The translations under genes were made by a program, and so were the position numbers. From NCBI GenBank assembly GCA_965219085.1, contig OZ244720.1:1248001-1312000 (forward strand): 64,000 nt of DNA. The letters are read 5' to 3'. Below the pieces are notes generated by a model. That model searched no databases, was not told where the DNA came from, and saw only the letters and a program-made list of their open reading frames with translations. The DNA comes from Dehalococcoidia bacterium (GTDB taxonomy: Bacteria; Chloroflexota; Dehalococcoidia; UBA2979). Shown one piece after another: positions 1 through 64,000 of this stretch (positions within the stretch are counted from its first letter, which is position 1; each line of letters starts with the position of its first letter).

Positions 1-29
1 CACCGCGAGGGCTTCACGGCGGTGCGACG

Positions 30-671
30 ATGGAGGCGCGCCACCATGGCGCTGCATCGCGACCGGAGGTCCCGTTGAGCGCGAACCTGCCGAGCGGCTA
101 CGTCGAGATGGACCGGTGGGACATCGGGCGCGTGCCGTCGTGGCTCGTCGGGGTGTCCCTCGTGCTTGCGCTGGTCGCGCTCCTCGTCACGGCGAACGTG
201 GCGCTGGCCGTGGTCTATCTCACCTCCGGCGTCGCCGAGTTCTCGCTCGGACTCACGAGCGTGGTCTTCGGCACGGCCCTGGGGCTGGTGCTGCACGAAC
301 TGAGCCACGCGGCGGGGTTCCTGCTGCTCGGCGGCCGCCCGAGGTTCGGCTGGCGAGCGCGCACGAGGCTCGGCCCGATCCTCTACGTGTGCGCACCCGG
401 CTCCTACTTCAGCCGCGGCGGGTACCTCTTCGCCGGGCTGGGTGCGGTCGGTGTCCTCACGGTGTTGCTCCTCGGCGTTGTCGCCGTCGCGCCTCCGGGC
501 GGCGCGATCTCCTCGACGGCCATCATCGCCGTGAGCCTGAACGTGGCCGGGGCGGCCGGGGACGCGATCATTGCGCGCGCCGTGCTCTCACACCCCTCGG
601 GCGCGCGGTTCGAAGACACGGGCGAGGGCTTCATCGTGTACAACGCCGCAGCGGCACGGGAACCCGCATAG
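30..671 (+). CDS. DUF3267-like membrane zincin metalloprotease
   Basis: Hydrophobic helices, LHELSH (HExxH) motif and C-terminal NxAGAAGD; start uncertain. Confidence 0.65.
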   Translation: MEARHHGAASRPEVPLSANLPSGYVEMDRWDIGRVPSWLVGVSLVLALVALLVTANVALAVVYLTSGVAEFSLGLTSVVFGTALGLVLHELSHAAGFLLLGGRPRFGWRARTRLGPILYVCAPGSYFSRGGYLFAGLGAVGVLTVLLLGVVAVAPPGGAISSTAIIAVSLNVAGAAGDAIIARAVLSHPSGARFEDTGEGFIVYNAAAAREPA

Positions 672-681
672 GCCAGACAGA

Positions 682-1374
682 CTAGCCGTCGAACTCCGAG
701 CGCATGTCGCCCACGCGGTGCAGGTACTCGATCGAGCTGCGGTAGTCCTCGTGCGAGATGCGGCCCTCGCCCCGCAGGTAGTTGAGCAGCACCTCCAGCG
801 TCAGCGCCGGGTGCAACCGCACGCCAAGCCCCTCGAGCCGCAGCGATGCGCCCTGCTGGCGGTCGAGCAGCACCATCGCGTCGCGCACGACGACGCCGGC
901 GCTGCGCAGCCGCGTCGCCGTGTCGACGATCGAGCCGCCGCCCGCCGCGAGGTCGTCGACGATGAGCGCGGTCTGACCCGGACGGTACGCGCCCTCGATC
1001 TGCACGCGCCGCGCGGACGCTTCGTCGTCGAGTGGCGATGACGGGCGGACGTAGACAAGCGGGACACGCATCTGCAGCGAGAGCGCGGTCGCGATGTGCA
1101 GGCCGCCGATGGGTACCCCGGCGATGAGGTCGAAGCGCTGGACGTGCGGGTTGCGCAGCGACATCGCCAGCCGCAGCTCCTCGTCCATCACCTGCACTAC
1201 CCGGGCAAGCTCCTCGGGCCGCGAGATCACGAGCTTCGGGTTGATGTAGACCGGCGAGTTGCGCACGGTGCGGCCGAGCGAGAACTCGCCGAATTGGACA
1301 CTGCCGAGGCGCCACAGCAGGTCGGCCATCCAGAGCGGGCCGTGCGGGGGGTGTGCTTCACGCTCGCGTGTCAT
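682..1374 (-). CDS. pyrE: Orotate phosphoribosyltransferase-like PRTase
   Basis: PRPP-binding LIVDDLAAGGGS and SPVYIN; start placed at the ATGA overlap with the upstream gene. Confidence 0.75.
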   Translation of the reverse strand: MTREREAHPPHGPLWMADLLWRLGSVQFGEFSLGRTVRNSPVYINPKLVISRPEELARVVQVMDEELRLAMSLRNPHVQRFDLIAGVPIGGLHIATALSLQMRVPLVYVRPSSPLDDEASARRVQIEGAYRPGQTALIVDDLAAGGGSIVDTATRLRSAGVVVRDAMVLLDRQQGASLRLEGLGVRLHPALTLEVLLNYLRGEGRISHEDYRSSIEYLHRVGDMRSEFDG

Positions 1375-2366
1375 CGCCGTCGCTCCCACGCCTCGGGGTT
1401 CACCAGGTGCTCGGGCCGCTCGCCGGCCAGCGCCGCGAGCAGCCCGTCCACGGCGAGGTCCGCCATGCGCTCGCGCGTCGGGCCGGTGGCGCTACCGATA
1501 TGCGGGGTGACGAGCAGGTTCGGCGCGTCGAGCAGCGGGTCGTCGGGCGGCAGCGGCTCGGGCGTCGTCACGTCGAGCGCGGCGCCGCCGATCTCGCCGC
1601 GCACGAGAGCGTCGCGCAGCGCGTCCTGGTCCACCACGCCGCCGCGCGACGTGTTCACGAAGATCGCGTCCGGCTGCATCCGCGCGAACGCGTCGACGCC
1701 GAACATGCCCTCGGTCTCCGCGTTCAGCGGGACGTGCACCGAGACGAAGTCGGACGTAGCGAGGAGTGTGCGGAAGTCCACGCTCTCGCCCAGGAACCCG
1801 CGCGCGTGCCGACGGCCGTGGTAGAGCACGCGCATGCCGAAGCCCTGTGCGCGCATTGCGACGGCCGCGCCGATGCGACCGGGCCCCACGATGCCGAGCG
1901 TCGCGCCGTGCACGGCCTTGCCGAGCATCCACGTCGGGCGCCACGGTCCCCACGCGCCGTCGCGGACGGCGTGCTCGCTCTCGACGAGGCGCCGGGCAGC
2001 GCCGAGCAGCAGCGCGAAGGCGAGGTCGGCGGTGGTCTCGGTGAGGACTCCGGGCGTGTTCGTCACGAGCACACCGCGCTCGGTCGCCGCCGCCACGTCG
2101 ACGTTGTCGAACCCGACCGCCATGTTCGCGACCACGCGGACCTCCGGCCGGCAGTCGAGGAGCGCCGCGTCGACGCGCTCGGTGAGCATCGTCAGCAGGC
2201 CGGCGCAGCCGGCCGAGCGCTCGGTGACCTCCTCGGCGGTCGGCGGGCGGTCCGGCGCCCACACGTCGGGCGCGGTCGCTGCGCGCAGTCGTTCGAGCGG
2301 TGCGCTGCCGGGCAGCACACGCGTGACGAAGACCCGGGGCAGGCGGTCGGAGTCAACTGTCGGCAC
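1371..2366 (-). CDS. D-glycerate dehydrogenase/glyoxylate reductase (D-2-hydroxyacid dehydrogenase)
   Basis: AVGFDNVD, GPGRIG NAD motif, NTSRGGVVD, PHIGSAT. Confidence 0.9.
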   Translation of the reverse strand: MPTVDSDRLPRVFVTRVLPGSAPLERLRAATAPDVWAPDRPPTAEEVTERSAGCAGLLTMLTERVDAALLDCRPEVRVVANMAVGFDNVDVAAATERGVLVTNTPGVLTETTADLAFALLLGAARRLVESEHAVRDGAWGPWRPTWMLGKAVHGATLGIVGPGRIGAAVAMRAQGFGMRVLYHGRRHARGFLGESVDFRTLLATSDFVSVHVPLNAETEGMFGVDAFARMQPDAIFVNTSRGGVVDQDALRDALVRGEIGGAALDVTTPEPLPPDDPLLDAPNLLVTPHIGSATGPTRERMADLAVDGLLAALAGERPEHLVNPEAWERRR

Positions 2367-2394
2367 GGGCGCGATTGTAACGCGCCGTAGAGCG

Positions 2395-3075
2395 CTACCG
2401 GTGAACCTCCGTGACCCCCTCCGGCGACTCGGGCGCTACGAGGGGCGAGACGGCATCGGGATTGAGCGCCTGCGTGCGCCCCTCGAGGTGGAGCACGCCG
2501 ACAAGCGCCGCCGTCGCGGCGTCGAGCTCGTCGTGGGTGGGGCGGCGCTTGCGCGGGATGCCGCGCACGCCCACGCGGCGCAGTCCGCGCCGCAGCCCGT
2601 CGCGGTCGCGCTTGCGCGGGATGCCGAGGATGTCCTGGGCCATGCCCGGATACACCTCGACCACCGGGACGCCGCGGGCACGCAGGCGCTCCGCGAGCGC
2701 AATACCGCGCAGCGTGAGCCCGACCATCGAGGGGATGAGCGTCGGGTAGGGCCGGTAGCCCAGCGCGGCACAAAGCCGGTCGACCTCGCGCATGATGCCT
2801 TGGCGCGAGCACTCGCACACCGGGTCGGCGCAGCAGCGGCCCTCGGGCAGCGCGAGCGGCGCGTCGATCGCCACGACCGCGGGGTCGAAGCGCCGCACGG
2901 CTTCCTCGATCTGCTCGTCCGTGCGCACGGTCTCGAGGAGCCGCAGCCGCCGGTCGACGCCGAGCACGGCGAGGCCGGTGGGGTAGCGCGGCCCGCTGCG
3001 CAGGTCGATGCCGAGCGCGAGCGGCCCGATGCGGGAGCCGGCGGGGGAGGCTGCGCCGGGCTTTGATACACTCAC
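2395..3075 (-). CDS. DUF429 predicted nuclease (RNase H fold)
   Basis: GIDL, VAIDAPL, EVYP and DELDA motifs. Confidence 0.8.
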   Translation of the reverse strand: MSVSKPGAASPAGSRIGPLALGIDLRSGPRYPTGLAVLGVDRRLRLLETVRTDEQIEEAVRRFDPAVVAIDAPLALPEGRCCADPVCECSRQGIMREVDRLCAALGYRPYPTLIPSMVGLTLRGIALAERLRARGVPVVEVYPGMAQDILGIPRKRDRDGLRRGLRRVGVRGIPRKRRPTHDELDAATAALVGVLHLEGRTQALNPDAVSPLVAPESPEGVTEVHR

Positions 3076-3148
3076 ACGACACCCTCGCAGTACCTACCTG
3101 CGGGCTCCCGGCACGGCATCGGGAGCCCGTCGCCGAGAGGATAGCCCG

Positions 3149-3493
3149 ATGGCGGTCAAGAACGAGATGGAGCCCTTCACGCGCATCGATGTGCACGAGG
3201 CGAAGGAGATGATCGACAACGGCGACGTGCAGGTTGTCGACTCGCGCGAGATGCACGAGCACGCCGACGGCCACGTGCCGGGCTCGCTCAACATCCCGCA
3301 CATGGCGACGCTCGTGCGCGTCGCCGACCTTGCCACGGACCGCCCGGTCCTGTTCATCTGCAAGTCCGGCCAGCGCTCGGCCGTCGCCGCCGAGTTCGCG
3401 GCGACGATGGGCCTGACCGACCTCTACAACGTCGAGGGCGGTCACGACGACTGGGCCGAGGCCGGCTACCCGATGGAGACGATGGAGACGTAG
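3149..3493 (+). CDS. Rhodanese-like domain protein
   Basis: GHVPGS, CKSGQRS active loop, NVEGG; GAGG upstream of ATG 3149. Confidence 0.85.
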   Translation: MAVKNEMEPFTRIDVHEAKEMIDNGDVQVVDSREMHEHADGHVPGSLNIPHMATLVRVADLATDRPVLFICKSGQRSAVAAEFAATMGLTDLYNVEGGHDDWAEAGYPMETMET

Positions 3494-3506
3494 CTCGCCC
3501 ACCTAC

Positions 3507-4160
3507 CTGCTCTTCGACATCGACGGCACGCTCCTCAACGGCGACGGGGCGGGCCGCGTCGCGCTCGACCGCGCGTACGACGAGGCCACCGGGATCACCG
3601 GCGCGATGGACGGCGTCGTGTTCCAGGGCCGCACCGACCGCTGGATCCTCGACGAGGTGAAGCGCCAGACCGGCGCCGCGGTCGATCGCCCGACGTTCCT
3701 CCCGCGCTACTACGAGATGCTCGAGGAGGAGCTCGCCGCGCGGGATCCGCGCGCGCTTCCGGGCGTCCCGGAACTCATCGAGGCGCTCGCCGCACGCGAT
3801 GACGTCGTGCTCGGCCTCGGGACGGGTAACCTCCGGCGCGCGGCGTTCCTCAAGCTCGCATCAGTCGGCCTCGACGGCTTCTTCACGGGCGGTGGCTTCG
3901 GCGACGACCACATCGACCGCACCGCGATGCTGCTCGACGGCGCGCGCGAGATCGGCTGGCGGGAAGGCGATCGCCTCGCGGTCATCGGCGACACGGAGCA
4001 CGACATCGCGGGGGGCCGGGCCCTCGGCGCGTTCGTGCTGGCGGTGGCGACGGGATGGACGAGCTTCGAGGACCTCGCGGCGCACAAGCCGGATGTGCTG
4101 CTGGCGAACCTGTCGGACCTCGACGAGGTGGTGGCGATGCTGCTGGGCCGGGGAGGATGA
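3507..4160 (+). CDS. HAD-family hydrolase
   Basis: Motif I LLFDIDGTL lies in frame upstream of ATG 3606; motif IV IGDTEHD; start uncertain (CTG 3507 assumed). Confidence 0.8.
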   Translation: MLFDIDGTLLNGDGAGRVALDRAYDEATGITGAMDGVVFQGRTDRWILDEVKRQTGAAVDRPTFLPRYYEMLEEELAARDPRALPGVPELIEALAARDDVVLGLGTGNLRRAAFLKLASVGLDGFFTGGGFGDDHIDRTAMLLDGAREIGWREGDRLAVIGDTEHDIAGGRALGAFVLAVATGWTSFEDLAAHKPDVLLANLSDLDEVVAMLLGRGG

Positions 4161-4222
4161 CGACTCACTCAAGCTTAACCGTAACGCCCCAGGGATACGG
4201 CAGCGCGGCTGACCACGAGAGG

Positions 4223-5110
4223 TCAGGCGTTGTCGGTAAGAACATGCGAGGCAGTCTCGCCTTCGTAAACACGGATCGAGCCCGCGGGCCCCAGCGCCCC
4301 CAGTGCGGCGTACTTCGTCCATAGCTGCCAGATCGCCTGCCATTGCGAATCAAAGGGATCGGCTTTCTTGATCGGCAGTCCAAGGCTGTTCGCATCATCC
4401 GCTGAAATGATTGCACTGTGGCTCTGTGGTCCACCAACGAGCGAGGCGTCCAAACTGTCCGCGAGGGTCCGCACCTCCGCGTCAGATCGGCCAGGCTGAC
4501 ATGCAAGTGCCTCCCGCAGCTGGTCGCTCGCACGGGCGAGTGCGTTCCGAGCCTGCTGGACGAGCAATCCGGAAACGTCGCTCAGCAACGAGGCGTGGAG
4601 CGGGTAAGTATCCGGGTTCTCCTGGATCCGTCGCTCGGCCTCGTCGACAGCAGAGATGATGGCCTTGCCCGCAGCGAGTGACCCGTCAGGGAGCCGGAAC
4701 TGCGGATCGACCGGGCCAAGATCACTCGTCGGGCCCATGAGAATGCAGTGAGCACCGAGTGCGAGGAGCGTACCGGCGCTCTTCGCTTGATCTGGGACGA
4801 TTACGGTGAGTTCCCGGCATCGAGATTGCGCCTGACGCACAAGACGGATGGCGGTCTCGCCATCGCCGCCGGGGGTCGGCAGCATGACATGGAGATCCTG
4901 TGACGGATCCGCGTCATAAAGTGTCTCCTCAAACAGTGTGACGCTCGAGGGGAACAGTTCGTCGATGAGGACGACAAGTCGGCAGTCGTTGCAATCCTGA
5001 TACTGACGGATCAGCTGCTGTCGCTCGTATCGGGGAGCATTGAACGCTTCGTATAGGGGACTGCGGGATGCCCCAGCAGGTGCATTCTGCTGGGGCAGTT
5101 CGTCGCTCAA
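4223..5110 (-). CDS. SDH-family ClpP/crotonase-fold serine protease (intact copy 1)
   Basis: TPGGDG, AKSAGT (predicted catalytic Ser), LGPVDPQ, SHSA; TTG start overlaps the upstream peptide stop. Confidence 0.8.
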   Translation of the reverse strand: MSDELPQQNAPAGASRSPLYEAFNAPRYERQQLIRQYQDCNDCRLVVLIDELFPSSVTLFEETLYDADPSQDLHVMLPTPGGDGETAIRLVRQAQSRCRELTVIVPDQAKSAGTLLALGAHCILMGPTSDLGPVDPQFRLPDGSLAAGKAIISAVDEAERRIQENPDTYPLHASLLSDVSGLLVQQARNALARASDQLREALACQPGRSDAEVRTLADSLDASLVGGPQSHSAIISADDANSLGLPIKKADPFDSQWQAIWQLWTKYAALGALGPAGSIRVYEGETASHVLTDNA

Positions 5111-5262
5111 GAGGCTTCGCGTCGTGTACCCGGCAGTGCCGACTTGCCTTCGCGGGCCTTGCGGCCTTGCTCCCGCGCGATCTTCGCTAACTCAATCCGG
5201 TCGTGCCATCTCGGATCTTGGTGCTTTGGCGGCTGAATGGCCTTCTTCGCCTCCTGACTCAT
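5107..5262 (-). CDS. 51-aa basic peptide, partner of SDH protease (copy 1)
   Basis: GAGG RBS; homologous to 9182..9337 (D..W..RIE.AK.ARE...K.REGK); same length and same TTGA coupling. Confidence 0.75.
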   Translation of the reverse strand: MSQEAKKAIQPPKHQDPRWHDRIELAKIAREQGRKAREGKSALPGTRREAS

Positions 5263-5287
5263 CGCGGTACCTCGCTTCCCTGTGTGC

Positions 5288-5297
5288 ATTGTGTCAC
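5288..5297 (-). promoter_or_regulatory. Putative extended -10 promoter GTGACACAAT of peptide-protease module 1
   Basis: Conserved as GTGGCACAAT at a near-identical distance (24-25 nt) before module 2. Confidence 0.5.
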
Positions 5298-5369
5298 ATC
5301 GGTAACACGTGGAAGCGGAAGGCCAGTTGCGAACAGTTGCGTGCCGCGCCACTGCAACCCGCTTTCCTA

Positions 5370-5771
5370 CTACCCACCCCGCACGAGTATCACCACTGCC
5401 ACGAACGCCAGACTCACCGCGAGGACGATCAGCGCGCTGCGCAGCGCCTGCCCCGCCGGCACGCGCATCGAGCCGGCGCGAGGTGAGCCTCGCCCGTCCC
5501 AACCAAGGTCGATGAGGGTGTCGGCGGCGCGCGGGCCGTCGGTGCGCGGCACCCACAGGGCATACACGAACGGCGCACCGGTCGGATACGCCGACGACGT
5601 GAGGTTGAAGATCGCCGCGTCCTCGATGTGCAGCTCGGCGTCGATGCCGGCATCGAGGAGCGCGCCGTGCCACTCGCCCGCGCGGTCGCCGTCGCGCTGC
5701 ACGGTGAGCAGGATGAGCCCGCGCGCGCCCGGCGCCGCGTCGTCCGGGTCGGGGTGTGCTTCGAAGGTCAT
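5370..5771 (-). CDS. DUF2007-like protein with C-terminal TM helix
   Basis: GALLDAGIDA..YALWVP pattern and hydrophobic tail; 3' end of shadow ORF 5370..7850. Confidence 0.55.
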   Translation of the reverse strand: MTFEAHPDPDDAAPGARGLILLTVQRDGDRAGEWHGALLDAGIDAELHIEDAAIFNLTSSAYPTGAPFVYALWVPRTDGPRAADTLIDLGWDGRGSPRAGSMRVPAGQALRSALIVLAVSLAFVAVVILVRGG

Positions 5772-5794
5772 GGCCGCCCGGCCGACCGGAGGGC

Positions 5795-8389
5795 TCAGGC
5801 CGACTGGAGCGCGCGCACCTGCACGGCCGCCGCGCCGTCGGCGGTACCGCCGAGCGGGAACAGCGCCATCACCGCGCCGCCGTCGTACCACGCCGGCGCG
5901 TAGACCGTGCCGGGCGCCACGCCGTCGTCGAGGCGCGCCCTGATGCGCACCTCGGCGTCGCCGGCGGCGAGCACGAGGTCGTCGCCCATGCGGATGCCGA
6001 GCGGCTCGGCGTCGCGCGGGTTGATCAGCGCGTCCTCCTCGCGGTGCAGCTTGTCGGCGTCCTCCGAGTGGATCGAGGAGGCCTCCCACGAGGTGTAGAG
6101 CGAGCGGCCGGTGATGAGCCGCAGCCCCGCCCCGCCTGAATCCATCGGCGCGGCTACCGGCTGGTACTGCGTGCGTGCCGCGGCCGGCATCTCCGGCAGC
6201 GCGCGCGTGCGCGAGGGCATCAGCCCCTCGTAGCGCGTGTAACCCTCGACGCGCTCGGCCGCCTCGGCCATCACGTCGGCGGCGCCGTCGTATGCGAAGT
6301 CGCCGCCGAGGGCGTTCGCGAGCGCGGCGATGATGGCCACCCCCTCGCGCTCGTCGCGCCGCGGCTCCGCGGCGGGGCGCTGGCGGGTGATGCGGCGGTC
6401 GCCGGAGGTGATGGTGCCGTTCCGGGCGAAGAAGGGCAGCTCGGCGAGCACGACGTTGGCGTGCTCCGCCGCCGTCGAGCGCAGCGAGTCGACCACGACC
6501 AGCGCGTCGACCGCCTCGAGGGCGGCGCGCACGTCGTCGGCGCCGGTCGAGCTGAGCAGCGGGTTGTCGTCGTGGATGAGCAGCGCGCGGATCGAGCCGT
6601 CGCGCGCGCCCTCGATGATCTCGTGGAACGAGAGGCCGCCGTCGCCGGGCTCGAGGCCCATGTCGGCGAGGCCGAGCGTGTTCGCGTCGGTCGGCAGGTA
6701 GTGCAGTCCCATCGCCGCGCGGTCGCCGAGGGCGGCGATGGCGAGGTTCGCGCTGGCGCGCGCCTGCCCGGCGGCGGGCTCGACGCTGAACGGGTCCGGC
6801 GCGAAGACGACCGCGAACGTCGGGCGCTCCTCGCTCGCGCCGTTGTCGTCGGACGGCGCCTCGGGCTTGCGGCCGGCGATGAGCTCGCGCGCCTGCGCCA
6901 GGCGGTCGGCGTCGACGCCCGCGGGGGCGGCGGTCTCGCCGGCGGACGCGTCGAGGGCGTGCGCGAGCTGCTGCACGGTGAGTGCCTCGTGGCCGGGGCT
7001 GGGCTGCAGCCAGACCTCGGCGAAGTCGACGAGCTCGCCCCAGCGCGAGGAGATGAGCACGAGCTTCGCGCCGCGCTTCACGACGGCGTCCTTCACGCGC
7101 AGCGAGATGACCTGGTGCGACTCCTCGATGTCCCCGCCCACGACCACGATCGTGTCGGCGTGCTCGATGTCGGCGTAGGTCGATGTCAGGCGGTCGGAGC
7201 CAAGCGCGTCGGCGAAGGCGCTCGCGACCGCGCGATGCACCGGCCCGCCGACGTGGTCGAGGTGCGGCGTGCCGATGACCTCGCGCGCGAGGCGGGTGAG
7301 CAGCGCGGCTTCCTCGTTCGTGGCGAGCGGGGAGCCGAGCACCGCGACGGCGTCCGCGCCGTGCTCCGCCCTGGCGGCAGACAGCGCGCTCGCGGCCTCG
7401 TCCATCGCCTCCTCGGGCGTGACGGGGAGCAGGCGGTCGCCGCGGCGGGCGAGCGAGCGGCTGAGCCGCTGGCCGTCGGTGACGGAGTCGTAGTGGAAGC
7501 GGCCGCGCACGCAGATCTGGTCGCGGCTGGTGGGGTTGAGGCGGTCGGGGCGCACGATCACCGGGCGGCCGTCGCGCGTGCCGTAGGAGATGGTGCAGCC
7601 GACGGAGCAGCCGTTGCACGCCGAGTTCGTCCACTCCTCGGCGAGGGCGACCCACTTGTTGGGCTTCTCCATCAGCGTCGCCGTCGGGCAGACGTCGATG
7701 CAGGCGCCGCAGAAGTCGCAGTTGGACTCGTGGATGGCGCCGCCGGTGCCGAAGGCGATCATCGTCGTCGGGCCCTTGCCCGAGAGGCTGATCGCGCCGG
7801 TGTGGCGCAGGTCGGCGCAGGCGCGCACGCAGCGCGTGCAGATGATGCACATCTGCGGGTCGAACTCAAGGAACGGGTTGGCGCGGTCGGGATCCGGCGG
7901 GGGCGCCTCGTAGTAGGAGCGGTCCTCGCCGACCCACGGCTCCTCGAACTCGCCCATGTCGATCAGCTCGGTCGAGGTCTGGAGTTCGCAGCGGTAGTTC
8001 TTGCTACACGTCAGGCAGCGATGCGTCACCACATCGTCGCGCAGGCAGATCTCGCCCGGCTGGCAGTGGACGCGACGGTGGCAGGTGAGGCAGCGGTCGG
8101 GGTGGTTCGCCATGATCAGCGACATCACCTGCTGGCGCGCGCGCTTGACCTCGGGCTTCTCGGTGTTGACGACCATGCCGTCGTTCGTGACCGCCGTGCA
8201 CGACAGCTGTAGCGGCCCGGGCCGACCGCCCTCGATCTCGACGATGCAGGTGCGGCAGCCGGCGTACGGCTCGAGGCCGTCGATGTAGCAGAGGTTCGTG
8301 ATGCGAACGCCCTGCTCCTTGATCACCTCGACGAGCGGACGGCCCGCCTCGACCTCGATCTCGGCGCCGTTGAGCGTGATGGTCGCCAC
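5795..8389 (-). CDS. NuoG/formate dehydrogenase alpha-like Fe-S molybdopterin-family oxidoreductase
   Basis: 2Fe-2S motif, HPDRCLTC, CIICTRC, CDFCGAC..CP, CNGCSVGC; C-terminal molybdopterin dinucleotide-binding-like domain. Confidence 0.85.
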   Translation of the reverse strand: MATITLNGAEIEVEAGRPLVEVIKEQGVRITNLCYIDGLEPYAGCRTCIVEIEGGRPGPLQLSCTAVTNDGMVVNTEKPEVKRARQQVMSLIMANHPDRCLTCHRRVHCQPGEICLRDDVVTHRCLTCSKNYRCELQTSTELIDMGEFEEPWVGEDRSYYEAPPPDPDRANPFLEFDPQMCIICTRCVRACADLRHTGAISLSGKGPTTMIAFGTGGAIHESNCDFCGACIDVCPTATLMEKPNKWVALAEEWTNSACNGCSVGCTISYGTRDGRPVIVRPDRLNPTSRDQICVRGRFHYDSVTDGQRLSRSLARRGDRLLPVTPEEAMDEAASALSAARAEHGADAVAVLGSPLATNEEAALLTRLAREVIGTPHLDHVGGPVHRAVASAFADALGSDRLTSTYADIEHADTIVVVGGDIEESHQVISLRVKDAVVKRGAKLVLISSRWGELVDFAEVWLQPSPGHEALTVQQLAHALDASAGETAAPAGVDADRLAQARELIAGRKPEAPSDDNGASEERPTFAVVFAPDPFSVEPAAGQARASANLAIAALGDRAAMGLHYLPTDANTLGLADMGLEPGDGGLSFHEIIEGARDGSIRALLIHDDNPLLSSTGADDVRAALEAVDALVVVDSLRSTAAEHANVVLAELPFFARNGTITSGDRRITRQRPAAEPRRDEREGVAIIAALANALGGDFAYDGAADVMAEAAERVEGYTRYEGLMPSRTRALPEMPAAARTQYQPVAAPMDSGGAGLRLITGRSLYTSWEASSIHSEDADKLHREEDALINPRDAEPLGIRMGDDLVLAAGDAEVRIRARLDDGVAPGTVYAPAWYDGGAVMALFPLGGTADGAAAVQVRALQSA

Positions 8390-8410
8390 GGGGTGGAGCC
8401 TCTCCTGCCG

Positions 8411-8965
8411 CTAGCCGCGGTCGAGCTTGCCGGGCAGGTGTTGCGGGCCGAAGGCGCGGTCGCTGCCGGCGACGGCGAAGCGGCCGCGCGCGGTCGGCAT
8501 GGCCGTGCGGAGCGGGATCTCCAGCTGCTGCTGCCCGTTGGGGTAGACCCCTTCGGTGCGCTCGAGGTACGCCTTGGATTCGCGGGTCAGCGCGTCGCGG
8601 TCGCGGTACATGTCCTCGAAGACGTAGACGGCGTCGTCGTAGCGGCCGCCGGACTGGATGGCCTGGTAGGGGCAGGCCTCGGTGCAGAGGCCGCAGTACA
8701 TGCAGATGCGGAAGTCGATCTCGTAGCGGTCGACGTTGAGGGTGCCGTCCTCGCGCGGCGAGGTCTGGACGAGGATGCAGCCATCCGGGCAGGCCTGCGC
8801 GCAGGTGGAGCAGCCGGTGCAGCGCTCCTCGAACCACAGCAGGTTGGTGCGGGCGCGCACCGGGACATCCCGCTCCTCCTCCGGGTAGGAGACCGTAATG
8901 GGCGGGCGGAAGATGTGCTTGAAGGTGACGAGCATGCCCTTGGCGATGCCCATGCCGTAGGCCAC
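8411..8965 (-). CDS. nuoI: NADH-quinone oxidoreductase subunit I-like
   Basis: TVSYPEE, CTGCSTCAQACP, CMYCGLCTEACP. Confidence 0.8.
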   Translation of the reverse strand: MAYGMGIAKGMLVTFKHIFRPPITVSYPEEERDVPVRARTNLLWFEERCTGCSTCAQACPDGCILVQTSPREDGTLNVDRYEIDFRICMYCGLCTEACPYQAIQSGGRYDDAVYVFEDMYRDRDALTRESKAYLERTEGVYPNGQQQLEIPLRTAMPTARGRFAVAGSDRAFGPQHLPGKLDRG

Positions 8966-9147
8966 GGTGCCCCCTCGCCTGGTCGCGGCCGGGCAGCGCC
9001 CGGCGCTCGCGGCGCAGCATAGCGGACGGGTGGCGTGGGGGACAGCGGAGCGAGGCGGGCCGGGGGTGGATGACGCAGCGGCTGAGCCCATCCGCAGTGC
9101 CAAGAGGGCGTCAGGGCGAGTCTGCTCGTGGTTGACGCTGTCGGCCG

Positions 9148-9157
9148 GTGGCACAAT
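9148..9157 (+). promoter_or_regulatory. Putative extended -10 promoter GTGGCACAAT of module 2
   Basis: Matches the module 1 motif. Confidence 0.5.
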
Positions 9158-9181
9158 AGTCTCACAGCCGAGGAGGGTGCG

Positions 9182-9337
9182 ATGGTCAAGGAACGCGAAC
9201 CGCTAGCAGCACCCCGCGAGGGCCACGACGAGGACTGGCGCGAGCGAATCGAACGTGCCAAGAGTGCGCGCGAGGATCGTAAGAAGGTGCGCGAAGGGAA
9301 GCCCGCGACGTTCCCAATGCGCCGTACCTCACGTTGA
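9182..9337 (+). CDS. 51-aa basic peptide, partner of SDH protease (copy 2)
   Basis: GAGGAGG RBS; homologous to 5107..5262. Confidence 0.75.
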   Translation: MVKEREPLAAPREGHDEDWRERIERAKSAREDRKKVREGKPATFPMRRTSR

Positions 9338-9598
9338 GCGAGAACGAGACCGCGGACGCAGGGCAGGTGGACCGCAGCCCACTCTACGAAGCCCAGAACG
9401 CCTCCCGCTATGAGCGCCAGCAGTTAATCCGAACCTATCAGCAAGTCAACGCGTGTCGGCTCGTCGTATTGATCGATGCACTGTTTCCGGAGAGCGTCAC
9501 GCTCTTCGAGGAGACGCTTTACGACGCGAACCGAGACGAGGATCTGCACATAATTCTCTCCACGCCCGGCGGAGACGGTGAGACAGCAATCCGCCTAG

Positions 9599-9749
9599 CA
9601 GGCTGCTGAAAAAGTCTTCCCGGGCGGTCTCGGCCCTGAATCGGCTGATTGCGGCTCACGCGAAACCCTTCGTTTTCAAGGGGTTCTTGTAGCTCCGCAG
9701 CGCTCCAAGCGCTCCGTTTCCGCGCCTTCAGGGGTTTTTCAGCACCCTG
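9599..9749. mobile_element. 151-bp MITE with IS5/IS1182-like ends
   Basis: TIRs CAGGCTGCTGAAAAA and (rc) CAGGGTGCTGAAAAA; CTAG TSD at 9595-9598 and 11344-11347; no transposase. Confidence 0.85.
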
Positions 9750-9837
9750 CTGAGGCTGTCGCACAAACCCCCGAGCGAGGTGGCATCGCGGTAGGATGAG
9801 CATGGCGGCGGGGGCGGAGTGATTCCGGGGTGCCGCC

Positions 9838-11220
9838 GTGACCCAGCGCTTCCTGCCGTGCGACCGTGACCAGCAATACCTGATGCCCGCCAGCCTGCGC
9901 GACTGGCTGCCCGAGGACCACCTCGCGTGGTTCGTGCTCGATGCGGTGAGCCAGCTCGACCTCAGCGCGTTCTACGCGCGCTACCGCGAGGACGGCTGGG
10001 GGCGGAAAGCGTACGAGCCGTCGATGATGGTCGCGCTGCTGCTCTATGCCTACTGCGAGGGCGAGCGCTCGAGCCGCCGGATCGAACGGCGTTGCCGCGA
10101 GGACATCGCCTTCCGCGTGCTGAGCGCGAACCAGCAGCCCGACCACGCCACGATCTGCCGCTTCCGCCGGCAGCACGAGGAGGCGCTCTCGGGCCTGTTC
10201 GCCGGGGTGCTCAGGCTCTGCGCCGAGGCGGGTCTGTTGCGGGTCGGCGTGGTCGCGCTCGACGGGACCAAGCTGCGCGCCAACGCCAGCCGTGAGCGCA
10301 ACCGCACGGATGCGGAGCTCGAGGCCGAGGTGCGGCGCATCCTCGCCGAGGCGGAGCGGGTCGACGCCGGGGAGAATGCGCGCTGCGGCGACGCGCGGGG
10401 CGACGAACTGCCCCCGCAGCTCAGGAACCGCGAGGAGCGCCTGCAGCGGCTGCGCGAGGCGCGGGAGCGGCTGGCGGCTCGTGAGCGGGAGCGGCAGGAG
10501 GACTACGAGGAACGCCTCAGGAGCCGCGCGCAGAAGGACCGGCGCGGGCGCCGCCCGCAGCCGCCGCAGCGCGACCCGGGCGCGAAGGTGAACGTCACTG
10601 ACCCGGACAGCCGCGTGGTGCGTGACTATCACGGCTACTTCCAGGGCTACAACGTGCAGGCGGTGACGACTCGCGACCAGATCATCGTCGCGGCCGAGCT
10701 GACACGTGCGGCGACGGACATGCACGAGCTGCAACCGATGATCGAGGCGGCGAACCGCAACCTGCAGACCCTGGGCCGAGCGCCGGCGCGCGTGCTGCTG
10801 GCCGATGCCGGCTACTACTCCGAGGCGAACGTGCGGCAGGCCGAAGGCAGGGGTCCGGAGTTGCTGCTCGCGACCCGCAGCGACCGCAACCGGCGTGGCG
10901 GCGCAGCGCCGCCGCGCGGGCGCATCCCTGCCGGGCTCTCCGTACGTGAACGGATGGACCGGAAACTGGCGACGCAGCGTGGCCGGCGTCTCTACGAGCA
11001 GCGGCGCTGGATGATCGAACCCGTCTTCGGCGACATCAAGGAGAACCGGGGCATCCGCCGGTTCATGCGGCGCGGGATCGCCGCGTGCGCCAGCGAATGG
11101 AAGCTGATCGCCGCCACCCACAACCTCAAGAAGCTCTATCGCCGGGCGCGCCCGTCACCCCGGCCGGCGAACAGCAACCCCCGACGAGGAGACCGGGCTA
11201 CCGCCGCCGCTGCCGCGTAG
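9838..11220 (+). CDS. IS1182-family transposase
   Basis: LPEDHLA, SSRRIE, PDHATICRFR, DGTK, LADAGY, IEPVFG. Confidence 0.92.
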   Translation: MTQRFLPCDRDQQYLMPASLRDWLPEDHLAWFVLDAVSQLDLSAFYARYREDGWGRKAYEPSMMVALLLYAYCEGERSSRRIERRCREDIAFRVLSANQQPDHATICRFRRQHEEALSGLFAGVLRLCAEAGLLRVGVVALDGTKLRANASRERNRTDAELEAEVRRILAEAERVDAGENARCGDARGDELPPQLRNREERLQRLREARERLAARERERQEDYEERLRSRAQKDRRGRRPQPPQRDPGAKVNVTDPDSRVVRDYHGYFQGYNVQAVTTRDQIIVAAELTRAATDMHELQPMIEAANRNLQTLGRAPARVLLADAGYYSEANVRQAEGRGPELLLATRSDRNRRGGAAPPRGRIPAGLSVRERMDRKLATQRGRRLYEQRRWMIEPVFGDIKENRGIRRFMRRGIAACASEWKLIAATHNLKKLYRRARPSPRPANSNPRRGDRATAAAAA

Positions 11221-11252
11221 CGCGCCTGCCCCGCCAGACACGACCGCTCCGC

Positions 11253-11294
11253 GCCAACTGCCAACTGCCAACTGCCAACTGCCGACTGCCGACC
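11253..11294. repeat. Heptamer tandem repeat (GCCAACT)x4 plus 2 degenerate units
   Basis: Read directly; lies inside the IS1182 3' non-coding end. Confidence 0.9.
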
Positions 11295-11930
11295 GGCTAC
11301 CCTTTTGGCACTCCACCCACGCGACTCCGTGCAACAGCCTCTGCTAGTACGCCAAGCACAGTCCCGTTGCAGGGAACTGACAGTCATTGTGCCCGACCAA
11401 GCAAAGAGCGCGGGGACACTGTTGGTGCTTGGGGCGCACAGAATCCTCATGGGGCCGACAAGTGATCTCGGCCCCGTCGATCCGCAATTCCCTAGCCCGA
11501 ATCCACCGATCGAAGCTTGACGGGGCGGGCTGCCGGGCTGGCGGAGAGTTCGGCGGGTGTGCCGTGGTGCGCCAGGCGGTGCCGGGGGCGGGCCGGAGCG
11601 AGGAGCCGGCGCTCAGCGCGGCTCGGGGGCGCTGAGAGCGCGGGCGCGAGGGTGCGCGAGGCGTGCGCGGGCATGCTGGCGCGAGCCTCGGACCCGGGCC
11701 GGCGCTGTGAGCGGGCGTCAGGCCGGGAGCGGAAGCGCCCGTAACCGCGCCAGGGCGGCTGCCCACTGCCCGGCCCAGGGCCAGCGCCTGGGGAGGTGCA
11801 GGGTCCAGCGCCGGGCAGAGATGGCATGAGGGCCGGCCTCCTCCTCAAGGGGGATACTCGCCCCCTGAAACAGCGGCCTCGATGGGCCAAGAGCGGCTCG
11901 GAAGAGCCTTGACGAGGTAGGAGACCGGCC

Positions 11931-13019
11931 ATGCAGCAGCATATCGCAACGACGCGGAGCATTGAAGGCAAGGATGGGCCCGCCATCACCGTCGGCCTCG
12001 ACGTGGGCGATCGTTACACGCACGTCCACGCCCTCGGCGCCGGCGGGGAGGTGATACGCGAGCGGCGCGTCCGCACCGCGGCTGCGGCGCTGGGCGCAGC
12101 GCTGACCGGCCTCTCCCCGGCGCGGGTCGTGCTCGAGGCGGGGCCGCGCTCGCCGTGGCTGAGCCGCGTCGTGGCGGACCTCGGCCATGAGGTGGTCGTC
12201 GCCAACCCTCGCCAGGTCGCGCTGATCGCCGGCAGCCAGCGCAAGACCGACCGGCTCGACGCCGCGTGGCTGGCGCGGCTGGGGCGCTTCGACCCGGAGT
12301 TGCTCGCCCCGATCCGCCACAGGAGCGAGCAGAGTCAGCACGACCTCGCCGTGGTGCGCGCCCGCGACGCGCTGGTGCGATCGAGGACGCTGCTCATCAA
12401 CCACGTGCGCGGGGCCGTCAAGGCCTGCGGCGCCGCGCTGCCGTCGTGCACGGCCGCGGCCTTTCACCGCAAGACGGCGGACCACATCCCCGACGGGCTG
12501 CGCCCGGCGCTGCTGCCGCTGGTGGAGGCGATTGGCGAGCTGACCGTGCGCACTGCGGCGGCCGGGCGGGAGGTCGAGGCGTTGTGCGAGGCCCACCCCG
12601 AGACCGCGGCGCTGCGCCAGGTCACCGGCGTGGGGCCGATCACCGCGCTCACGTTCGTGCTGACGATCGAGAACCCGGGGCGCTTCCCGCAGAACCGGGA
12701 GGTGGGGGCCTACCTCGGGCTCGTGCCGCGGCAGCGCGACTCAGGGGAGCGCGCGCCGCAGCTCGGCATCGGCAAGAGCGGCGACGCGGGCTTGCGGCGG
12801 CTGCTGGTGCAGGCCGCGCACTACATCCTCGGTCCCTTCGGACCCGATAGCGACCTGCGTCGCTGGGGTGAGCGCTACGCGGGAACAGGGGCGGGCAACG
12901 CGAAGAAGCGCGCGGTCGTGGCCGTCGCGAGGCGGTTGGCGGTGCTGCTGCTCGCGCTGTGGAAGAGCGGGGAGGTCTACGAGCCGCTGCGTCACGCCGT
13001 GGCCCGCGAGGCCGCGTAG
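11931..13019 (+). CDS. IS110-family DEDD recombinase/transposase
   Basis: GLDVG, LEAG, KTDRLDA, GVGPITA, GLVP..RDSG, AVVAVARRL. Confidence 0.93.
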   Translation: MQQHIATTRSIEGKDGPAITVGLDVGDRYTHVHALGAGGEVIRERRVRTAAAALGAALTGLSPARVVLEAGPRSPWLSRVVADLGHEVVVANPRQVALIAGSQRKTDRLDAAWLARLGRFDPELLAPIRHRSEQSQHDLAVVRARDALVRSRTLLINHVRGAVKACGAALPSCTAAAFHRKTADHIPDGLRPALLPLVEAIGELTVRTAAAGREVEALCEAHPETAALRQVTGVGPITALTFVLTIENPGRFPQNREVGAYLGLVPRQRDSGERAPQLGIGKSGDAGLRRLLVQAAHYILGPFGPDSDLRRWGERYAGTGAGNAKKRAVVAVARRLAVLLLALWKSGEVYEPLRHAVAREAA

Positions 13020-13274
13020 CCGGGAGGCGCCGCCTCAGCCGGCGGGGACCGGAGATCAGGAAGGAAGACCCGAGCGCGAACGAAGCCACGCACGTGATGC
13101 CGAGCACGGGCGACTGCGAGCACCCACTTGTCCCATCGAGGACGCGGCAGAGATAGCAGCGCCCCCTGGAAGCAGGATGTGCCTTCATGCACCGGGCTCG
13201 CTGTAGCCCACCGAGAGTGCGGATAGAAGCTTGGCACAGGCTCCGCGACCGGACATCACGAGCGGCTTGAATGG
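13020..13274 (+). ncRNA. Putative bridge/seek RNA
   Basis: Hairpin 13108-13164 with an internal loop carrying CACCCACT and GGCAGAG, matching the insertion target; second stem-loop contains ATAGAAG, matching the element end; boundaries approximate. Confidence 0.75.
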
Positions 13275-13392
13275 AGCGCCATACCCGGAGAAGGCCGCCA
13301 CGTCGGCCTTGCGGAAAGACCGTCCCTCATAGAAGCGCCATACCCGGAGAAGGCCGCCACGTCGGCCTTGCGGAAAGACCGTCCCTCATAGA
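13275..13392. repeat. Perfect 59-bp tandem duplication of the IS1111-group right end
   Basis: 13275-13333 equals 13334-13392; each unit begins with AG. Confidence 0.92.
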
Positions 13393-15304
13393 AGTGGGTG
13401 AGCCGTCCGGCGAGGGCGAAATAGCGCCACCTGAGCGTCCTGGTCGTGACGATTCCCTCGCCGAGCCCGAGCCGTGCCGTCCAGCGGGCGAGGTTGTGCG
13501 CGATCACCTGCACCGCGAGCCATGCCGCGTTCGCGGCGAAGCGGCCCGAGGGGAGATGGTTGAGCCCGACGCCGTACTTGAGGTCGCGGATCGCGTTCTC
13601 GATCTCGGCGTGACGGCGATGGTCAGCCTCCAGCTCCATCATCTCCCCGGCGCGGTCGGTGATGAAGGCGTGGTAGCTGTACGTCGCGAAGAGCGCCAGC
13701 TGTGAGCCGGGCGTCGGCTGGACGCGCCGCGCGATGAGCCGAACCGCGCTGGCGTCCTTCGCGTGCCGGAACGGCGTGTAGGTCGTCTCGGCGACAGCGG
13801 CGCCGCCCGGCAGCCAGTACGGGATCGGCGTCCAGTCCTCCTCAGGTATCGCCTCGAGCAGCGTGCGTACGTTCGGCTGCTGGCGGATCGTGATTGAGAA
13901 GCGGACATCCAGCGCGCGGCAGGCGGCGACGACGGCGTGGTTGTAGAAGCCGCTGTCGGCGCGCATCGTGAGCTGCCCGCTCGCTCCGGCGTCGCGTACC
14001 CGCGCCACCGTCTCACGCAGGAAGTGTGCGGCCCCCCGTGCGGTGTTGGCGCGGCCCTCGCGCAGCCGCGCCATCAGCACGTCACCCGTCCCGGCCGCGA
14101 CCGCGAGCAGCGGGTGATAGCCGCGCACGCCCGTGTAGCCGTGGTGCCGGGCGCCCTCCTTGGCCAGGCCGTAGGTCTCACAGATCGTCGAGTCGAGGTC
14201 GATCGTGAACGGCGCCGCGCCGGGTCCCGCCCCGGCCGCCCATGCGCGGGCGAGCAATGCGCGGCTGACGCGGTCGAGCTGGCGGACGTGGCCCCAGCGG
14301 AAGCTGCGCAGGAAGGTTCCGAGGGTGGACGGCGCCTTGACCGTGCAACCCAGCACGCTCGCCGTCCCGCCGGCGCGCAAGGCAGCGGCGTCGTCGATGC
14401 AGTCGCCGCCCGCGAGCGCCGAGGCGACCAGGGTCAGCAGCTTGTCGCCGGCGTTCGCGCGCCCCGCTGCGTCACCGAGGTCGAGGTGGGCGTCCGCCAG
14501 TGCACGGAGGCCGAGCCGGCCAGCGAGCGTGGCGGGGAGCAGCAGGCCTGCGTGGTCCACGAGGCGGTCGTCGCCTGAGGCGATGTCTATCCGCTCGGGG
14601 TTACTCGCTGCTAGCATCGAATGGGTGCTCCTGTGGCTGTGACGTGAATTCTCAAAACCCATTGTCCCAGCTACAGCGGAGCACCCAACCGCAGCCCCTC
14701 GCGCGCTCTTCTTCGGTGGATCAGGGCTTAGCGCGGACGGATCACTAGCAGCGGGAAAGGCAATCATCGCGGCAGTCGAGGACGCGGAGAGACGGGTTCA
14801 AGCGAACCCGGAAACTTACGCGCTGCACGCCGCTCTGTTGAGCGACGTGACAGCCCTGATGGTGCAGCAGGCTCGCGATGAAATCGCCCGTAGCGGGGCT
14901 CAGGTGAGGGAGGCACTCGCGTCTCATCCTGAGCGCCCTATCGAGGACATTAACGGCCTTGCTCAGGTCCTGCACGCCCCGCTGATCGATGAGACATCCA
15001 GTCACCGGGCGACGATCTCGGCGCGAGATGCTATCGGCTTTGGGCTACCTGTTGAGGAAGTCGACCCGAGCGGTCCGCAGTGGCAAGCGATTTGGCGCAT
15101 CTGGACAAAGTACGTGGCTCTGGGCCCCGTGCGAGTCTACGAAGGACAAACCGCCTCGCAGCTCTTGCGGGCGCCCTTCGCGATCCAGTAGCGCTCCGTG
15201 ACCGGCAGCCCGTCACGTCCGCCGGCGCCGACGCCATCGCGCTACCGCCTCTACCCTGGCCCGCCCCAGCTACGAGTACATGGGCATCTGGTCACCGTTC
15301 CTCG

Positions 15305-15435
15305 CCGCGAGGCTCTCGGATGCCCTCGCGGGCATGACCGCCGACCGCTGGGCTCCCGGCACCCACATCACGGCACGCAGCATCTGGGGCGGTCGTGTGT
15401 TCGCGGCTTCGTGCTTCGTCGCCATCGAGGATCGC
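15305..15435 (+). pseudogene. 131-bp duplicate of the promoter and 5' end of the DUF402 gene (16279..16409)
   Basis: Near-identical direct repeat encoding MTADRWAPG..IEDR, then unrelated sequence. Confidence 0.85.
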
Positions 15436-15585
15436 AGGGTGGTCACGTTACCGGGAGGCTGCCGATTCGCCGACGAACAGTTAGCGGGGTGCCCAGATAG
15501 GGCCGAGCGCGTTCGAGATTCGGCTCCCGCAGGGTCGTCGTGCGAAGAGCCCTGACCGACACAGGAACTGTGGTACTGTGAACCA

Positions 15586-15849
15586 GTGAAGAACATCACC
15601 GTCTCCGTCGACGACGAGACCTACCGGCTGTCCCGGATCAGGGCCGCCGAGGCCGGGACGTCGGTCTCTGCCCTGGTGCGCTCCTACCTGCTGGAGCTCG
15701 TGCAGGGCCAGCCGAGCGAGACGCGCTTCGACCGCCTCAAGCGCCTGCAGGACGAGACCCTGGCGGCGATCTGGGCGCGAGGCGGCGGGCTGCGTGCCGA
15801 GGACCTGCTGACCCGCGACGAACTCCACGACCGCGATGCGCTTCGTTGA
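15586..15849 (+). CDS. RHH-type antitoxin
   Basis: MKNITVSVDDE..GTSVSALVR; overlaps the PIN gene. Confidence 0.8.
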   Translation: MKNITVSVDDETYRLSRIRAAEAGTSVSALVRSYLLELVQGQPSETRFDRLKRLQDETLAAIWARGGGLRAEDLLTRDELHDRDALR

Positions 15850-16261
15850 CACGAACGTCCTACTCTATGCACTCAGAGCCTCGCCCGGTGACGAACGCAA
15901 GCGCCAAATCGCGCTTGATCTGCTCACGCGGAGCGACCTCGTCCTCTCCGTACAGGTGCTGCAGGAGTTCTACGCGCAGGCCACGCGTCTCTCGTCGCCG
16001 GGCGCGTTGACCCATGACGAAGCTGCCGCCGCCATCGAGTCACTCACTCGCTTCCCGGTCCAGGCCATGACTCTGGACGTACTGCGCCTGGCGCTCGCGC
16101 TCCGCCGACGCTTCGGGCTATCGTACTGGGACGGTGCGATCCTCGCGGCGGCCCGCCTCACGGGCTGCGATCTCGTGTACTCCGAGGACTTCAGTCACGA
16201 ACAGGACTACGACGGGCTGCGCGTGAACAGCCCCTTCGCGGACGCAGTGCCGGGAGCATGA
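15836..16261 (+). CDS. vapC: PIN-domain toxin
   Basis: FVDTNVLLY, QVLQEF, SYWDG, SEDF. Confidence 0.88.
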   Translation: MRFVDTNVLLYALRASPGDERKRQIALDLLTRSDLVLSVQVLQEFYAQATRLSSPGALTHDEAAAAIESLTRFPVQAMTLDVLRLALALRRRFGLSYWDGAILAAARLTGCDLVYSEDFSHEQDYDGLRVNSPFADAVPGA

Positions 16262-16307
16262 CGGCCTTCGTACCCGGCCCGCGAGGCTCTCGGATACCCT
16301 CGCGGGC

Positions 16308-16934
16308 ATGACCGCCGACCGCTGGGCTCCCGGCGCGCACATCACCGCCCGCAGCATCTGGGGCGGCCGCGTGTTCGCGGCTTCGTGCTTCGTCGTCATC
16401 GAGGATCGCGGCGACGTGATCGTGGCCTGCACGCCGGCCGGCACCCGCTGGAAGCGCCCTACCGACCTCGACGGCAACGACATCCGCCTGCCGCACGGCG
16501 CATGGCGCCTGCGCGACGACGTCTGGCGCGGCCGCGGCATGGTGCGCGTGTGGATGCGGGATGTCGCCCACTCCGTGCTCATCTTCCTCGGCGATGGCGA
16601 CGTCGGCATCTGGTACGTGAACCTCGAGACGCCGTTCCGGCGGAACCCCATCGGCCTCGACCTGACCGACCAGCACCTCGACATCATCTTCCCGGCCGAC
16701 CTCGGCGAGCCGCGCTGGAAGGACGAGGACGAACTCGAGGAGGCCGTCGCCTTCGGCAGCATGACCGCGGAGGAAGCCGCGGCGGTTCGCGCCGAGGCCG
16801 AGCGCGCCATCGAGTGGATCCGCCGCGGCGACCACCCGGCCATCGACGACCGCTGGCGCACGTGGACGCCGCCCGCGGAGTGGGCCGTGCCCGTGCTCGC
16901 CCCCGGCTGGGACACGTTGGCACCCTCGATCTAG
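16308..16934 (+). CDS. DUF402 (FomD-like) protein 1
   Basis: WYVNLETP, DQHLDI, WKDEDE. Confidence 0.8.
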   Translation: MTADRWAPGAHITARSIWGGRVFAASCFVVIEDRGDVIVACTPAGTRWKRPTDLDGNDIRLPHGAWRLRDDVWRGRGMVRVWMRDVAHSVLIFLGDGDVGIWYVNLETPFRRNPIGLDLTDQHLDIIFPADLGEPRWKDEDELEEAVAFGSMTAEEAAAVRAEAERAIEWIRRGDHPAIDDRWRTWTPPAEWAVPVLAPGWDTLAPSI

Positions 16935-17014
16935 GCAGCCAGCCCCGCGAACCCGGCCAGCGAGCGGTCAGCCCGCGACGACCATAGACTGCGCCGCGAG
17001 GGGGAGTCCGAGCG

Positions 17015-17593
17015 ATGACCGAAGCGGCCGACGCGCCCGCCGACGCGCCTCTGGAGATGGAGTTCCGCCCCGTCACGCCCGAGCGCTGGCCCGACCTCGC
17101 ACGCCTCTTCGATGGGCGCGGCGGCCCCAGGCACTGCTGGTGCATGGTCTGGCGCCCCTGGCCGGCTGGCGTCGAGCGCAGCCGGGCGACCAAGCGCGCC
17201 GAGATGGAGCGCACCGTCCTCGGTGGCACGACCGTCGGCATCCTCGCGTACGTCGAGGGCGAGCCGGTCGCGTGGTGCTCGGTCGCGCCGCGCGAGACGT
17301 ACCGCAAGCTCGGCGGCGACGACTATCCGCCCGGCGCCAACGTGTGGGCGATCGCCTGCTTCTTCGCCCAGCGCCCGCAGCGCGGGCGCGGCATCACCGC
17401 GCGGCTGCTCGACGCCGCGTGCGCCGAGGCGGCGGCCGCCGGCGCCGACGTGATCGAGGGCTACCCCGTCGACCCCGACTCGCCGAGCTACCTCTTCATG
17501 GGCTACTGCTCGACGTTCCTCGCCGCGGGCTTCGAGGAGATCGGACGCGTCGGCACGCGACGCCACGTCATGCGGCGCTGGCTGCGCCCATGA
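17015..17593 (+). CDS. GNAT acetyltransferase 1
   Basis: CWCMVWR, WCSVAPR, RGRG, IEGYPVD. Confidence 0.85.
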   Translation: MTEAADAPADAPLEMEFRPVTPERWPDLARLFDGRGGPRHCWCMVWRPWPAGVERSRATKRAEMERTVLGGTTVGILAYVEGEPVAWCSVAPRETYRKLGGDDYPPGANVWAIACFFAQRPQRGRGITARLLDAACAEAAAAGADVIEGYPVDPDSPSYLFMGYCSTFLAAGFEEIGRVGTRRHVMRRWLRP

Positions 17594-18219
17594 CCACTGA
17601 GCTGTGGCGCCCGGGCGACCCCATCGTCGGCCGCAACATCTGGTACGGCCGCGTCTTCACCGCCTGGAACTTCGTCGTGGTCGAGGACCGCGGCGACATG
17701 CTCGCGGTCTGCACGCCGCCCGGCGCGGTCTGGAAGCGCCCGACCGACCTCGACGGTAACGACATTCGCCTGCCGCACGGCGAGTGGCGGCTGCGCCACG
17801 ACGTCTGGTTCGGCCGGGGCATCGTGCGCGTCTTCATCGAGGGCGCCGCGCACTCCGTGCTTGTCTTCCTCGACGACGGTGACGTGCGGCAGTGGTACGT
17901 GAACCTCGAGACGCCGTTCCGCCGCACCGCGATCGGCCTCGACACCTCCGATCAGCACCTCGACATCGTCTTCCCGCCCGACCTCGGCGAGCCGCGGTGG
18001 AAGGACGACGACGAGCTCGAGGAGGCTGTCACCTTCGGCAGCATGACCGCAGAGGAGGCCGAGGCGGTCCGCGCCGAGGCCGAACGCGCGATCGCGTGGA
18101 TCGGTCGCGGCGACCACCCGGCCATCGACGACCGCTGGCGCACGTGGACGCCGCCCGCCGAGTGGGGCATCCCCACCCTTGCGCCGAACTGGGAGACGCT
18201 CCCGCCTCAGACCTCGTAG
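17590..18219 (+). CDS. DUF402 (FomD-like) protein 2
   Basis: Paralog of 16308..16934; ATGA overlap with GNAT 1. Confidence 0.8.
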   Translation: MTTELWRPGDPIVGRNIWYGRVFTAWNFVVVEDRGDMLAVCTPPGAVWKRPTDLDGNDIRLPHGEWRLRHDVWFGRGIVRVFIEGAAHSVLVFLDDGDVRQWYVNLETPFRRTAIGLDTSDQHLDIVFPPDLGEPRWKDDDELEEAVTFGSMTAEEAEAVRAEAERAIAWIGRGDHPAIDDRWRTWTPPAEWGIPTLAPNWETLPPQTS

Positions 18220-18255
18220 ACGCCGAAGTCCTCCAGCAGTTCGACTCCATCGAGG
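18206..18255 (-). pseudogene. Remnant of the 3' end of the MBL-fold gene
   Basis: Encodes LDGVELLEDFGVYEV* versus LDGVELAEDFGVYEV* at 18915. Confidence 0.8.
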
Positions 18256-18321
18256 TCGCTGCTGCACCGGGCCAGGCTGCACGCGGTGGCCCCAAAACCC
18301 TGCCGCGAAGGAGTCGCTGCC

Positions 18322-18927
18322 ATGACCGAAGCGACCGAGGTGCCCGCCACGCTCGAGTTCAAGGCCGTCACGCCCGAACGTCGGCCCGACCTCGCCGGGC
18401 TCTTCAAGACGGCGCGGGTCGGTCCCAACTACTGCTGGTGCATGGTCTGGCGCCCGATGCCGGCCGGCGTCAAACGCACTACGGCCAACAAGCGCGCCGA
18501 ATTCGAAGCCACTATCCGGCGCGGGACGCCGGTTGGCCTGCTCGCGTACGTCGAGGGCGAGCCGGTCGCATGGTGCTCGATCGCGCCGCGCGCCACCTGC
18601 GGCGGCACGATGCGCCTCGGCGGCGGCACGTACCCGCCCGGCACGGACGTGTGGCCCATCGTCTGCTTCTTCGCCCAGCCCGAGCAGCGAGGCCGCGGCA
18701 GCGCCGCCCGCCTGCTCGACGCCGCGTGTCGCGAGGCGGCCTCGGCCGGGGCGGACGTGGTCGAAGGCTATCCGGTCGACCCCGACTCGCCCAGCTTCCA
18801 GTACATGGGCCGGCGCAAGACGTTTCTCGCGGCGGGGTTCGAGGAGATCGGCCCCGTGGACACGCGGCGGCACGCGATGCGGCTCTGGCTCCGCCCGCTG
18901 CCGACCGGCGACACTCAGACCTCGTAG
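18322..18927 (+). CDS. GNAT acetyltransferase 2
   Basis: Paralog of 17015..17593; AGGAG RBS. Confidence 0.85.
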   Translation: MTEATEVPATLEFKAVTPERRPDLAGLFKTARVGPNYCWCMVWRPMPAGVKRTTANKRAEFEATIRRGTPVGLLAYVEGEPVAWCSIAPRATCGGTMRLGGGTYPPGTDVWPIVCFFAQPEQRGRGSAARLLDAACREAASAGADVVEGYPVDPDSPSFQYMGRRKTFLAAGFEEIGPVDTRRHAMRLWLRPLPTGDTQTS

Positions 18928-19673
18928 ACGCCGAAGTCCTCGGCCAACTCGACCCCGTCGAGCGACCGCGCCCACCCGGGCACGGCGAGCGGGTCGTAGT
19001 GCGTCACGAGGAGGCGCGTCGAGGCGTCGAGGGCGGCGCGCAGCGCGCGCACGTCGTCCCACTCCAGATGGCCCTGATCGCGGTCGCCGCCACATTCGGC
19101 GATGAGCAGATCGGCGCCCTCGGCCAGGCTCAGCAGTGCCTCGCCGTATGCGGTGTCGCCCGAGTAGGCGACGACGCCCGCCGGGTGCCGCACGCGGAAC
19201 CCGAGCGCGTCGATGCCCGGAGCGTGGTCCATCGCCACGCACTCCACCTGCACGCCCGCCCACTCGAACGCCGACCCGCCTGGCTGCTCGAACCACCGCA
19301 CGCGCGGATCGTCGCGCTCCGGCAGCCGCGAGGACGTGCCGATGACCTCGCGCAGCCGGTCGTAGATGCCGGGCGGACCGGCGATGGCGAGCGGGATGAC
19401 GCGCGGGACGCCCTCGCCCCGCGCGCCCCGCGCATCCCAGTCATGCTGCGCGCGACGCTCCTCGAGCAGGAACAGGTCGACGCCGCCGATGTGGTCGGAG
19501 TGCTCGTGCGACAGCAGCACGAGGTCGATCGCCGTCGTCGGCACGCCGAGGCGGAAGAGGTGGGGGAGCGTCTGCGGCGGGCAGTCGAGGAGCACGCGCC
19601 CGTCGAGCAGGAAGCCGCTCCAGTAGGCGCCATGGGAGAACGCGAAGCCGGAGCCGAGGCAGTCCAGACGCAG
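18915..19673 (-). CDS. MBL-fold metallo-hydrolase (RNase Z-like)
   Basis: LGSG, LLDC, SHEHSDH, YSGDT, LVTH; start uncertain (CTG 19673 assumed). Confidence 0.8.
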   Translation of the reverse strand: MRLDCLGSGFAFSHGAYWSGFLLDGRVLLDCPPQTLPHLFRLGVPTTAIDLVLLSHEHSDHIGGVDLFLLEERRAQHDWDARGARGEGVPRVIPLAIAGPPGIYDRLREVIGTSSRLPERDDPRVRWFEQPGGSAFEWAGVQVECVAMDHAPGIDALGFRVRHPAGVVAYSGDTAYGEALLSLAEGADLLIAECGGDRDQGHLEWDDVRALRAALDASTRLLVTHYDPLAVPGWARSLDGVELAEDFGVYEV

Positions 19674-19674
19674 T

Positions 19675-20223
19675 TCAAGCGTCCTCTCGCAGCTTGCCCG
19701 TGTCCGCGTCAACCAGCACCGCCGCAAACTCGCGCTCGAGTTCCGTTAGCGCCTCGTGGACGCCGTGCAACCGGTAGACCCTACCTAGGAGTCGGACGCT
19801 AAGGGGTGCTCCCGTATCCACTGGCGCGACGTACATCGGTTCCCAATCGGATACTTCGACGCCACGCACAATGATGTATTGGTTGGTCTCGCCGCGGAGA
19901 TCGTGGTTCGAGCGGATCAGGGCGTCCTCGTAATGAGCGTATGCATGCCCGAGGTCTCGTGCCTCGTTCCACCGCTCGACGAACGCGTTTGCTGAACGCC
20001 GAGCACCTCCATGCTCAACGAACGGCGAAGGCCAGTTGCTGTTGAGGATGCGACATGACTTGTACACATGATCGGCATGAAGCGTGTACCGCTCGACCGC
20101 GTCGAAGTCGGTCCACGCGTCACGCGTCTGAGCCCAGTCAATCGCCAGTGCTCCGCGTGTTTGTTCCAGACAGAACACGGCAACAGCCATCATGTCGCCC
20201 TCGGAGCCCTTGTCGCCTGCCAT
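19675..20223 (-). CDS. Hypothetical protein (lower-GC insert)
   Basis: Protein-like ORF filling the gap between co-directional genes; no motif recognised. Confidence 0.55.
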   Translation of the reverse strand: MAGDKGSEGDMMAVAVFCLEQTRGALAIDWAQTRDAWTDFDAVERYTLHADHVYKSCRILNSNWPSPFVEHGGARRSANAFVERWNEARDLGHAYAHYEDALIRSNHDLRGETNQYIIVRGVEVSDWEPMYVAPVDTGAPLSVRLLGRVYRLHGVHEALTELEREFAAVLVDADTGKLREDA

Positions 20224-20237
20224 CGCCCGCTCGGCGG

Positions 20238-20870
20238 CTACCCCGCCGGCGCCGGCGCCGGTGCCGGGACGCCGCAGAGCCGGCGCCCCTCGCCGAGCGT
20301 GTCGGGCGTGTCGAGGTCGATGCGCACGATTGGCTCGTCGTCCATCGCAATCTGCAGCGGCGGGTGTCGCTGCAGGATGGCGCGCAGGCCCAGTTCCGCC
20401 TCGTTCGCGCCCGCAAGCTCCTCGAGCAGCGACCCGTCGACGACCACCGGGTGGCCGCGCGCCGCGCCCAGCGACGGCTGCACCGCCTCAGCGCCCGTCG
20501 CGCGCAGCTCGTCGACGAGGCGGTCGATGATGTCGGCGCGCGTCGGCTGGTCGACATTCTGGATGACGATCGCAGACGGCCGAGCGCGCGACGGCGCCAG
20601 CAGCGCCCCGGCGCCCGTGGCAAGCGACGTCGAGCGGCCCTGCGCCCAGCGAGGGTTGAACACGCAGTGCCGGCGCGTACCCGGTGGCAGGGCGCGCCGC
20701 ACGTCGTCGGCGAACGCGCCGGTCACGACCACGATCTCGTCGACGGTCGAGCGGCGCAGCACGTCGATCTCCCACGCAAGCAGACAGCCGTCGCCCCACG
20801 GCAGCAGCGGTTTCGGCGAGCCCATGCGCGTCGACGCGCCCGCGGCGAGCACGAGCGCCGCGACGCTCAT
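20238..20870 (-). CDS. MocA/MobA-like nucleotidyltransferase
   Basis: LAAGASTRMGSPK, VDQP, GHPV, DLDTP. Confidence 0.85.
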   Translation of the reverse strand: MSVAALVLAAGASTRMGSPKPLLPWGDGCLLAWEIDVLRRSTVDEIVVVTGAFADDVRRALPPGTRRHCVFNPRWAQGRSTSLATGAGALLAPSRARPSAIVIQNVDQPTRADIIDRLVDELRATGAEAVQPSLGAARGHPVVVDGSLLEELAGANEAELGLRAILQRHPPLQIAMDDEPIVRIDLDTPDTLGEGRRLCGVPAPAPAPAG

Positions 20871-21265
20871 GGCGTCATCTCGGCACGCTCGCGCCGCCAG
20901 GTCCCGACGGCCTCTCGCACGGCGGCGGCGGCGAGGACGGAGCAGTGGACCTTCGACTTCGGCAGCCCCCCGACGGCGTCGGCGTAGTCGTCACGCGTCA
21001 GCGCCACGGCCTCGTCGAGCGTGCGCCCCGTGAGCAGCTCGGTCGCGGCCGACGAGGTGCCGATCGAGGCGGGGCACCCCGACGTCAGGAACGACGCAGC
21101 GGCCACGCGCTCATCCTCGATGCGCAGGAAGATGCGCATGGAGTCCCCGCACACGGGATTGGTCACGAACGCCTCGGCGTCGGCGTCATCCATGGCGCCG
21201 GCGTTGCGCGGGTGCTCGAAGTGGTCGATGAGGGCGTCGCTGTAACCCGTGGTGGTTCGTGGCAT
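20867..21265 (-). CDS. iscU: IscU/NifU Fe-S scaffold
   Basis: DHFEHPRN, NPVCGD, GC, KVHCSVLA. Confidence 0.88.
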   Translation of the reverse strand: MPRTTTGYSDALIDHFEHPRNAGAMDDADAEAFVTNPVCGDSMRIFLRIEDERVAAASFLTSGCPASIGTSSAATELLTGRTLDEAVALTRDDYADAVGGLPKSKVHCSVLAAAAVREAVGTWRRERAEMTP

Positions 21266-21299
21266 GGGGGTATTGTCGCACGGGTTGGGGTGGTGGAGG

Positions 21300-22262
21300 C
21301 TAGCTGGGATCAGACACGATCCTCAGCGAATGGTTGAATATCTCGTCAACGAAATCCAACCAGCTGCCCTCGTCATGGAGGAGCAGATCGATATCGAAGT
21401 CACGCTTCATGCGCATATCGTCAAGGCGCTCTCGCATCGTTTGAGTAACAACACCTACAACAAGGAAGTTGTCACAACGCGGAGGCGCTTCATCGAACGT
21501 CTTCTTGACAGCGCCAAGACGCTCCAGCGCGCCCGCAGGATCCTTTCCCGCCTTCACTTCGATGAGAGTGACGAGTGCACCGTCCTTCTCGAAGCTGATG
21601 TCCGGCTCAGCAGCGAACACCATCCGGACACCGCCCTCCAGAACCCAGGAGCCGCGCGGCTCTGACTCATCAGGTGGATCCTGATCGCCCGTTAGGAGCC
21701 CGTTCGCGCGCACCCACTCAAACATACTGTTCTTGACGGCACTCTCTCCGAGCTTGCCTATGAGATTCCGCATCGAGCCATCCGCACTGATGCCGATGGT
21801 TGCGAGCACGTTGCGGTACCCGTTCTCCATCGTCCAATCCGTCTTGTCGGTGATGAGCGAACTGATTACGGCGTTGTAGAGACGGCACACCCTCAAGACG
21901 TTCTCATCGGTGAGCCGCGGTTTGGCCGTGGAATCCTCCCAGCGGTCGACGCCGACCGCTATTTCGCTGACGCGCTTCAGCGGCAGCAGAGCCAGACCTC
22001 GGTAGTGGAGGGAGGCTTCTGGCACGACCTTGAGCACGGAGGGATGCGCGAAGACAAGGCTCGCCACGATCCCCGCTTCACGCACGTGCTCCCAAGCCGG
22101 TTCGTGAATGGCCAGCGATTCCCTGTCCGAGTAGTCGGCCGTCTCCCCGACCATCTTGATCACGCCCTTGAGCAAAGCGTCTGCTTCCGCTCCGGAGGCC
22201 ATCCGGCGTGCAATGAGCACGGAGCGCTCGATGGCATCGTCGGTCCGCCGCCCGCTAGTCAA
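21300..22262 (-). CDS. Type II restriction endonuclease, XcyI-like PD-(D/E)xK
   Basis: GSMRNLIG, EPDISF..IEVKAGKDPAGALERLG; TTG start overlaps the MTase stop. Confidence 0.7.
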   Translation of the reverse strand: MTSGRRTDDAIERSVLIARRMASGAEADALLKGVIKMVGETADYSDRESLAIHEPAWEHVREAGIVASLVFAHPSVLKVVPEASLHYRGLALLPLKRVSEIAVGVDRWEDSTAKPRLTDENVLRVCRLYNAVISSLITDKTDWTMENGYRNVLATIGISADGSMRNLIGKLGESAVKNSMFEWVRANGLLTGDQDPPDESEPRGSWVLEGGVRMVFAAEPDISFEKDGALVTLIEVKAGKDPAGALERLGAVKKTFDEAPPRCDNFLVVGVVTQTMRERLDDMRMKRDFDIDLLLHDEGSWLDFVDEIFNHSLRIVSDPS

Positions 22263-23715
22263 GGCGTCCGTGTTCCGGCATGCGCCAGTGATACACGCAT
22301 TTGCGCAACTCGCGGCGTCCGAACCGTCCCATCTGTTGGCTGGCGTTGCCCTTCCCTCGAGGGAGGACGCTGATCTCCTCGCACTCGAAGCCGCATGCCT
22401 CGGCGATGTCCGAGAGGATGAGATCCACGGGAACCTCCTCACCGTGGTACTGGACATTGTCGTTGACCATGACCACGCGGCCACCCGGTCTCGTGACTCG
22501 TGCTAACTCGGCGACGATTACTGCCATCTCCAAGAAGTAGTTCTCCACTAGTCGGATGACATGTGGATTGCCCAACTCGGCCCGTCGCTGCAGCAAGGCA
22601 TGGAGCGCCTCGTGGAGTGCCGCTTGCGACCGGAACGCCTCCTTAGCACGATGCAGAATATCACTACGCGGATATTCGCGATCAAGGAATGTCGCTTTCG
22701 ATCGGTTCTCTACGGTCGCGCTGAGCAACGCTTGGCGGAGCTGACCGAATCTTGCTTTGTCGTAACCCAGCCATGCCAGCTCTAGCGCGTAGGTCCGCGT
22801 GTAGTCGTATCGATTGGCGTACGGAGGCGAGGTGATCGTCAGTCCTACCGACTGATCCGGCAGAAGTGCGAGCTCATCGAGGGCCGAGCCCTGCAAGAGG
22901 CGGGGTCGTTCGCCGCCGTAGCGCGATGCGAGTTCCGGTGCATCCTCCGTAATCTCCGTGAGGCGTTGTTCGAGGGCTTCAGCGAAGCTCGGGATGGGCC
23001 CCTTGTACATACCCCCGCGAAGGTCGCGTCCCGACCGGTCGTCCCAGCGCAGGTACTGGCCGTCTTTCCGGGTGTAACTCACTTCCTCCAGTACGCTCAT
23101 GCAAGCCACGTCGAGGATCGTTCGAAGCGGCTCGTCGTCACAGGTCTGGAGAAAGGCTCGTGCCCTCGCGATCGCGCGCTCAGTTTCAGCTGAGAAGGCA
23201 TGTTCGGTGATCGCAACGTGGGGAAAGCGGAACGCCTTAGCAGTACTGCGGCCGCGCAGTGCGCTGAGTAGAGCGGCTCCGGCCGATTCGATTGCGGTCG
23301 ACGTGACTCCGTTGGCGACGAGCGATATCGCCCACGCGGCTCGGACGCCGACGGGCATGATTTCGATCCCCGTCGCTTCTCGCCCAGCGCCACCCGCGAC
23401 AAGTGCTGTCGTGCCGAGGCCGGCGAAGGGATCGAGTACAGGTCCGTCGGCCTTGAGGAGAGCACTCTGGACCAACTCCGCGGAGAAGCCTTCCTTGTAG
23501 CGCAACCAGCGCAGCCCAGGTTGCGTCTTATTTCCTTGGTACGACACGAGGCGGCGGGTGAGTTCGTCTCGGACTACTAGCCGGTCGATGAAACGCTGGT
23601 GCAGGGCGTCCCGCTCGCTCCGATCGGCTTCGCCAAGGACCTCTACCTCTCTGCCATTGACACGGTAGGTGCCTTGAATGTCCCTGACCGATCGAGTCGC
23701 TGTCTCGCCTACCAC
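22255..23715 (-). CDS. N4-cytosine-type DNA methyltransferase
   Basis: WLRYKEGFS, DPFAGLGTT (motif I), TSPPY (motif IV). Confidence 0.88.
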   Translation of the reverse strand: MVGETATRSVRDIQGTYRVNGREVEVLGEADRSERDALHQRFIDRLVVRDELTRRLVSYQGNKTQPGLRWLRYKEGFSAELVQSALLKADGPVLDPFAGLGTTALVAGGAGREATGIEIMPVGVRAAWAISLVANGVTSTAIESAGAALLSALRGRSTAKAFRFPHVAITEHAFSAETERAIARARAFLQTCDDEPLRTILDVACMSVLEEVSYTRKDGQYLRWDDRSGRDLRGGMYKGPIPSFAEALEQRLTEITEDAPELASRYGGERPRLLQGSALDELALLPDQSVGLTITSPPYANRYDYTRTYALELAWLGYDKARFGQLRQALLSATVENRSKATFLDREYPRSDILHRAKEAFRSQAALHEALHALLQRRAELGNPHVIRLVENYFLEMAVIVAELARVTRPGGRVVMVNDNVQYHGEEVPVDLILSDIAEACGFECEEISVLPRGKGNASQQMGRFGRRELRKCVYHWRMPEHGRLD

Positions 23716-23839
23716 GTGCAGCCCCCCCCAACTGGCGCGACTATACTGCTTAGTCGCTTGTACGGTCGAACCATTCCGCTCGGTGGGAACGAACGCGTGT
23801 TCTGCCGCCGATACTATCAGGCTGGCCCGCGCCGCACCA

Positions 23840-25015
23840 TCACTCCACCCCCCGCAAACACGTCAGCCCGTCCAACTCCACGCCCCTCCCCATCACCACC
23901 ACCCGCACCCGCCCCAACCCCGCCGGATCCAGCAGCGTCTCCGACGCCGCGCGGGCCGTGGCGTAGGCGGCGAGGTCCGAGGCGGCGCGGGTGCGGGCGG
24001 CGTCGAGTTGCTCGCCGATGCCGAGCGCGATCAGGGCCTCGGTCTGGGAGACGGGGGGCGCCGACTCGAAGCCGGACTCGGCGGCGGCAGCGGCCAGCGA
24101 GGTGAGGTCGACATGGGCGGTGAGGTCGGTCAGGCCGGGCTGGGCGAGCGGGTTGGGTTGCGGGCTGTGGTCGCGGAACGCCATCAGCGTGCCCATGCGC
24201 CGCCACGGCGCGTAGAGGCGCTCGGCCTCGTAGCCGTAGTCGATGGTGACGATGTAGCCGCGTCCGACGCGCGACGCCAGCGCCCGCATCGCGTCGACGG
24301 CGGCGAGCGAGACCTCGGCGCGACAGCCGTCGCCGGGCTCGATGCCGAGCCGCGCGAAGTAGGCGGCGAGGTCGGGCATGCTCGCCTCGCCGAGTTCCAG
24401 CTGTAGCCCGCCGTCGACGCGCGCGACGTACCACTCGCGCAATTCGTCGCCGCGACGCTCGACGAGGTGGACGGGGAAGGCGTCGAACAGCTCGTTGGAG
24501 ATGACGACGCCCTCGATGGGGTCGGGCTCGGCGAGCCACTCGCCGAACAGCGCGGCGCGCACGTCGTGGCCGCGGGCGGCGAGAGCGGCGCGCTGCTCCT
24601 CGACGCGCCGGGGGTGGCCGTCGAGGACGGTGACGCGCGCGGCGGCGTGGCACTCCGGCGCGCGGGCGCGCAGCCAGTCGAGCATCGACGCCATGAACGC
24701 GCCCGAGCCCGCGCCCGGCTCGATGAGGCCGAAGGCCGCGGGCGAGCCGAGCCGCTCCCAGCACTCTGCGATCTGGCGCGCCCAGAGGTAGCCGAAGATC
24801 GGGTGCACCTCGGGCGAGGTCTCGTAGTCACCGTCGCGGCCCCAGGCGAGGCCGGGGCGAGCGTAGTAGCCGTGCTCCGGGTGGCCGAGCGCGAGCTCCA
24901 TGAAGCGCGCGAAGGTGATACGTCCCGCCGCGGCGATCTCGCCCTCGATGACCGCCGCTAGGGGCGTCGAGCCCTGCGCGAGGGCGAAGTCGTCGGCCGC
25001 CGGCTGCGCGCTCAT
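23840..25015 (-). CDS. MidA/NDUFAF7-family SAM-dependent methyltransferase
   Basis: ITFARFMELAL..GYY, DYETSPE, EPGAGSG, SNELFDAFP, IDYG, DLTAHVD. Confidence 0.9.
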   Translation of the reverse strand: MSAQPAADDFALAQGSTPLAAVIEGEIAAAGRITFARFMELALGHPEHGYYARPGLAWGRDGDYETSPEVHPIFGYLWARQIAECWERLGSPAAFGLIEPGAGSGAFMASMLDWLRARAPECHAAARVTVLDGHPRRVEEQRAALAARGHDVRAALFGEWLAEPDPIEGVVISNELFDAFPVHLVERRGDELREWYVARVDGGLQLELGEASMPDLAAYFARLGIEPGDGCRAEVSLAAVDAMRALASRVGRGYIVTIDYGYEAERLYAPWRRMGTLMAFRDHSPQPNPLAQPGLTDLTAHVDLTSLAAAAAESGFESAPPVSQTEALIALGIGEQLDAARTRAASDLAAYATARAASETLLDPAGLGRVRVVVMGRGVELDGLTCLRGVE

Positions 25016-25058
25016 GGCGTCATCGTAGCCGCGGGCGGGGTCTGGGGCAGGGTGAGGG

Positions 25059-25466
25059 CTAGGCTGTACCGAGGAGGGCTGCGGGCCGGGCGGCGACGTC
25101 GGGTGCTCCGGCCAGTATCCCGCCATCGAGTGTGGCGAGGGGCACGCCGAGCGTGCGGGCGAGCGCGACGAACTCCGCGTCGTAGGCGGTCAGGCCGCAC
25201 TCTATCGCGACATCGAGGATGTGCCCGGAATCGACCGGCGTAATGCGGTCGCCAAGGACGGCAGCGGCGCGGTCGCTCATAACCTTCGCGCGGTCCGATG
25301 TGATGGCTCCACGACGCAGCATCCCGACCAGCACGTTTCGGAACTCGCTCATGAGGATGCGGGGCGAGGCCCACTCGCCATCCGCGTCGAAGAGCGCGGA
25401 TGCGTCCGCGGTTTCCGGGCCGTCGATGATGAGATGCACCACGACGTTCGTGTCAACGACGATCAC
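25059..25466 (-). CDS. vapC: PIN-domain toxin
   Basis: VVDTNV, SEFRNV, TAYDAEF, TLD. Confidence 0.88.
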   Translation of the reverse strand: MIVVDTNVVVHLIIDGPETADASALFDADGEWASPRILMSEFRNVLVGMLRRGAITSDRAKVMSDRAAAVLGDRITPVDSGHILDVAIECGLTAYDAEFVALARTLGVPLATLDGGILAGAPDVAARPAALLGTA

Positions 25467-25705
25467 GGCCGTCCGGCGTTCTTCAGCTCCTGGATCGTCT
25501 CGTTATCGAGGTCGATCGGCCCGGTGGCCTCGCGCTCCCGCCTGATGCGCTCGAGGAGTTCCGCACGGTCCGCGGACAAGGGTCGCACCGACGCGGTGAG
25601 CCGGGCCAGGATCTCGCCGTTGAGGCTGCGGTGATTGCGGCTCGCGGCGTCCTTCAATGCCGCGTGCACCTCTTCCGGGATCCCACGGAGCGTGACGTTG
25701 GGCAT
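25463..25705 (-). CDS. FitA/Arc-like RHH antitoxin
   Basis: NVTLRGIPEEVHAALK..NHRSLNGEI. Confidence 0.85.
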   Translation of the reverse strand: MPNVTLRGIPEEVHAALKDAASRNHRSLNGEILARLTASVRPLSADRAELLERIRREREATGPIDLDNETIQELKNAGRP

Positions 25706-25782
25706 GCTTGTATTCCTCGTATGTGATACCGAAGTGACACCAGATCAGTGTACAGCGAGCGGAGGAGCCCGGGCGAGTTTGC

Positions 25783-26331
25783 CTAGCCGGGCGCGCCGGC
25801 GAGGAGGCCCATCACCTGCACCGTGACGCGCCGCCGCTGCTGCCCCTCCGGCCGCAGCGGCGGGTTGTCGAGCTCCACGAGGAAGATGCTCTGCCACATC
25901 CCCATCTGGATCGCCCCGTCGACGATGGGCAGCGTCTCGCTCGCGCCGAGGAAGAGGTGCTGGAGGTGCGAGTGGCCGTTCTCGGGCTCGTTCTCGGTCA
26001 TGTTGACCGTGCGGATCGTGAAGTCGTTGTGCTCGTAGTAGTCGTCGGCCGGGGCGATGCGCTGCAGCAGGCGCGCCATGTCCTTCAGCAGCAGCGGCTC
26101 GTGCTCCTGCACGACCACGGCTGCCGTCGTGTGCGCCGAGGAGACCAGCACCTGCCCGATGGTCACGCCCGAGCGCTCGACGACGCCGCGTACGTCGTCG
26201 CTCACGTCGATGAACTCGCACGGGTGGGTGGTGGCGTACTCAAGGCGTTCCGAGAACACGGTGAACTGTGCGGCGGGCGCCGTGGCCGAATAGAGGGACT
26301 GGACGCTGCCTCGCTGTGGCTCCTGCGTCAT
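25783..26331 (-). CDS. yjbQ: YjbQ/UPF0047 family protein
   Basis: HTTAA, YEHND, NGHSH, GMWQSIFLVELD. Confidence 0.85.
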   Translation of the reverse strand: MTQEPQRGSVQSLYSATAPAAQFTVFSERLEYATTHPCEFIDVSDDVRGVVERSGVTIGQVLVSSAHTTAAVVVQEHEPLLLKDMARLLQRIAPADDYYEHNDFTIRTVNMTENEPENGHSHLQHLFLGASETLPIVDGAIQMGMWQSIFLVELDNPPLRPEGQQRRRVTVQVMGLLAGAPG

Positions 26332-26439
26332 CGGGACCCCTCGGTGAGACGGGCGCGACCTCGCGTGCAGCCCGTTATGACCGCCTCAGCGATAGTAGCA
26401 GCCGCACCCGCGGTCGGCCATTCGTACGGCGACGCAGTA

Positions 26440-27303
26440 TCAGGATGCCTCCGCGCCCGTGTGGCGCCGCAGCGACCGCACGGTGTCGGCGATCGTGGCG
26501 GCGTCGCGCGCGCCGGGCCGGTACTCGAGGTATGTCTCAAGGTCGGTGAGCGCCTCCGCGTAGCGCCCGAGGCGCTCGCGCAGCCGGCCGCGATCGCGCA
26601 TCTCGTCCAGGTCCCACGGCGCCAGCACGAGCAGCAACTCGATCGCGCGTTCGGCCTGTGCCTCGTCGCCGCGGCGCAGCGCGTTGGCCTTGAGGTTGTG
26701 GAGCAGGCGCTGCAGCAGCTGGCGCGGCGTGACCGGGTCCAGCAAGTGATCCCGGAATGGCGTCGCGCTGCCGTAGATCGACCGCACGATGCCCTCGCAG
26801 TCGGCGACGGTGAGGAGCGCGCCGCCGCGGAACACGTCGACGAACAGTGTCTCCTCGTCCGGCCGGGCAGCGTTCCGCACGATCACGTGGCCGGGCATCC
26901 CGACCCCGCGCATATCGAGGCCGGCCGTGCGGCAGACCTCGACGTAGACGACGGCGAGGGTGACCGGGATGCCGGTGCGGCGCTCCATCACCTCGTCGAG
27001 CAGCAGGTTGCGAGGGTCGGAGTAGTCCTCCTCGTTGCCGCGGAAGCCGAGCTCGCCGAACAGCAGCTCATTCGCGGTTTCGACGTGGGCGAGCGGCTCG
27101 GCGGCGGGGTGGACGCGCGCCTCGAGGCGTCGTCCCCACTCGCGCAGTTGCGCCTCGTAGGCGTCGATGTCGAGACCGGGCTGCTCGCCCTGCGCAACGA
27201 GCAGCGCGGCACGCGCGAGCGGCACGTCGTGCCCCGGCTCTCCGAGGGCAGCGCGGAACCGCTCGGCCAGGTGAGCAAGCGATGCGTGAGGGGGTTCGGT
27301 CAT
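26440..27303 (-). CDS. SirB1/transglutaminase-like protein with TPR
   Basis: GFRGNEEDYSDPRN, RTGIPVTL, GVGMPGH. Confidence 0.85.
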   Translation of the reverse strand: MTEPPHASLAHLAERFRAALGEPGHDVPLARAALLVAQGEQPGLDIDAYEAQLREWGRRLEARVHPAAEPLAHVETANELLFGELGFRGNEEDYSDPRNLLLDEVMERRTGIPVTLAVVYVEVCRTAGLDMRGVGMPGHVIVRNAARPDEETLFVDVFRGGALLTVADCEGIVRSIYGSATPFRDHLLDPVTPRQLLQRLLHNLKANALRRGDEAQAERAIELLLVLAPWDLDEMRDRGRLRERLGRYAEALTDLETYLEYRPGARDAATIADTVRSLRRHTGAEAS

Positions 27304-27872
27304 GCGACGGCGAATCCTTCGACCCGCCACAGTTTCACAAAGAGCAGCGACACGAGCACGGCGACCCCGAGCATGGGCGTCGGAGGCGCGTCCAGCACGT
27401 ACGCGATGGGGATGACCGAGAGCAGCGCGGTGAGACCGGCGAGCCGCCTGGACGCCCCGAGGCGCCAGAGCACGAAGGCGAGCACCGCCGCGATGAGGCC
27501 GGGCGCGGGCAGCAGCGCAATGAGCGCGCCGACGGTGGCTCCGGTGCCGTTGCCCCCGTGGAAGCGCAGGAAGATCGACCAATCGTGGCCGGCCACGGCC
27601 ATCATGCCGGCCAGCACAGCCTCGATGTCGCCGAGGCCGGCAGCGTAGGCGAGCCCGACGGCCGCTGCGCCCTTCCCGATGTCGGCGGCGCCGACCACGA
27701 TCGCGGGCTTCCACCCGACGTGGTCGCGGACGTTCATGGTGCCCGGGTTGCCGGAGCCGATGCTTCGGATGTCCTGCCCGCTGACCAGGCGCACGATCAC
27801 GTATGAACTGGGGATGGAGCCGAGGAGGTATGCGCCGAGGAGCACGAGAGCCAGCGTGCCGGAGGGTTCCAC
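27300..27872 (-). CDS. plsY: Glycerol-3-phosphate acyltransferase
   Basis: YLLGSIP, GSGNPG, DIGKG, GHDWS..GG. Confidence 0.85.
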   Translation of the reverse strand: MEPSGTLALVLLGAYLLGSIPSSYVIVRLVSGQDIRSIGSGNPGTMNVRDHVGWKPAIVVGAADIGKGAAAVGLAYAAGLGDIEAVLAGMMAVAGHDWSIFLRFHGGNGTGATVGALIALLPAPGLIAAVLAFVLWRLGASRRLAGLTALLSVIPIAYVLDAPPTPMLGVAVLVSLLFVKLWRVEGFAVA

Positions 27873-28001
27873 GTCGTCCTCCGTTCGGCGTTCGCCACCG
27901 CTGCGCGCCGCGCGTCACCGCGGCCGCCGCGTCGGTGGCCTTGAGGGTACCTTACGCGCGCGTTAACCGGACAGGCGCTCGCCGCGGGGTGACCAACCGT
28001 G

Positions 28002-28439
28002 TCAGTCGCCGAACGGCGTGAATCCCTCGGGTGCGGCGTCTTCCGGCCCCGCGCTACCCGCGGCCGGTGCGGCGCCCTCAGCCGGCGTCACGACCGTGCG
28101 CGGTTCGGGCGCGGGATCGGACGCCGGCTCCGACTGCTCCGGCGAGTCGTCCGCGAGCGGCTGGAGTTCGCGCCCGACCGCAGAGACAGCAAAGTTGACG
28201 GCGAACGCGGCGAACCAGCCTGGGATGTGCAGGTAGGACCACGGGCGGTCGCGCACGCGCATCGCGGCGATCAGGCCCGGCACGATCTCCTGGGGCCGCA
28301 GTGTCGAAGCGTTGAGCTTGACCTCGAGAGGCTCCCCCTGGAGGTGGCGCTGTCGCAAGTCCATGGCGACACGACCCGCGACCGCCCCGAGCACGGCGTA
28401 CACCATCACCAGGATCGCTCTACGCACGCCACGGATCAT
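28002..28439 (-). CDS. Hypothetical membrane-anchored protein
   Basis: N-terminal TM segment and low-complexity tail. Confidence 0.55.
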   Translation of the reverse strand: MIRGVRRAILVMVYAVLGAVAGRVAMDLRQRHLQGEPLEVKLNASTLRPQEIVPGLIAAMRVRDRPWSYLHIPGWFAAFAVNFAVSAVGRELQPLADDSPEQSEPASDPAPEPRTVVTPAEGAAPAAGSAGPEDAAPEGFTPFGD

Positions 28440-28528
28440 CGGTTGGCGTCCCTCGCGTGTAGGGCCAGACGGCCACGGAAGCACCGTAGGACCGGACGGC
28501 GGCGCGAGTCAATCCGCGGGGTGACCTG

Positions 28529-29815
28529 TTAGCGGCAGAGGTCCGAGATCTGATGATCGGGGTTGGCATAGCCGTAGTCCCAGATCCGGGCGTAGCGCGA
28601 CGCCTGCTGGCGCAGGTATTCCTCGGCGGCGGTGCATGCGACCGCCGGCGCCAGCTCGCGCTCGACGGCCGCCTGGAAGATCGACGCGACCTGACCATGC
28701 AGCGAGGCGGCGAAGCCGCTCGCCGCCCGCGTGAAGAGCGCGAGCGCTCCCTCGCTGTCGCCGCCGCGCAGCGCGCCGAGGCCGGCTCGCAGCAAGGCAT
28801 ACGGCACGAGTTCGCGGCGGCCCGAACGCTCCCCCGTTTCGACGCGCCAGTCGACGAGCGCGGTGTCCTCGGCGGCGGCCTCGTACTGGGCACGAGCCGC
28901 CTCGTACGCACCAGCCCCGAACGTCTCGTCTGCGTCGGCGATGGCGTGGAGGAGGTAGCGCGGCGCGTCGGGATAGTCGCTGTCGAAGAACTTCAGCCCG
29001 CCCCAGTTGAGCACGATCTCAACGTCGCGGCGCGGCCCGGCATCGCGGTCCGGCGAGTATTCGTAGCGGAGGATCACGTCCTGCAGCCCGTCGCCGGTGA
29101 CATCCTCGACGCGTATCGAGTGCAGGTCGGTGCGGTCCAGGCGCTCCGGCGCCAGGTCGCCGAAGTCGCCCTGGTGCGCACTCGCGATGAGCAGTCTGCC
29201 CTCGCACAGGGCGGCGCTACAGACACGCGCTGAGATGAGGAGCTCGGGGAAGCGATCGCCGGTGAGGTCGGCGGCGGCTTCGATCACGACATCCTCGAGG
29301 AACTCGCCGGCGAGCGCGCGCGCCGAGGAAAAGAGGCGGAAGTGCTCGTCCGTGCCCTGGAAGAACCAGACGTCGCCCGGATTGGCGCTCTCGGTGGTGG
29401 CGTTGACGGCGAATGCGTACTCGGCGGCGCCGTCACCGTCGATGTCGGCGAAGACGCAGCGCTCGCCCAGGACGGGCGCGAGGTCCCACGCGGCGACGAG
29501 GCCCGGCAGGCAGCCGGCAATGTCTGCGCTACCGCCGGCGAGGTAGCTCGAGACAGGCACGCCTCCGGCGAGCAGGTCGGCGGGGCGGCCGGGCACGCTG
29601 CCCGACGGGGGGGGCGTTGCGCTAGCAGTGAGTGCGGTCGGGGGCAGCGGCGACACGGATCCGCCCGATCCTGCGGCGGTGGGCTCCGGCGTGGGCGTGC
29701 GCGTGAGCGCGACGATCGTCACGTCGCCGCCATCGCCGCAAGCGGCGGCGATGAGCATCGCGATACTCGCGACGGGCACGCTGAGGCGGAGGCGGGCCCA
29801 TCTGTGGATAATCAA
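28529..29815 (-). CDS. Lipoprotein with FG-GAP/VCBS-like Ca-binding loops
   Basis: Lipobox AAAC, P/T linker, DIDGDG, DLTGD, DVTGDG; start uncertain. Confidence 0.65.
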   Translation of the reverse strand: MIIHRWARLRLSVPVASIAMLIAAACGDGGDVTIVALTRTPTPEPTAAGSGGSVSPLPPTALTASATPPPSGSVPGRPADLLAGGVPVSSYLAGGSADIAGCLPGLVAAWDLAPVLGERCVFADIDGDGAAEYAFAVNATTESANPGDVWFFQGTDEHFRLFSSARALAGEFLEDVVIEAAADLTGDRFPELLISARVCSAALCEGRLLIASAHQGDFGDLAPERLDRTDLHSIRVEDVTGDGLQDVILRYEYSPDRDAGPRRDVEIVLNWGGLKFFDSDYPDAPRYLLHAIADADETFGAGAYEAARAQYEAAAEDTALVDWRVETGERSGRRELVPYALLRAGLGALRGGDSEGALALFTRAASGFAASLHGQVASIFQAAVERELAPAVACTAAEEYLRQQASRYARIWDYGYANPDHQISDLCR

Positions 29816-29896
29816 ATTGAACACCTGTATTGACTTATTAGCCGAACCTTGCTTGAATGCTTCCCAGCCCGAGGGTGTCCGGTGGGGGGAATCCAG

Positions 29897-30613
29897 TTGG
29901 GCGTCGTCGATTCGCTGCAGGGACGCAAGCTCGCCGCCGAGGCGCTCGGCGCGTTCACCCTGATCTTCATCGGCGCAGGCGCGATCATCGTCACCGGTGG
30001 GGCCAACCTCGTCGCCATCGCACTGGCCCACGGACTCGCCATCGCACTCATGGTCTCCGCGGTCGGCCACGTCTCCGGCGGGCTCTTCAACCCGGCGCTC
30101 ACCATCGGGCTGTGGGCCACACGCCGTATCGGGACTCTCTCAGGCATCCTCTACATCATCGCGCAGTTGGTCGGCGCCGTCGTGGCCGCACTTGCGCTGA
30201 CTGCGCTCTTCCCCGACGTGATGCGCACGGCGACGAACCTCGGCACCCCCACGCTCTCCCCCGGCATCGACTTCGTGCAGGGCGTCGGGATCGAGGCGAT
30301 CGCCACGTTCTTCCTGATGACGGCCGTTTTCGGCACCGTGCTCGACCCGCGCGGCCCCAACCTCGGCGGCTTCGGCATCGGACTCATCATCACCATGGAC
30401 ATCTTCGCGGTCGGGGCGCTGACGGGTGCGGCGATGAACCCTGCCCGCGCGTTCGGCCCGGCCCTGCTCAGCGGTACCTGGGGAGACCACCTCGTGTGGT
30501 GGATCGGCCCGATCATCGGCGCCGTGCTGGCCGCGGTCGTCTATCACTACGTGCTCGCCGACGAGCAGGACCCGCCGGCTGGCGTGCCCGGATTCGTCCC
30601 GAATGAGAGGTAG
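29897..30613 (+). CDS. MIP family aquaporin
   Basis: Two NPA motifs. Confidence 0.9.
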   Translation: MGVVDSLQGRKLAAEALGAFTLIFIGAGAIIVTGGANLVAIALAHGLAIALMVSAVGHVSGGLFNPALTIGLWATRRIGTLSGILYIIAQLVGAVVAALALTALFPDVMRTATNLGTPTLSPGIDFVQGVGIEAIATFFLMTAVFGTVLDPRGPNLGGFGIGLIITMDIFAVGALTGAAMNPARAFGPALLSGTWGDHLVWWIGPIIGAVLAAVVYHYVLADEQDPPAGVPGFVPNER

Positions 30614-30630
30614 TCGCGTTACGCTATAAA

Positions 30631-30733
30631 GGGCGGCGCACCAAACAGTAGCCAACATCTGCCGCGAATCTAATCACCCCCGCCGCACGGCAGATGTCGG
30701 TGAGAAGGCGGGCCTTCGGGCCCGCCTTCACCA
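30631..30733 (+). ncRNA. Candidate small RNA with two hairpins
   Basis: TACGCT -10-like at 30620; 10-bp stem with a C-rich loop; GC hairpin with a TTCG loop. Confidence 0.4.
30704..30729. terminator. Hairpin GAAGGCGGGCC-TTCG-GGCCCGCCTTC
   Basis: Perfect 11-bp stem between convergent genes. Confidence 0.65.
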
Positions 30734-30784
30734 TGCCCGGCGCACTTCGCCGGACGCGTCCATCGAGGGCATCGCCGACGTGCC

Positions 30785-31228
30785 TCAGCGCAGGCCCGTC
30801 GAGCCGTGTCCGCCCGCTCCTCGCGATGTCTCGTCCAGCACGTCGACGACCTCGAGCTCCACGGGCGCGAGACGCGCCACGACGAGCTGCGCGATGCGCT
30901 CGCCGTCCTCGACGACGTAGCGGCCGGGCTCGGGCAGGCAGTACAGGGTCACGAACACCTCGCCACGGTAGTCGGCGTCGATGGTGCCGAACGTGGCGAG
31001 GACGCCGCGCAGCGCGAGGCCGGAGCGCGGACGGACCTGCACGTCGAAGCCTGGCGGCGCCGCAATGGCGATGCCCGTCGGCACGCGCACGGGACGCGTG
31101 CCGACCTCCATCGAGCCGCCGCCGAGTTCCGCGTAGAGGTCGAAGCCGCTGGCGAGCGCACTCTGCCGCTCTGGCAGGCGCGCGCCGGGCCGCAGCAACT
31201 GTACGGCGATGCGCTCGTGATCGCTCAC
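30785..31228 (-). CDS. dut: dUTP diphosphatase
   Basis: GFDL, RPRSGLA, GTIDADYRGE, RIAQ, RGAGGHGSTG. Confidence 0.92.
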   Translation of the reverse strand: MSDHERIAVQLLRPGARLPERQSALASGFDLYAELGGGSMEVGTRPVRVPTGIAIAAPPGFDVQVRPRSGLALRGVLATFGTIDADYRGEVFVTLYCLPEPGRYVVEDGERIAQLVVARLAPVELEVVDVLDETSRGAGGHGSTGLR

Positions 31229-31266
31229 GGCGCTACGCCCGAGGTGGGAACGATGTGGAACGGCGG

Positions 31267-31779
31267 CTAGGTGGCCGCGGCCTCGCGCGCCCGGGTGACG
31301 CCTCGGCCCTGCTTGGGGGTGAGCACCTCGACGGGGTAGACGCGCTTCTTGAGCATCTCGCGCGGCGGGTCGATGAAGATCGAGCCCCAGCCGCAGGACT
31401 GCTCGCAGAGCCGGCAACCCGTGCACCGCTTCGCGTCGACGATGGCGACGCCGAAGAAGTCGTGGCTGTTCGGCGAGTCCGTGAGCGACAGCGCGTCGAA
31501 CGGGCAGACGTGGATGCACAGCTCGCAGCCGGAGCCGATGCAGTTGTCCTCCACGACCTTCGCGAGCGGCAGCTCGCGGCGGGGGAAGGTGCGGCAGACA
31601 TCGGCGAACTCGTCGAGGATCGACTCGGGCGGGCAGACCGCGCCGCAGGCGCCGCAGTCGATGCAGAGCTCGGGGTCGATGACGTGCAGCGAATCGCGAA
31701 CACCGGTGATGGCGTTGACCGGGCACTTCTTGGTGCACGCGGTGCAGCCGATGCACGTCTCGATGATGGAGTAGGCCAC
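31267..31779 (-). CDS. Multi-[4Fe-4S] ferredoxin
   Basis: Four CxxCxxCxxxC-type motifs. Confidence 0.85.
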   Translation of the reverse strand: MAYSIIETCIGCTACTKKCPVNAITGVRDSLHVIDPELCIDCGACGAVCPPESILDEFADVCRTFPRRELPLAKVVEDNCIGSGCELCIHVCPFDALSLTDSPNSHDFFGVAIVDAKRCTGCRLCEQSCGWGSIFIDPPREMLKKRVYPVEVLTPKQGRGVTRAREAAAT

Positions 31780-31888
31780 GGCGTTGCTCCTTGGGAGACT
31801 TCGTCCGGGTGGAATCTAACATCGGCCCCGTGCGCCAGCAAGGAGAGCGCGCAATTCCAGGGGCCCGAGCGGCTGGTACGATGCCTCC

Positions 31889-32245
31889 ATGAAGTGGAGC
31901 GCACTGCAGATCCACCCCTCGCGACTCTGGACGGCGCCCGAGGTTCGCACCATCGAACACATCCTGGACGGGTCGCCCGGCTGCACCACGTTCGCGATCG
32001 ATGGCCTCGTCTGCGGCCTCTGCGCTGGCCGCACCCGCGACGCGCTCACCGGCGTCGAGGGCGTGCAGGGCGTGCAGGTCGACCTCGAACGCGGCGTCGC
32101 CGTCGTGGAGCACGAGGGTGATGCGCCAGGCCTGGCCGCGTTGCAGGGAGCGCTGGACCGCGCGGTCGTGGCGCGCCCGCTTCGGAAGCTCCTCGACCGG
32201 CTCGCGCACCCTCGTCGGCCTCGTAGTGGGCGCACGACCGTCTGA
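31889..32245 (+). CDS. Heavy-metal-associated (HMA) domain protein
   Basis: GLVCGLC..LTGVEGV. Confidence 0.7.
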   Translation: MKWSALQIHPSRLWTAPEVRTIEHILDGSPGCTTFAIDGLVCGLCAGRTRDALTGVEGVQGVQVDLERGVAVVEHEGDAPGLAALQGALDRAVVARPLRKLLDRLAHPRRPRSGRTTV

Positions 32246-33135
32246 TGGCGAGCGCAATCACGATCGGCGCGCACTGCTCGGCGTCGGGCGGGCTGTGGAA
32301 GGCCGCCGAGCGCGCGATCGCCATCGAGGCCGAAGCCGTGCAGCTCTTCGGCAGCTCGCCCCGCGCGTGGCGCCAGACGCAGCACAAGCCCGAAGCGTTC
32401 GAGCGCTTCCGCGAGATGAGTGCCGCGGCGGGCCTCGCGCCCGCCTGGCTGCACGGGACCTACCTGGTCAACCTCGCGGCCGACAGCGAGCAGCAGTACG
32501 AGTGCTCGATCGACTCCGTGATCGGCGCGCTGACCGTGGCGCACGAGGCGGGCGCGGCGGGCGTGGTGCTGCACACCGGCTCGCACCGCAGCGCGGGCCT
32601 CGACGCCGTGCTGCCACGCGTGCTGACCGCGATCGAACGCATCCTGGACGGGTCGCCCGGCGACGCCACGCTCGCCCTCGAGACCTCGGCCGGGCAGGGC
32701 GGCACGATCGGCTCGTTCGCCGATCTCGGGCTCATCCTCGGCGAGGTGCGCTCACCGCGCCTGCAGGTCTGCGTCGACACCTGCCACGTCTTCGCGGCGG
32801 GCCACGACCTGCGCACACCCGAGGGCGTCACGGAGATGGTCGAGCTGTTCGACGAGGAGATCGGCCTCGAGTGCCTCGCCGTGGTGCACGCCAACGACTC
32901 CAAGGGCGAGCTCGGCGGGAACCGCGACCGTCACGAGAACATCGGCGACGGGGCGATCGGCTACGACGGGTTCCGCGCGGTGCTCGAGTCGATGGCGTTC
33001 GCCGGCAAGATGTTCCTGCTGGAGGTGCCGGGCATCGACAACGACGGGCCGGACCTCGCGAACGTGCGGCGGCTCAAGGCCATCCGCGACGAGGTGACCG
33101 CCGCGGTCAGGCACGGCCAGGGGCCAACGGACTAG
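32245..33135 (+). CDS. nfo: Endonuclease IV
   Basis: GAHCS, YLVNLA, LETSAG, CVDTCH, HANDS, DRHENIG. Confidence 0.92.
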   Translation: MASAITIGAHCSASGGLWKAAERAIAIEAEAVQLFGSSPRAWRQTQHKPEAFERFREMSAAAGLAPAWLHGTYLVNLAADSEQQYECSIDSVIGALTVAHEAGAAGVVLHTGSHRSAGLDAVLPRVLTAIERILDGSPGDATLALETSAGQGGTIGSFADLGLILGEVRSPRLQVCVDTCHVFAAGHDLRTPEGVTEMVELFDEEIGLECLAVVHANDSKGELGGNRDRHENIGDGAIGYDGFRAVLESMAFAGKMFLLEVPGIDNDGPDLANVRRLKAIRDEVTAAVRHGQGPTD

Positions 33136-33488
33136 GGACGCACGTCGCGGGGCTGGTTCGCGAGCGCGCGGAACTCATCCTCCCAGTGCAGGACCTCGAC
33201 GAGCAGGTGCGAGGTGAGGCCCCAGCGTTCGCCCACCGGCGCGCCCTCCGCCTCGAGCTTCACGAGCAGGCGTTCAGACATGGTGCGATGGTCCATGGTG
33301 GCGTCGTTGTGCTCGTTGCGGATGATGACCTCGAACTCGAAGATCGCGTCGATCATCTCGGCCGAGACGAACCCGCCGAACTCGTCCGTGAGTTGCTCGG
33401 CGATCCAGTTGGCGCACTCCTCGGCGAGGCCTTCGTCCATGGCTACGCCGAGGGGATCGTCCGGTGCTGCGCTCGCGTCGCTTGTCAT
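33132..33488 (-). CDS. Hypothetical acidic protein
   Basis: Protein-like ORF downstream of the PPOX gene. Confidence 0.55.
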   Translation of the reverse strand: MTSDASAAPDDPLGVAMDEGLAEECANWIAEQLTDEFGGFVSAEMIDAIFEFEVIIRNEHNDATMDHRTMSERLLVKLEAEGAPVGERWGLTSHLLVEVLHWEDEFRALANQPRDVRP

Positions 33489-33492
33489 CTGG

Positions 33493-33933
33493 TTACTCCG
33501 TCGTTCCACCCTGCTCAACGAGCCAGGGCCCCCAGCCGCCGAGCCGCTCGGCGGCGATGCGCACGAGCAGCCGCGGCGCGCCGGCTCCCCGAAACTGTGC
33601 CAGTAGTTGCTGCTCGCCAGGCTCGGTGAAGCGCTGGCCGAGCTTCTCGATATGCTCCTCGGCGCCCTCCGGCGTCATGGCGGTGACCCGGCCATGCACC
33701 AGCAGGTACGACAGCGGGTTGCCGTGATCCCGCACGCTCACGATCACGCGCGGATCGTGGCGCATGTTGCGGACCTTCACCCGCCCGTCGACGGTGTTGC
33801 ACAGCAACCCGTCGCCCTCGACGTCGAACCAGAGCATCGAGGTCTGTGGTGAGCCATCCGGGTTCCTCGTGACGAGGCGTCCGTAGGCGCGATCCTCGAG
33901 GAGCCTGCGGGCCGACGGCGGGATGGCGATCAT
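33493..33933 (-). CDS. PPOX-class F420-dependent oxidoreductase
   Basis: TRNPDGSPQ..W, KVRNMRHDPRV. Confidence 0.85.
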   Translation of the reverse strand: MIAIPPSARRLLEDRAYGRLVTRNPDGSPQTSMLWFDVEGDGLLCNTVDGRVKVRNMRHDPRVIVSVRDHGNPLSYLLVHGRVTAMTPEGAEEHIEKLGQRFTEPGEQQLLAQFRGAGAPRLLVRIAAERLGGWGPWLVEQGGTTE

Positions 33934-34070
33934 GCAGGCCTTTCGTGCTGCGCGACGGCGGGGTGGCGCCCACCCGCGCGATCATACCGGCGGCGGCGGT
34001 TGCGCCAACCTGACGTTGACGGCAGGTTTGGGCGAACCTACCCTGACATACCCGCCCACCGATGCGGCGA

Positions 34071-34160
34071 GCCGGCCTGATGCGCGCGGCTGCGCGCAGT
34101 GTCGGCCAGATGCGCGCGGACGCGCGCAGTGTGGGCCTGATGCGCGCGGACGCGTGCGGG
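34071..34160. repeat. 3 x 30-bp imperfect tandem repeat
   Basis: GGCC(T/A)GATGCGCGCGG core at a 30-bp period. Confidence 0.85.
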
Positions 34161-34168
34161 AAGCGCCG

Positions 34169-35620
34169 ATGACTGCTCGCCCCGTCACCGCCGACGACGC
34201 CGAGCGCCGCTCGCCCGGGCAGCCCGGCGATCCGGCCGCGAACGGCGCACCGCCGACGCAACCGGGAGGGCCGCCGGCCAACGTCGCTCCTCCGGGCCGC
34301 CATAGCGGGCCCGGCGGCGGACCCCCGGGCGGCCCCGGCGGGCAGAACCCCGGCCTGCGGCGCACGTTCTCCGCGTTCAAGTACCCGAAGTACCGCCTGC
34401 TCTGGATCTCGATGGCCGTCGGCATGACGGGCATGCAGATGCAGATGATCGCGCAGGGGTTGCTCGCCTTCGAGCTCTCGGGCACGTTCACGGCGGTCGG
34501 CGTGCTGGCGATGGCGTGGGGCGTGCCGCAGTTCTTCTTCGCACTCCCCGGCGGCGCGATCGCTGACCGCATGGACAAGCGGCGCATCCTGCTCATCACG
34601 CAAGTGGCGGTGATGGCGCAGGCGATCGTGATCGGGCTGGCAATCACCACCGACGTGATCTCGCTGCCGATGCTGTTCGTGGTCGGCGTGTTCATGGGCG
34701 CGACATTCTCATTCAACATGCCCGCCCGCCAGGCGTTCATCCCCGAAGTCGTGCCGCGCGAGCAGATGATGAACGCCATCGCGCTCAACAACACCGCGAT
34801 GAACGCCACGCGCATCTTCTCGCCGCTCGCGGCCGGGCTCTTCATCTCGTGGTGGGGCTTCGACGTGACCTACTACATCACCGGCGCGATGTACGGCGTC
34901 GGCTGGATCACCGTCATCCTGCTCCCCCGCAGCACCGCGCACCTCAACCGTGAGAAGCGTGGCATGTTCGACGACATCGGCATCGGGCTGCGCTACGTGC
35001 GCGACATGCCCGCGCTGCGCACCTTGATGTTCATGGCGTTCGTGCCGATCCTGCTCGGCATCCCCTACGTCACGATCCTCCCCGCGTTCGCGCGCGCCGA
35101 CCTGGGCCAGGGCGAGTTCGGGTTCAGCCTGCTCGTCGGGCTGTCGGCGGTGGGAGCGCTGCTCGGCTCGCTCGTCATCGCGGCGCTCAACCCTCGATCG
35201 AAGCTGCCGCTCATCCAGAGCTTCCTCGGGGCGGGCTGGGGCGCCGGCCTCGTGCTGCTCGGCCTCGGCTCGGCGGTGTTCGGCTTCCCGGGCGCGCTCG
35301 CGGCGATGCTCCTGCTGGGCGTGTTCCAGATGGGCTACATGGCGCTCAACAACTCGATGCTGATGATGACCGCCGCGCCCGAGTACCACGGGCGGGTGAT
35401 GAGCCTCTACATGCTCACGTTCGGCATCTTCCCGCTGATGGGCGGGCCGCTCGGTGTGCTCGGCGACGCCATCGGGGGGTTCGCGACCTTCACCGTCCTC
35501 GGCGTCGCGCTCGTCGTCTTCATCGTGCTGATGGCCATCGTCGGCGGGCAGCCTTCGCTCTCGCCCCGGCGTGCGAAGTCGTCGCACGAGGGCATCGCGG
35601 AGGCGGAGGCCACCGTCTGA
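34169..35620 (+). CDS. MFS transporter
   Basis: GGAIADRMDKRRIL, PARQAF, GRVMSLY; about 12 TM helices. Confidence 0.9.
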   Translation: MTARPVTADDAERRSPGQPGDPAANGAPPTQPGGPPANVAPPGRHSGPGGGPPGGPGGQNPGLRRTFSAFKYPKYRLLWISMAVGMTGMQMQMIAQGLLAFELSGTFTAVGVLAMAWGVPQFFFALPGGAIADRMDKRRILLITQVAVMAQAIVIGLAITTDVISLPMLFVVGVFMGATFSFNMPARQAFIPEVVPREQMMNAIALNNTAMNATRIFSPLAAGLFISWWGFDVTYYITGAMYGVGWITVILLPRSTAHLNREKRGMFDDIGIGLRYVRDMPALRTLMFMAFVPILLGIPYVTILPAFARADLGQGEFGFSLLVGLSAVGALLGSLVIAALNPRSKLPLIQSFLGAGWGAGLVLLGLGSAVFGFPGALAAMLLLGVFQMGYMALNNSMLMMTAAPEYHGRVMSLYMLTFGIFPLMGGPLGVLGDAIGGFATFTVLGVALVVFIVLMAIVGGQPSLSPRRAKSSHEGIAEAEATV

Positions 35621-35644
35621 CGGCCTGCCGTGGAGTGGGCGCCG

Positions 35645-36469
35645 CTACGCGGGCTCGAAGACGAGCTGGAACTCCATCACGCCGAATTCGTCGATGGCGA
35701 GCACGATGAAGGGCCGGGGCGCCACCATCTCGTAGTCGCCAAACTGGATCCCGATCGATCCCACCACCACCACGAACCCGCCCGTGCGCTGCCCCTCGAG
35801 CGGGATCGTGACCTCGCGGGTCACGCCGTGGATGGTCAGCTCTCCGACGGCGTCCACCGTGATCACATCGCCCTCGGCGGGTACGGCGTCAAGCGCGATC
35901 GGTTGCGTCAGGGAGAATGACGCGGTGGGGTACGCAGCCGTCTCGAGGCCGCGCGTTTCCAGGGCGCGGTCGCGTCGCGAGTCGTCGCTCACGAGCCTGG
36001 TCACATCTGCCTCGATCTCGACGACGGTAATCGTCGCGCCGTCGAAGGCGAGGGAGCCGTTGACGGCGCTCGTCCGCCCGACGGCCGTCTGGACGCCGAC
36101 GTTCAGGAGCTCCTCGTTGACGCGGTAGCCGACGAAGGTCTCGCCCTCACTGGAAACGACCCACTCGCCCGTCGGATCGTCGGGCCAGACGGCTTCAGCG
36201 GCCGGCTCCTCGGTCGCGGTGGGCGTCGCGGTTGCCGCGGGCGTCGACGCGGGTGCGGACGCCGCGGTCGCCGTCGGGTCGGGCGTCGACGTGGCGGGCG
36301 CCGTCGTGGGCGTGGGGGTCGCGGTCTGCTGCACCGAACTCACCGCAGTCTCGAGACTGACGGGGGCCGGCGCGGTGTCGCGGATGACGAAGTACCACAC
36401 GCCCGCCGCGACAACGGCGACGACGACAACTGCCAGGATCGCGATGCGTGTGCGCGTCTGAGTGAGCAT
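35645..36469 (-). CDS. YceI-family protein
   Basis: VGYRVNE, SRRD, YPTASF, GELTIHGVTR. Confidence 0.85.
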   Translation of the reverse strand: MLTQTRTRIAILAVVVVAVVAAGVWYFVIRDTAPAPVSLETAVSSVQQTATPTPTTAPATSTPDPTATAASAPASTPAATATPTATEEPAAEAVWPDDPTGEWVVSSEGETFVGYRVNEELLNVGVQTAVGRTSAVNGSLAFDGATITVVEIEADVTRLVSDDSRRDRALETRGLETAAYPTASFSLTQPIALDAVPAEGDVITVDAVGELTIHGVTREVTIPLEGQRTGGFVVVVGSIGIQFGDYEMVAPRPFIVLAIDEFGVMEFQLVFEPA

Positions 36470-36703
36470 GGACGTTCTCCCCCGACCGGTCGGCTACCGC
36501 ACCCTGCCCGGGCACGGGCGTGATCAGGGTACCGACTGCGGAGCTAGGAATCCTCTGAGCAAGTGGACTGGCGGCGGCGATTGCTCCCCGGCAGGTTGTA
36601 TTGGACAAGGAGGACCGCAGGGGAGGGGGCCGGGGGAGGGCGGGGGCCTCTTTTGCCTTCCCGTCGCGCCTCGACGAGCGCGCGGAACGCACTGCTCGCC
36701 GGG

Positions 36704-36965
36704 TCAGGCGAGTTGGGGCTCGGCTCGCAGCAGGTTCGTCAAGCCCAGCAGCAGCGCCAGCCGCTCCCGGTTCTTCGCCAGACCGCGGTAGCGCAGCTTG
36801 TCGTAGCTGAAGCGCCGCTTCACCGCGAGGAAGGGGTGCTCCACCTTCGCCCGCAGCGACGCCTTCGCTCGCTCCGCCCGCGCCTCCGCGCTCCTCGGCT
36901 CAAGCAGCCGCCTCAGGCCGGGCCGCAGCGCCACCCGCCACTCGACCTCCGACCCCGTTCGATGC
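36704..36965 (-). pseudogene. IS5 transposase C-terminal fragment
   Basis: KASLRAKVEHPF..RYRGLAKN. Confidence 0.85.
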
Positions 36966-37654
36966 TCGAGTTCGCCGGTCTCAGCCTCTCCGAGCCGATT
37001 CCCGATGAGACGACGATCCTCAACTTCCGCCACCTGCTGGAGCATCATCAGTTGGGAACGGCGCTGTTCGCGACGATCAACGCGCACCTGGCGCGGCAGG
37101 GTCTGCAGGTGCGCGAGGGCACGATCGTGGACTCCACGATCATCAGCGCGCCGTCATCGACGAAGAACCGCGAGCGTGCGCGCGACCCCGAGATGCACCA
37201 GACCAGCAAGGGCCGGCAGTGGTACTTCGGGATGAAGCTGCACACCGGCACGGATGCGCGGACGGGGCTGGTCCACAGCGTGAGCACGACGGCGGCGAAC
37301 GTCTCCGGCGTGACCGAGGCGCATCGCCTCTTGCACGGCGGTGAGACGGAGGCGTGGGGCGATGCCGGCTACCAGGGAGTGGAGAAGCGCCCGGAGCACG
37401 CGGGGTCGGAGGTGAGCTGGCAGGTGGCGCTGCGCCCGGGTCTCAGGCGGCAGCTGGCGCCGGGGGGCGCTGAGGCGCAGGCGGAGCGGCGCAAGGCCTC
37501 GGTGCGCGCCAAGGCTGAGCATCCGTTTCTCTACGTGAAGCGGCACTTCGGGTACGCGCAGGTCCGCTACCGGGGTCTTGAGAAGAACCGCCAGCGTCTC
37601 ATGCTGCTGCTCGGCTTCACGAACCTGTTGCGCGCCGAGCCTCAGCTCGCGTGA
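36962..37654 (+). pseudogene. IS5 transposase lacking its N-terminus
   Basis: PDETTILNFRHLLE, IVDSTII, WYFGMKLH, GDAGY, EHPF. Confidence 0.85.
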
Positions 37655-37791
37655 TCGCGGGAGCCGTGCGTCCGGAATCGCCCGCCGGAGCGCTTCCGGA
37701 GCGACATGGAGGCGAGACCACCCCCTGAACCGCGGCTCGGCACGCTGATCGATCCGCACCGCGCCCGACACGCCACCTGATCAGACCATCC

Positions 37792-38643
37792 CTAGTACTG
37801 CTCGGCCGGCTCGCCCACCTGCTCCAGCTCGATAACCTCGAAGTCGTCGTCGTCGAGGTCGCCGAGGCCGCGCGCGCTGCCGCCGTTCGCGCTGCGCGCG
37901 CGCTCGTACAGCTCGAAGAGCGTGCGCTTGTGCGGGCGCTTCGCGCCCAGCGGGCACTCCTCCCACGCCTCGTAGTCCTCGTCGCAGTAGCCAAGGCGGA
38001 ACTCGCCGCACTTCGGCTGGATGTAGCGCGCGAGCTCCGGGAAAGCGCGCTTCAGCTCGGCGCGCATCATCGCGACCACCTTGCGGAACTCCCACTGCGC
38101 GCGCGTGCACAGCCGCAGGTCGGCGATGTGCAGGAGTTCGAGGTAGTTCACCGTGACCTTGAAGTTCGTGTTCGTCGCGTTCGGCAGCAGGAAGCGCGCA
38201 TCCTCGGCCGGCACGCCGGAGTCGACGAGTTCGCGGTAGGCGTTCCCGGCGGCCTCGACGGCGTGCTCGAAGGCCTCCTCCTTGCCGGCCCGGCGGATGC
38301 TCTCCGGGGTGGTGAAGGGGAACGTGCCGTCCTTGTACGTGACGTAGCGCTGCGACTGCTGCTCGAACGAGATACCGATGTGGTGGCGCACGAACTGGTG
38401 CGAGAAGGCGCGGCTCACACCGGAGATGCCGAACTCGAACCAGATCTGCTGGAGGGGCGAGGCGTGCCCCGTCGCCAGCCGGGTGTCGATGAAGTCCTGC
38501 ATCTGCTCACGCGAGATGCGCCCGTCGGCGATGCGCGCCTCGATCTGCGCGGGCGTGAGCGCCGAGTAGCAGACACGGAACGCGGTGTAGAGCGTGCGCA
38601 GCGGATCCGGCGTGTGGTCGATCAGCGTCACTTCGATGGTCAT
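37792..38643 (-). CDS. thyX: FAD-dependent thymidylate synthase
   Basis: GHASPL, SRAFSHQFVRH, QSQRY, EDARFLLP, AQWE. Confidence 0.92.
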   Translation of the reverse strand: MTIEVTLIDHTPDPLRTLYTAFRVCYSALTPAQIEARIADGRISREQMQDFIDTRLATGHASPLQQIWFEFGISGVSRAFSHQFVRHHIGISFEQQSQRYVTYKDGTFPFTTPESIRRAGKEEAFEHAVEAAGNAYRELVDSGVPAEDARFLLPNATNTNFKVTVNYLELLHIADLRLCTRAQWEFRKVVAMMRAELKRAFPELARYIQPKCGEFRLGYCDEDYEAWEECPLGAKRPHKRTLFELYERARSANGGSARGLGDLDDDDFEVIELEQVGEPAEQY

Positions 38644-38749
38644 GGTGCACCCCCGCGCGGCGGGGACAACGACCCGGCGAGTCCCGCCGAGCCGATTATA
38701 TGATCAACTGCCTGTACGCGTCGACGGAAGCGCTCAGACCCGTGTCCGG

Positions 38750-39142
38750 TCAGACGGACTCGATAGTGAGGCCCTCGATCCGCTCGAAGTGGCGGCGGTT
38801 GTTCGTGAGCACGGTGAGGCTGTGCCGCAAGGCCGTGGCTCCGATGAACAGGTCGAGGTCGCCGATGAGGTTGCCTTCCGCTCGAAGTCGCCTCCGCTCG
38901 CGCCCGAAGATCCTGCCGATCTCCTCGTCCACATCCAGAAGGTCCACTCGCTCCAGGAAAGTGTCCAACTCCTGCTCACTCCGTTGTGGATCCACATCGC
39001 CCTGCACGCCATCGTACAGCTCGCCGAGCGATACGACGCTCAGGCCGACTCCGTCCGGAGTCACCTCAGCGATGCGATCGACAACACGCGCGACCTGGTG
39101 CATGTAGTCGATCACCCAGTCCGTGTCCACGAGGTACTGCAC
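38750..39142 (-). CDS. vapC: PIN-domain toxin
   Basis: YLVDTD, GELYDG, DLFIGATA, TNN..HF. Confidence 0.88.
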   Translation of the reverse strand: MQYLVDTDWVIDYMHQVARVVDRIAEVTPDGVGLSVVSLGELYDGVQGDVDPQRSEQELDTFLERVDLLDVDEEIGRIFGRERRRLRAEGNLIGDLDLFIGATALRHSLTVLTNNRRHFERIEGLTIESV

Positions 39143-39146
39143 GGCG

Positions 39147-39389
39147 CTATGGCGCCGGCGGTTCGCGGGAGCCGGTGATGCGCGCCTCGTAGAGCATCCG
39201 CTTGAGCTCCTCGGGATCGTGCTGGCCCACCCAGCCACCCGCCCCGGCGCGCATCGCTTCCGGGTCACGATTGGCCGACGGCTTCTCGTCGACGGTCAGG
39301 AGCACCTCCTGATTTTCGGCGAGGTCGACCTCGTCCAGTGGCTCAAAGACGCCGTTCGAGTAGCGCGCCCTGACGCTCCTGAGCACCAT
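39147..39389 (-). CDS. DUF104/AF2212-like antitoxin
   Basis: VRARYSNGVFEPLDEVDL. Confidence 0.8.
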   Translation of the reverse strand: MVLRSVRARYSNGVFEPLDEVDLAENQEVLLTVDEKPSANRDPEAMRAGAGGWVGQHDPEELKRMLYEARITGSREPPAP

Positions 39390-39453
39390 GATCGTCTCCC
39401 GTGGCTCCTCAGCCATCTTCGCACAGCCGCGACCCGTCGACAGAAGGGCGGGG

Positions 39454-40038
39454 CTAGCTCCGCGCTGCCCGCGTCGAGACCGCGAGCGACTCGTGCAGGC
39501 AGGCATCGCACGTCTGCTCGTGCAGCCGGCGTTCGAGGGCGAGTGACTCATTGAGCCATTCCCGGGGTTGCGGCTCACCGGGCACCCGCAGCGCGAGGTT
39601 GCTCCGCGCCGCCCGGACGCCGAGCTCGGCGGCGACCTTGATGGCCGTCACCTTGTAGTGGCGCGACAGCAGATACGCGTCGTCCGAGGTCAGCTCGCAC
39701 CCGCCGCCCGCCCCGTGGCGCTCCACGAGGCCGTAGAAGTGCAGCCAGAACCGGCGCGAATGGTGCTCGGCCGGCGGCAGCGTGAGGTGCGCGAGCTCGT
39801 GCAGCAGCGTCGACGCGAGCGCCGCGTGGCCACGGTCCGCGGGCGCCCGGATCACGATGCGGCGACGGCGGTGTTCCGCCCAGCTCTTCGGCCTCGGATC
39901 GCCCCAGCGCCACTCGATGCGGCAGTGGCGCCGATACCCCGCCTCGTCCAGCACGTGGTGCGACAGGTCCTGTGCCCACTCTGGCGTCGGCAGCATGGGG
40001 AAGAAGATGTCGGCCATCGCGCGCCCAGTCTGCACCAC
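39454..40038 (-). CDS. HExxH metallopeptidase-like (SprT/YgjP-like) protein
   Basis: LLHELAH..HHSRRFW; start uncertain. Confidence 0.6.
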   Translation of the reverse strand: MVQTGRAMADIFFPMLPTPEWAQDLSHHVLDEAGYRRHCRIEWRWGDPRPKSWAEHRRRRIVIRAPADRGHAALASTLLHELAHLTLPPAEHHSRRFWLHFYGLVERHGAGGGCELTSDDAYLLSRHYKVTAIKVAAELGVRAARSNLALRVPGEPQPREWLNESLALERRLHEQTCDACLHESLAVSTRAARS

Positions 40039-40075
40039 GCTCGGCGCTGACGCGCGCCGCCGCTAGCATGCCCCC

Positions 40076-40519
40076 ATGACTGCTGCGGTGTGGCGCGTCG
40101 GCGGCGAGGTGATCGAGCGCGAGGAGCTCCTCGACGGGCGCTGCCAGGTCGTGCTCGACGGCGAGGCCGACCCTGCCGGCGCCACCGACGAGGCAGCTGC
40201 CGAGGGCGTCGCGTTCGCCGTCAGCCTCGTCTGGCTGCTCGGCCGCGAGGGGGCGGTCCCGCTCACCGAGGGCTACGTGACCGTCGCCGGTGACGCGGGC
40301 GAGCTCAACGCCTCGCTCGACGCCGGCAGCGTCGAGGCGAGCGATGAGACAGGGGCCGCCGCCGTGCGCGCCCGCTTCGTCGTCGACGCCGCCGAAGGCG
40401 ATCTCAGCGGCTTCCCGCAGTTGCGTGGCGACCCCGCGAGCGGCGCGCGCGTGACGTGCGACATCGAGGTCGGGACGGAGTCCTGGAGCGGCGAGTTGCG
40501 GCTCGAGGAGCCGGGGTAG
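40076..40519 (+). CDS. Hypothetical protein
   Basis: Acidic ORF preceded by a TAGCAT -10-like hexamer. Confidence 0.55.
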   Translation: MTAAVWRVGGEVIEREELLDGRCQVVLDGEADPAGATDEAAAEGVAFAVSLVWLLGREGAVPLTEGYVTVAGDAGELNASLDAGSVEASDETGAAAVRARFVVDAAEGDLSGFPQLRGDPASGARVTCDIEVGTESWSGELRLEEPG

Positions 40520-40547
40520 GCGAACCGGCCGCCATCCTTGGGCGAGG

Positions 40548-41513
40548 CTACCTCGGCATCAAGAACCGCGCCGCGAAGCGCCAGAGCACACGGCGCAAGC
40601 GGAACGACAGGCGCGAGCGGCGGTCGCTCATCGTCTGACCGATGCGGCCCGTCGCCTCCGGCTGACCCATCGCGATGAACTGCCGCCAGTCGCGCAGCGA
40701 CGGCTCGCGGTCGGCCTTCACCTCCGCGGGCGCCTCGAAGCGGTCTAAGTCCCCGAAGCCGCGCGGCCCGTTGGTCATGACGCTCAGCCCGGCTGCCTGC
40801 GAGAGGCACACGCCGCCCGCGACATCCCAGATGCTGGGCGCGGTGAACACGGCGTACTGAAAGATGCCGGCCGCGACGAACGCACACTCGATGGCGACCG
40901 AACCGGTGACCCGGATGTCCCAGCCACCGAACCGCCCCGGCGACCCGGCCGGGCCCGCACCCAGCTTGCGACTGACACCACTCGTCGGCCGCACCTGCGG
41001 CATCATCTCGCCCTCGAAGTGGAGTGCACCGCCGAGGTGCGCGTGGTAGACGCCGGGCCGCAGCGCGTGCCCGGTCGAGCACCAGATCGCTCCGACGATG
41101 GGCAGCCCGTGGTGGAGTACCCCGATCGACACCGCGTAGAGCGGGAACCCGTTCACGAAGTTCGTCGTGCCGTCGACTGGATCGACCACCCACACGAACG
41201 CCGCGTCGCGGTCGGGGTGCGTGTCGACCTCCTCACCGAGGAGGCCATGGTCCGGGAAGCGCTCGCCCACGCGCTCGCGCAGGAACTGCTCGACCGCCCG
41301 GTCCACCTCGCTCACGGGGTTCGAGGGTGGCCGGCCGTCCTTGCCGGCATCCTTGTACTCGACGGCGATCTCGCGGGTGAGCGTCTCCATGATGCGCTCG
41401 CCCGCCATCCGCGCGAGCTCGACGGCGACCGTCTCGACCTCCAGGAGCTCCGGCTCCGGGGGCGGCGGTAGGCCACCGGCGGCGGCCGGCGAGGCCCCGG
41501 TCACGCCCGTCAT
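40548..41513 (-). CDS. Inositol monophosphatase family protein
   Basis: GEE, WVVDPVDGTTNF, WDVAGG. Confidence 0.88.
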   Translation of the reverse strand: MTGVTGASPAAAGGLPPPPEPELLEVETVAVELARMAGERIMETLTREIAVEYKDAGKDGRPPSNPVSEVDRAVEQFLRERVGERFPDHGLLGEEVDTHPDRDAAFVWVVDPVDGTTNFVNGFPLYAVSIGVLHHGLPIVGAIWCSTGHALRPGVYHAHLGGALHFEGEMMPQVRPTSGVSRKLGAGPAGSPGRFGGWDIRVTGSVAIECAFVAAGIFQYAVFTAPSIWDVAGGVCLSQAAGLSVMTNGPRGFGDLDRFEAPAEVKADREPSLRDWRQFIAMGQPEATGRIGQTMSDRRSRLSFRLRRVLWRFAARFLMPR

Positions 41514-41615
41514 CGCGCGCCTCGCACAGCAGCGCGCGACCGCGTCGCTTGGCGCGGCGTGGCTGCGTTCGCTAGCCTCGGCTGTAACAGTGGCGCCGAG
41601 TGGGCAGGGACGCAC

Positions 41616-41801
41616 GTGGCGGACGACGACTGGGAGTACTCAACAGAGGGCGAACTCGACCCGGATCTGACCGAGGAGTCAGGGTACGCGTATTGGGATC
41701 CACCAACCCGCCGGTTCTGGACTCCGACGGTGCTGCGCATTGGCGCCGCCTTGTTGATCGCCTTACTCGTTGGCGGAATCGTCCTCGCCGTCATCAACTG
41801 A
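41616..41801 (+). CDS. Small membrane protein
   Basis: Acidic N-terminus plus one TM helix. Confidence 0.5.
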   Translation: MADDDWEYSTEGELDPDLTEESGYAYWDPPTRRFWTPTVLRIGAALLIALLVGGIVLAVIN

Positions 41802-41933
41802 CGAATCGGAGCCGTACTCGATCGCCTCGCCGTTGTCGCCGCCAATGACGCCGAGCTTGCGGAGCGCGAACGCGGCCGCACCCGCCGCCGCGGCCAGCAC
41901 GATGAGCATGCGTAGCAGTCCTCGAACCGGCAC
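41763..41933 (-). CDS. Small hypothetical membrane protein
   Basis: GGAG RBS and hydrophobic N-terminus; overlaps the convergent ORF. Confidence 0.35.
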   Translation of the reverse strand: MPVRGLLRMLIVLAAAAGAAAFALRKLGVIGGDNGEAIEYGSDSSVDDGEDDSANE

Positions 41934-42105
41934 GGTGTAGCCTCTCCCGCCGCTGTGGAGCGAGGGCAGGCCCCGCGCCTCGCGCATTGTCGCAGCACGC
42001 GCCGACGCATGCCACTCGCGCCGATGTTCGTTTGTGATCGCGCGTGTCGCTGCCGCGCGCTGTTGTGGTACGTTTGATCTGCGGCGGGTAGCAAGAGAGG
42101 CGATC

Positions 42106-43404
42106 TTGCGCGCCCTGCTTCGCACGTTGACCCCGATCCTGATGATCGCCCTCGGCGGTTTCGTCATTGCGCAGGCCGAGGCCACGCCGAGCCGCGCGAT
42201 CACGACCTCGACACCGCCCGCTCAGGATGTCGTAGCCCTGCCGACCACGCCCGAACCCGCACCGCCCGTGGCGGTGCAGTCCGACCCGGACCCCGCGCCG
42301 CCGGACATCACCGGCGACCTGTATGACCCGCTCGATCCGCTCCTCGGCGCCGCGTACGGCACGGACACGCCCAACGACGCACCGCCGACCTCTGCGGCGC
42401 TCCGACCGACCACCACCTCGGCAGACGGGACCGATCCCCCTGCAACCGCTTCGAGCTTCACGATCGAGGGCTACGACCTCCTCGAGGTGCTGCTGCGCAT
42501 CACCGGCACCCTGACCACCACCCCCCCGACGGCCGGGGAGCCGCCGGCCGCTGCGACCACCACCACCGCGACGCGCCCGATCGCGGTCTCACCGGGCGCG
42601 CAGACCACACCAGGGACCGGGCCGCTCCAGCCGTCGGTGTTCGAGCGCGCGCAGATCGTGTCGTTCTACGGCTACCCGGGGGTCGGGACGATGGGTGAAC
42701 TCGGACTGCACACACCGTCCGGCGCGGCGGCGGCCGTCGCACGCGTCGCCGCCGAGTACGACGCGCTCAACGGCCCGCGCGAGGTGATGCCCGCGCTCCA
42801 CCTCATCGTCGCCGTCGCGCAGCGCCACCCCGGCAACAGCGGGTTCTATCTCCAGCGTATGAGCGACGAGCGACTCAGCGAGTACGTCGAGGCCGCGCGC
42901 GCGGCCAACATCCTGCTCTTCGTCGACGTGCAAATCGGGTGGTCCGACGCGCTGACGGAGGTCAAGGTGCTGGAGGACGTACTGTGCGAGCCCTTCGTCC
43001 ACCTCGCGCTCGACCCGGAGTTCGCCACGAAGAGCACGGGCGACGCGCCGGGCGTGGCCATCGGCGTGCTCGACGCCGCCGATGTGAACGCGGTGCAGCA
43101 CTACCTCGCGGGGCTCGTGCGCGATCACGATCTGCCGCCGAAGGTGCTGGTGCTGCACCAGTTCCTGAAGGGGATGCTCACAGGGGTCGACCAATACGAC
43201 GACGTGGCCGCAGTCGACGTGACCATCGACATGGATGGGTTCGGCAGCCCCGCCGTGAAGCTGACCAAGTACGACCTGTACGCCACCGCCGACTACGCCG
43301 AGCGGGCGGCCATCAAGCTGTTCTACCACTGGGACGCGCCGCTCATGACGCCGGGGCGCCTGCTGTCCCTGGACAACCCGCCGGACCTCGTGATCTACCA
43401 GTAA
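42106..43404 (+). CDS. Exported protein with P/T linker and a conserved unknown domain
   Basis: Signal-like N-terminus; VSFYG, LALDPEF, HQF, DMDGFG. Confidence 0.65.
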   Translation: MRALLRTLTPILMIALGGFVIAQAEATPSRAITTSTPPAQDVVALPTTPEPAPPVAVQSDPDPAPPDITGDLYDPLDPLLGAAYGTDTPNDAPPTSAALRPTTTSADGTDPPATASSFTIEGYDLLEVLLRITGTLTTTPPTAGEPPAAATTTTATRPIAVSPGAQTTPGTGPLQPSVFERAQIVSFYGYPGVGTMGELGLHTPSGAAAAVARVAAEYDALNGPREVMPALHLIVAVAQRHPGNSGFYLQRMSDERLSEYVEAARAANILLFVDVQIGWSDALTEVKVLEDVLCEPFVHLALDPEFATKSTGDAPGVAIGVLDAADVNAVQHYLAGLVRDHDLPPKVLVLHQFLKGMLTGVDQYDDVAAVDVTIDMDGFGSPAVKLTKYDLYATADYAERAAIKLFYHWDAPLMTPGRLLSLDNPPDLVIYQ

Positions 43405-43482
43405 GGCTCGCTCGCGGTAGGCTGACAGCCGGGCTCCGCGTGTCCCCACGCGTCACCCGGCCGGGGAGAGGTGTGCCGAGCG

Positions 43483-44976
43483 ATGGAGAACGGCGCCGCT
43501 CCGCTCGCCGTGATCGACGTCGGCTCCAACTCCGTCCGCCTCCTCATCGCCAGGCCGCTGCCGGGCGGCCACCTCGACATCCTCGACGACGCCCGCGCGA
43601 CGCTGCGCCTCGCGCGCGTGGTCGACGCGCACGGCGCGATCCCACCCGACGTGATGGAGCAGACGCTCGACGCCATCGGCGACTTTGTCCGCCTCGCCTC
43701 GCACGCCGGGGCCGAGTCCGTCCGCGCGGTCGGTACCGCGGCGCTCCGTGACGCCGCCAACACCGACGCACTGACCAGGGAGCTGCGCGCCCGCTGGGGC
43801 GTCAAGCTCGAGGTGCTGAGCGGCAGTGATGAAGTGCGCCTCGCCAGCCTCGGCGCCGTGTTCGGGCTGCCCATCACCGACGGGCTCCTGCTCGACCTCG
43901 GCGGCGGCAGCCTGCTGTTGGCGCGCATCGAGGACCGCAAGCCGGTGAAGACGTGGTCGTTCCCGTTCGGCACGTTGCGGGTGACCGACCGCTTTCTCTC
44001 CGCGGACCCGCCCGACGAGGAGGCGATGACGGCGCTGCGACGCCACGTCCGCCGCGAGCTGCGCGCCGCCGGCGTGCCCCGGCTCGGCAAGGGCGAGGTG
44101 CTGGTCGGCACGGGCGGGACCGTGCGCAACCTCGCGAACGTGAGCCGACGCCGGCAGCGCTACCCGATCTCGCGTCTGCACGGCCACTCGATCACGATCC
44201 GCAGGCTGCACCGGCTCACGCGCCTGCTGGCGCGGATGTCGCTCAAGGAGCGTCGTGGCGTGCGCGGCCTGAACGCGGACCGCGCCGGGATCATCGCGGC
44301 CGGAGCGCTCGTAGTGGACGCCGTGGCCGCCCACACCCACACCGACGCCGTGCTCGTCGCCGGGCAGGGACTGCGCGAAGGCATCGCGCGGTCGCAGTTC
44401 GTCAACGAGCTGCCACCTGCCAGCGAGGTGCGGCGTGGGTCCGTGGAGGTGTTCGCACAGCGGTTCGGCGACGCCGAGACGAACAGCGCGCACCATCGCG
44501 CCCGCCTCGCCGTCTCGCTCATCAAGCACCTCGATCCCGACGCGGGCGAGGAGGTGCACGAGACGGTCGAGTACGCGGCGATGCTGTACAACGCCGGCCT
44601 GCAAGTCGACTTCTACCGCCGCGCCGGCGCCACGACGGCCATCCTGCTGGACGCCAACCTCTCCGGCTTCTCGCAGAACCAGATCGCGCGCGTCGCCGCC
44701 GCCGCGCGGCTCGCGCGCCGCCCGACGTGGGAGGTGCGCACGCTGCGGCCGCTGCTGGCGCCGGAGGACGAAGCCGCGCTACACCGCGCGGGTGTCGTCG
44801 TCGCGCTGGCCGAGGAGCTGCGCCGCCGCTCCGGCCCCAAGGGCGTGCGTATGTCGACCAAGCGTGGCGACCTGCGCATCACGCTGCCCGGTACGACCAC
44901 GTGGAAGCCCGGCAACCTCGCCGAGCGCCTGCACGCAACCTTCGGCGTGGGACTACGCATCTCGGGCCGAGACTAG
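43483..44976 (+). CDS. ppx: Exopolyphosphatase Ppx/GppA
   Basis: IDVGSNS, TAALRDA, DLGGGS, GLREG. Confidence 0.88.
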   Translation: MENGAAPLAVIDVGSNSVRLLIARPLPGGHLDILDDARATLRLARVVDAHGAIPPDVMEQTLDAIGDFVRLASHAGAESVRAVGTAALRDAANTDALTRELRARWGVKLEVLSGSDEVRLASLGAVFGLPITDGLLLDLGGGSLLLARIEDRKPVKTWSFPFGTLRVTDRFLSADPPDEEAMTALRRHVRRELRAAGVPRLGKGEVLVGTGGTVRNLANVSRRRQRYPISRLHGHSITIRRLHRLTRLLARMSLKERRGVRGLNADRAGIIAAGALVVDAVAAHTHTDAVLVAGQGLREGIARSQFVNELPPASEVRRGSVEVFAQRFGDAETNSAHHRARLAVSLIKHLDPDAGEEVHETVEYAAMLYNAGLQVDFYRRAGATTAILLDANLSGFSQNQIARVAAAARLARRPTWEVRTLRPLLAPEDEAALHRAGVVVALAEELRRRSGPKGVRMSTKRGDLRITLPGTTTWKPGNLAERLHATFGVGLRISGRD

Positions 44977-46553
44977 CGGTCGAGCGCCTCGCGCTCCACG
45001 ACGGCCCTGAAGCGCCGCCACTCGCGCCGCAGCCGTCCATGCGTCTCCGGGAACACCTCCGCGACCGAGCGCACCGCCTCGCGCTCGCGCTCGGCGAGCC
45101 GACCCATCGCGAGCACCGTAGAGGTTGGCAGCGACTCGTCCGTTGCCGTGCGTTCGAGGAGGTGAAGAGTGGTCACCGCGTCCTGGCGGCGTCCGAGCTC
45201 GTCCTGTGCCTGCTTCAGCGCAGCGACGAAGGGGCTTGTGGCCCCGCCGTACAGGCCGGCGGTGAACTCCGTCGCGTAGCGGATACGCTTCGCGCGGATG
45301 CGGGCGTCGTGGTAGTCGTCGTCCGGCGAGTCGGGACCGACCTGCCTCGCGACCCGGTTGAAGCGCCTCCAGTGCTTGCGCAGCAGGTCCGGCGCGGCAT
45401 GCACTCCAGGCGTTGCGCCGGCGGGCGTCACCGCTCCCGCGCGCAGCAGCGCCATCGTCACTTCAACGAGACGCGCGTGGCGCGGCGAGTCGAGCGCGTC
45501 GAGCATCCGGCCTCGCGCCCCCTCGCGCCGCGCCTCGAGCAGCTCGATGAGCGGCGTGAGGGACGACTCGTCGGGGCCGCCGCCGAGCGCGGCGGCCTCC
45601 TCGCGCAGCCACGCGATCTGCACGTCCAGGTCGCGCACCTCGCCCAGGGCGTCCGCCACCCACCCGAACTCGCGCCGCAGCGCACGCACCTCGGGCCGCA
45701 ACACCGGCGCGAATACGGCCAGCGCAGTGCGCATCCGCCGCGTTGCGACGCGCATGTCGTGCAGCGCCTCGATGTCCTCGCCGAGCCGCGTGCCGGGCTC
45801 GTTGGCGAGGAAGGCCGTGCACTGCCGCCGCAGCGCCGCGTATGCCACGGCTCCAAGCGTCCAGGTCGGCTCGACCCGAGACGGGCCAAGGTCGGGCAGC
45901 CCGGCCGGCGACCGTCCCGTCGCGGTGAGCCCGATCGCGAACTTCGACGTGGACGCCCGCTCGAACCCCTCGACGCTGCCGAGTGCCGCGGCGAGCTCCT
46001 CGACCGACGCGAGCGCGGCCGGGTCGGCAAGCTCCAGCTCGATCCGGCGCAGCGCGAGCGTCGAGCCGCCCGCGGTCTCCACCTCGGTCGCGTCGAGGGC
46101 GACCTCGGCGATGGGGCGTGCTGTGCCGTTGGAGTGGACGTCGAACGTGCGGCGCTCGGTGCGCAGCGAGAACAGCCCCGCAAGCTCGCCCGGTCCGACG
46201 ACAGCGCGTACGCGGCGCGCGACCGGCCCGGCCGACGCGAGCAGCGCGGCGTGGCCCGCGCGGGCGAGCGGCTCGTTGATCTCGCGGCGGCGGTACGGAC
46301 CGTCCGACTGGTCGCCGAACCCCTTCAGGGTCGCCTCGACCGTCCCGCCCGACTCGCGCAGCCGCAGCGCGAAGCTCGCGCGGTGGAACGCCCAGTCGGT
46401 GGTGTCGAGGTACTCGTCGAGGAGGACGCGCGTCTTCGACGGCGCGAGCGTCAGCCGCAGCGTGGCCGCGCACGCGCGCAGCGCACGCTCGGCCGCGGCG
46501 AGGTCATCCACGCCAAACTGCCACTCGACCTCAATGCCGTCTGTTGCCGGCAT
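44973..46553 (-). CDS. CYTH plus CHAD domain protein
   Basis: EVEWQ, YLDT..LRLR; LHDMRVATRR, RDLDV, KRIRY, QDELG. Confidence 0.88.
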   Translation of the reverse strand: MPATDGIEVEWQFGVDDLAAAERALRACAATLRLTLAPSKTRVLLDEYLDTTDWAFHRASFALRLRESGGTVEATLKGFGDQSDGPYRRREINEPLARAGHAALLASAGPVARRVRAVVGPGELAGLFSLRTERRTFDVHSNGTARPIAEVALDATEVETAGGSTLALRRIELELADPAALASVEELAAALGSVEGFERASTSKFAIGLTATGRSPAGLPDLGPSRVEPTWTLGAVAYAALRRQCTAFLANEPGTRLGEDIEALHDMRVATRRMRTALAVFAPVLRPEVRALRREFGWVADALGEVRDLDVQIAWLREEAAALGGGPDESSLTPLIELLEARREGARGRMLDALDSPRHARLVEVTMALLRAGAVTPAGATPGVHAAPDLLRKHWRRFNRVARQVGPDSPDDDYHDARIRAKRIRYATEFTAGLYGGATSPFVAALKQAQDELGRRQDAVTTLHLLERTATDESLPTSTVLAMGRLAEREREAVRSVAEVFPETHGRLRREWRRFRAVVEREALDR

Positions 46554-46712
46554 GCTGGGGATCTCCGGCCTGGTTACGTCACCAAGTCTACGGGGGCGCG
46601 TCGAGCGGCGGCGAACGACGCGCGAGGCGCCAGGCGAACTAACGAGGGCTTAGCTGAAGATGCTGTAGGCTCCTCGCTCGTGGGGAATCAGTTCCTGCCG
46701 ACCGGGTCGGAC

Positions 46713-47399
46713 ATGCGCGCCTACGCCGCAGAGGCGACGGGCACGTTCCTGCTCGTCTTCGCCGGGCCGGGCGCGGCGGTGATCAACGAGGTCTCCGGCG
46801 GCGCGGTCACACACCTCGGGGTCGGGCTCTCGTTCGGCCTCGCGGTGATGGCGGCGATCTTCGCTACGGGGCACATCTCCGGCGCGCACATCAACCCCGC
46901 CGTCACCCTCGCCTTCTCCGTCGCCGGGCACTTCCCGAAGCGGCACGTGCCGCCCTACATCGTCGCGCAGCTCCTCGGCGCGTCGGCGGCCGCGCTCGTG
47001 CTGCGCTGGCTGTTCGGCGTCGTCGCCGACCTCGGCTCGACCGTGCCGACGGGCGGCGCCGGGCAGGCGCTCGGCCTCGAGGTGGTCATCACGGCGTTCC
47101 TGATGTTCGTGATCATGGCCGTCGCCACCGACCTGCGCGCGGTGCGCGACCACGCCGCGCTCGCCATCGGCGGGTACGTGGGCCTGGCCGCGACGTTCTC
47201 CGGGCCCATCGCGGGGGCGTCGATGAACCCGGCGCGCTCGTTCGGTCCCGCGCTGCTCTCCGGGACGTGGGTCGACCACTGGGTGTACTGGGCCGGGCCC
47301 ATCGCCGGCGCGCTGCTCGGCGCGGCCGTCTACATGCTGATCCGCAGCGGCCACCCGCCGGCCGACGAGCACGACCTCGACGAACCCGCGGCCGGATGA
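46713..47399 (+). CDS. MIP channel (putative arsenite-conducting aquaglyceroporin)
   Basis: SGAHINPA, GASMNPARS; coupled to arsC. Confidence 0.85.
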   Translation: MRAYAAEATGTFLLVFAGPGAAVINEVSGGAVTHLGVGLSFGLAVMAAIFATGHISGAHINPAVTLAFSVAGHFPKRHVPPYIVAQLLGASAAALVLRWLFGVVADLGSTVPTGGAGQALGLEVVITAFLMFVIMAVATDLRAVRDHAALAIGGYVGLAATFSGPIAGASMNPARSFGPALLSGTWVDHWVYWAGPIAGALLGAAVYMLIRSGHPPADEHDLDEPAAG

Positions 47400-47821
47400 C
47401 CACGCGCGTCCTCTTCGTCTGCACCGGCAACTCGGCGCGCTCACAGATCGCCGAGGCGCTGCTGCGCGAGCGCGGCGGCGACGCGTTCGAGGCGCACTCG
47501 GCCGGCACCGAGCCGGCCGGGCTCAACCCCCTCACCGTGCGCGTGCTCGCCGAGGACGGCATCGACGTGCGCGACGCCGAGTCCACCCACGTCGACGCGT
47601 ACGTGGGCGCGCCGTGGGACTACGTGATCACCGTCTGCGACCGCGCCCGCGAGTCCTGCCCCGTGTTCCCCCACGCCGGCGATCAGCTCCACTGGAGCCT
47701 CGAAGACCCTGCCGCCGCCGGGGGCGACGAGGCGCAGCGCCTCGATGCGTTCCGTGCCACGCGCGAGGAGGTGCGGGCGCGCATCGAGGCGTTCGTAGAC
47801 GAGGTCACCGCAGCCGGGTAG
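47396..47821 (+). CDS. arsC: Arsenate reductase (LMW-PTP type)
   Basis: CTGNSARS, TVCD..CP, HW..DPA. Confidence 0.88.
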   Translation: MTTRVLFVCTGNSARSQIAEALLRERGGDAFEAHSAGTEPAGLNPLTVRVLAEDGIDVRDAESTHVDAYVGAPWDYVITVCDRARESCPVFPHAGDQLHWSLEDPAAAGGDEAQRLDAFRATREEVRARIEAFVDEVTAAG

Positions 47822-47825
47822 GCGC

Positions 47826-48500
47826 TTAGTAGGTCGAGACGTCCATCTCGGTGAGCTCTCCGGTGACGGTGAACACCACGCGCTCGGCGATGTTCGTGGT
47901 GCGGTCGGCGATGCGCTCGAGGTTGTGCGAGACCCACAGCAGGTGCGTGCATGGCTCCACCGTCGTGGGGTCCGCGATCATGATCTGCACGAGGTCGTGG
48001 TAGACGCGGTCCTGTAGCTCGTCGACGCCGTCGTCGGCCTCGCCCACGCGGTGCGCGGCTTCGACGTCGCGCTCCACGAACGCGTCGAGGGAGTTGCCGA
48101 GCATCGCGCGGGCGCGCACCGCCATCTCCGGGATGTCGACCAGCGGCTTCACCAGCGGCTCGTTCGACATCATCTGCACGATCGCGCCGATGCCCTTCGC
48201 GTGGTCGCCCATGCGCTCGAGGTCGATGTTGATCGAGAGGACGGAGATGACGACGCGCAGATCGACGGCCATCGGCGCCTGCTGGGCGAGCAGGGTCAGC
48301 GCCTGCTGGTCGATCTCGTAGCGCGTGCGGTTGACCTCGGCGTCGTCGCGAATCACCGCGTCGGCGAGCACGGTGTCGCGCTCGACGAGCGCCTGCATCG
48401 CGCGCTCGATCTGCCGGTCCACCATCGAGCCCATCTCGATGACGCGATCCTGGAGGTGGACCAGGTCGGTTCGGAAGTGTTCACGCGGCATGCGGACCAT
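47826..48500 (-). CDS. phoU: Phosphate regulator PhoU
   Basis: QQAPMAVDLR, DLERMGDHA, LERIAD. Confidence 0.92.
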   Translation of the reverse strand: MVRMPREHFRTDLVHLQDRVIEMGSMVDRQIERAMQALVERDTVLADAVIRDDAEVNRTRYEIDQQALTLLAQQAPMAVDLRVVISVLSINIDLERMGDHAKGIGAIVQMMSNEPLVKPLVDIPEMAVRARAMLGNSLDAFVERDVEAAHRVGEADDGVDELQDRVYHDLVQIMIADPTTVEPCTHLLWVSHNLERIADRTTNIAERVVFTVTGELTEMDVSTY

Positions 48501-48575
48501 GATTCAGGGTAACCACTTCTGCAAGGCCTGCTCGCCTCCGCCCGGGGAGGGCGCCGAGCCGGACATCGCTCGGGG

Positions 48576-49457
48576 CTAGCCGAAACGACCGGTGATGTAC
48601 TGCTCGGTCCGCTCGTCGTGCGGGTTGAGGAAGATCTGGTCGGTGTCCTCGAACTCGACAAGGCGACCGACCAGGTCGTCACCCGCAAGCAGGAACGCGG
48701 TGCGGTGCGAGACGCGCGCTGCCTGCTGCATGTTGTGCGTCACGACGACGATCGTGTAGTCGCTCGCGAGGTCCTCCATGAGGTCCTCGATGCGCTGGGT
48801 CGCGATCGGGTCGAGCGCGGAGCACGGCTCGTCCATGAGCACGATCTCCGGGTTGACCGCGATCGCCCGCGCGATGCACAGCCGCTGCTGCTGACCGCCC
48901 GAGAGCGCGAGGCCGGACTTCTTGAGGTCGTCCTTGACCTCGTCCCAGAGCGCCGCGCGCCGCAGCGACTCCTCGACCAGGCCGTCCAGGTCGCCCTTGA
49001 AGCCGTTGATCCGGGCTCCGAACGCGACGTTGTCGTAGATCGACTTCGGGAACGGGTTGGGGCGCTGGAAGACCATCCCGACCACGCGCCGCACGTCCGG
49101 GGGGTCGACCTCCGGCCCGTATACGTCCTGGCCGTCGATAGTGACCTCGCCCTCGATGGTCACGCCATCGATGAGGTCGTTCATGCGGTTGATGCAGCGC
49201 AGGAGCGTGCTCTTGCCGCAGCCCGAGGGGCCGATCAGCGCCGTCACGCGGTTGCGCGGGATGTCGAGCGATACATTCCCCAGCGCCTGGTGCGAGCCGT
49301 ACCAGACGCTGAGGTTGCGAATCTCGACCGCCGGCATGGCCGTCGCGCCGTCCTCAACGCCCTTCGGCTGGAACGTCACGCCCGCCGTGGCCGCTCCGAC
49401 GCCACTCGCGGTCGGAGTCGCAGTCTGTTCAGTTCCGTCCGTCACGCTATCGACCAT
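48576..49457 (-). CDS. pstB: Phosphate ABC ATPase
   Basis: [34 protein letters not shown]. Confidence 0.95.
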
Positions 49458-49492
49458 CCTTCACCGCCTTCTGCAGTGTCACGTGCATTGCA

Positions 49493-50416
49493 TCAGCGCC
49501 CATAGCGGCGTCCTGTCCACTGCCGCAGGAACACGGCGAGTGCGTTCATCGAGAGCAGCACGACCAGCAGCACGATGATTCCCGTCGCGGCGAGGTCGTG
49601 GAAGTCGGCCTGTGGCCGGCTCACCCAGTTGTAGATCTGGATCGGCATGACCGTGAACGGGTCGAGTGGGGTCTCGGGCCGGAAGGCCACGAACGTCAGC
49701 GCCCCAATCATGATCAGCGGCGCCGTCTCGCCGATCGCGCGCGAGAGCGCGAGGATCGTGCCCGTCATGATGCCGGGGAACGCCTGCGGCAGCACGTGGT
49801 GCCAGACCGTCTGCCAGCGCGTCGCGCCGACGCCGTACGACGCCTCGCGCAGCGACGGCGGCACGGCCTTGATCGACTCCTGCGCCGCCACGATCACGAT
49901 CGGCAGGATGAGCAGCGCCATCGTCGCGGCTCCGGCGAGGATCGAGCGGCCGAGGCCGCCGCCCACGCTCGGGCCGATGCCGATGGTGCCTCGCACGAAG
50001 ATCTGGAGCCCGAGCAGCCCGAACACGATCGACGGCACCCCGGCGAGGTTTGAGATGTTGACCTGGATGATCCGCGTGACGACGTTCTTCGATGCGTACT
50101 CCTCCAGGTAGATCGCCGCGCCCACGCCGATCGGGAAGGCGAGGACCGCCGTCGTGCCGATGAGCCAGAGGCTGCCCCACAGCGCGGACTGGAAGCCGGC
50201 CCGCTCGGGGAAGCGCGACGGGAAGTTCTGCAGGAACTCCCAGCGCAGGAAGTGGTTGCCGTCCGTCCACACATCGAAGAGCAGGAACGCCAGGAAGACG
50301 ATGCCGACGATCGTCCCGGCCATGCAGAGAGCGAGGAACCCGCTGCCGACAGTCTGCCGGAATGACAGCCGCGGGACATAGCTGTCGCCGGTCGCGGTCG
50401 TGTTTCCGGCGGCCAC
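49493..50416 (-). CDS. pstA: Phosphate ABC permease
   Basis: [20 protein letters not shown]. Confidence 0.92.
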
Positions 50417-51351
50417 TAGTCGTAGACCTCCCGGAAGCGCGCGGTGACCCGGGCTGCGATGACGTTCATGACCAGCGTCATCACGAAGAGCGTCAGCGCC
50501 ACCGCGAAGATCGTCCGGAACTCAATCGTCCCGTGCGGCGTATCGCCGAGCGAGACCTGCACGATGAACGCCGTCATCGTCTGGATCGACTCCAGCGGGT
50601 TCCACGTCAGGTTCGGCGTCGACCCCGCGGCGATGGTGACCGCCATGGTCTCGCCGACCGCGCGCGAGGCGGCGAGGATATACGAGGCGATGACGCCGCT
50701 CAGTGCCGCCGGGTAGACGACGCGCGTGGTCACCTCGAACTTCGTCGAGCCGACGGCGTAGGCGGCCTCGCGCAGGTCCTGCGGCACCGCGTGCAGCGCG
50801 TCGTCGGAGAGCGAGGAGACCATCGGGATGGTCATGATGCCGACGACGATCATGGCGGCCGCGGCGTTGAAGATCGTCGGCTCAGCGAACGTGTCGAGGA
50901 ACGGCGTGACGGCGGTGAGGGCGAAGTAGCCGTACACCACCGTCGGGATGCCCGCGAGGATCTCGAGGATCGGCTTCAGCACCGCGCGCACGCCGGGGCG
51001 GGCGAACTCCGAGAGGTAGATCGCCGTCACGCTGCCGATCGGCACGGAAATCAGCGAGGCGCCGATGGCCACCATCAGCGTGCCGCCGATGAGCGGCAGC
51101 ACGCCGAATGCCTGGTTCGTGTACAGCGGGGTCCACTTCGTGCCCGTGAAGAACTCCCACGGGGAGACGTCACCGAAGAACTGCAACCCCTCGATCACGA
51201 GGATGGCGACGATGCCCATCGTCGTCAGCACGGTAATCGCCGCGCACAGGAACAGCGCGTAGCCGATTGCCTGTTCCAACAGCCGGCGGCCACGCCGGCG
51301 CTGGAACAGCGCCGCCTGCGGCCCGCCTGCTGCTGCCGGTCCGGCAGCCAT
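50416..51351 (-). CDS. pstC: Phosphate ABC permease
   Basis: YLSEF, IPTVVYG, RAVGETM. Confidence 0.92.
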
Positions 51352-51381
51352 CAGTCGCGTTCTCCTCGCTCGCGTCCGCCC

Positions 51382-52362
51382 CTAGCCGCCGATGGCGGCT
51401 TCGAGGCTGGCGCGGGACTCGGCCAGTTCACTGCCCACGATGGGGGTGTAGCCAACGTCGGACACGAGGGCGATCCCCTCGTCGCTGAGGAAGAACCGCA
51501 CGAACTCGCGCACCTGCGGCTTCTCGGCCAGCGATGCGGTGTTCACGTAGATGAACAGCGGCCGCGCCAACGGATAGCTGCCGCCCGCGACCGTCTCGTC
51601 CGACGGAATCACGCAGCCCTCGCCGCCGTCGACCGCGACGACCTTCAGCTTGTCCTGGTTCTCCGTGTAGTAGGCGTACCCGAAGTAGCCCGCTGCGTGG
51701 TCCGTGCCGGAGATGCCGGTCACCAGCACGTTGTCGTCCGTCGAGTTGGTGTAGTCGGCGCGCGACGCGCCGCCCTCGCCGTTCACTTCCTCGGTGAAGA
51801 AGTCGAACGTGCCGGAGTCGGTGTCGGGGCCGAACAGCGTGACCTGCTCGCTCGGCCAGCTCGAGCGGACCTGGTTCCAGGAGGTCACGCTGCCCTCGGA
51901 GTCGGGGCTCCACAGCGTGCTCAGTTCGTCCATCGTGATGCACTCGACGAAGTCGGCCTCGGGGTGCGCCACCACGGCCAGACCGTCGAGGCCGACGCGC
52001 AGCGGCAGGTACTCGATGCCCGCCTCGGCGCAGGCTTCCACTTCGCTGTCCTTGATGGGGCGCGAGGCGTCGGAGATGTCCGTCTCGCCGCTACAGAACT
52101 TCTGGAAGCCGCCGCCGGTGCCGGAGACGCCGACCGTCACGCGCACGTCCGGCGCGACGGAGCGGAACTCCTCGGCGACCGCCTCGGTCACCGGGAACAC
52201 CGTGCTCGAACCGTCGATGGCGACCGAGCCGGAGAGCTTCTCTTCCGCTGGAGCCTGCGTGGTCGGACCGTCATCGTCACCGCCGCACGCCACGACCAAT
52301 AGCGTCGCGGCCACGACCAGCCCTGCGAGGGAGAACAGTCCCCGCGCGCGCTTCCAATCCAT
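51382..52362 (-). CDS. pstS: Phosphate-binding lipoprotein
   Basis: Lipobox VVAC, DGSSTVFP, GTGGG, SGTFDFF, YPLARPLF. Confidence 0.92.
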   Translation of the reverse strand: MDWKRARGLFSLAGLVVAATLLVVACGGDDDGPTTQAPAEEKLSGSVAIDGSSTVFPVTEAVAEEFRSVAPDVRVTVGVSGTGGGFQKFCSGETDISDASRPIKDSEVEACAEAGIEYLPLRVGLDGLAVVAHPEADFVECITMDELSTLWSPDSEGSVTSWNQVRSSWPSEQVTLFGPDTDSGTFDFFTEEVNGEGGASRADYTNSTDDNVLVTGISGTDHAAGYFGYAYYTENQDKLKVVAVDGGEGCVIPSDETVAGGSYPLARPLFIYVNTASLAEKPQVREFVRFFLSDEGIALVSDVGYTPIVGSELAESRASLEAAIGG

Positions 52363-52473
52363 CAGCGTGTCACCTTCCACCAGGCGCGTTCATGCGCCCG
52401 CCGGCTGCGCGGTGGCGTGCCCCTGCTCGCCTGATCGTCGAGATTCCGCCATATGGCGATGCTCAGACGCTGG

Positions 52474-52496
52474 AGTTAAGGCGCGATTAACGTGAG
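52474..52496 (-). promoter_or_regulatory. Putative PHO box
   Basis: GTTAAT/CTTAAC direct repeats at an 11-bp period upstream of pstS. Confidence 0.45.
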
Positions 52497-52507
52497 ACGC
52501 GGGCCGG

Positions 52508-53506
52508 TCAGTCGTCGCGCAACGGCGCGGCCATCGGGTTGAAGCACGCCACCATGTGGCCGGGCTCCAGCGGCGAGAGCCGCGGCGCCGGCTCGATCCG
52601 GCACTGCGCGACCGCCTTCGGGCAGCGCTCGAGGAACGGGCACTCCTCGGGCAGGTCGGCGAGGTCCGGCGGCTGGCCGCGCATCGGCTGCAGCCGGCGC
52701 TCCCGGCGCTGGATGCCGGGCAGGCTCGACAGCAAGCCGTACGTGTACGGGTGCTTCGGCGTACGGAAGATCGACCGCACGTCCGTCGTCTCCACCACCT
52801 CGCCCGCGTAGACCACGGCGACGCGGTCCGCGAGGCGCGCGACGACGCCGAAGTCGTGCGTGATCAGCAGCACCGCGACATCCTGGTTGTCGCGCAGCTC
52901 CTCGAGGAACGTGAGGGTGGTGTCCCGGATCGCGGCGTCCAGGGAGGCGGTCGGCTCGTCCGCGATGATGACGCGCGGCTGCAGCGCAGTCGCCATCGCG
53001 ATCATGACGCGCTGCGCCATCCCGCCCGAGAGCTGGTGCGAGAACGACTTGGCGACATCGCGCGGACGAGGCAGGAAGCGTCCGAGCACCTCGATCCCTC
53101 GCTCGTACGCCTCGCCCTTCTCGACGCCGTGCGCGCTGAACACCTCGGCCACCTGATCGCCGATACGCAACGTGGGGGTGAGTGCGGCCTGCGGGTCCTG
53201 GAAGATCATCGAGATCTCGGCCCCGCGAATCTCGCGCAGCGCCTGCTCGTCCTCGAACGGCACGGGTGCGCCGTCGTACTCGACCGAGCCGCCATCGATC
53301 GTGGCGTTCGAGGGCAGCAACCCGAGCAGTGCGAGGGCGATCGAGGTTTTGCCGGACCCGGACTCGCCCACGAGCGCGAGCGTCTCGCCGGGGTACAGCT
53401 CGAAGCTGACATTGCGGACGGCGTGGACGAGCTCATCCTCCGTCTGGTAGGCGGCACTCAGCCCGCTCATGCGGACGATGGGTTCACGACGCAACTGAGA
53501 TGTGAC
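52508..53506 (-). CDS. Oligopeptide/dipeptide ABC ATPase (OppD-like)
   Basis: GESGSGKT, FQDP, LSGGMAQR, HPYT, C-terminal Cys motif. Confidence 0.88.
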   Translation of the reverse strand, partial: VTSQLRREPIVRMSGLSAAYQTEDELVHAVRNVSFELYPGETLALVGESGSGKTSIALALLGLLPSNATIDGGSVEYDGAPVPFEDEQALREIRGAEISMIFQDPQAALTPTLRIGDQVAEVFSAHGVEKGEAYERGIEVLGRFLPRPRDVAKSFSHQLSGGMAQRVMIAMATALQPRVIIADEPTASLDAAIRDTTLTFLEELRDNQDVAVLLITHDFGVVARLADRVAVVYAGEVVETTDVRSIFRTPKHPYTYGLLSSLPGIQRRERRLQPMRGQPPDLADLPEECPFLERCPKAVAQCRIEPAPRLSPLEPGHMVACFNPMAAPLRDD

Positions 53507-53545
53507 GGTGAACCTCCCCCGGTACACCGCGGGTGAGCAGACAGC

Positions 53546-54673
53546 CTAGCGCATCTCCGCCGGGTCGAGCCCCCGCTCCGTGCACCACTCGGCGTAGGCG
53601 GACGGCAGGATCTCGGACGGCTTGATCTCGCTGCGGCCGCCCCAGAACACGTTCGTGTAGCCCACCTCGATGCCCGCCTCCGCGAGATGCACGTCGATGG
53701 CGGCCTTGTGGTCCAGCAGGAGCTGCTTGTCGGTGCCGTGCGCGACGCCCATGACGTTGACGTGGCGGAACTCCGGCCCGCCCTCGCGCCAGTAGGCGTG
53801 TGTCATCACGTGGTGGCGGCCGACCTCGCGCCCCGCGTCGATCTCCCGCCCCGTCGGGACGGACCAGTGGAAGAGCGCGTTGTAGCGCGTCACCGGCGCG
53901 GCCCCCGCCACACGCTTCACGTGCTCGAGGAACGTCGAGAAGCGCCCGAGCACGCCGCGCTCCCCGAGCGCTTCGGCGGCCTCGTAGAAGCCGTCGAGGC
54001 TCATGCCCGCCTCGGCTGCCCGCGGCGCCCACAGGTCCGGCGTGAGCTCGTCGGGCGCGAACTCGCGCTTGAGCGAGGCGATCACGCGCCACTGCTGCTC
54101 GCTGAGCTCCTCGATCTCCGTGTCGATGACGGCAGCGGGCTCGTCGATGCGGCTGCCGGGTTCGACGCCGCGGCGCCGGACGTGGCCCACGCCGAGCGCG
54201 AACAGCCGCTTCGCCGGCATCAGCCGGAAGTGGTCGGCGCCCACGCGGCCGGCGAGGTGCTCGCAGTGCCGGCCGAGCGAGTAGCCGACCGGCACCTTGA
54301 GCGTGGTCCACAGCCGGTACTTCGAGCCGGGCGTCACGGCGTCCGTCGTGCGGATCACGACGTGCCCGGAGAACGGGTCCTCGCGGAACATGAAGTCGAA
54401 CGCCTCGTGGAGGCGGTCCTCGGGCACCTGCCATGCGACGAGCGCGCCCGGCGCGAGCTTGTTCACGAGCAGCGTCTGGCGCACGCGACGGATCACGCCG
54501 GCTTCTACCATCGCCCGGATGCGCTCGATGACGACCGGCAACTCGACGCCGGACTGCGCGGCGATCTCGCCGAGCGGGTCGCGCTGGAAGCCGCGGATGC
54601 GGTCCTCGGAGACCGCGAGGATCGCGGCGTTTGTCGGGTCGTCGACCGCGACGGGGACGGTGTCCGTCGTCAT
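53546..54673 (-). CDS. Lrp/AsnC-like fused siroheme decarboxylase (AhbA/B, NirDL-like)
   Basis: Two HTH plus AsnC-like halves; ALVAWQVP, THAYWR. Confidence 0.6.
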   Translation of the reverse strand: MTTDTVPVAVDDPTNAAILAVSEDRIRGFQRDPLGEIAAQSGVELPVVIERIRAMVEAGVIRRVRQTLLVNKLAPGALVAWQVPEDRLHEAFDFMFREDPFSGHVVIRTTDAVTPGSKYRLWTTLKVPVGYSLGRHCEHLAGRVGADHFRLMPAKRLFALGVGHVRRRGVEPGSRIDEPAAVIDTEIEELSEQQWRVIASLKREFAPDELTPDLWAPRAAEAGMSLDGFYEAAEALGERGVLGRFSTFLEHVKRVAGAAPVTRYNALFHWSVPTGREIDAGREVGRHHVMTHAYWREGGPEFRHVNVMGVAHGTDKQLLLDHKAAIDVHLAEAGIEVGYTNVFWGGRSEIKPSEILPSAYAEWCTERGLDPAEMR

Positions 54674-54981
54674 GGGCTTGCCGCCGCTCGGTCGGTCGCC
54701 GGGACCTGCCACGCCTCCATCGACGAGACGATCGAGTCGTCGCGGAGTGCGCGGACCACGGCCTGAGTGTGGTCGTGCGCCATGTGCTCGTCGAGCGCCT
54801 CGCGCGACGCCCACTCCTCCAGTAGCACGAACTTGAGCGGGTCGCCCGGGTGGAGGTAGAGCTCGAAGCGGTCGACGGTCGGCTCCTGCGACGCGGCCGC
54901 GGCGTCGGTCCGCAGCACGTCCAGCAGCGCCTCGCGGCCCTCGGCGGTGGCGGTGATCAGCACCGTCGTGCGGATGCTCAC
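54670..54981 (-). CDS. ABM-family monooxygenase
   Basis: EP..F.LLEEWASREALDEHM. Confidence 0.8.
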   Translation of the reverse strand: MSIRTTVLITATAEGREALLDVLRTDAAAASQEPTVDRFELYLHPGDPLKFVLLEEWASREALDEHMAHDHTQAVVRALRDDSIVSSMEAWQVPATDRAAASP

Positions 54982-55763
54982 GCCGCGCCGTCCGCCGGTA
55001 CCAGGCCGATGTGGGCCGCCAGGTCCTCGACGCTCGTGAGGCGGCGGCAGGTGAACATCGGCGTGTCGCGCTCCGTGTAGCTCGACGACTCCGAGTCGCG
55101 CAGCTCGCGCACGAGCGCGAGGAAGAGACCGGGGTCGTTGCCCTCGAAGGCGACGACGAACTCCTGGTCGTCGAGGCCGTATGAGTACGTTGTGTTGATC
55201 TGGATCTCGTGGTAGCGGTGGCCGACCTGGATGTGCTCGGCCATGATGCGCTGCCGCTCTTCGCCCGGCAGCTTGTACCACTCGCGGTTCTTCACCATCG
55301 GGTACACGAACAGGTAGTCGGCGACGCCGCCGTCCGCGCGCAGCCGGTCGCGCCCGCCAATGCCCTCGTGCAGCGGGTTCGAGTAGACCGACCGCATGGT
55401 CATCGAGAGGAACGAGTGCGGCCGCTCCAGCGCGGCGGCGAGGGGCGAGCCGAGCAGCTCGGCGTGCCAGTCCTGGATCGGCGCGAGCTCGTCGTTGACC
55501 TGCCAGACCAGGAAGTCCGTGTCGGCGCGCGTGCCGACCGTGGAGTAGATGCGCGTGAGCATCGTCGATGCGGAGTGCTCGATCAGGCGTGCGAGCTCGC
55601 CGGCGAGCGCCCGGCGCTCGGCCTCGGGAGCGGAGCGGACCTCGTCACGCAGCCGGTAGAAGCTGAACTTCACGGACTGCACGCCGCGCGGCGAGTGGCG
55701 CTCGCCCGCATCGGCGGTGGCCGGTGCGGCGTAGGTGTGCGGCGGGCGTTCGGTCGTGGTCAT
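54978..55763 (-). CDS. chdC: Coproheme decarboxylase/chlorite dismutase family
   Basis: YPMVK..WY, EHIQVG, SYGLDDQEFVV. Confidence 0.75.
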   Translation of the reverse strand: MTTTERPPHTYAAPATADAGERHSPRGVQSVKFSFYRLRDEVRSAPEAERRALAGELARLIEHSASTMLTRIYSTVGTRADTDFLVWQVNDELAPIQDWHAELLGSPLAAALERPHSFLSMTMRSVYSNPLHEGIGGRDRLRADGGVADYLFVYPMVKNREWYKLPGEERQRIMAEHIQVGHRYHEIQINTTYSYGLDDQEFVVAFEGNDPGLFLALVRELRDSESSSYTERDTPMFTCRRLTSVEDLAAHIGLVPADGAA

Positions 55764-55784
55764 GTGCTCACCCCCCAGGCGGCC

Positions 55785-56801
55785 TTATCGGCGCGCGGGC
55801 TGTGCGGCCTCCTGCTCGCGCGGCAGGCCGTAGTTGTCCTCGTACAGCGCCTCGACGCGGGCGGCGACGTCCGGCGCCACATCGGCGCAGTCAGACACGC
55901 CGACGAACTCCTCGATCTGGTCGCGGCCGTAGATGTTGGGGAAGGTGCTGGCGATGATGTCGTCCTTGAGGATGTAGCGCAGCGCCGCCTGCCCCAGCGT
56001 GCCGCGCGTGGCCTCGGTCAGGAAGTCGAGCTGTTCGATCTTCTTGAGCCCGTTGGTCAGCCACGAGCGCGGGCGGTGGCGGCGATGGTCGTTCTCGTCG
56101 AACACCGTGTCGATCGTGTAGGCGCCCTCGAGCATCCCCGAGGAGTGCGGTACGCGGACGAACAGCGACTTCTGGTGCTCGCGCGCTGCCTCGATGAGCG
56201 CGCGGCCGGGGTCGAGTTCGAGCGCGTTGTAGATGGTGTGCACGATCTCGACGGGCAGCTCGCGGATGGCGTACAGCCCCTCCTCGAGCCAGCCGATGGC
56301 AGGGCCGAGCGCGATGCCGACGGTGCGCACCTTGCCGGCCTCCCGCGCCTTGTCGAGGAACGTCCACACGTCGTCATTGAGCAGGTGCTCCATGCGCGCG
56401 TTGTGGATCTGGTAGCAGTCGATGCGGTCCGTGCCCAGCCGGCGCAGCGAGCCCTCGAGTGCGCGCTCCATGAAGGCCGGCTCGAAGCAGTGCGGCGCCT
56501 CCTGGTGGCCCTCGCGGCGCTGGCCGATCTGCGATTCCCAGTCGTAGCCGAACTTCGTCGCGACGACGATCTCGTCGCGGTCCGCGCCGGGGAACGCCTG
56601 CGCGAGGATCGTCTCGCCGCGGCCGTTGCCGTAGGTGTCGGCGGTGTCAAAGAAGTTCACGCCGCGGTCGAACGCCTGGCGCAGCAGCGTCACCGCCTCG
56701 GTGTCGCTGAAGTTGCCCCACCATCCGGCGGAGACGGTCCAGACGCCGAAGCCGACCTCGGAGACCTCGATGTCGGTGCCTGCGATGGCGCGGTAACGCA
56801 T
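55785..56801 (-). CDS. Aldo/keto reductase
   Basis: FDTADTYG, ATK, SLRRLGTDRID.YQIH. Confidence 0.9.
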   Translation of the reverse strand: MRYRAIAGTDIEVSEVGFGVWTVSAGWWGNFSDTEAVTLLRQAFDRGVNFFDTADTYGNGRGETILAQAFPGADRDEIVVATKFGYDWESQIGQRREGHQEAPHCFEPAFMERALEGSLRRLGTDRIDCYQIHNARMEHLLNDDVWTFLDKAREAGKVRTVGIALGPAIGWLEEGLYAIRELPVEIVHTIYNALELDPGRALIEAAREHQKSLFVRVPHSSGMLEGAYTIDTVFDENDHRRHRPRSWLTNGLKKIEQLDFLTEATRGTLGQAALRYILKDDIIASTFPNIYGRDQIEEFVGVSDCADVAPDVAARVEALYEDNYGLPREQEAAQPARR

Positions 56802-56969
56802 AGGACCCCCCACGTGCCGACCGTCGCGCCAGTATGCGGCGAGCCGCCGTTGCAAGCGCGCGAACGAGGGCGGAACCCGCACGCGAATGCCCGTTTTGCA
56901 CAGGTTCGCGAGGGTTCGACCGGGCTAGCCGTATCATGGCGTCTGAGCCCCCGCGGCAGGAGCCGTCCG

Positions 56970-57428
56970 ATGTCCGAGACCCCCCGGATCGACCTCTCAC
57001 CGGCCGCCCGCGCCGCCGTGCGCGGGCTCGCCGCGCTGTGGGGGCTCGGACTCACCTCGCTCATCGCGGGCGGGGTGGTGTGGTGGCTCGTGCTCGGGCC
57101 CGGTGCGCTCGCCGATCCCGTGCGGAGCGCGATCGCCATCGTTGCCGCGATCGTGCTCGCGGCTCCGGGGCTGCTGCTCCTGCACTTCGAGCGGTCGCTG
57201 CGCCGCGCGGCGCTGATGATCGCCGAGCTCGCGGACCGGAACGCCGCCGGCGAGCGGTTCGACGGGCCACCGGGGTTCTTCTTCCGCTCGATCCGGCTCG
57301 CGATGCGCCGTCGCGGCATCGGGGTGCTCGCAACGCCGTGGTACTGGGCTGCGGCAGCGTGGGGATTCGGCGCCTCCGTGGTGCTCATCCTCGCCGCACT
57401 GGTGCTGGTGGCTGCGGCGGTGTGGTAG
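56970..57428 (+). CDS. Hypothetical membrane protein
   Basis: AGGAG RBS and three hydrophobic helices. Confidence 0.6.
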   Translation: MSETPRIDLSPAARAAVRGLAALWGLGLTSLIAGGVVWWLVLGPGALADPVRSAIAIVAAIVLAAPGLLLLHFERSLRRAALMIAELADRNAAGERFDGPPGFFFRSIRLAMRRRGIGVLATPWYWAAAAWGFGASVVLILAALVLVAAAVW

Positions 57429-57564
57429 GCGCCGACGAGCGGGGCCTCTTCGCGCGTTCCGGTAGCCAATCGAGCCGCGGATCCGGTAGACGTGGTGCAT
57501 CAGGAGTGACTGTTACCGACCCCGCGCGCCTCGGGGCCCCGGTTGAGCGTCCAGCGACCATTCG

Positions 57565-57596
57565 TTGAGCGCACACGTGAGTCAGTTTATACTCAC
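57565..57596 (+). promoter_or_regulatory. Promoter TTGAGC-N17-TATACT overlapped by operator GTGAGT-N8-ACTCAC
   Basis: Canonical spacing; -10 lies 6 nt before ATG 57600; palindrome typical of TA autoregulation. Confidence 0.65.
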
Positions 57597-57599
57597 ACT

Positions 57600-57848
57600 A
57601 TGAGTAAGCGGCTCCAGGTCATGATGCCAGACGACGAGTATCGCGCGGTCGCGGATATCGCGAGGCGCCAGGGGAAGCCCGTGTCGCGCATCGTGCGCGA
57701 CAGCCTCCGCCGCACGGTGGCCGAGGATCTGCAGGTGGCGCCGGAGCAGCGCATCGCCGCGGTGCTGCGCTTTGCGCGGTTTGCCGGCCCGACCGGGGAC
57801 ATCGATCAGTTGCTCTCCGAGATCGAGCGCGGCCGTACGCTCGCATGA
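57600..57848 (+). CDS. RHH antitoxin
   Basis: MSKRLQVMMPDDEY..VSRIVR. Confidence 0.82.
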   Translation: MSKRLQVMMPDDEYRAVADIARRQGKPVSRIVRDSLRRTVAEDLQVAPEQRIAAVLRFARFAGPTGDIDQLLSEIERGRTLA

Positions 57849-58240
57849 TCTATGTCGATTCAAACGTGCCGATGTACCTCGTCGGCGCCGAACACCCACA
57901 CAAGCAGCGCGTCGTGGCCCTCGTCCCGCAGCTCATCTCGGCGCGCGATCAACTCGTCACGAGCGCCGAAACGTTCCGGGAGATTCTGCATCGCTACCGG
58001 GCACTCGGCGACGGTGACCACCTCAGCGCCGCGTACGACGCGCTCGATGCGATGATCTCGATGGTTGCCGATGTGACCAGGGATGACGTCGATCAGGCGC
58101 GCGCCCACTCAGGGCGGTACCCCCGCCTCTCCTCCCGCGACTGTCTGCACCTCGCGGTCATGAACCGCATCGGCTGTAACACCATCTGGAGCTACGATAC
58201 GGGTTTCGATGCAGTGGGCGCGCTCCAGCGCGTCGCCTGA
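57845..58240 (+). CDS. vapC: PIN-domain toxin
   Basis: YVDSNVPMY, EILHRY, RDCLH, SYDTGFD. Confidence 0.88.
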   Translation: MIYVDSNVPMYLVGAEHPHKQRVVALVPQLISARDQLVTSAETFREILHRYRALGDGDHLSAAYDALDAMISMVADVTRDDVDQARAHSGRYPRLSSRDCLHLAVMNRIGCNTIWSYDTGFDAVGALQRVA

Positions 58241-58452
58241 GGGGCACGTGCAGGCGCACGGCGCCCCGATCGCTCATGGATCTCGGCTAAGGCCGAAACC
58301 GTGTAAGGTGAGTGTGCGGCGAACGACGCCGCGGCCTCAGTACCTCTACTCTGTCGTTTCACCCGAGCGCCCGCGTCGAGCCTGAGAGAAACCAAGGATC
58401 GTCCTCGCGGGCGCATCCGCTACGTCGGCGTGGCCGACAAGGAGTGAGACGT

Positions 58453-58755
58453 TTGGCTCAGAAGATTTACGTAGGCAACCTCCCGTACTCGGCGACCGAG
58501 AGCGAAGTGCAACAGCTCTTCGGCGAGTACGGCGAGGTGCTGTCGGTGGCCCTGCCGACCGACAGGGAAACGGGCCGGGCACGGGGCTTCGGCTTCGTGG
58601 AGATGGACAATGAGGCTGCCGCGAAGGCCATCGCGGGCGTCAACGGGAAGGACTTCGGCGGTCGAATGCTGAACGTCAACGAGGCGCGGCCTCGCGAGTC
58701 CCGCGGCGGCGGCGGTGGCGATCGCGGCGGCTACGGCGGCTACGACCGTCGCTAG
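58453..58755 (+). CDS. RRM RNA-binding protein with Gly-rich tail
   Basis: IYVGNL (RNP2), RGFGFVEM (RNP1). Confidence 0.92.
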   Translation: MAQKIYVGNLPYSATESEVQQLFGEYGEVLSVALPTDRETGRARGFGFVEMDNEAAAKAIAGVNGKDFGGRMLNVNEARPRESRGGGGGDRGGYGGYDRR

Positions 58756-58959
58756 CGGCCATTTCCTGGCACGTGGGCGCAGGCCCTCGGGTGACTGACC
58801 GCCAGGACACACGTGGGGAGAGCCCGGCTCGACCGCCGGGCTCTCGCCATGACCCGCACACGCGTCCATCCCTCACACGAGAGGCCCCATGCCGGTCCCC
58901 CCATTCATCGCCCGGACGGAGCGCCAGCGCTCCGACGCGACACGCCACGGCGAGACGCC

Positions 58960-59124
58960 GTGAGTGAAGTCGCGACGTGTCCGAAGTGCGACCGCCTCCT
59001 CATGGGTAGTGCGCGCACCTGCGTCGTGCACGGCGACCAGCTCGACATCGGCGGCCGCACACCAATCCTCGAAACCGTCGCTGACCAGCGGCGCCAGAAG
59101 TCGAAGCGACCACGGCCTCGCTAA
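58960..59124 (+). CDS. 54-aa zinc-ribbon-like peptide
   Basis: CPKC..CVVH and a basic tail. Confidence 0.45.
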   Translation: MSEVATCPKCDRLLMGSARTCVVHGDQLDIGGRTPILETVADQRRQKSKRPRPR

Positions 59125-59196
59125 CCCCTACCCGGATCCGCGCGCACCGCGCCCGACACCACCTCCTCTTTTTTCCCGACGAACGGAACCAGTCCC

Positions 59197-60672
59197 ATGT
59201 CTCTCTTCACACGCAGTTCCGCTGCGCCCACACAGATACCCACGTTCGATGACGCCCCCGCGCCCAGCGAGGACATGGCGTCCTCGCCGAACGGCACGGG
59301 CCCCGTCGCGACCTTCGAGGCGCTGGGCGTCCCGGACGACCTGACCGCGGTCCTGAGCAAGGCCGGGATCGAGCACCCCTTCCCGATCCAGACGCTGGCC
59401 ATCCCCGACGCACTCGCCGGCCTCGACATCTGCGGGAAAGCGCAGACCGGCTCAGGCAAGACGCTCGCCTTCGGACTGCCGCTCGTCGAGCGCACGAAGA
59501 CCGCGCGGCGCCGCCGCCCGCACTCGCTGGTGCTGGCGCCCACGCGCGAACTCGCGAACCAGATCGCCGAGGACCTCACGCCGCTCGCGGCCGCTCGCGG
59601 GCTCTGGCTGACCACGATCTACGGCGGCGTCTCGATGTCGCGGCAGGTGCGCGCGCTCCACCAGGGCGTGGACATCGTCGTCGCCACGCCGGGGCGGCTC
59701 AACGACCTCCTCGAGCAGCAGGAACTGTCGCTGGAAGCCGTCTCATTCGTCGTGGTGGACGAGGCCGATCAAATGGCCGACATGGGGTTCCTGCCGCAGG
59801 TCGAGCGCATCCTCCGCCAGATCGAGGGCCGGCCCCAGACGCTGCTGTTCTCCGCCACGCTGGACGGGGCCGTCGGCACGCTCGTGCGCCGCTACCAGCA
59901 GAACCCGACCCGCCACGAGGTCGCTTCCGCCACGCCCACAGTCGACCAGCTGGAGCAGCGCTTCATCGGTGTGCACGCTGACGACAAGGTCGACGTGGCC
60001 TCCGAGATCTGCGCCGCGGCGCAGCGCGCGCTCGTCTTCGTGCGCACGACCCGCGCGGCGGACCGCGTCGCGAAGCGGCTGGGGCAGACCGGGCTGCAGG
60101 TCGCGGCCATCCACGGGCGGCTCTCGCAGAACCGTCGCGAGGCCACGCTTGAGCGCTTCCGGCGGGGCGCCGCGCCCGTGCTCGTCGCGACCAACGTCGC
60201 CGCGCGCGGGCTGCACGTCGAAGGCGTCGATGTCGTCGTGCACTTCGACCCGCCCGAGGACCACAAGACCTACCTGCACCGATCGGGACGCACGGCACGC
60301 GCGGGCGAGGACGGCATGGTCGTCACACTCGTGCTGCCGGAGCAGCGGCCCGACATCGCCACGCTGCAGCGCGACGCCGGCACCGATTACGCCGTGGTCG
60401 AGATGCGTGCCGACGATCCCAGGCTGCGCGATCTCGCGTCGTGGGAGGCGCCCCGCGAAGACCGCGGCAGGTCTCGCAACAACCGCAGCGGCGGCGATCG
60501 CGCGGGCTCGCGCGGCGAGGCGATCAACGGCGGCGCGGCCCGACGCCCCGCAAGCCGGCAGTCCGGGCAGCCGCGCGGGCAGCGCGGTCGCGGCGCGCCA
60601 CGCGGAGCGGGTGGCAACTCGGGCGGCGGCGGATCCCGCCCGGCGGGGCGGCGGCGCGCGGCGACCCGGTAG
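59197..60672 (+). CDS. DEAD-box RNA helicase
   Basis: AQTGSGKT, PTRELA, DEAD, SAT, HRSGRTAR. Confidence 0.95.
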   Translation: MSLFTRSSAAPTQIPTFDDAPAPSEDMASSPNGTGPVATFEALGVPDDLTAVLSKAGIEHPFPIQTLAIPDALAGLDICGKAQTGSGKTLAFGLPLVERTKTARRRRPHSLVLAPTRELANQIAEDLTPLAAARGLWLTTIYGGVSMSRQVRALHQGVDIVVATPGRLNDLLEQQELSLEAVSFVVVDEADQMADMGFLPQVERILRQIEGRPQTLLFSATLDGAVGTLVRRYQQNPTRHEVASATPTVDQLEQRFIGVHADDKVDVASEICAAAQRALVFVRTTRAADRVAKRLGQTGLQVAAIHGRLSQNRREATLERFRRGAAPVLVATNVAARGLHVEGVDVVVHFDPPEDHKTYLHRSGRTARAGEDGMVVTLVLPEQRPDIATLQRDAGTDYAVVEMRADDPRLRDLASWEAPREDRGRSRNNRSGGDRAGSRGEAINGGAARRPASRQSGQPRGQRGRGAPRGAGGNSGGGGSRPAGRRRAATR

Positions 60673-60689
60673 GCTGGCTCGCGACCCGG

Positions 60690-60976
60690 TGGGGACGACA
60701 CCGCGTCGACCAGCACCCACGACGCAGCCGAGCGGCGCCGGGAGCACGACCGCCACGTCGAGCGGTTCGGATAGCTCGAGCACGACAAGCGACGACTCCG
60801 CCTCGGACGACAACGGGGACGGCGCGCCCGCTGAGGGCGCGGGGATGCTCGTCCAGGACCCGGAACTGCCGTACCCGCACCAGTCCCGGAGCCTGCCGGG
60901 ATCCCGAAGCCAGGCGGAACGCTCCGCGTCGGCGTGACGTTCGACGCAGTTGCCCTACGTCTGGCTCGACAAGTAG
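60690..60976 (+). pseudogene. Internally deleted family-5 solute-binding protein paralog
   Basis: S/T linker, GMLVQDPELPYP, a frameshift, GGTLRVGVTFD, then a jump to WLDK*. Confidence 0.8.
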
Positions 60977-60998
60977 TCACGTCGCACGGGCAACCGAC

Positions 60999-61026
60999 GA
61001 GCGGGCGGCCACGTGGCCGCCCGCTC
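60999..61026 (+). terminator. Hairpin after the SBP remnant
   Basis: GAGCGGGCGGCC-ACGT-GGCCGCCCGCTC; no U tract. Confidence 0.55.
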
Positions 61027-61130
61027 CACGTTCACCAACTCCCGAGGAGGGCTGCGCGCTTGACTTTGATGGGTATCCTCTACGGTTAATGGCAAGCGTT
61101 ATAGCGCGCGCAGCTCCGGGGGGTGCAGGC

Positions 61131-63005
61131 ATGAACGAGTACAACGACGAAGCCACGACCACGTGGTGGGCCTCGGCCGTCAGCCGGCGGACGCTGCTCC
61201 GAGGCGGCATCCTCGGCGGGGTGGGCCTCGCCGCGGCGGCCCTCATCGGCTGCGGCGGCGGTGACGACGACGACGACGATGACGATGACGCGTCCACGAC
61301 GCAATCGAGCGGCGGGACCACCAGCGACTCGACGAGTTCGAGCGACTCGTCGAGCACGACCAGCGACGACTCGGCCACCGACGACGAGGACGAAGCCCCC
61401 GCCGTGGGCGAGGGCATGCTGGTCCAGGATCCGAACCTCCCGTACCCGTACCAGTTCCCCGAGCCGGCAGGCCTGACGCCCAAGAAGGGCGGCACGCTGC
61501 GCGTCGGCGTCACCTTCGACGTGGTCACGTTCGACCCGACGCTCTCGGCCGCGGGCGGGACGATCACCGTCCCGAACATGGTCTACAACAAGCTGCTCGG
61601 GATGGTGGACGGCGTCCAGAAGGACCCGTTCAAGGTCGAGCTCACGCCCGAACTCGCCGCCTCATGGGAGCGCTCGCCGGATGGCGCGACCTGGACGTTC
61701 CAGATGCGGGACGACATCACCTGGCAGAACAAGGCGCCGCTGAACGGGCGCCCGTTCGTCGCCAGCGACGTGAAGTTCGCTCACGACCGCTACGCGGAAG
61801 AGGGCGTGCACCGCTCGTACTGGGCCAACATCGGCTCCACCGAGGCTCCCGACGACCTCACGTACAAGATCAACATGCACACGGTGACGGCGGACTTCAT
61901 CCTGCCGCTCGCGAGCCGCTACCAGACGATCTTCCCGCGCGAGATCGTCGACGACGGCACCATCGGGAGCAACCCGGTCGGCACCGGGGCGATGATCCTC
62001 AACAGCGCCGAGCAGGGCGCGAAGATGACCTTCGACAAGAACCCCGACTTCTGGGAGCGCGAGGTGCTCCTGGACGGCGCCGAGTTCCTGGTGATGCGCG
62101 ACGTGGCCGCGCGGCTGGCGGCGTTCCGCGTCGGGCAGATCGACTTCGGATACGCGACCGGCAGCACGCTGCCGAACCTGCGGAACCTGCTGGAGACGAA
62201 CCCGGACGTCCAGATCAACCTGAGCCCGGTCACCTTCGGCGGCATCCCGTTCGGGATGAACCTCTCCAACCCGAAGTTCCAGGACGAGCGCATCCGGCAG
62301 GCGATCTGCCTCGCCCTCGACACGGACCTGATGGAGGAGCTGATCTACGAGGACCTCTCGAAGACGCTCGCCCTCCAGCCGTGGACCTGGGTCTTCGACG
62401 AGGAGCCGACGGTCGAGGCCGGCGACTTCGGCCCGTGGTTCGGCCGCTACGATGTCGCCGAGGCGAAGAAGCTGCTCAAGGCCGCGGGAGCCGAAGACCT
62501 GAGCTTCAACTCGATCTGGTACAACTACGGACCGCAGTACGACCAGCACACCGAGATCGTCCTCGCCAACTTCATCGCGGCGGGCATCGACATCAACTCG
62601 CGCAGCGTCGACTACACCGAGTTCAACTCGACGTGGGTGCCCGGCAAGCTCGAGGAAGCGACGACGACAGGCTGGCTGACCGCCGGCTTCGACGCCGACA
62701 ACGCGTTCTACAACTCGGTCCACTCGGAATCGCCGGGCAACCGCTGGCGGCTCAGCGACCCCCAGGTCGACGAGTGGGCGGAGGCCCAGCAGGTGGAGAT
62801 CGACCCGGACGTGCGCCGGGATATCCACCGCACGATGTGGGACTACTTCATGAACGTGATGTACTGGCCGCCGCTGCCCAGCGGGTTCAGCATCAACGTC
62901 TACCAGCCGTGGCTGCGTGGCATCCGTTGGGGCGGCACCGACGCCACCAACACCTACTACTACGACTGGGGCCACCAGATCGCCGGGGCCTGGCTCGACA
63001 AGTAG
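61131..63005 (+). CDS. ABC substrate-binding protein family 5 (Tat lipoprotein)
   Basis: SRRTLL Tat motif, LIGC lipobox, GGTL, PELAASWE, PVGTG. Confidence 0.9.
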   Translation: MNEYNDEATTTWWASAVSRRTLLRGGILGGVGLAAAALIGCGGGDDDDDDDDDASTTQSSGGTTSDSTSSSDSSSTTSDDSATDDEDEAPAVGEGMLVQDPNLPYPYQFPEPAGLTPKKGGTLRVGVTFDVVTFDPTLSAAGGTITVPNMVYNKLLGMVDGVQKDPFKVELTPELAASWERSPDGATWTFQMRDDITWQNKAPLNGRPFVASDVKFAHDRYAEEGVHRSYWANIGSTEAPDDLTYKINMHTVTADFILPLASRYQTIFPREIVDDGTIGSNPVGTGAMILNSAEQGAKMTFDKNPDFWEREVLLDGAEFLVMRDVAARLAAFRVGQIDFGYATGSTLPNLRNLLETNPDVQINLSPVTFGGIPFGMNLSNPKFQDERIRQAICLALDTDLMEELIYEDLSKTLALQPWTWVFDEEPTVEAGDFGPWFGRYDVAEAKKLLKAAGAEDLSFNSIWYNYGPQYDQHTEIVLANFIAAGIDINSRSVDYTEFNSTWVPGKLEEATTTGWLTAGFDADNAFYNSVHSESPGNRWRLSDPQVDEWAEAQQVEIDPDVRRDIHRTMWDYFMNVMYWPPLPSGFSINVYQPWLRGIRWGGTDATNTYYYDWGHQIAGAWLDK

Positions 63006-63029
63006 CCACCCCGCCACGGGCAACCAACG

Positions 63030-63055
63030 AGCGGGCGGCCATTCGGCCGCCCGCT
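63030..63055 (+). terminator. Hairpin after the SBP gene
   Basis: AGCGGGCGGCC-ATTC-GGCCGCCCGCT. Confidence 0.55.
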
Positions 63056-63153
63056 TCGCGTCCACCACCTGCTCGCAGCGACGCTCACTTGACTGTGGTC
63101 GGTATGCTCTGCGGATAATAGCGAGCGTTAGACGCAGGCCTCGGGGGTGCAGA

Positions 63154-64000
63154 ATGAACGAACACAGCGACGAAGCCACAAGCACATGGTGGGCATCGGC
63201 CGTCAGCCGAAGGACGCTGCTCCGAGGCGGCATCCTCGGCGGGGTGGGCCTCGCGGCGGCGGCCCTCATCGGCTGCGGCGGCGGTGACGACGACGATGAC
63301 GACGACGACACCGCGTCCACGCAGTCGAGCGACGGGACCACCAGCGACTCGGCGAGTTCGAGCGACTCGAGCACCGCCTCCGACGACTCGGGTACGGACG
63401 ACGAGGCCGAAGCCCCCGCCCAGGGCGAGGGGACGCTGGTCCAGGATCCGGACCTGCCGTACCCGTACCAGTTCCCCGAGCCGAACAAGACGCCCAAGGC
63501 GGGCGGCACGCTGCGCGTCGGCGTCACCTTCGACGTGGTCACGTTCGACCCGACACTCTCGGCCGCGGGCGGGACGATCACCGTCCCGAACATGGTCTAC
63601 AACAAGATGCTCGGCATGGTGGACGGCGTTCAGAAGGACCCGTTCAAGGTCGAACTGAAGCCCGAACTCGCCGCCTCGTGGGAACGCTCGCCGGACGGCG
63701 CGACGTGGACCTTCCAGGTCCAGGACGGCATCAACTGGCAGAACCTGCCGCCGCTCAACGGCCGCCCGTTCGTCTCCGCCGACCTGAAGTTCGCTCACGA
63801 CCGCTACGCGGCCGAAGGCGTGCATCGCTCCTACTGGGCCAACATCAGCTCGACCGAGACGCCCGACGACAGCACGTACAAGATCAACATGGGCACGGTC
63901 ACCGCGGACTTCATCCTCCCGCTGGCCAGCCGCTACCAGACGGTCTTCCCGCGCGAAACCGTCGATGACGGCACGATCGCGGACAACCCGGTGGGCACCG
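63154..64000 (+). CDS. Second family-5 SBP paralog (truncated by window end)
   Basis: Highly similar to 61131..63005; SRKTLL. Confidence 0.88.
   Translation, partial: MNEHSDEATSTWWASAVSRRTLLRGGILGGVGLAAAALIGCGGGDDDDDDDDTASTQSSDGTTSDSASSSDSSTASDDSGTDDEAEAPAQGEGTLVQDPDLPYPYQFPEPNKTPKAGGTLRVGVTFDVVTFDPTLSAAGGTITVPNMVYNKMLGMVDGVQKDPFKVELKPELAASWERSPDGATWTFQVQDGINWQNLPPLNGRPFVSADLKFAHDRYAAEGVHRSYWANISSTETPDDSTYKINMGTVTADFILPLASRYQTVFPRETVDDGTIADNPVGT

What the first reader, a model, noticed from the sequence alone, without database searches (positions are those of the whole stretch)
11811..13400. IS1111-group bridge/seek RNA programmed against an IS1380 transposase gene
Seen: the empty site is GGCAG-AG-TGGGTG (minus strand CACCCA-CT-CTGCC, codons T-H-S-A of the IS1380 transposase). 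In the 3' non-coding region, an outer stem (GGGCG-A-CTGC 13108-13117 with GCAG-CGCCC 13156-13164) and an inner stem (GTCC/GGAC) enclose an internal loop. Its strands are CACCCACT (13121-13128, 8/8 match) and GGCAGAG (13146-13152, 7/7 match), both including the core dinucleotide. A second stem (TGTGCC/GGCACA) exposes ATAGAAG (13223-13229), identical to the element's right end plus core; a left donor guide is not obvious. Known: IS110/IS1111 recombinases use such RNAs to recognise target and donor. Inference: a natural 13-bp-specific RNA-guided recombinase that parasitises another IS, and a candidate new programmable ortholog.
Basis: partly seen in the sequence, partly recalled or inferred. Interest (0 to 1): 0.8.

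Follow-up and report, generated by a model that had tools for sequence, protein, structure and literature searches.

The report
RNA-guided IS1111-type element inside IS1380
This is a genuine insertion sequence of the known IS1111 kind, whose own small RNA carries two short guides matching the spot in another transposon's gene where it sits; sister copies in the same genome carry different guides and sit at correspondingly different spots.

Summary

- **The element:** Window 11821-13394 is an IS1111-group element. It has a DEDD transposase, 11-bp subterminal inverted repeats with 7/3-bp extensions, and a 3' non-coding RNA. It interrupts an IS1380 transposase gene.
- **Guides match the flanks:** The internal-loop strands CACCCACT and GGCAGAG match the flanks, core AG included.
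- **Decisive evidence:** The genome holds 11 copies in four variants (85-91% identical between variants). Their RNA scaffold is conserved, but both loop strands differ and match four different targets. These lie in IS1380, IS5 and IS3 transposase genes and beside an IS110-type element.
- **Wider support:** A covariance model built from these variants finds the RNA 3' of the transposase gene in 78 of 80 related loci. Stem covariation is strong (25 of 32 pairs compensatory). Guides match flanks far above shuffled pairings.
- **Donor side:** The ATAGAAG strand tracks the right end in 58 of 58 insertions with a canonical motif. No left-donor guide was found.
- **Exceptions:** Copy c3, and three copies in a related genome, sit at a co-resident variant's target. 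This suggests guidance in trans.
- **Not shown:** Transcription and activity are unproven.

This is a new member of a known kind, and a useful natural retargeting series.

The parts
11718..11820 (-). C-terminal remainder of the interrupted IS1380-family transposase gene (..S-A-R-R-W.. to the stop). Its last 7 bases, 11814-11820, are the left target half plus core: GGCAG-AG.
   Evidence: Sequence and ORF list. Uninterrupted paralogs read ..G-R-L-T-H-S-A-R-R-W...
11821..13394 (+). IS1111-group element, 1574 bp including a 59-bp duplicated right end (1515 bp without it). One copy of the core AG is counted at the right. By the convention of PMC11187229 the element would be 11819-13392.
   Evidence: Own-genome search finds 11 copies with the same ends. 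RNA-library contigs join 11818 to 13393, skipping 1574 bases.
11826..11836 (+). Left subterminal inverted repeat ATGAGGGCCGG, preceded by the 7-bp extension AGATGGC (11819-11825).
   Evidence: Read. It matches the reverse complement of 13379-13389 at 10 of 11 positions.
11931..13019 (+). DEDD transposase gene, 362 aa. It has GLDVG (D24), E69, KTDRLDA (D107, D110) and GLVPRQRDSG (S271-G272).
   Evidence: Pfam PF01548 and PF02371. NCBIfam NF033542, 231.9 bits. C-terminal domain aligned to ISCro4 (9t56) and IS621 (8wt6) transposases. Motifs present in all variants.
13090..13244 (+). Seek/bridge RNA region: a target stem-loop, a short hairpin and a donor multi-stem.
   Evidence: Alignment A1 and model R1. 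R1 matches 78 of 80 related loci on the + strand 3' of the transposase gene. Covariation.
13108..13164 (+). Target-binding stem-loop. The outer stem is 13108-13117 with 13156-13164 and the inner stem is 13130-13133 with 13140-13143. An internal loop lies between them.
   Evidence: Minimum-free-energy fold. Helices 1 and 2 have 98.3% and 98.6% of cells paired and 9 of 13 pairs with compensatory change. RNAalifold recovers both.
13121..13128 (+). 5' loop strand CACCCACT, the guide complementary to the top strand of core plus right target half (AG-TGGGTG).
   Evidence: The homologous strand in variants B, C and D matches their own right flanks.
13146..13152 (+). 3' loop strand GGCAGAG. It is identical to the left target half plus core, so it is complementary to the bottom strand.
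   Evidence: The homologous strand in variants B, C and D matches their own left flanks.
13178..13238 (+). Donor stem-loop. The outer stem is 13178-13183 with 13233-13238. The near-invariant middle stem is GCAC 13189-13192 with GUGC 13217-13220. The inner hairpin is 13194-13198 with 13205-13209.
   Evidence: helix 4 has 83.0% of cells paired, helix 5 has 99.5% and is almost invariant, helix 6 has 95.1% with 5 of 5 pairs compensatory. One search recovers helices 5 and 6 but not helix 4.
13223..13229 (+). 3' strand of the donor loop, ATAGAAG, the right-donor guide. It is identical to the last 5 nt of the right end plus the core.
   Evidence: The A/G at its third position agrees with the A/G in the right end in 58 of 58 unique insertions with a canonical motif.
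13275..13394 (+). Tandem duplication of the right end (59 bp x 2.0, 100% identical). Each copy ends in CATAGA-AG.
   Evidence: Tandem Repeats Finder. The sister copy c2 lacks the duplication. The parent site is preceded by AG.
13379..13394 (+). Right subterminal inverted repeat CCGTCCCTCAT (13379-13389), the 3-bp extension AGA (13390-13392) and the core AG (13393-13394).
   Evidence: Read. The same end is present in the copies c1, c2, c3 and c5-c9. It is missing from the truncated c4, and in c10 and c11 it lies beyond a ~900-bp insertion.
13395..14767 (-). N-terminal 457 codons of the interrupted IS1380-family transposase gene. 13395-13400 (TGGGTG) is the right target half.
   Evidence: NCBIfam NF033539, 300 bits. 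Pfam DDE_Tnp_1_4.

Best explanation
Window 11821-13394 is an IS1111-group insertion sequence whose 3' non-coding region encodes a seek/bridge RNA.

**Shown here: target recognition.**
- The first stem-loop of the RNA has an internal loop with two guide strands.
- The 5' strand (CACCCACT) is complementary to the top strand of core plus right half-site.
- The 3' strand (GGCAGAG) is complementary to the bottom strand of left half-site plus core.
- Together they specify GGCAG-AG-TGGGTG, which encodes T-H-S-A near the C-terminus of an IS1380 transposase.

**Shown here: one donor guide.** In the second stem-loop the 3' strand (AUAGAAG) is identical to the right end plus the core, so it can pair with that end's bottom strand. 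No RNA strand could be assigned to the left end.

**Inferred from the family, not shown here.**
- The DEDD/Ser transposase binds this RNA and excises the element as a circle with abutted ends.
- It then recombines the circle junction with the target at the shared AG, without target duplication.
- The left end is probably recognised through the subterminal inverted repeats, by protein or by an unrecognised RNA contact.

**Inferred from misplaced copies.** All variants share ends and donor loop. A ribonucleoprotein of one variant can therefore probably insert circles of another. This would explain copies that sit at a co-resident variant's target.
For: **Family.**
- Pfam PF01548 and PF02371. NCBIfam 'IS110 family RNA-guided transposase', 231.9 bits against a cut-off of 140.
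- The GL-P----SG motif and the DEDD residues are kept in all five copies examined, one per variant plus c4.
- Subterminal repeats match at 10 of 11 positions, with 7-bp and 3-bp extensions and a 3' NCR. These are the criteria of PMC11187229, sections 4 and 6.

**Natural retargeting within this genome.** There are 11 copies.
- Variant A has guides CACCCA-CT and GGCAG-AG and target GGCAG-AG-TGGGTG.
- Variant B has guides CGAGCTG-CT and CCACC-AG and target CCACC-AG-CAGCTCG.
- Variant C has guides GGCGGTAG-C(g) and TCAAG-AG and target TCAAG-AG-CTACCGCC.
- Variant D has guides CAGGCTG-CT and CCGCAT-AG and target CCGCAT-AG-CAGCCTG.
- Loop columns are almost never invariant (0 of 11 and 3 of 11), against 116 of 137 elsewhere.

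**Site occupancy.** Both exact left half-sites in the genome are occupied. The six uninterrupted IS1380 paralogs have 1-2 mismatches to the 3' guide.

**RNA conservation.**
- Model R1 finds the RNA in 78 of 80 related loci.
- 94.9% of cells are paired, against 28.0-47.8% when partners are slid. 25 of 32 pairs have compensatory change. 0 of 500 shuffles reach the observed values.
- RNAalifold on its own recovers 22 pairs, 16 of them compensatory.

**Guides against flanks in other genomes.**
- Left: 39 of 49 unique insertions match at 4 or more of 5 positions. The mean is 3.98, against 1.36 for shuffled pairings (maximum 2.06 in 1000 shuffles).
- Right: 34 of 58 match at 6 or more of 7 positions. 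The mean is 5.33, against 3.10 (maximum 3.53).
- Right-donor guide against the right end: 58 of 58 agree (30 G/G, 28 A/A).

**Order of guides.** The top-strand complement lies 5' of the bottom-strand complement, as PMC11187229 reports for IS1111 seekRNAs (section 9).

**Action in trans.** In genome G001, 3 of 6 copies of one variant sit in the target of a co-resident variant (24 listed copies) whose loops match that target. Two of the three are 100% identical over 1532 bp to copies at cognate sites.

**Coding capacity.** All 11 copies keep an open transposase frame of 368-374 codons.
Against: - No transcript is shown. RNA-library contigs cover only parts of the gene and NCR at depth 2-14, and may be DNA carry-over.
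- Folding energy is unremarkable (z = -1.09), and Rfam has no matching family at E <= 1.
- Variant C's 5' guide has G where the core complement needs T.
- Copy c2 sits at a site with one mismatch.
- Copy c3 carries variant-A loops but sits in variant C's target, and it is a mosaic.
- In relatives, 10 of 49 left comparisons and 24 of 58 right comparisons score poorly. Some of these are register shifts that my scoring did not cover. Others are real mismatches: L031, L065, L039 and L051.
- Variant D has 10 perfect empty sites and only one insertion. Guide match therefore does not by itself predict occupancy.
- No left-donor guide was found. PMC11187229 (section 10) reports that an 82-nt seekRNA suffices for ISEc11. 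The donor loop may therefore be dispensable.
Confidence: 0.9

Rival explanations
1. It is a complete two-loop bridge RNA of the IS621 type. Both donor halves are read by RNA, and the left-donor guide exists but was missed. It might be UCAUGC at 13185-13190 pairing with left-end positions 4-9 (GCATGA), offset from the core.
For: - UCAUGC is complementary to GCATGA in the left end.
- Its polarity is the one expected by analogy with the target loop.
- Durrant et al. (PMC11208160, passage in section 12) note that in many IS1111 orthologues the donor-binding nucleotides sit in a multi-loop.
Against: - Across relatives the left end varies at positions 3-5 (ATGGC, ATGGG, ATGGA, ATGAC and others). The 5' donor strand also varies (TTCAT, ATCAT, CCAGCGT, AGCTG and others). 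The two show no correspondence.
- The GCAC that would form part of the guide is almost invariant and pairs with GUGC.
Confidence: 0.25
2. Targeting is done by the transposase protein alone. The loop/flank matches are incidental, or are copies of target sequence carried along, with no RNA function.
For: - No expression data exist for this RNA.
- Transposases of the four variants differ (87.3-92.1% identical), so the protein could in principle carry specificity.
Against: - The two half-site matches lie on opposite polarities in a conserved, covarying scaffold. They change in step with the target in four variants here and in dozens of lineages elsewhere.
- Identical elements are found at two different targets when a second guide variant is present. 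A protein-encoded specificity cannot explain this.
- Experiments on family members show the RNA is essential (PMC11187229, abstract and sections 9, 10).
Confidence: 0.03
3. The window copy is a stranded relic. The family mechanism is real, but this copy, with its duplicated right end, no longer moves.
For: - The 59-bp right-end duplication is absent from the sister copy c2.
- No perfect empty target is left in the genome.
Against: - The reading frame, catalytic motifs, both ends and the RNA are intact.
- c1 and c2 are reported as 100% identical over 1515 bp, which points to recent movement.
- The outer right end is still flanked by the cognate half-site.
Confidence: 0.3

Closest known systems
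ISEc11 / ISXne4 and other IS1111-family elements with a seekRNA (Siddiquee et al. 2024, PMC11187229; sections 4, 6, 9, 10, 13, 14 read)
   Same: - DEDD transposase with a GL-P----S(t)G motif.
- 11-13-bp subterminal inverted repeats with 7/3-bp extensions.
- Long NCR downstream of the transposase gene.
- An RNA with a top-strand complement 5' of a bottom-strand complement, overlapping at the insertion point.
- Natural retargeting between close relatives.
   Different: - The transposase is 362 aa, slightly above the 330-350 aa the paper quotes for the family.
- Here four specificities co-exist in one genome. There are 9 distinct guide pairs in 23 close loci of other genomes.
- All four targets here lie in or beside other insertion sequences.
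- Nothing here has been tested experimentally.
IS621 bridge RNA (Durrant et al. 2024, PMC11208160, passages read; solved structures 8wt6 and related entries)
   Same: - An RNA with two internal loops.
- Each target guide covers a half-site plus the shared core dinucleotide on opposite DNA strands.
- The donor loop contains a strand matching an element end plus the core.
- The recombinase C-terminal domain is alignable (E = 1.4e-08).
   Different: - The RNA lies in the right end, not the left end.
- The order of the guides is reversed.
- The subterminal repeats are long.
- Only the right-donor guide is supported here.
- The core is AG on the strand given (CT on the other strand).
IS1111-family elements that target other mobile elements: IS4321/IS5075 in Tn21-family inverted repeats, and IS1383 in IS1384 inverted repeats (only reference titles seen)
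   Same: An IS1111-type element that uses a sequence inside another mobile element as its specific site.
   Different: The sites here are inside transposase coding regions (IS1380, IS5, IS3), not terminal inverted repeats.
Tandem and modular products of IS110-family recombination: ISPpu9 partial circles (PMC12288879, abstract read) and tandem non-coding repeat units at IS110 loci (bioRxiv 10.64898/2026.08.14.744561, passages read)
   Same: Partial modules bounded by an authentic element end, repeated head to tail next to the transposase gene.
   Different: Here the repeats end exactly at the right end plus core and restart after an internal AG (8 of 8 junction types). The preprint reports that its tandem units mostly retain left-donor matches.

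Membership tests
IS1111 group of the IS110 family | DEDD (RuvC-like) N-terminal domain plus a PF02371 C-terminal domain | tested here: met
   PF01548 at 1.3e-18 and PF02371 at 6.9e-19. NF033542 scores 231.9 bits against a cut-off of 140. D24, E69, D107 and D110 are read.
IS1111 group of the IS110 family | GL-P----S(t)G motif in the C-terminal domain (PMC11187229, section 6) | tested here: met
   GLVPRQRDSG in c1, and GLVP(R/Q)QR(D/E)SG in the other variants. The SG aligns with the SG of ISCro4.
IS1111 group of the IS110 family | Subterminal inverted repeats of 11-13 bp, with terminal extensions of 7 bp (left) and 3 bp (right) | tested here: met
   ATGAGGGCCGG (11826-11836) against the reverse complement of CCGTCCCTCAT (13379-13389) matches at 10 of 11 positions. 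The extensions are AGATGGC and AGA when one AG is assigned to the left.
IS1111 group of the IS110 family | The longer non-coding region lies downstream of the transposase gene | tested here: met
   The NCR is 110 bp upstream (11821-11930). Downstream it is 375 bp (13020-13394), or 316 bp without the duplication.
IS1111 group of the IS110 family | Site- and orientation-specific insertion without target duplication | tested here: met
   The junctions share only the ambiguous AG. Uninterrupted paralogs are contiguous at the site. The joint skips exactly 1574 bases. All copies of a variant have the same orientation relative to the target.
seekRNA / bridge RNA | [quoted passage not shown] | tested here: met
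   13121-13128 and 13146-13152. The same holds for variants B-D and for relatives.
seekRNA / bridge RNA | Guides vary with the target while the scaffold is conserved and base-paired | tested here: met
seekRNA / bridge RNA | Donor-binding loop with both left- and right-donor guides (IS621 type) | tested here: inconclusive
   The right-donor guide is supported (58 of 58). No left-donor guide was found.
seekRNA / bridge RNA | The RNA is made, binds the transposase and is required for movement | not testable with these tools
   Only contigs of RNA libraries were available. They show neither strand, ends nor level.

The most novel reading that the evidence does not exclude
These elements may form a guild of co-resident guide variants with two properties.

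- **Cross-mobilisation.** The variants share ends and donor loop, so the guide RNA of one variant places the DNA of another. Whole, identical elements are found at two different targets when a second guide variant is present.
- **Specialisation on other transposase genes.** Their guides have diversified onto conserved codons of other transposase genes (IS1380 T-H-S-A, IS5 L-K-S-Y, IS3 P-H-S-S-L). That would make them RNA-guided hyperparasites of other insertion sequences.

The synonymous third-position polymorphism at the IS1380 site (TCT, TCG or TCC for Ser) separates occupied from empty copies. It could be escape from the guide. A guide variant matching the alternative allele exists in a related genome (L021).
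Probability: 0.3. Interest if true: 0.65.

Novelty: new member of a known kind. Interest (0 to 1): 0.45.

Why it matters
The mechanism is established, so the element itself is not a surprise.

Its value is as a ready-made natural experiment. Four co-resident variants, and at least nine more guide pairs in close relatives, have near-identical scaffolds, ends and transposases but different 12-15-bp targets. That gives a panel for measuring guide rules in an IS1111-type system: guide length, register of the core, and mismatch tolerance. It would also add orthologues from a thermally and phylogenetically distant lineage (Dehalococcoidia-type genomes).

Two side results bear on open questions about IS1111 elements.
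- The perfect covariation of one donor-loop strand with the right end, with no counterpart for the left end, suggests that donor recognition is split between RNA and something else.
- Whole elements sitting at a co-resident variant's target are natural evidence that guides act in trans between elements.

Preferential insertion into other transposase genes may also help explain how such elements persist at high copy number in small genomes.

Tried and rejected
- **Rfam.** No family matched 11500-13700 at E <= 1.
- **Folding energy.** z = -1.09 for the RNA region. This is not informative in such G+C-rich sequence.
- **An outermost stem in the minimum-free-energy fold** (GCCGAGC with GCUUGGC). 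In variants B and D it acquires an A-C mismatch, so I did not adopt it.
- **Left-donor guide.** I compared the 5' donor strand, the three bases after the core in the 3' target strand, and the unpaired stretch 13210-13216 with left-end variation across relatives. No correspondence was found. The AU that usually follows the core in the 3' target strand matches the first two bases of the left end. The left end always starts with AT, so nothing can be concluded from this.
- **Expression.** Four RNA-library runs (X17-X20) hold contigs over parts of the transposase gene and the NCR at depth about 2-14. These include 13047-13148 and 13219-13322 with no differences. Contigs cannot show strand, ends or level, and DNA may be present in such libraries. 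I draw no conclusion on transcription, and none from the parts without cover.
- **Gene conversion for misplaced copies.** It remains possible for c3, which is a mosaic. It is unlikely for L104 and L107 in G001, which are identical end to end to copies at cognate sites.
- **Guide matches at the tandem right-end junctions.** The internal restart sites share only the AG with the target; other positions match weakly. The cause of the duplications is left open.
- **Junction promoter.** I did not test whether the circle junction forms a promoter.
- **Supplementary files of papers** were not opened. The supplementary figures of PMC11187229 and Extended Data Fig. 10 of PMC11208160 show predicted folds and donor guides of IS1111 members. 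They may bear on the left-donor question.
- **Novelty claim.** The claim that targeting of transposase coding regions by this family is not prominent in print rests only on searches. It is weak.

Full report
**What is in the window.**
- The sequence at 11500-13700 shows an element bounded by GGCAG-AG|ATGGCATG on the left (element starts at 11821). On the right the boundary is CATAGA-AG|TGGGTG (element ends at 13394).
- It carries one long ORF, 11931-13019 (362 aa). The ORF has Pfam DEDD_Tnp_IS110 and Transposase_20. It scores 231.9 bits on NCBIfam 'IS110 family RNA-guided transposase', against a cut-off of 140.
- Its C-terminal domain aligns with the solved ISCro4 and IS621 transposases, including the SG motif.
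- The flanks belong to one gene on the minus strand, an IS1380-family transposase (300 bits).

**Family features.** PMC11187229 (sections 4 and 6) defines the IS1111 family by four features, and all are met.
- Subterminal inverted repeats of 11-13 bp. Here they are ATGAGGGCCGG and CCGTCCCTCAT, matching at 10 of 11 positions.
- Extensions of 7 bp on the left and 3 bp on the right. Here they are AGATGGC and AGA.
- A long NCR downstream of the transposase gene. Here it is 375 nt, against 110 nt upstream.
- A GL-P----S(t)G motif. Here it is GLVPRQRDSG.

The transposase is slightly longer than the 330-350 aa that paper quotes.

**The decisive test: sister copies in the same genome.** The genome holds 11 copies covering at least 1362 of the query's 1574 bases, at 87-100% identity. 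Their flanks and alignment define four variants.
- **Variant A** (c1 in the window, c2, and the truncated c4) has loop strands CACCCA-CT and GGCAG-AG. It sits in GGCAG-AG-TGGGTG.
- **Variant B** (c5) has CGAGCTG-CT and CCACC-AG. It sits in CCACC-AG-CAGCTCG.
- **Variant C** (c7-c11) has GGCGGTAG-C(g) and TCAAG-AG. It sits in TCAAG-AG-CTACCGCC.
- **Variant D** (c6) has CAGGCTG-CT and CCGCAT-AG. It sits in CCGCAT-AG-CAGCCTG.

In the alignment of the four RNAs, 0 of 11 and 3 of 11 columns of the two loop strands are invariant. The three are the core AG and one T. In the remaining columns 116 of 137 are invariant. Scaffold conserved, guides replaced, flanks changed in step: this is the signature of RNA-guided targeting, and it cannot be chance.

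**Targets.** All four targets lie in or beside other insertion sequences.
- A lies in the IS1380 transposase.
- C lies in an IS5-family transposase at L-K-S|Y (253.9 bits).
- D lies in an IS3-family transposase at the P-H-S|S-L of the integrase core (237.8 bits).
- B lies about 40 bp upstream of another IS110-family transposase ORF (148.2 bits).

**Occupancy.**
- For A, the exact 13-mer has no empty copy.
- Both exact left half-sites are occupied (c1, c4).
- Six uninterrupted IS1380 paralogs carry GGCCGAG, GGCGGAG or TGCCGAG in place of GGCAGAG.
- The variable base is the third position of the Ser codon, so the difference is synonymous.
- c2 is inserted at GGCCGAG, so one mismatch is tolerated, or it arose afterwards.
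- For C there are 6 empty perfect sites, 5 occupied copies, and c3.
- For D there are 10 empty perfect sites and one insertion. A guide match does not by itself predict occupancy.

**The RNA beyond this genome.**
- The transposase has relatives in 80 fetched loci. Identity is 69-98% in Dehalococcoidia-type assemblies and 49-59% in Acidobacteriota, Gemmatimonadota and others.
- A covariance model built from the four variants matches 78 of these 80 loci. Every match is on the transposase strand just 3' of the gene.
- On the resulting alignment 94.9% of cells pair, against 28.0-47.8% with slid partners. 25 of 32 pairs show compensatory change, and no shuffle out of 500 reaches the observed values. 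That alignment is fitted to the model and so leans towards it.
- RNAalifold on its own recovers both target stems, the middle GCAC/GUGC stem and the inner donor hairpin (22 pairs, 16 compensatory).
- The 78 matches carry 47 distinct guide pairs. The 23 closest loci carry 9, with the two halves recombined independently.

**Guides against flanks elsewhere.**
- I located ends by the subterminal repeat motifs, independently of the guides, and reduced the set to 66 unique insertions.
- The 3' target strand matches the left flank at 4 or more of 5 positions in 39 of 49 cases. The mean is 3.98, against 1.36 for shuffled pairings and at most 2.06 in 1000 shuffles.
- The 5' strand matches the right flank at 6 or more of 7 positions in 34 of 58 cases. 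The mean is 5.33, against 3.10 and at most 3.53.
- Some poor scores are register shifts outside my scoring window, for example the L071-L085 group. Others are real mismatches.

**Donor side.**
- The strand ATAGAAG (13223-13229) equals the last five bases of the right end plus the core.
- In relatives the strand reads AT(A/G)GAAG, and the right end reads CAT(A/G)GAAG with the same base in 58 of 58 unique insertions: 30 G/G and 28 A/A. One further locus has a non-canonical motif. A and G lineages are interspersed among the groups.
- This supports a right-donor guide.
- For the left end I found no covarying RNA position.
- UCAUGC (13185-13190) can pair with left-end positions 4-9 in this lineage, but the correspondence fails in relatives.
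- This agrees with the remark of Durrant et al. that IS1111 donor-binding nucleotides often sit in a multi-loop (PMC11208160, section 12). It also agrees with the finding that an 82-nt seekRNA suffices for ISEc11 (PMC11187229, section 10).
- How the left end is recognised remains open.

**Copies at the 'wrong' site.**
- c3 has variant-A loops but sits in variant C's IS5 target. It is a mosaic: the first ~270 nt are not A-like, and part is 98% like D. The rest is 100% identical to c1.
- In a related genome (G001), model R1 finds 35 matches. Among the 30 fetched, 6 belong to one variant and 24 to a second variant whose loops (CAGGCTG-CT and TTTTC-AG) match its own flanks.
- Three of the six (L104, L106, L107) sit in the second variant's target. 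L104 and L107 are 100% identical over 1532 bp to L105 and L108, which sit at cognate sites.
- The two variants share the right terminus and the repeat core.
- The simplest reading is that the abundant variant's ribonucleoprotein inserted the other variant's circle. That means guidance in trans, which has been shown experimentally with supplied RNA (PMC11187229, section 10). Gene conversion remains possible for c3.

**Right-end duplications.**
- c1, c5 and c6 here carry extra head-to-tail right-end modules, as do L042 and L078 elsewhere.
- Every unit ends at the right end plus AG. In 8 of 8 distinct junction types the unit restarts after an internal AG.
- This looks like recombinase-made exchange between the right end and internal pseudo-sites.
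- Comparable partial circles and tandem non-coding units are described for IS110-family elements (PMC12288879, abstract; bioRxiv 10.64898/2026.08.14.744561, passages).

**What is not shown.**
- Transcription, RNA ends, binding and mobility are not shown.
- RNA-library contigs from two studies cover parts of the element at low depth. They also include an uninterrupted IS1380 form that skips exactly 1574 bases.
- Contigs cannot show that the RNA is made.
- All 11 copies keep an open transposase frame with the catalytic motifs. c1 and c2 are reported as 100% identical over 1515 bp, which suggests recent movement.

**Verdict.** The element is a new member of a known kind, the IS1111 seek/bridge-RNA elements. 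Interest is moderate. It lies in the natural four-way retargeting within one genome, the exclusive use of other insertion sequences as landing sites, the half-resolved donor recognition, and the evidence for cross-mobilisation.

Noticed in passing
window 13275-13394; L005 (c5); L006 (c6, genome 2849994-2850740); L042; L078: Tandem head-to-tail duplications of the element's right end: 59, 76, 322/119/175/119, 59/64 and 155 x 5 bp. Each unit ends at the right end plus AG. In 8 of 8 junction types the unit restarts after an internal AG.
   Followed up: partly
genome 340399-341914 (c3, locus L003): A mosaic copy. The first ~270 nt come from other variants and the rest is 100% identical to the window copy. 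It sits in the IS5-type target of variant C with one extra base at the left junction.
   Followed up: partly
L104, L106, L107 against L105, L108, L109 and L110-L133 (genome G001): Three of six copies of one variant sit in the target of a co-resident, more abundant variant. Two of the three are identical end to end to copies at cognate sites. This suggests insertion guided in trans.
   Followed up: partly
L010 3024-3868 (copy c10); the same insertion is in c11: A ~900-bp ORF-less group II intron is inserted in the right end of two variant-C copies, on the opposite strand. Rfam RF02003 scores 95.1 bits and RF00029 scores 44.8 bits.
   Followed up: partly
L021 and L027, just after GGATAG in the donor loop: In two other genomes a different IS110-family element is inserted at the same point inside the right-donor guide of this RNA, on the opposite strand. 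Its transposase C-terminus was recognised by eye only. This is one more layer of nesting.
   Followed up: no
genome 501880-501960: One IS1380 paralog has a deletion of about 62 bp that removes the target site, with GGTC microhomology at the junction. It could be an imprecise-excision scar or unrelated.
   Followed up: no
genome 1333208-1334569 (c4): A variant-A copy has lost everything from inside the donor loop to 82 bp into the IS1380 flank. The junction shows GTGCC microhomology and no AG. It differs from c1 at 6 of 1362 positions.
   Followed up: partly
window 9838-11220 (+): A 460-aa transposase with DUF772, DDE_Tnp_1_6 and DDE_Tnp_1 lies about 600 bp to the left of the IS1380 copy. The region is a cluster of insertion sequences.
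   Followed up: no
IS1380 paralogs at genome 295028, 767886, 1081575, 1803844, 2005458, 3165482: The only differences from the occupied site lie in the left half-site. One of them is the synonymous third position of the Ser codon (TCT in occupied perfect sites, TCG or TCC in empty ones). A related genome's element (L021) carries the guide GGCCGAG that would match the TCG allele.
   Followed up: partly
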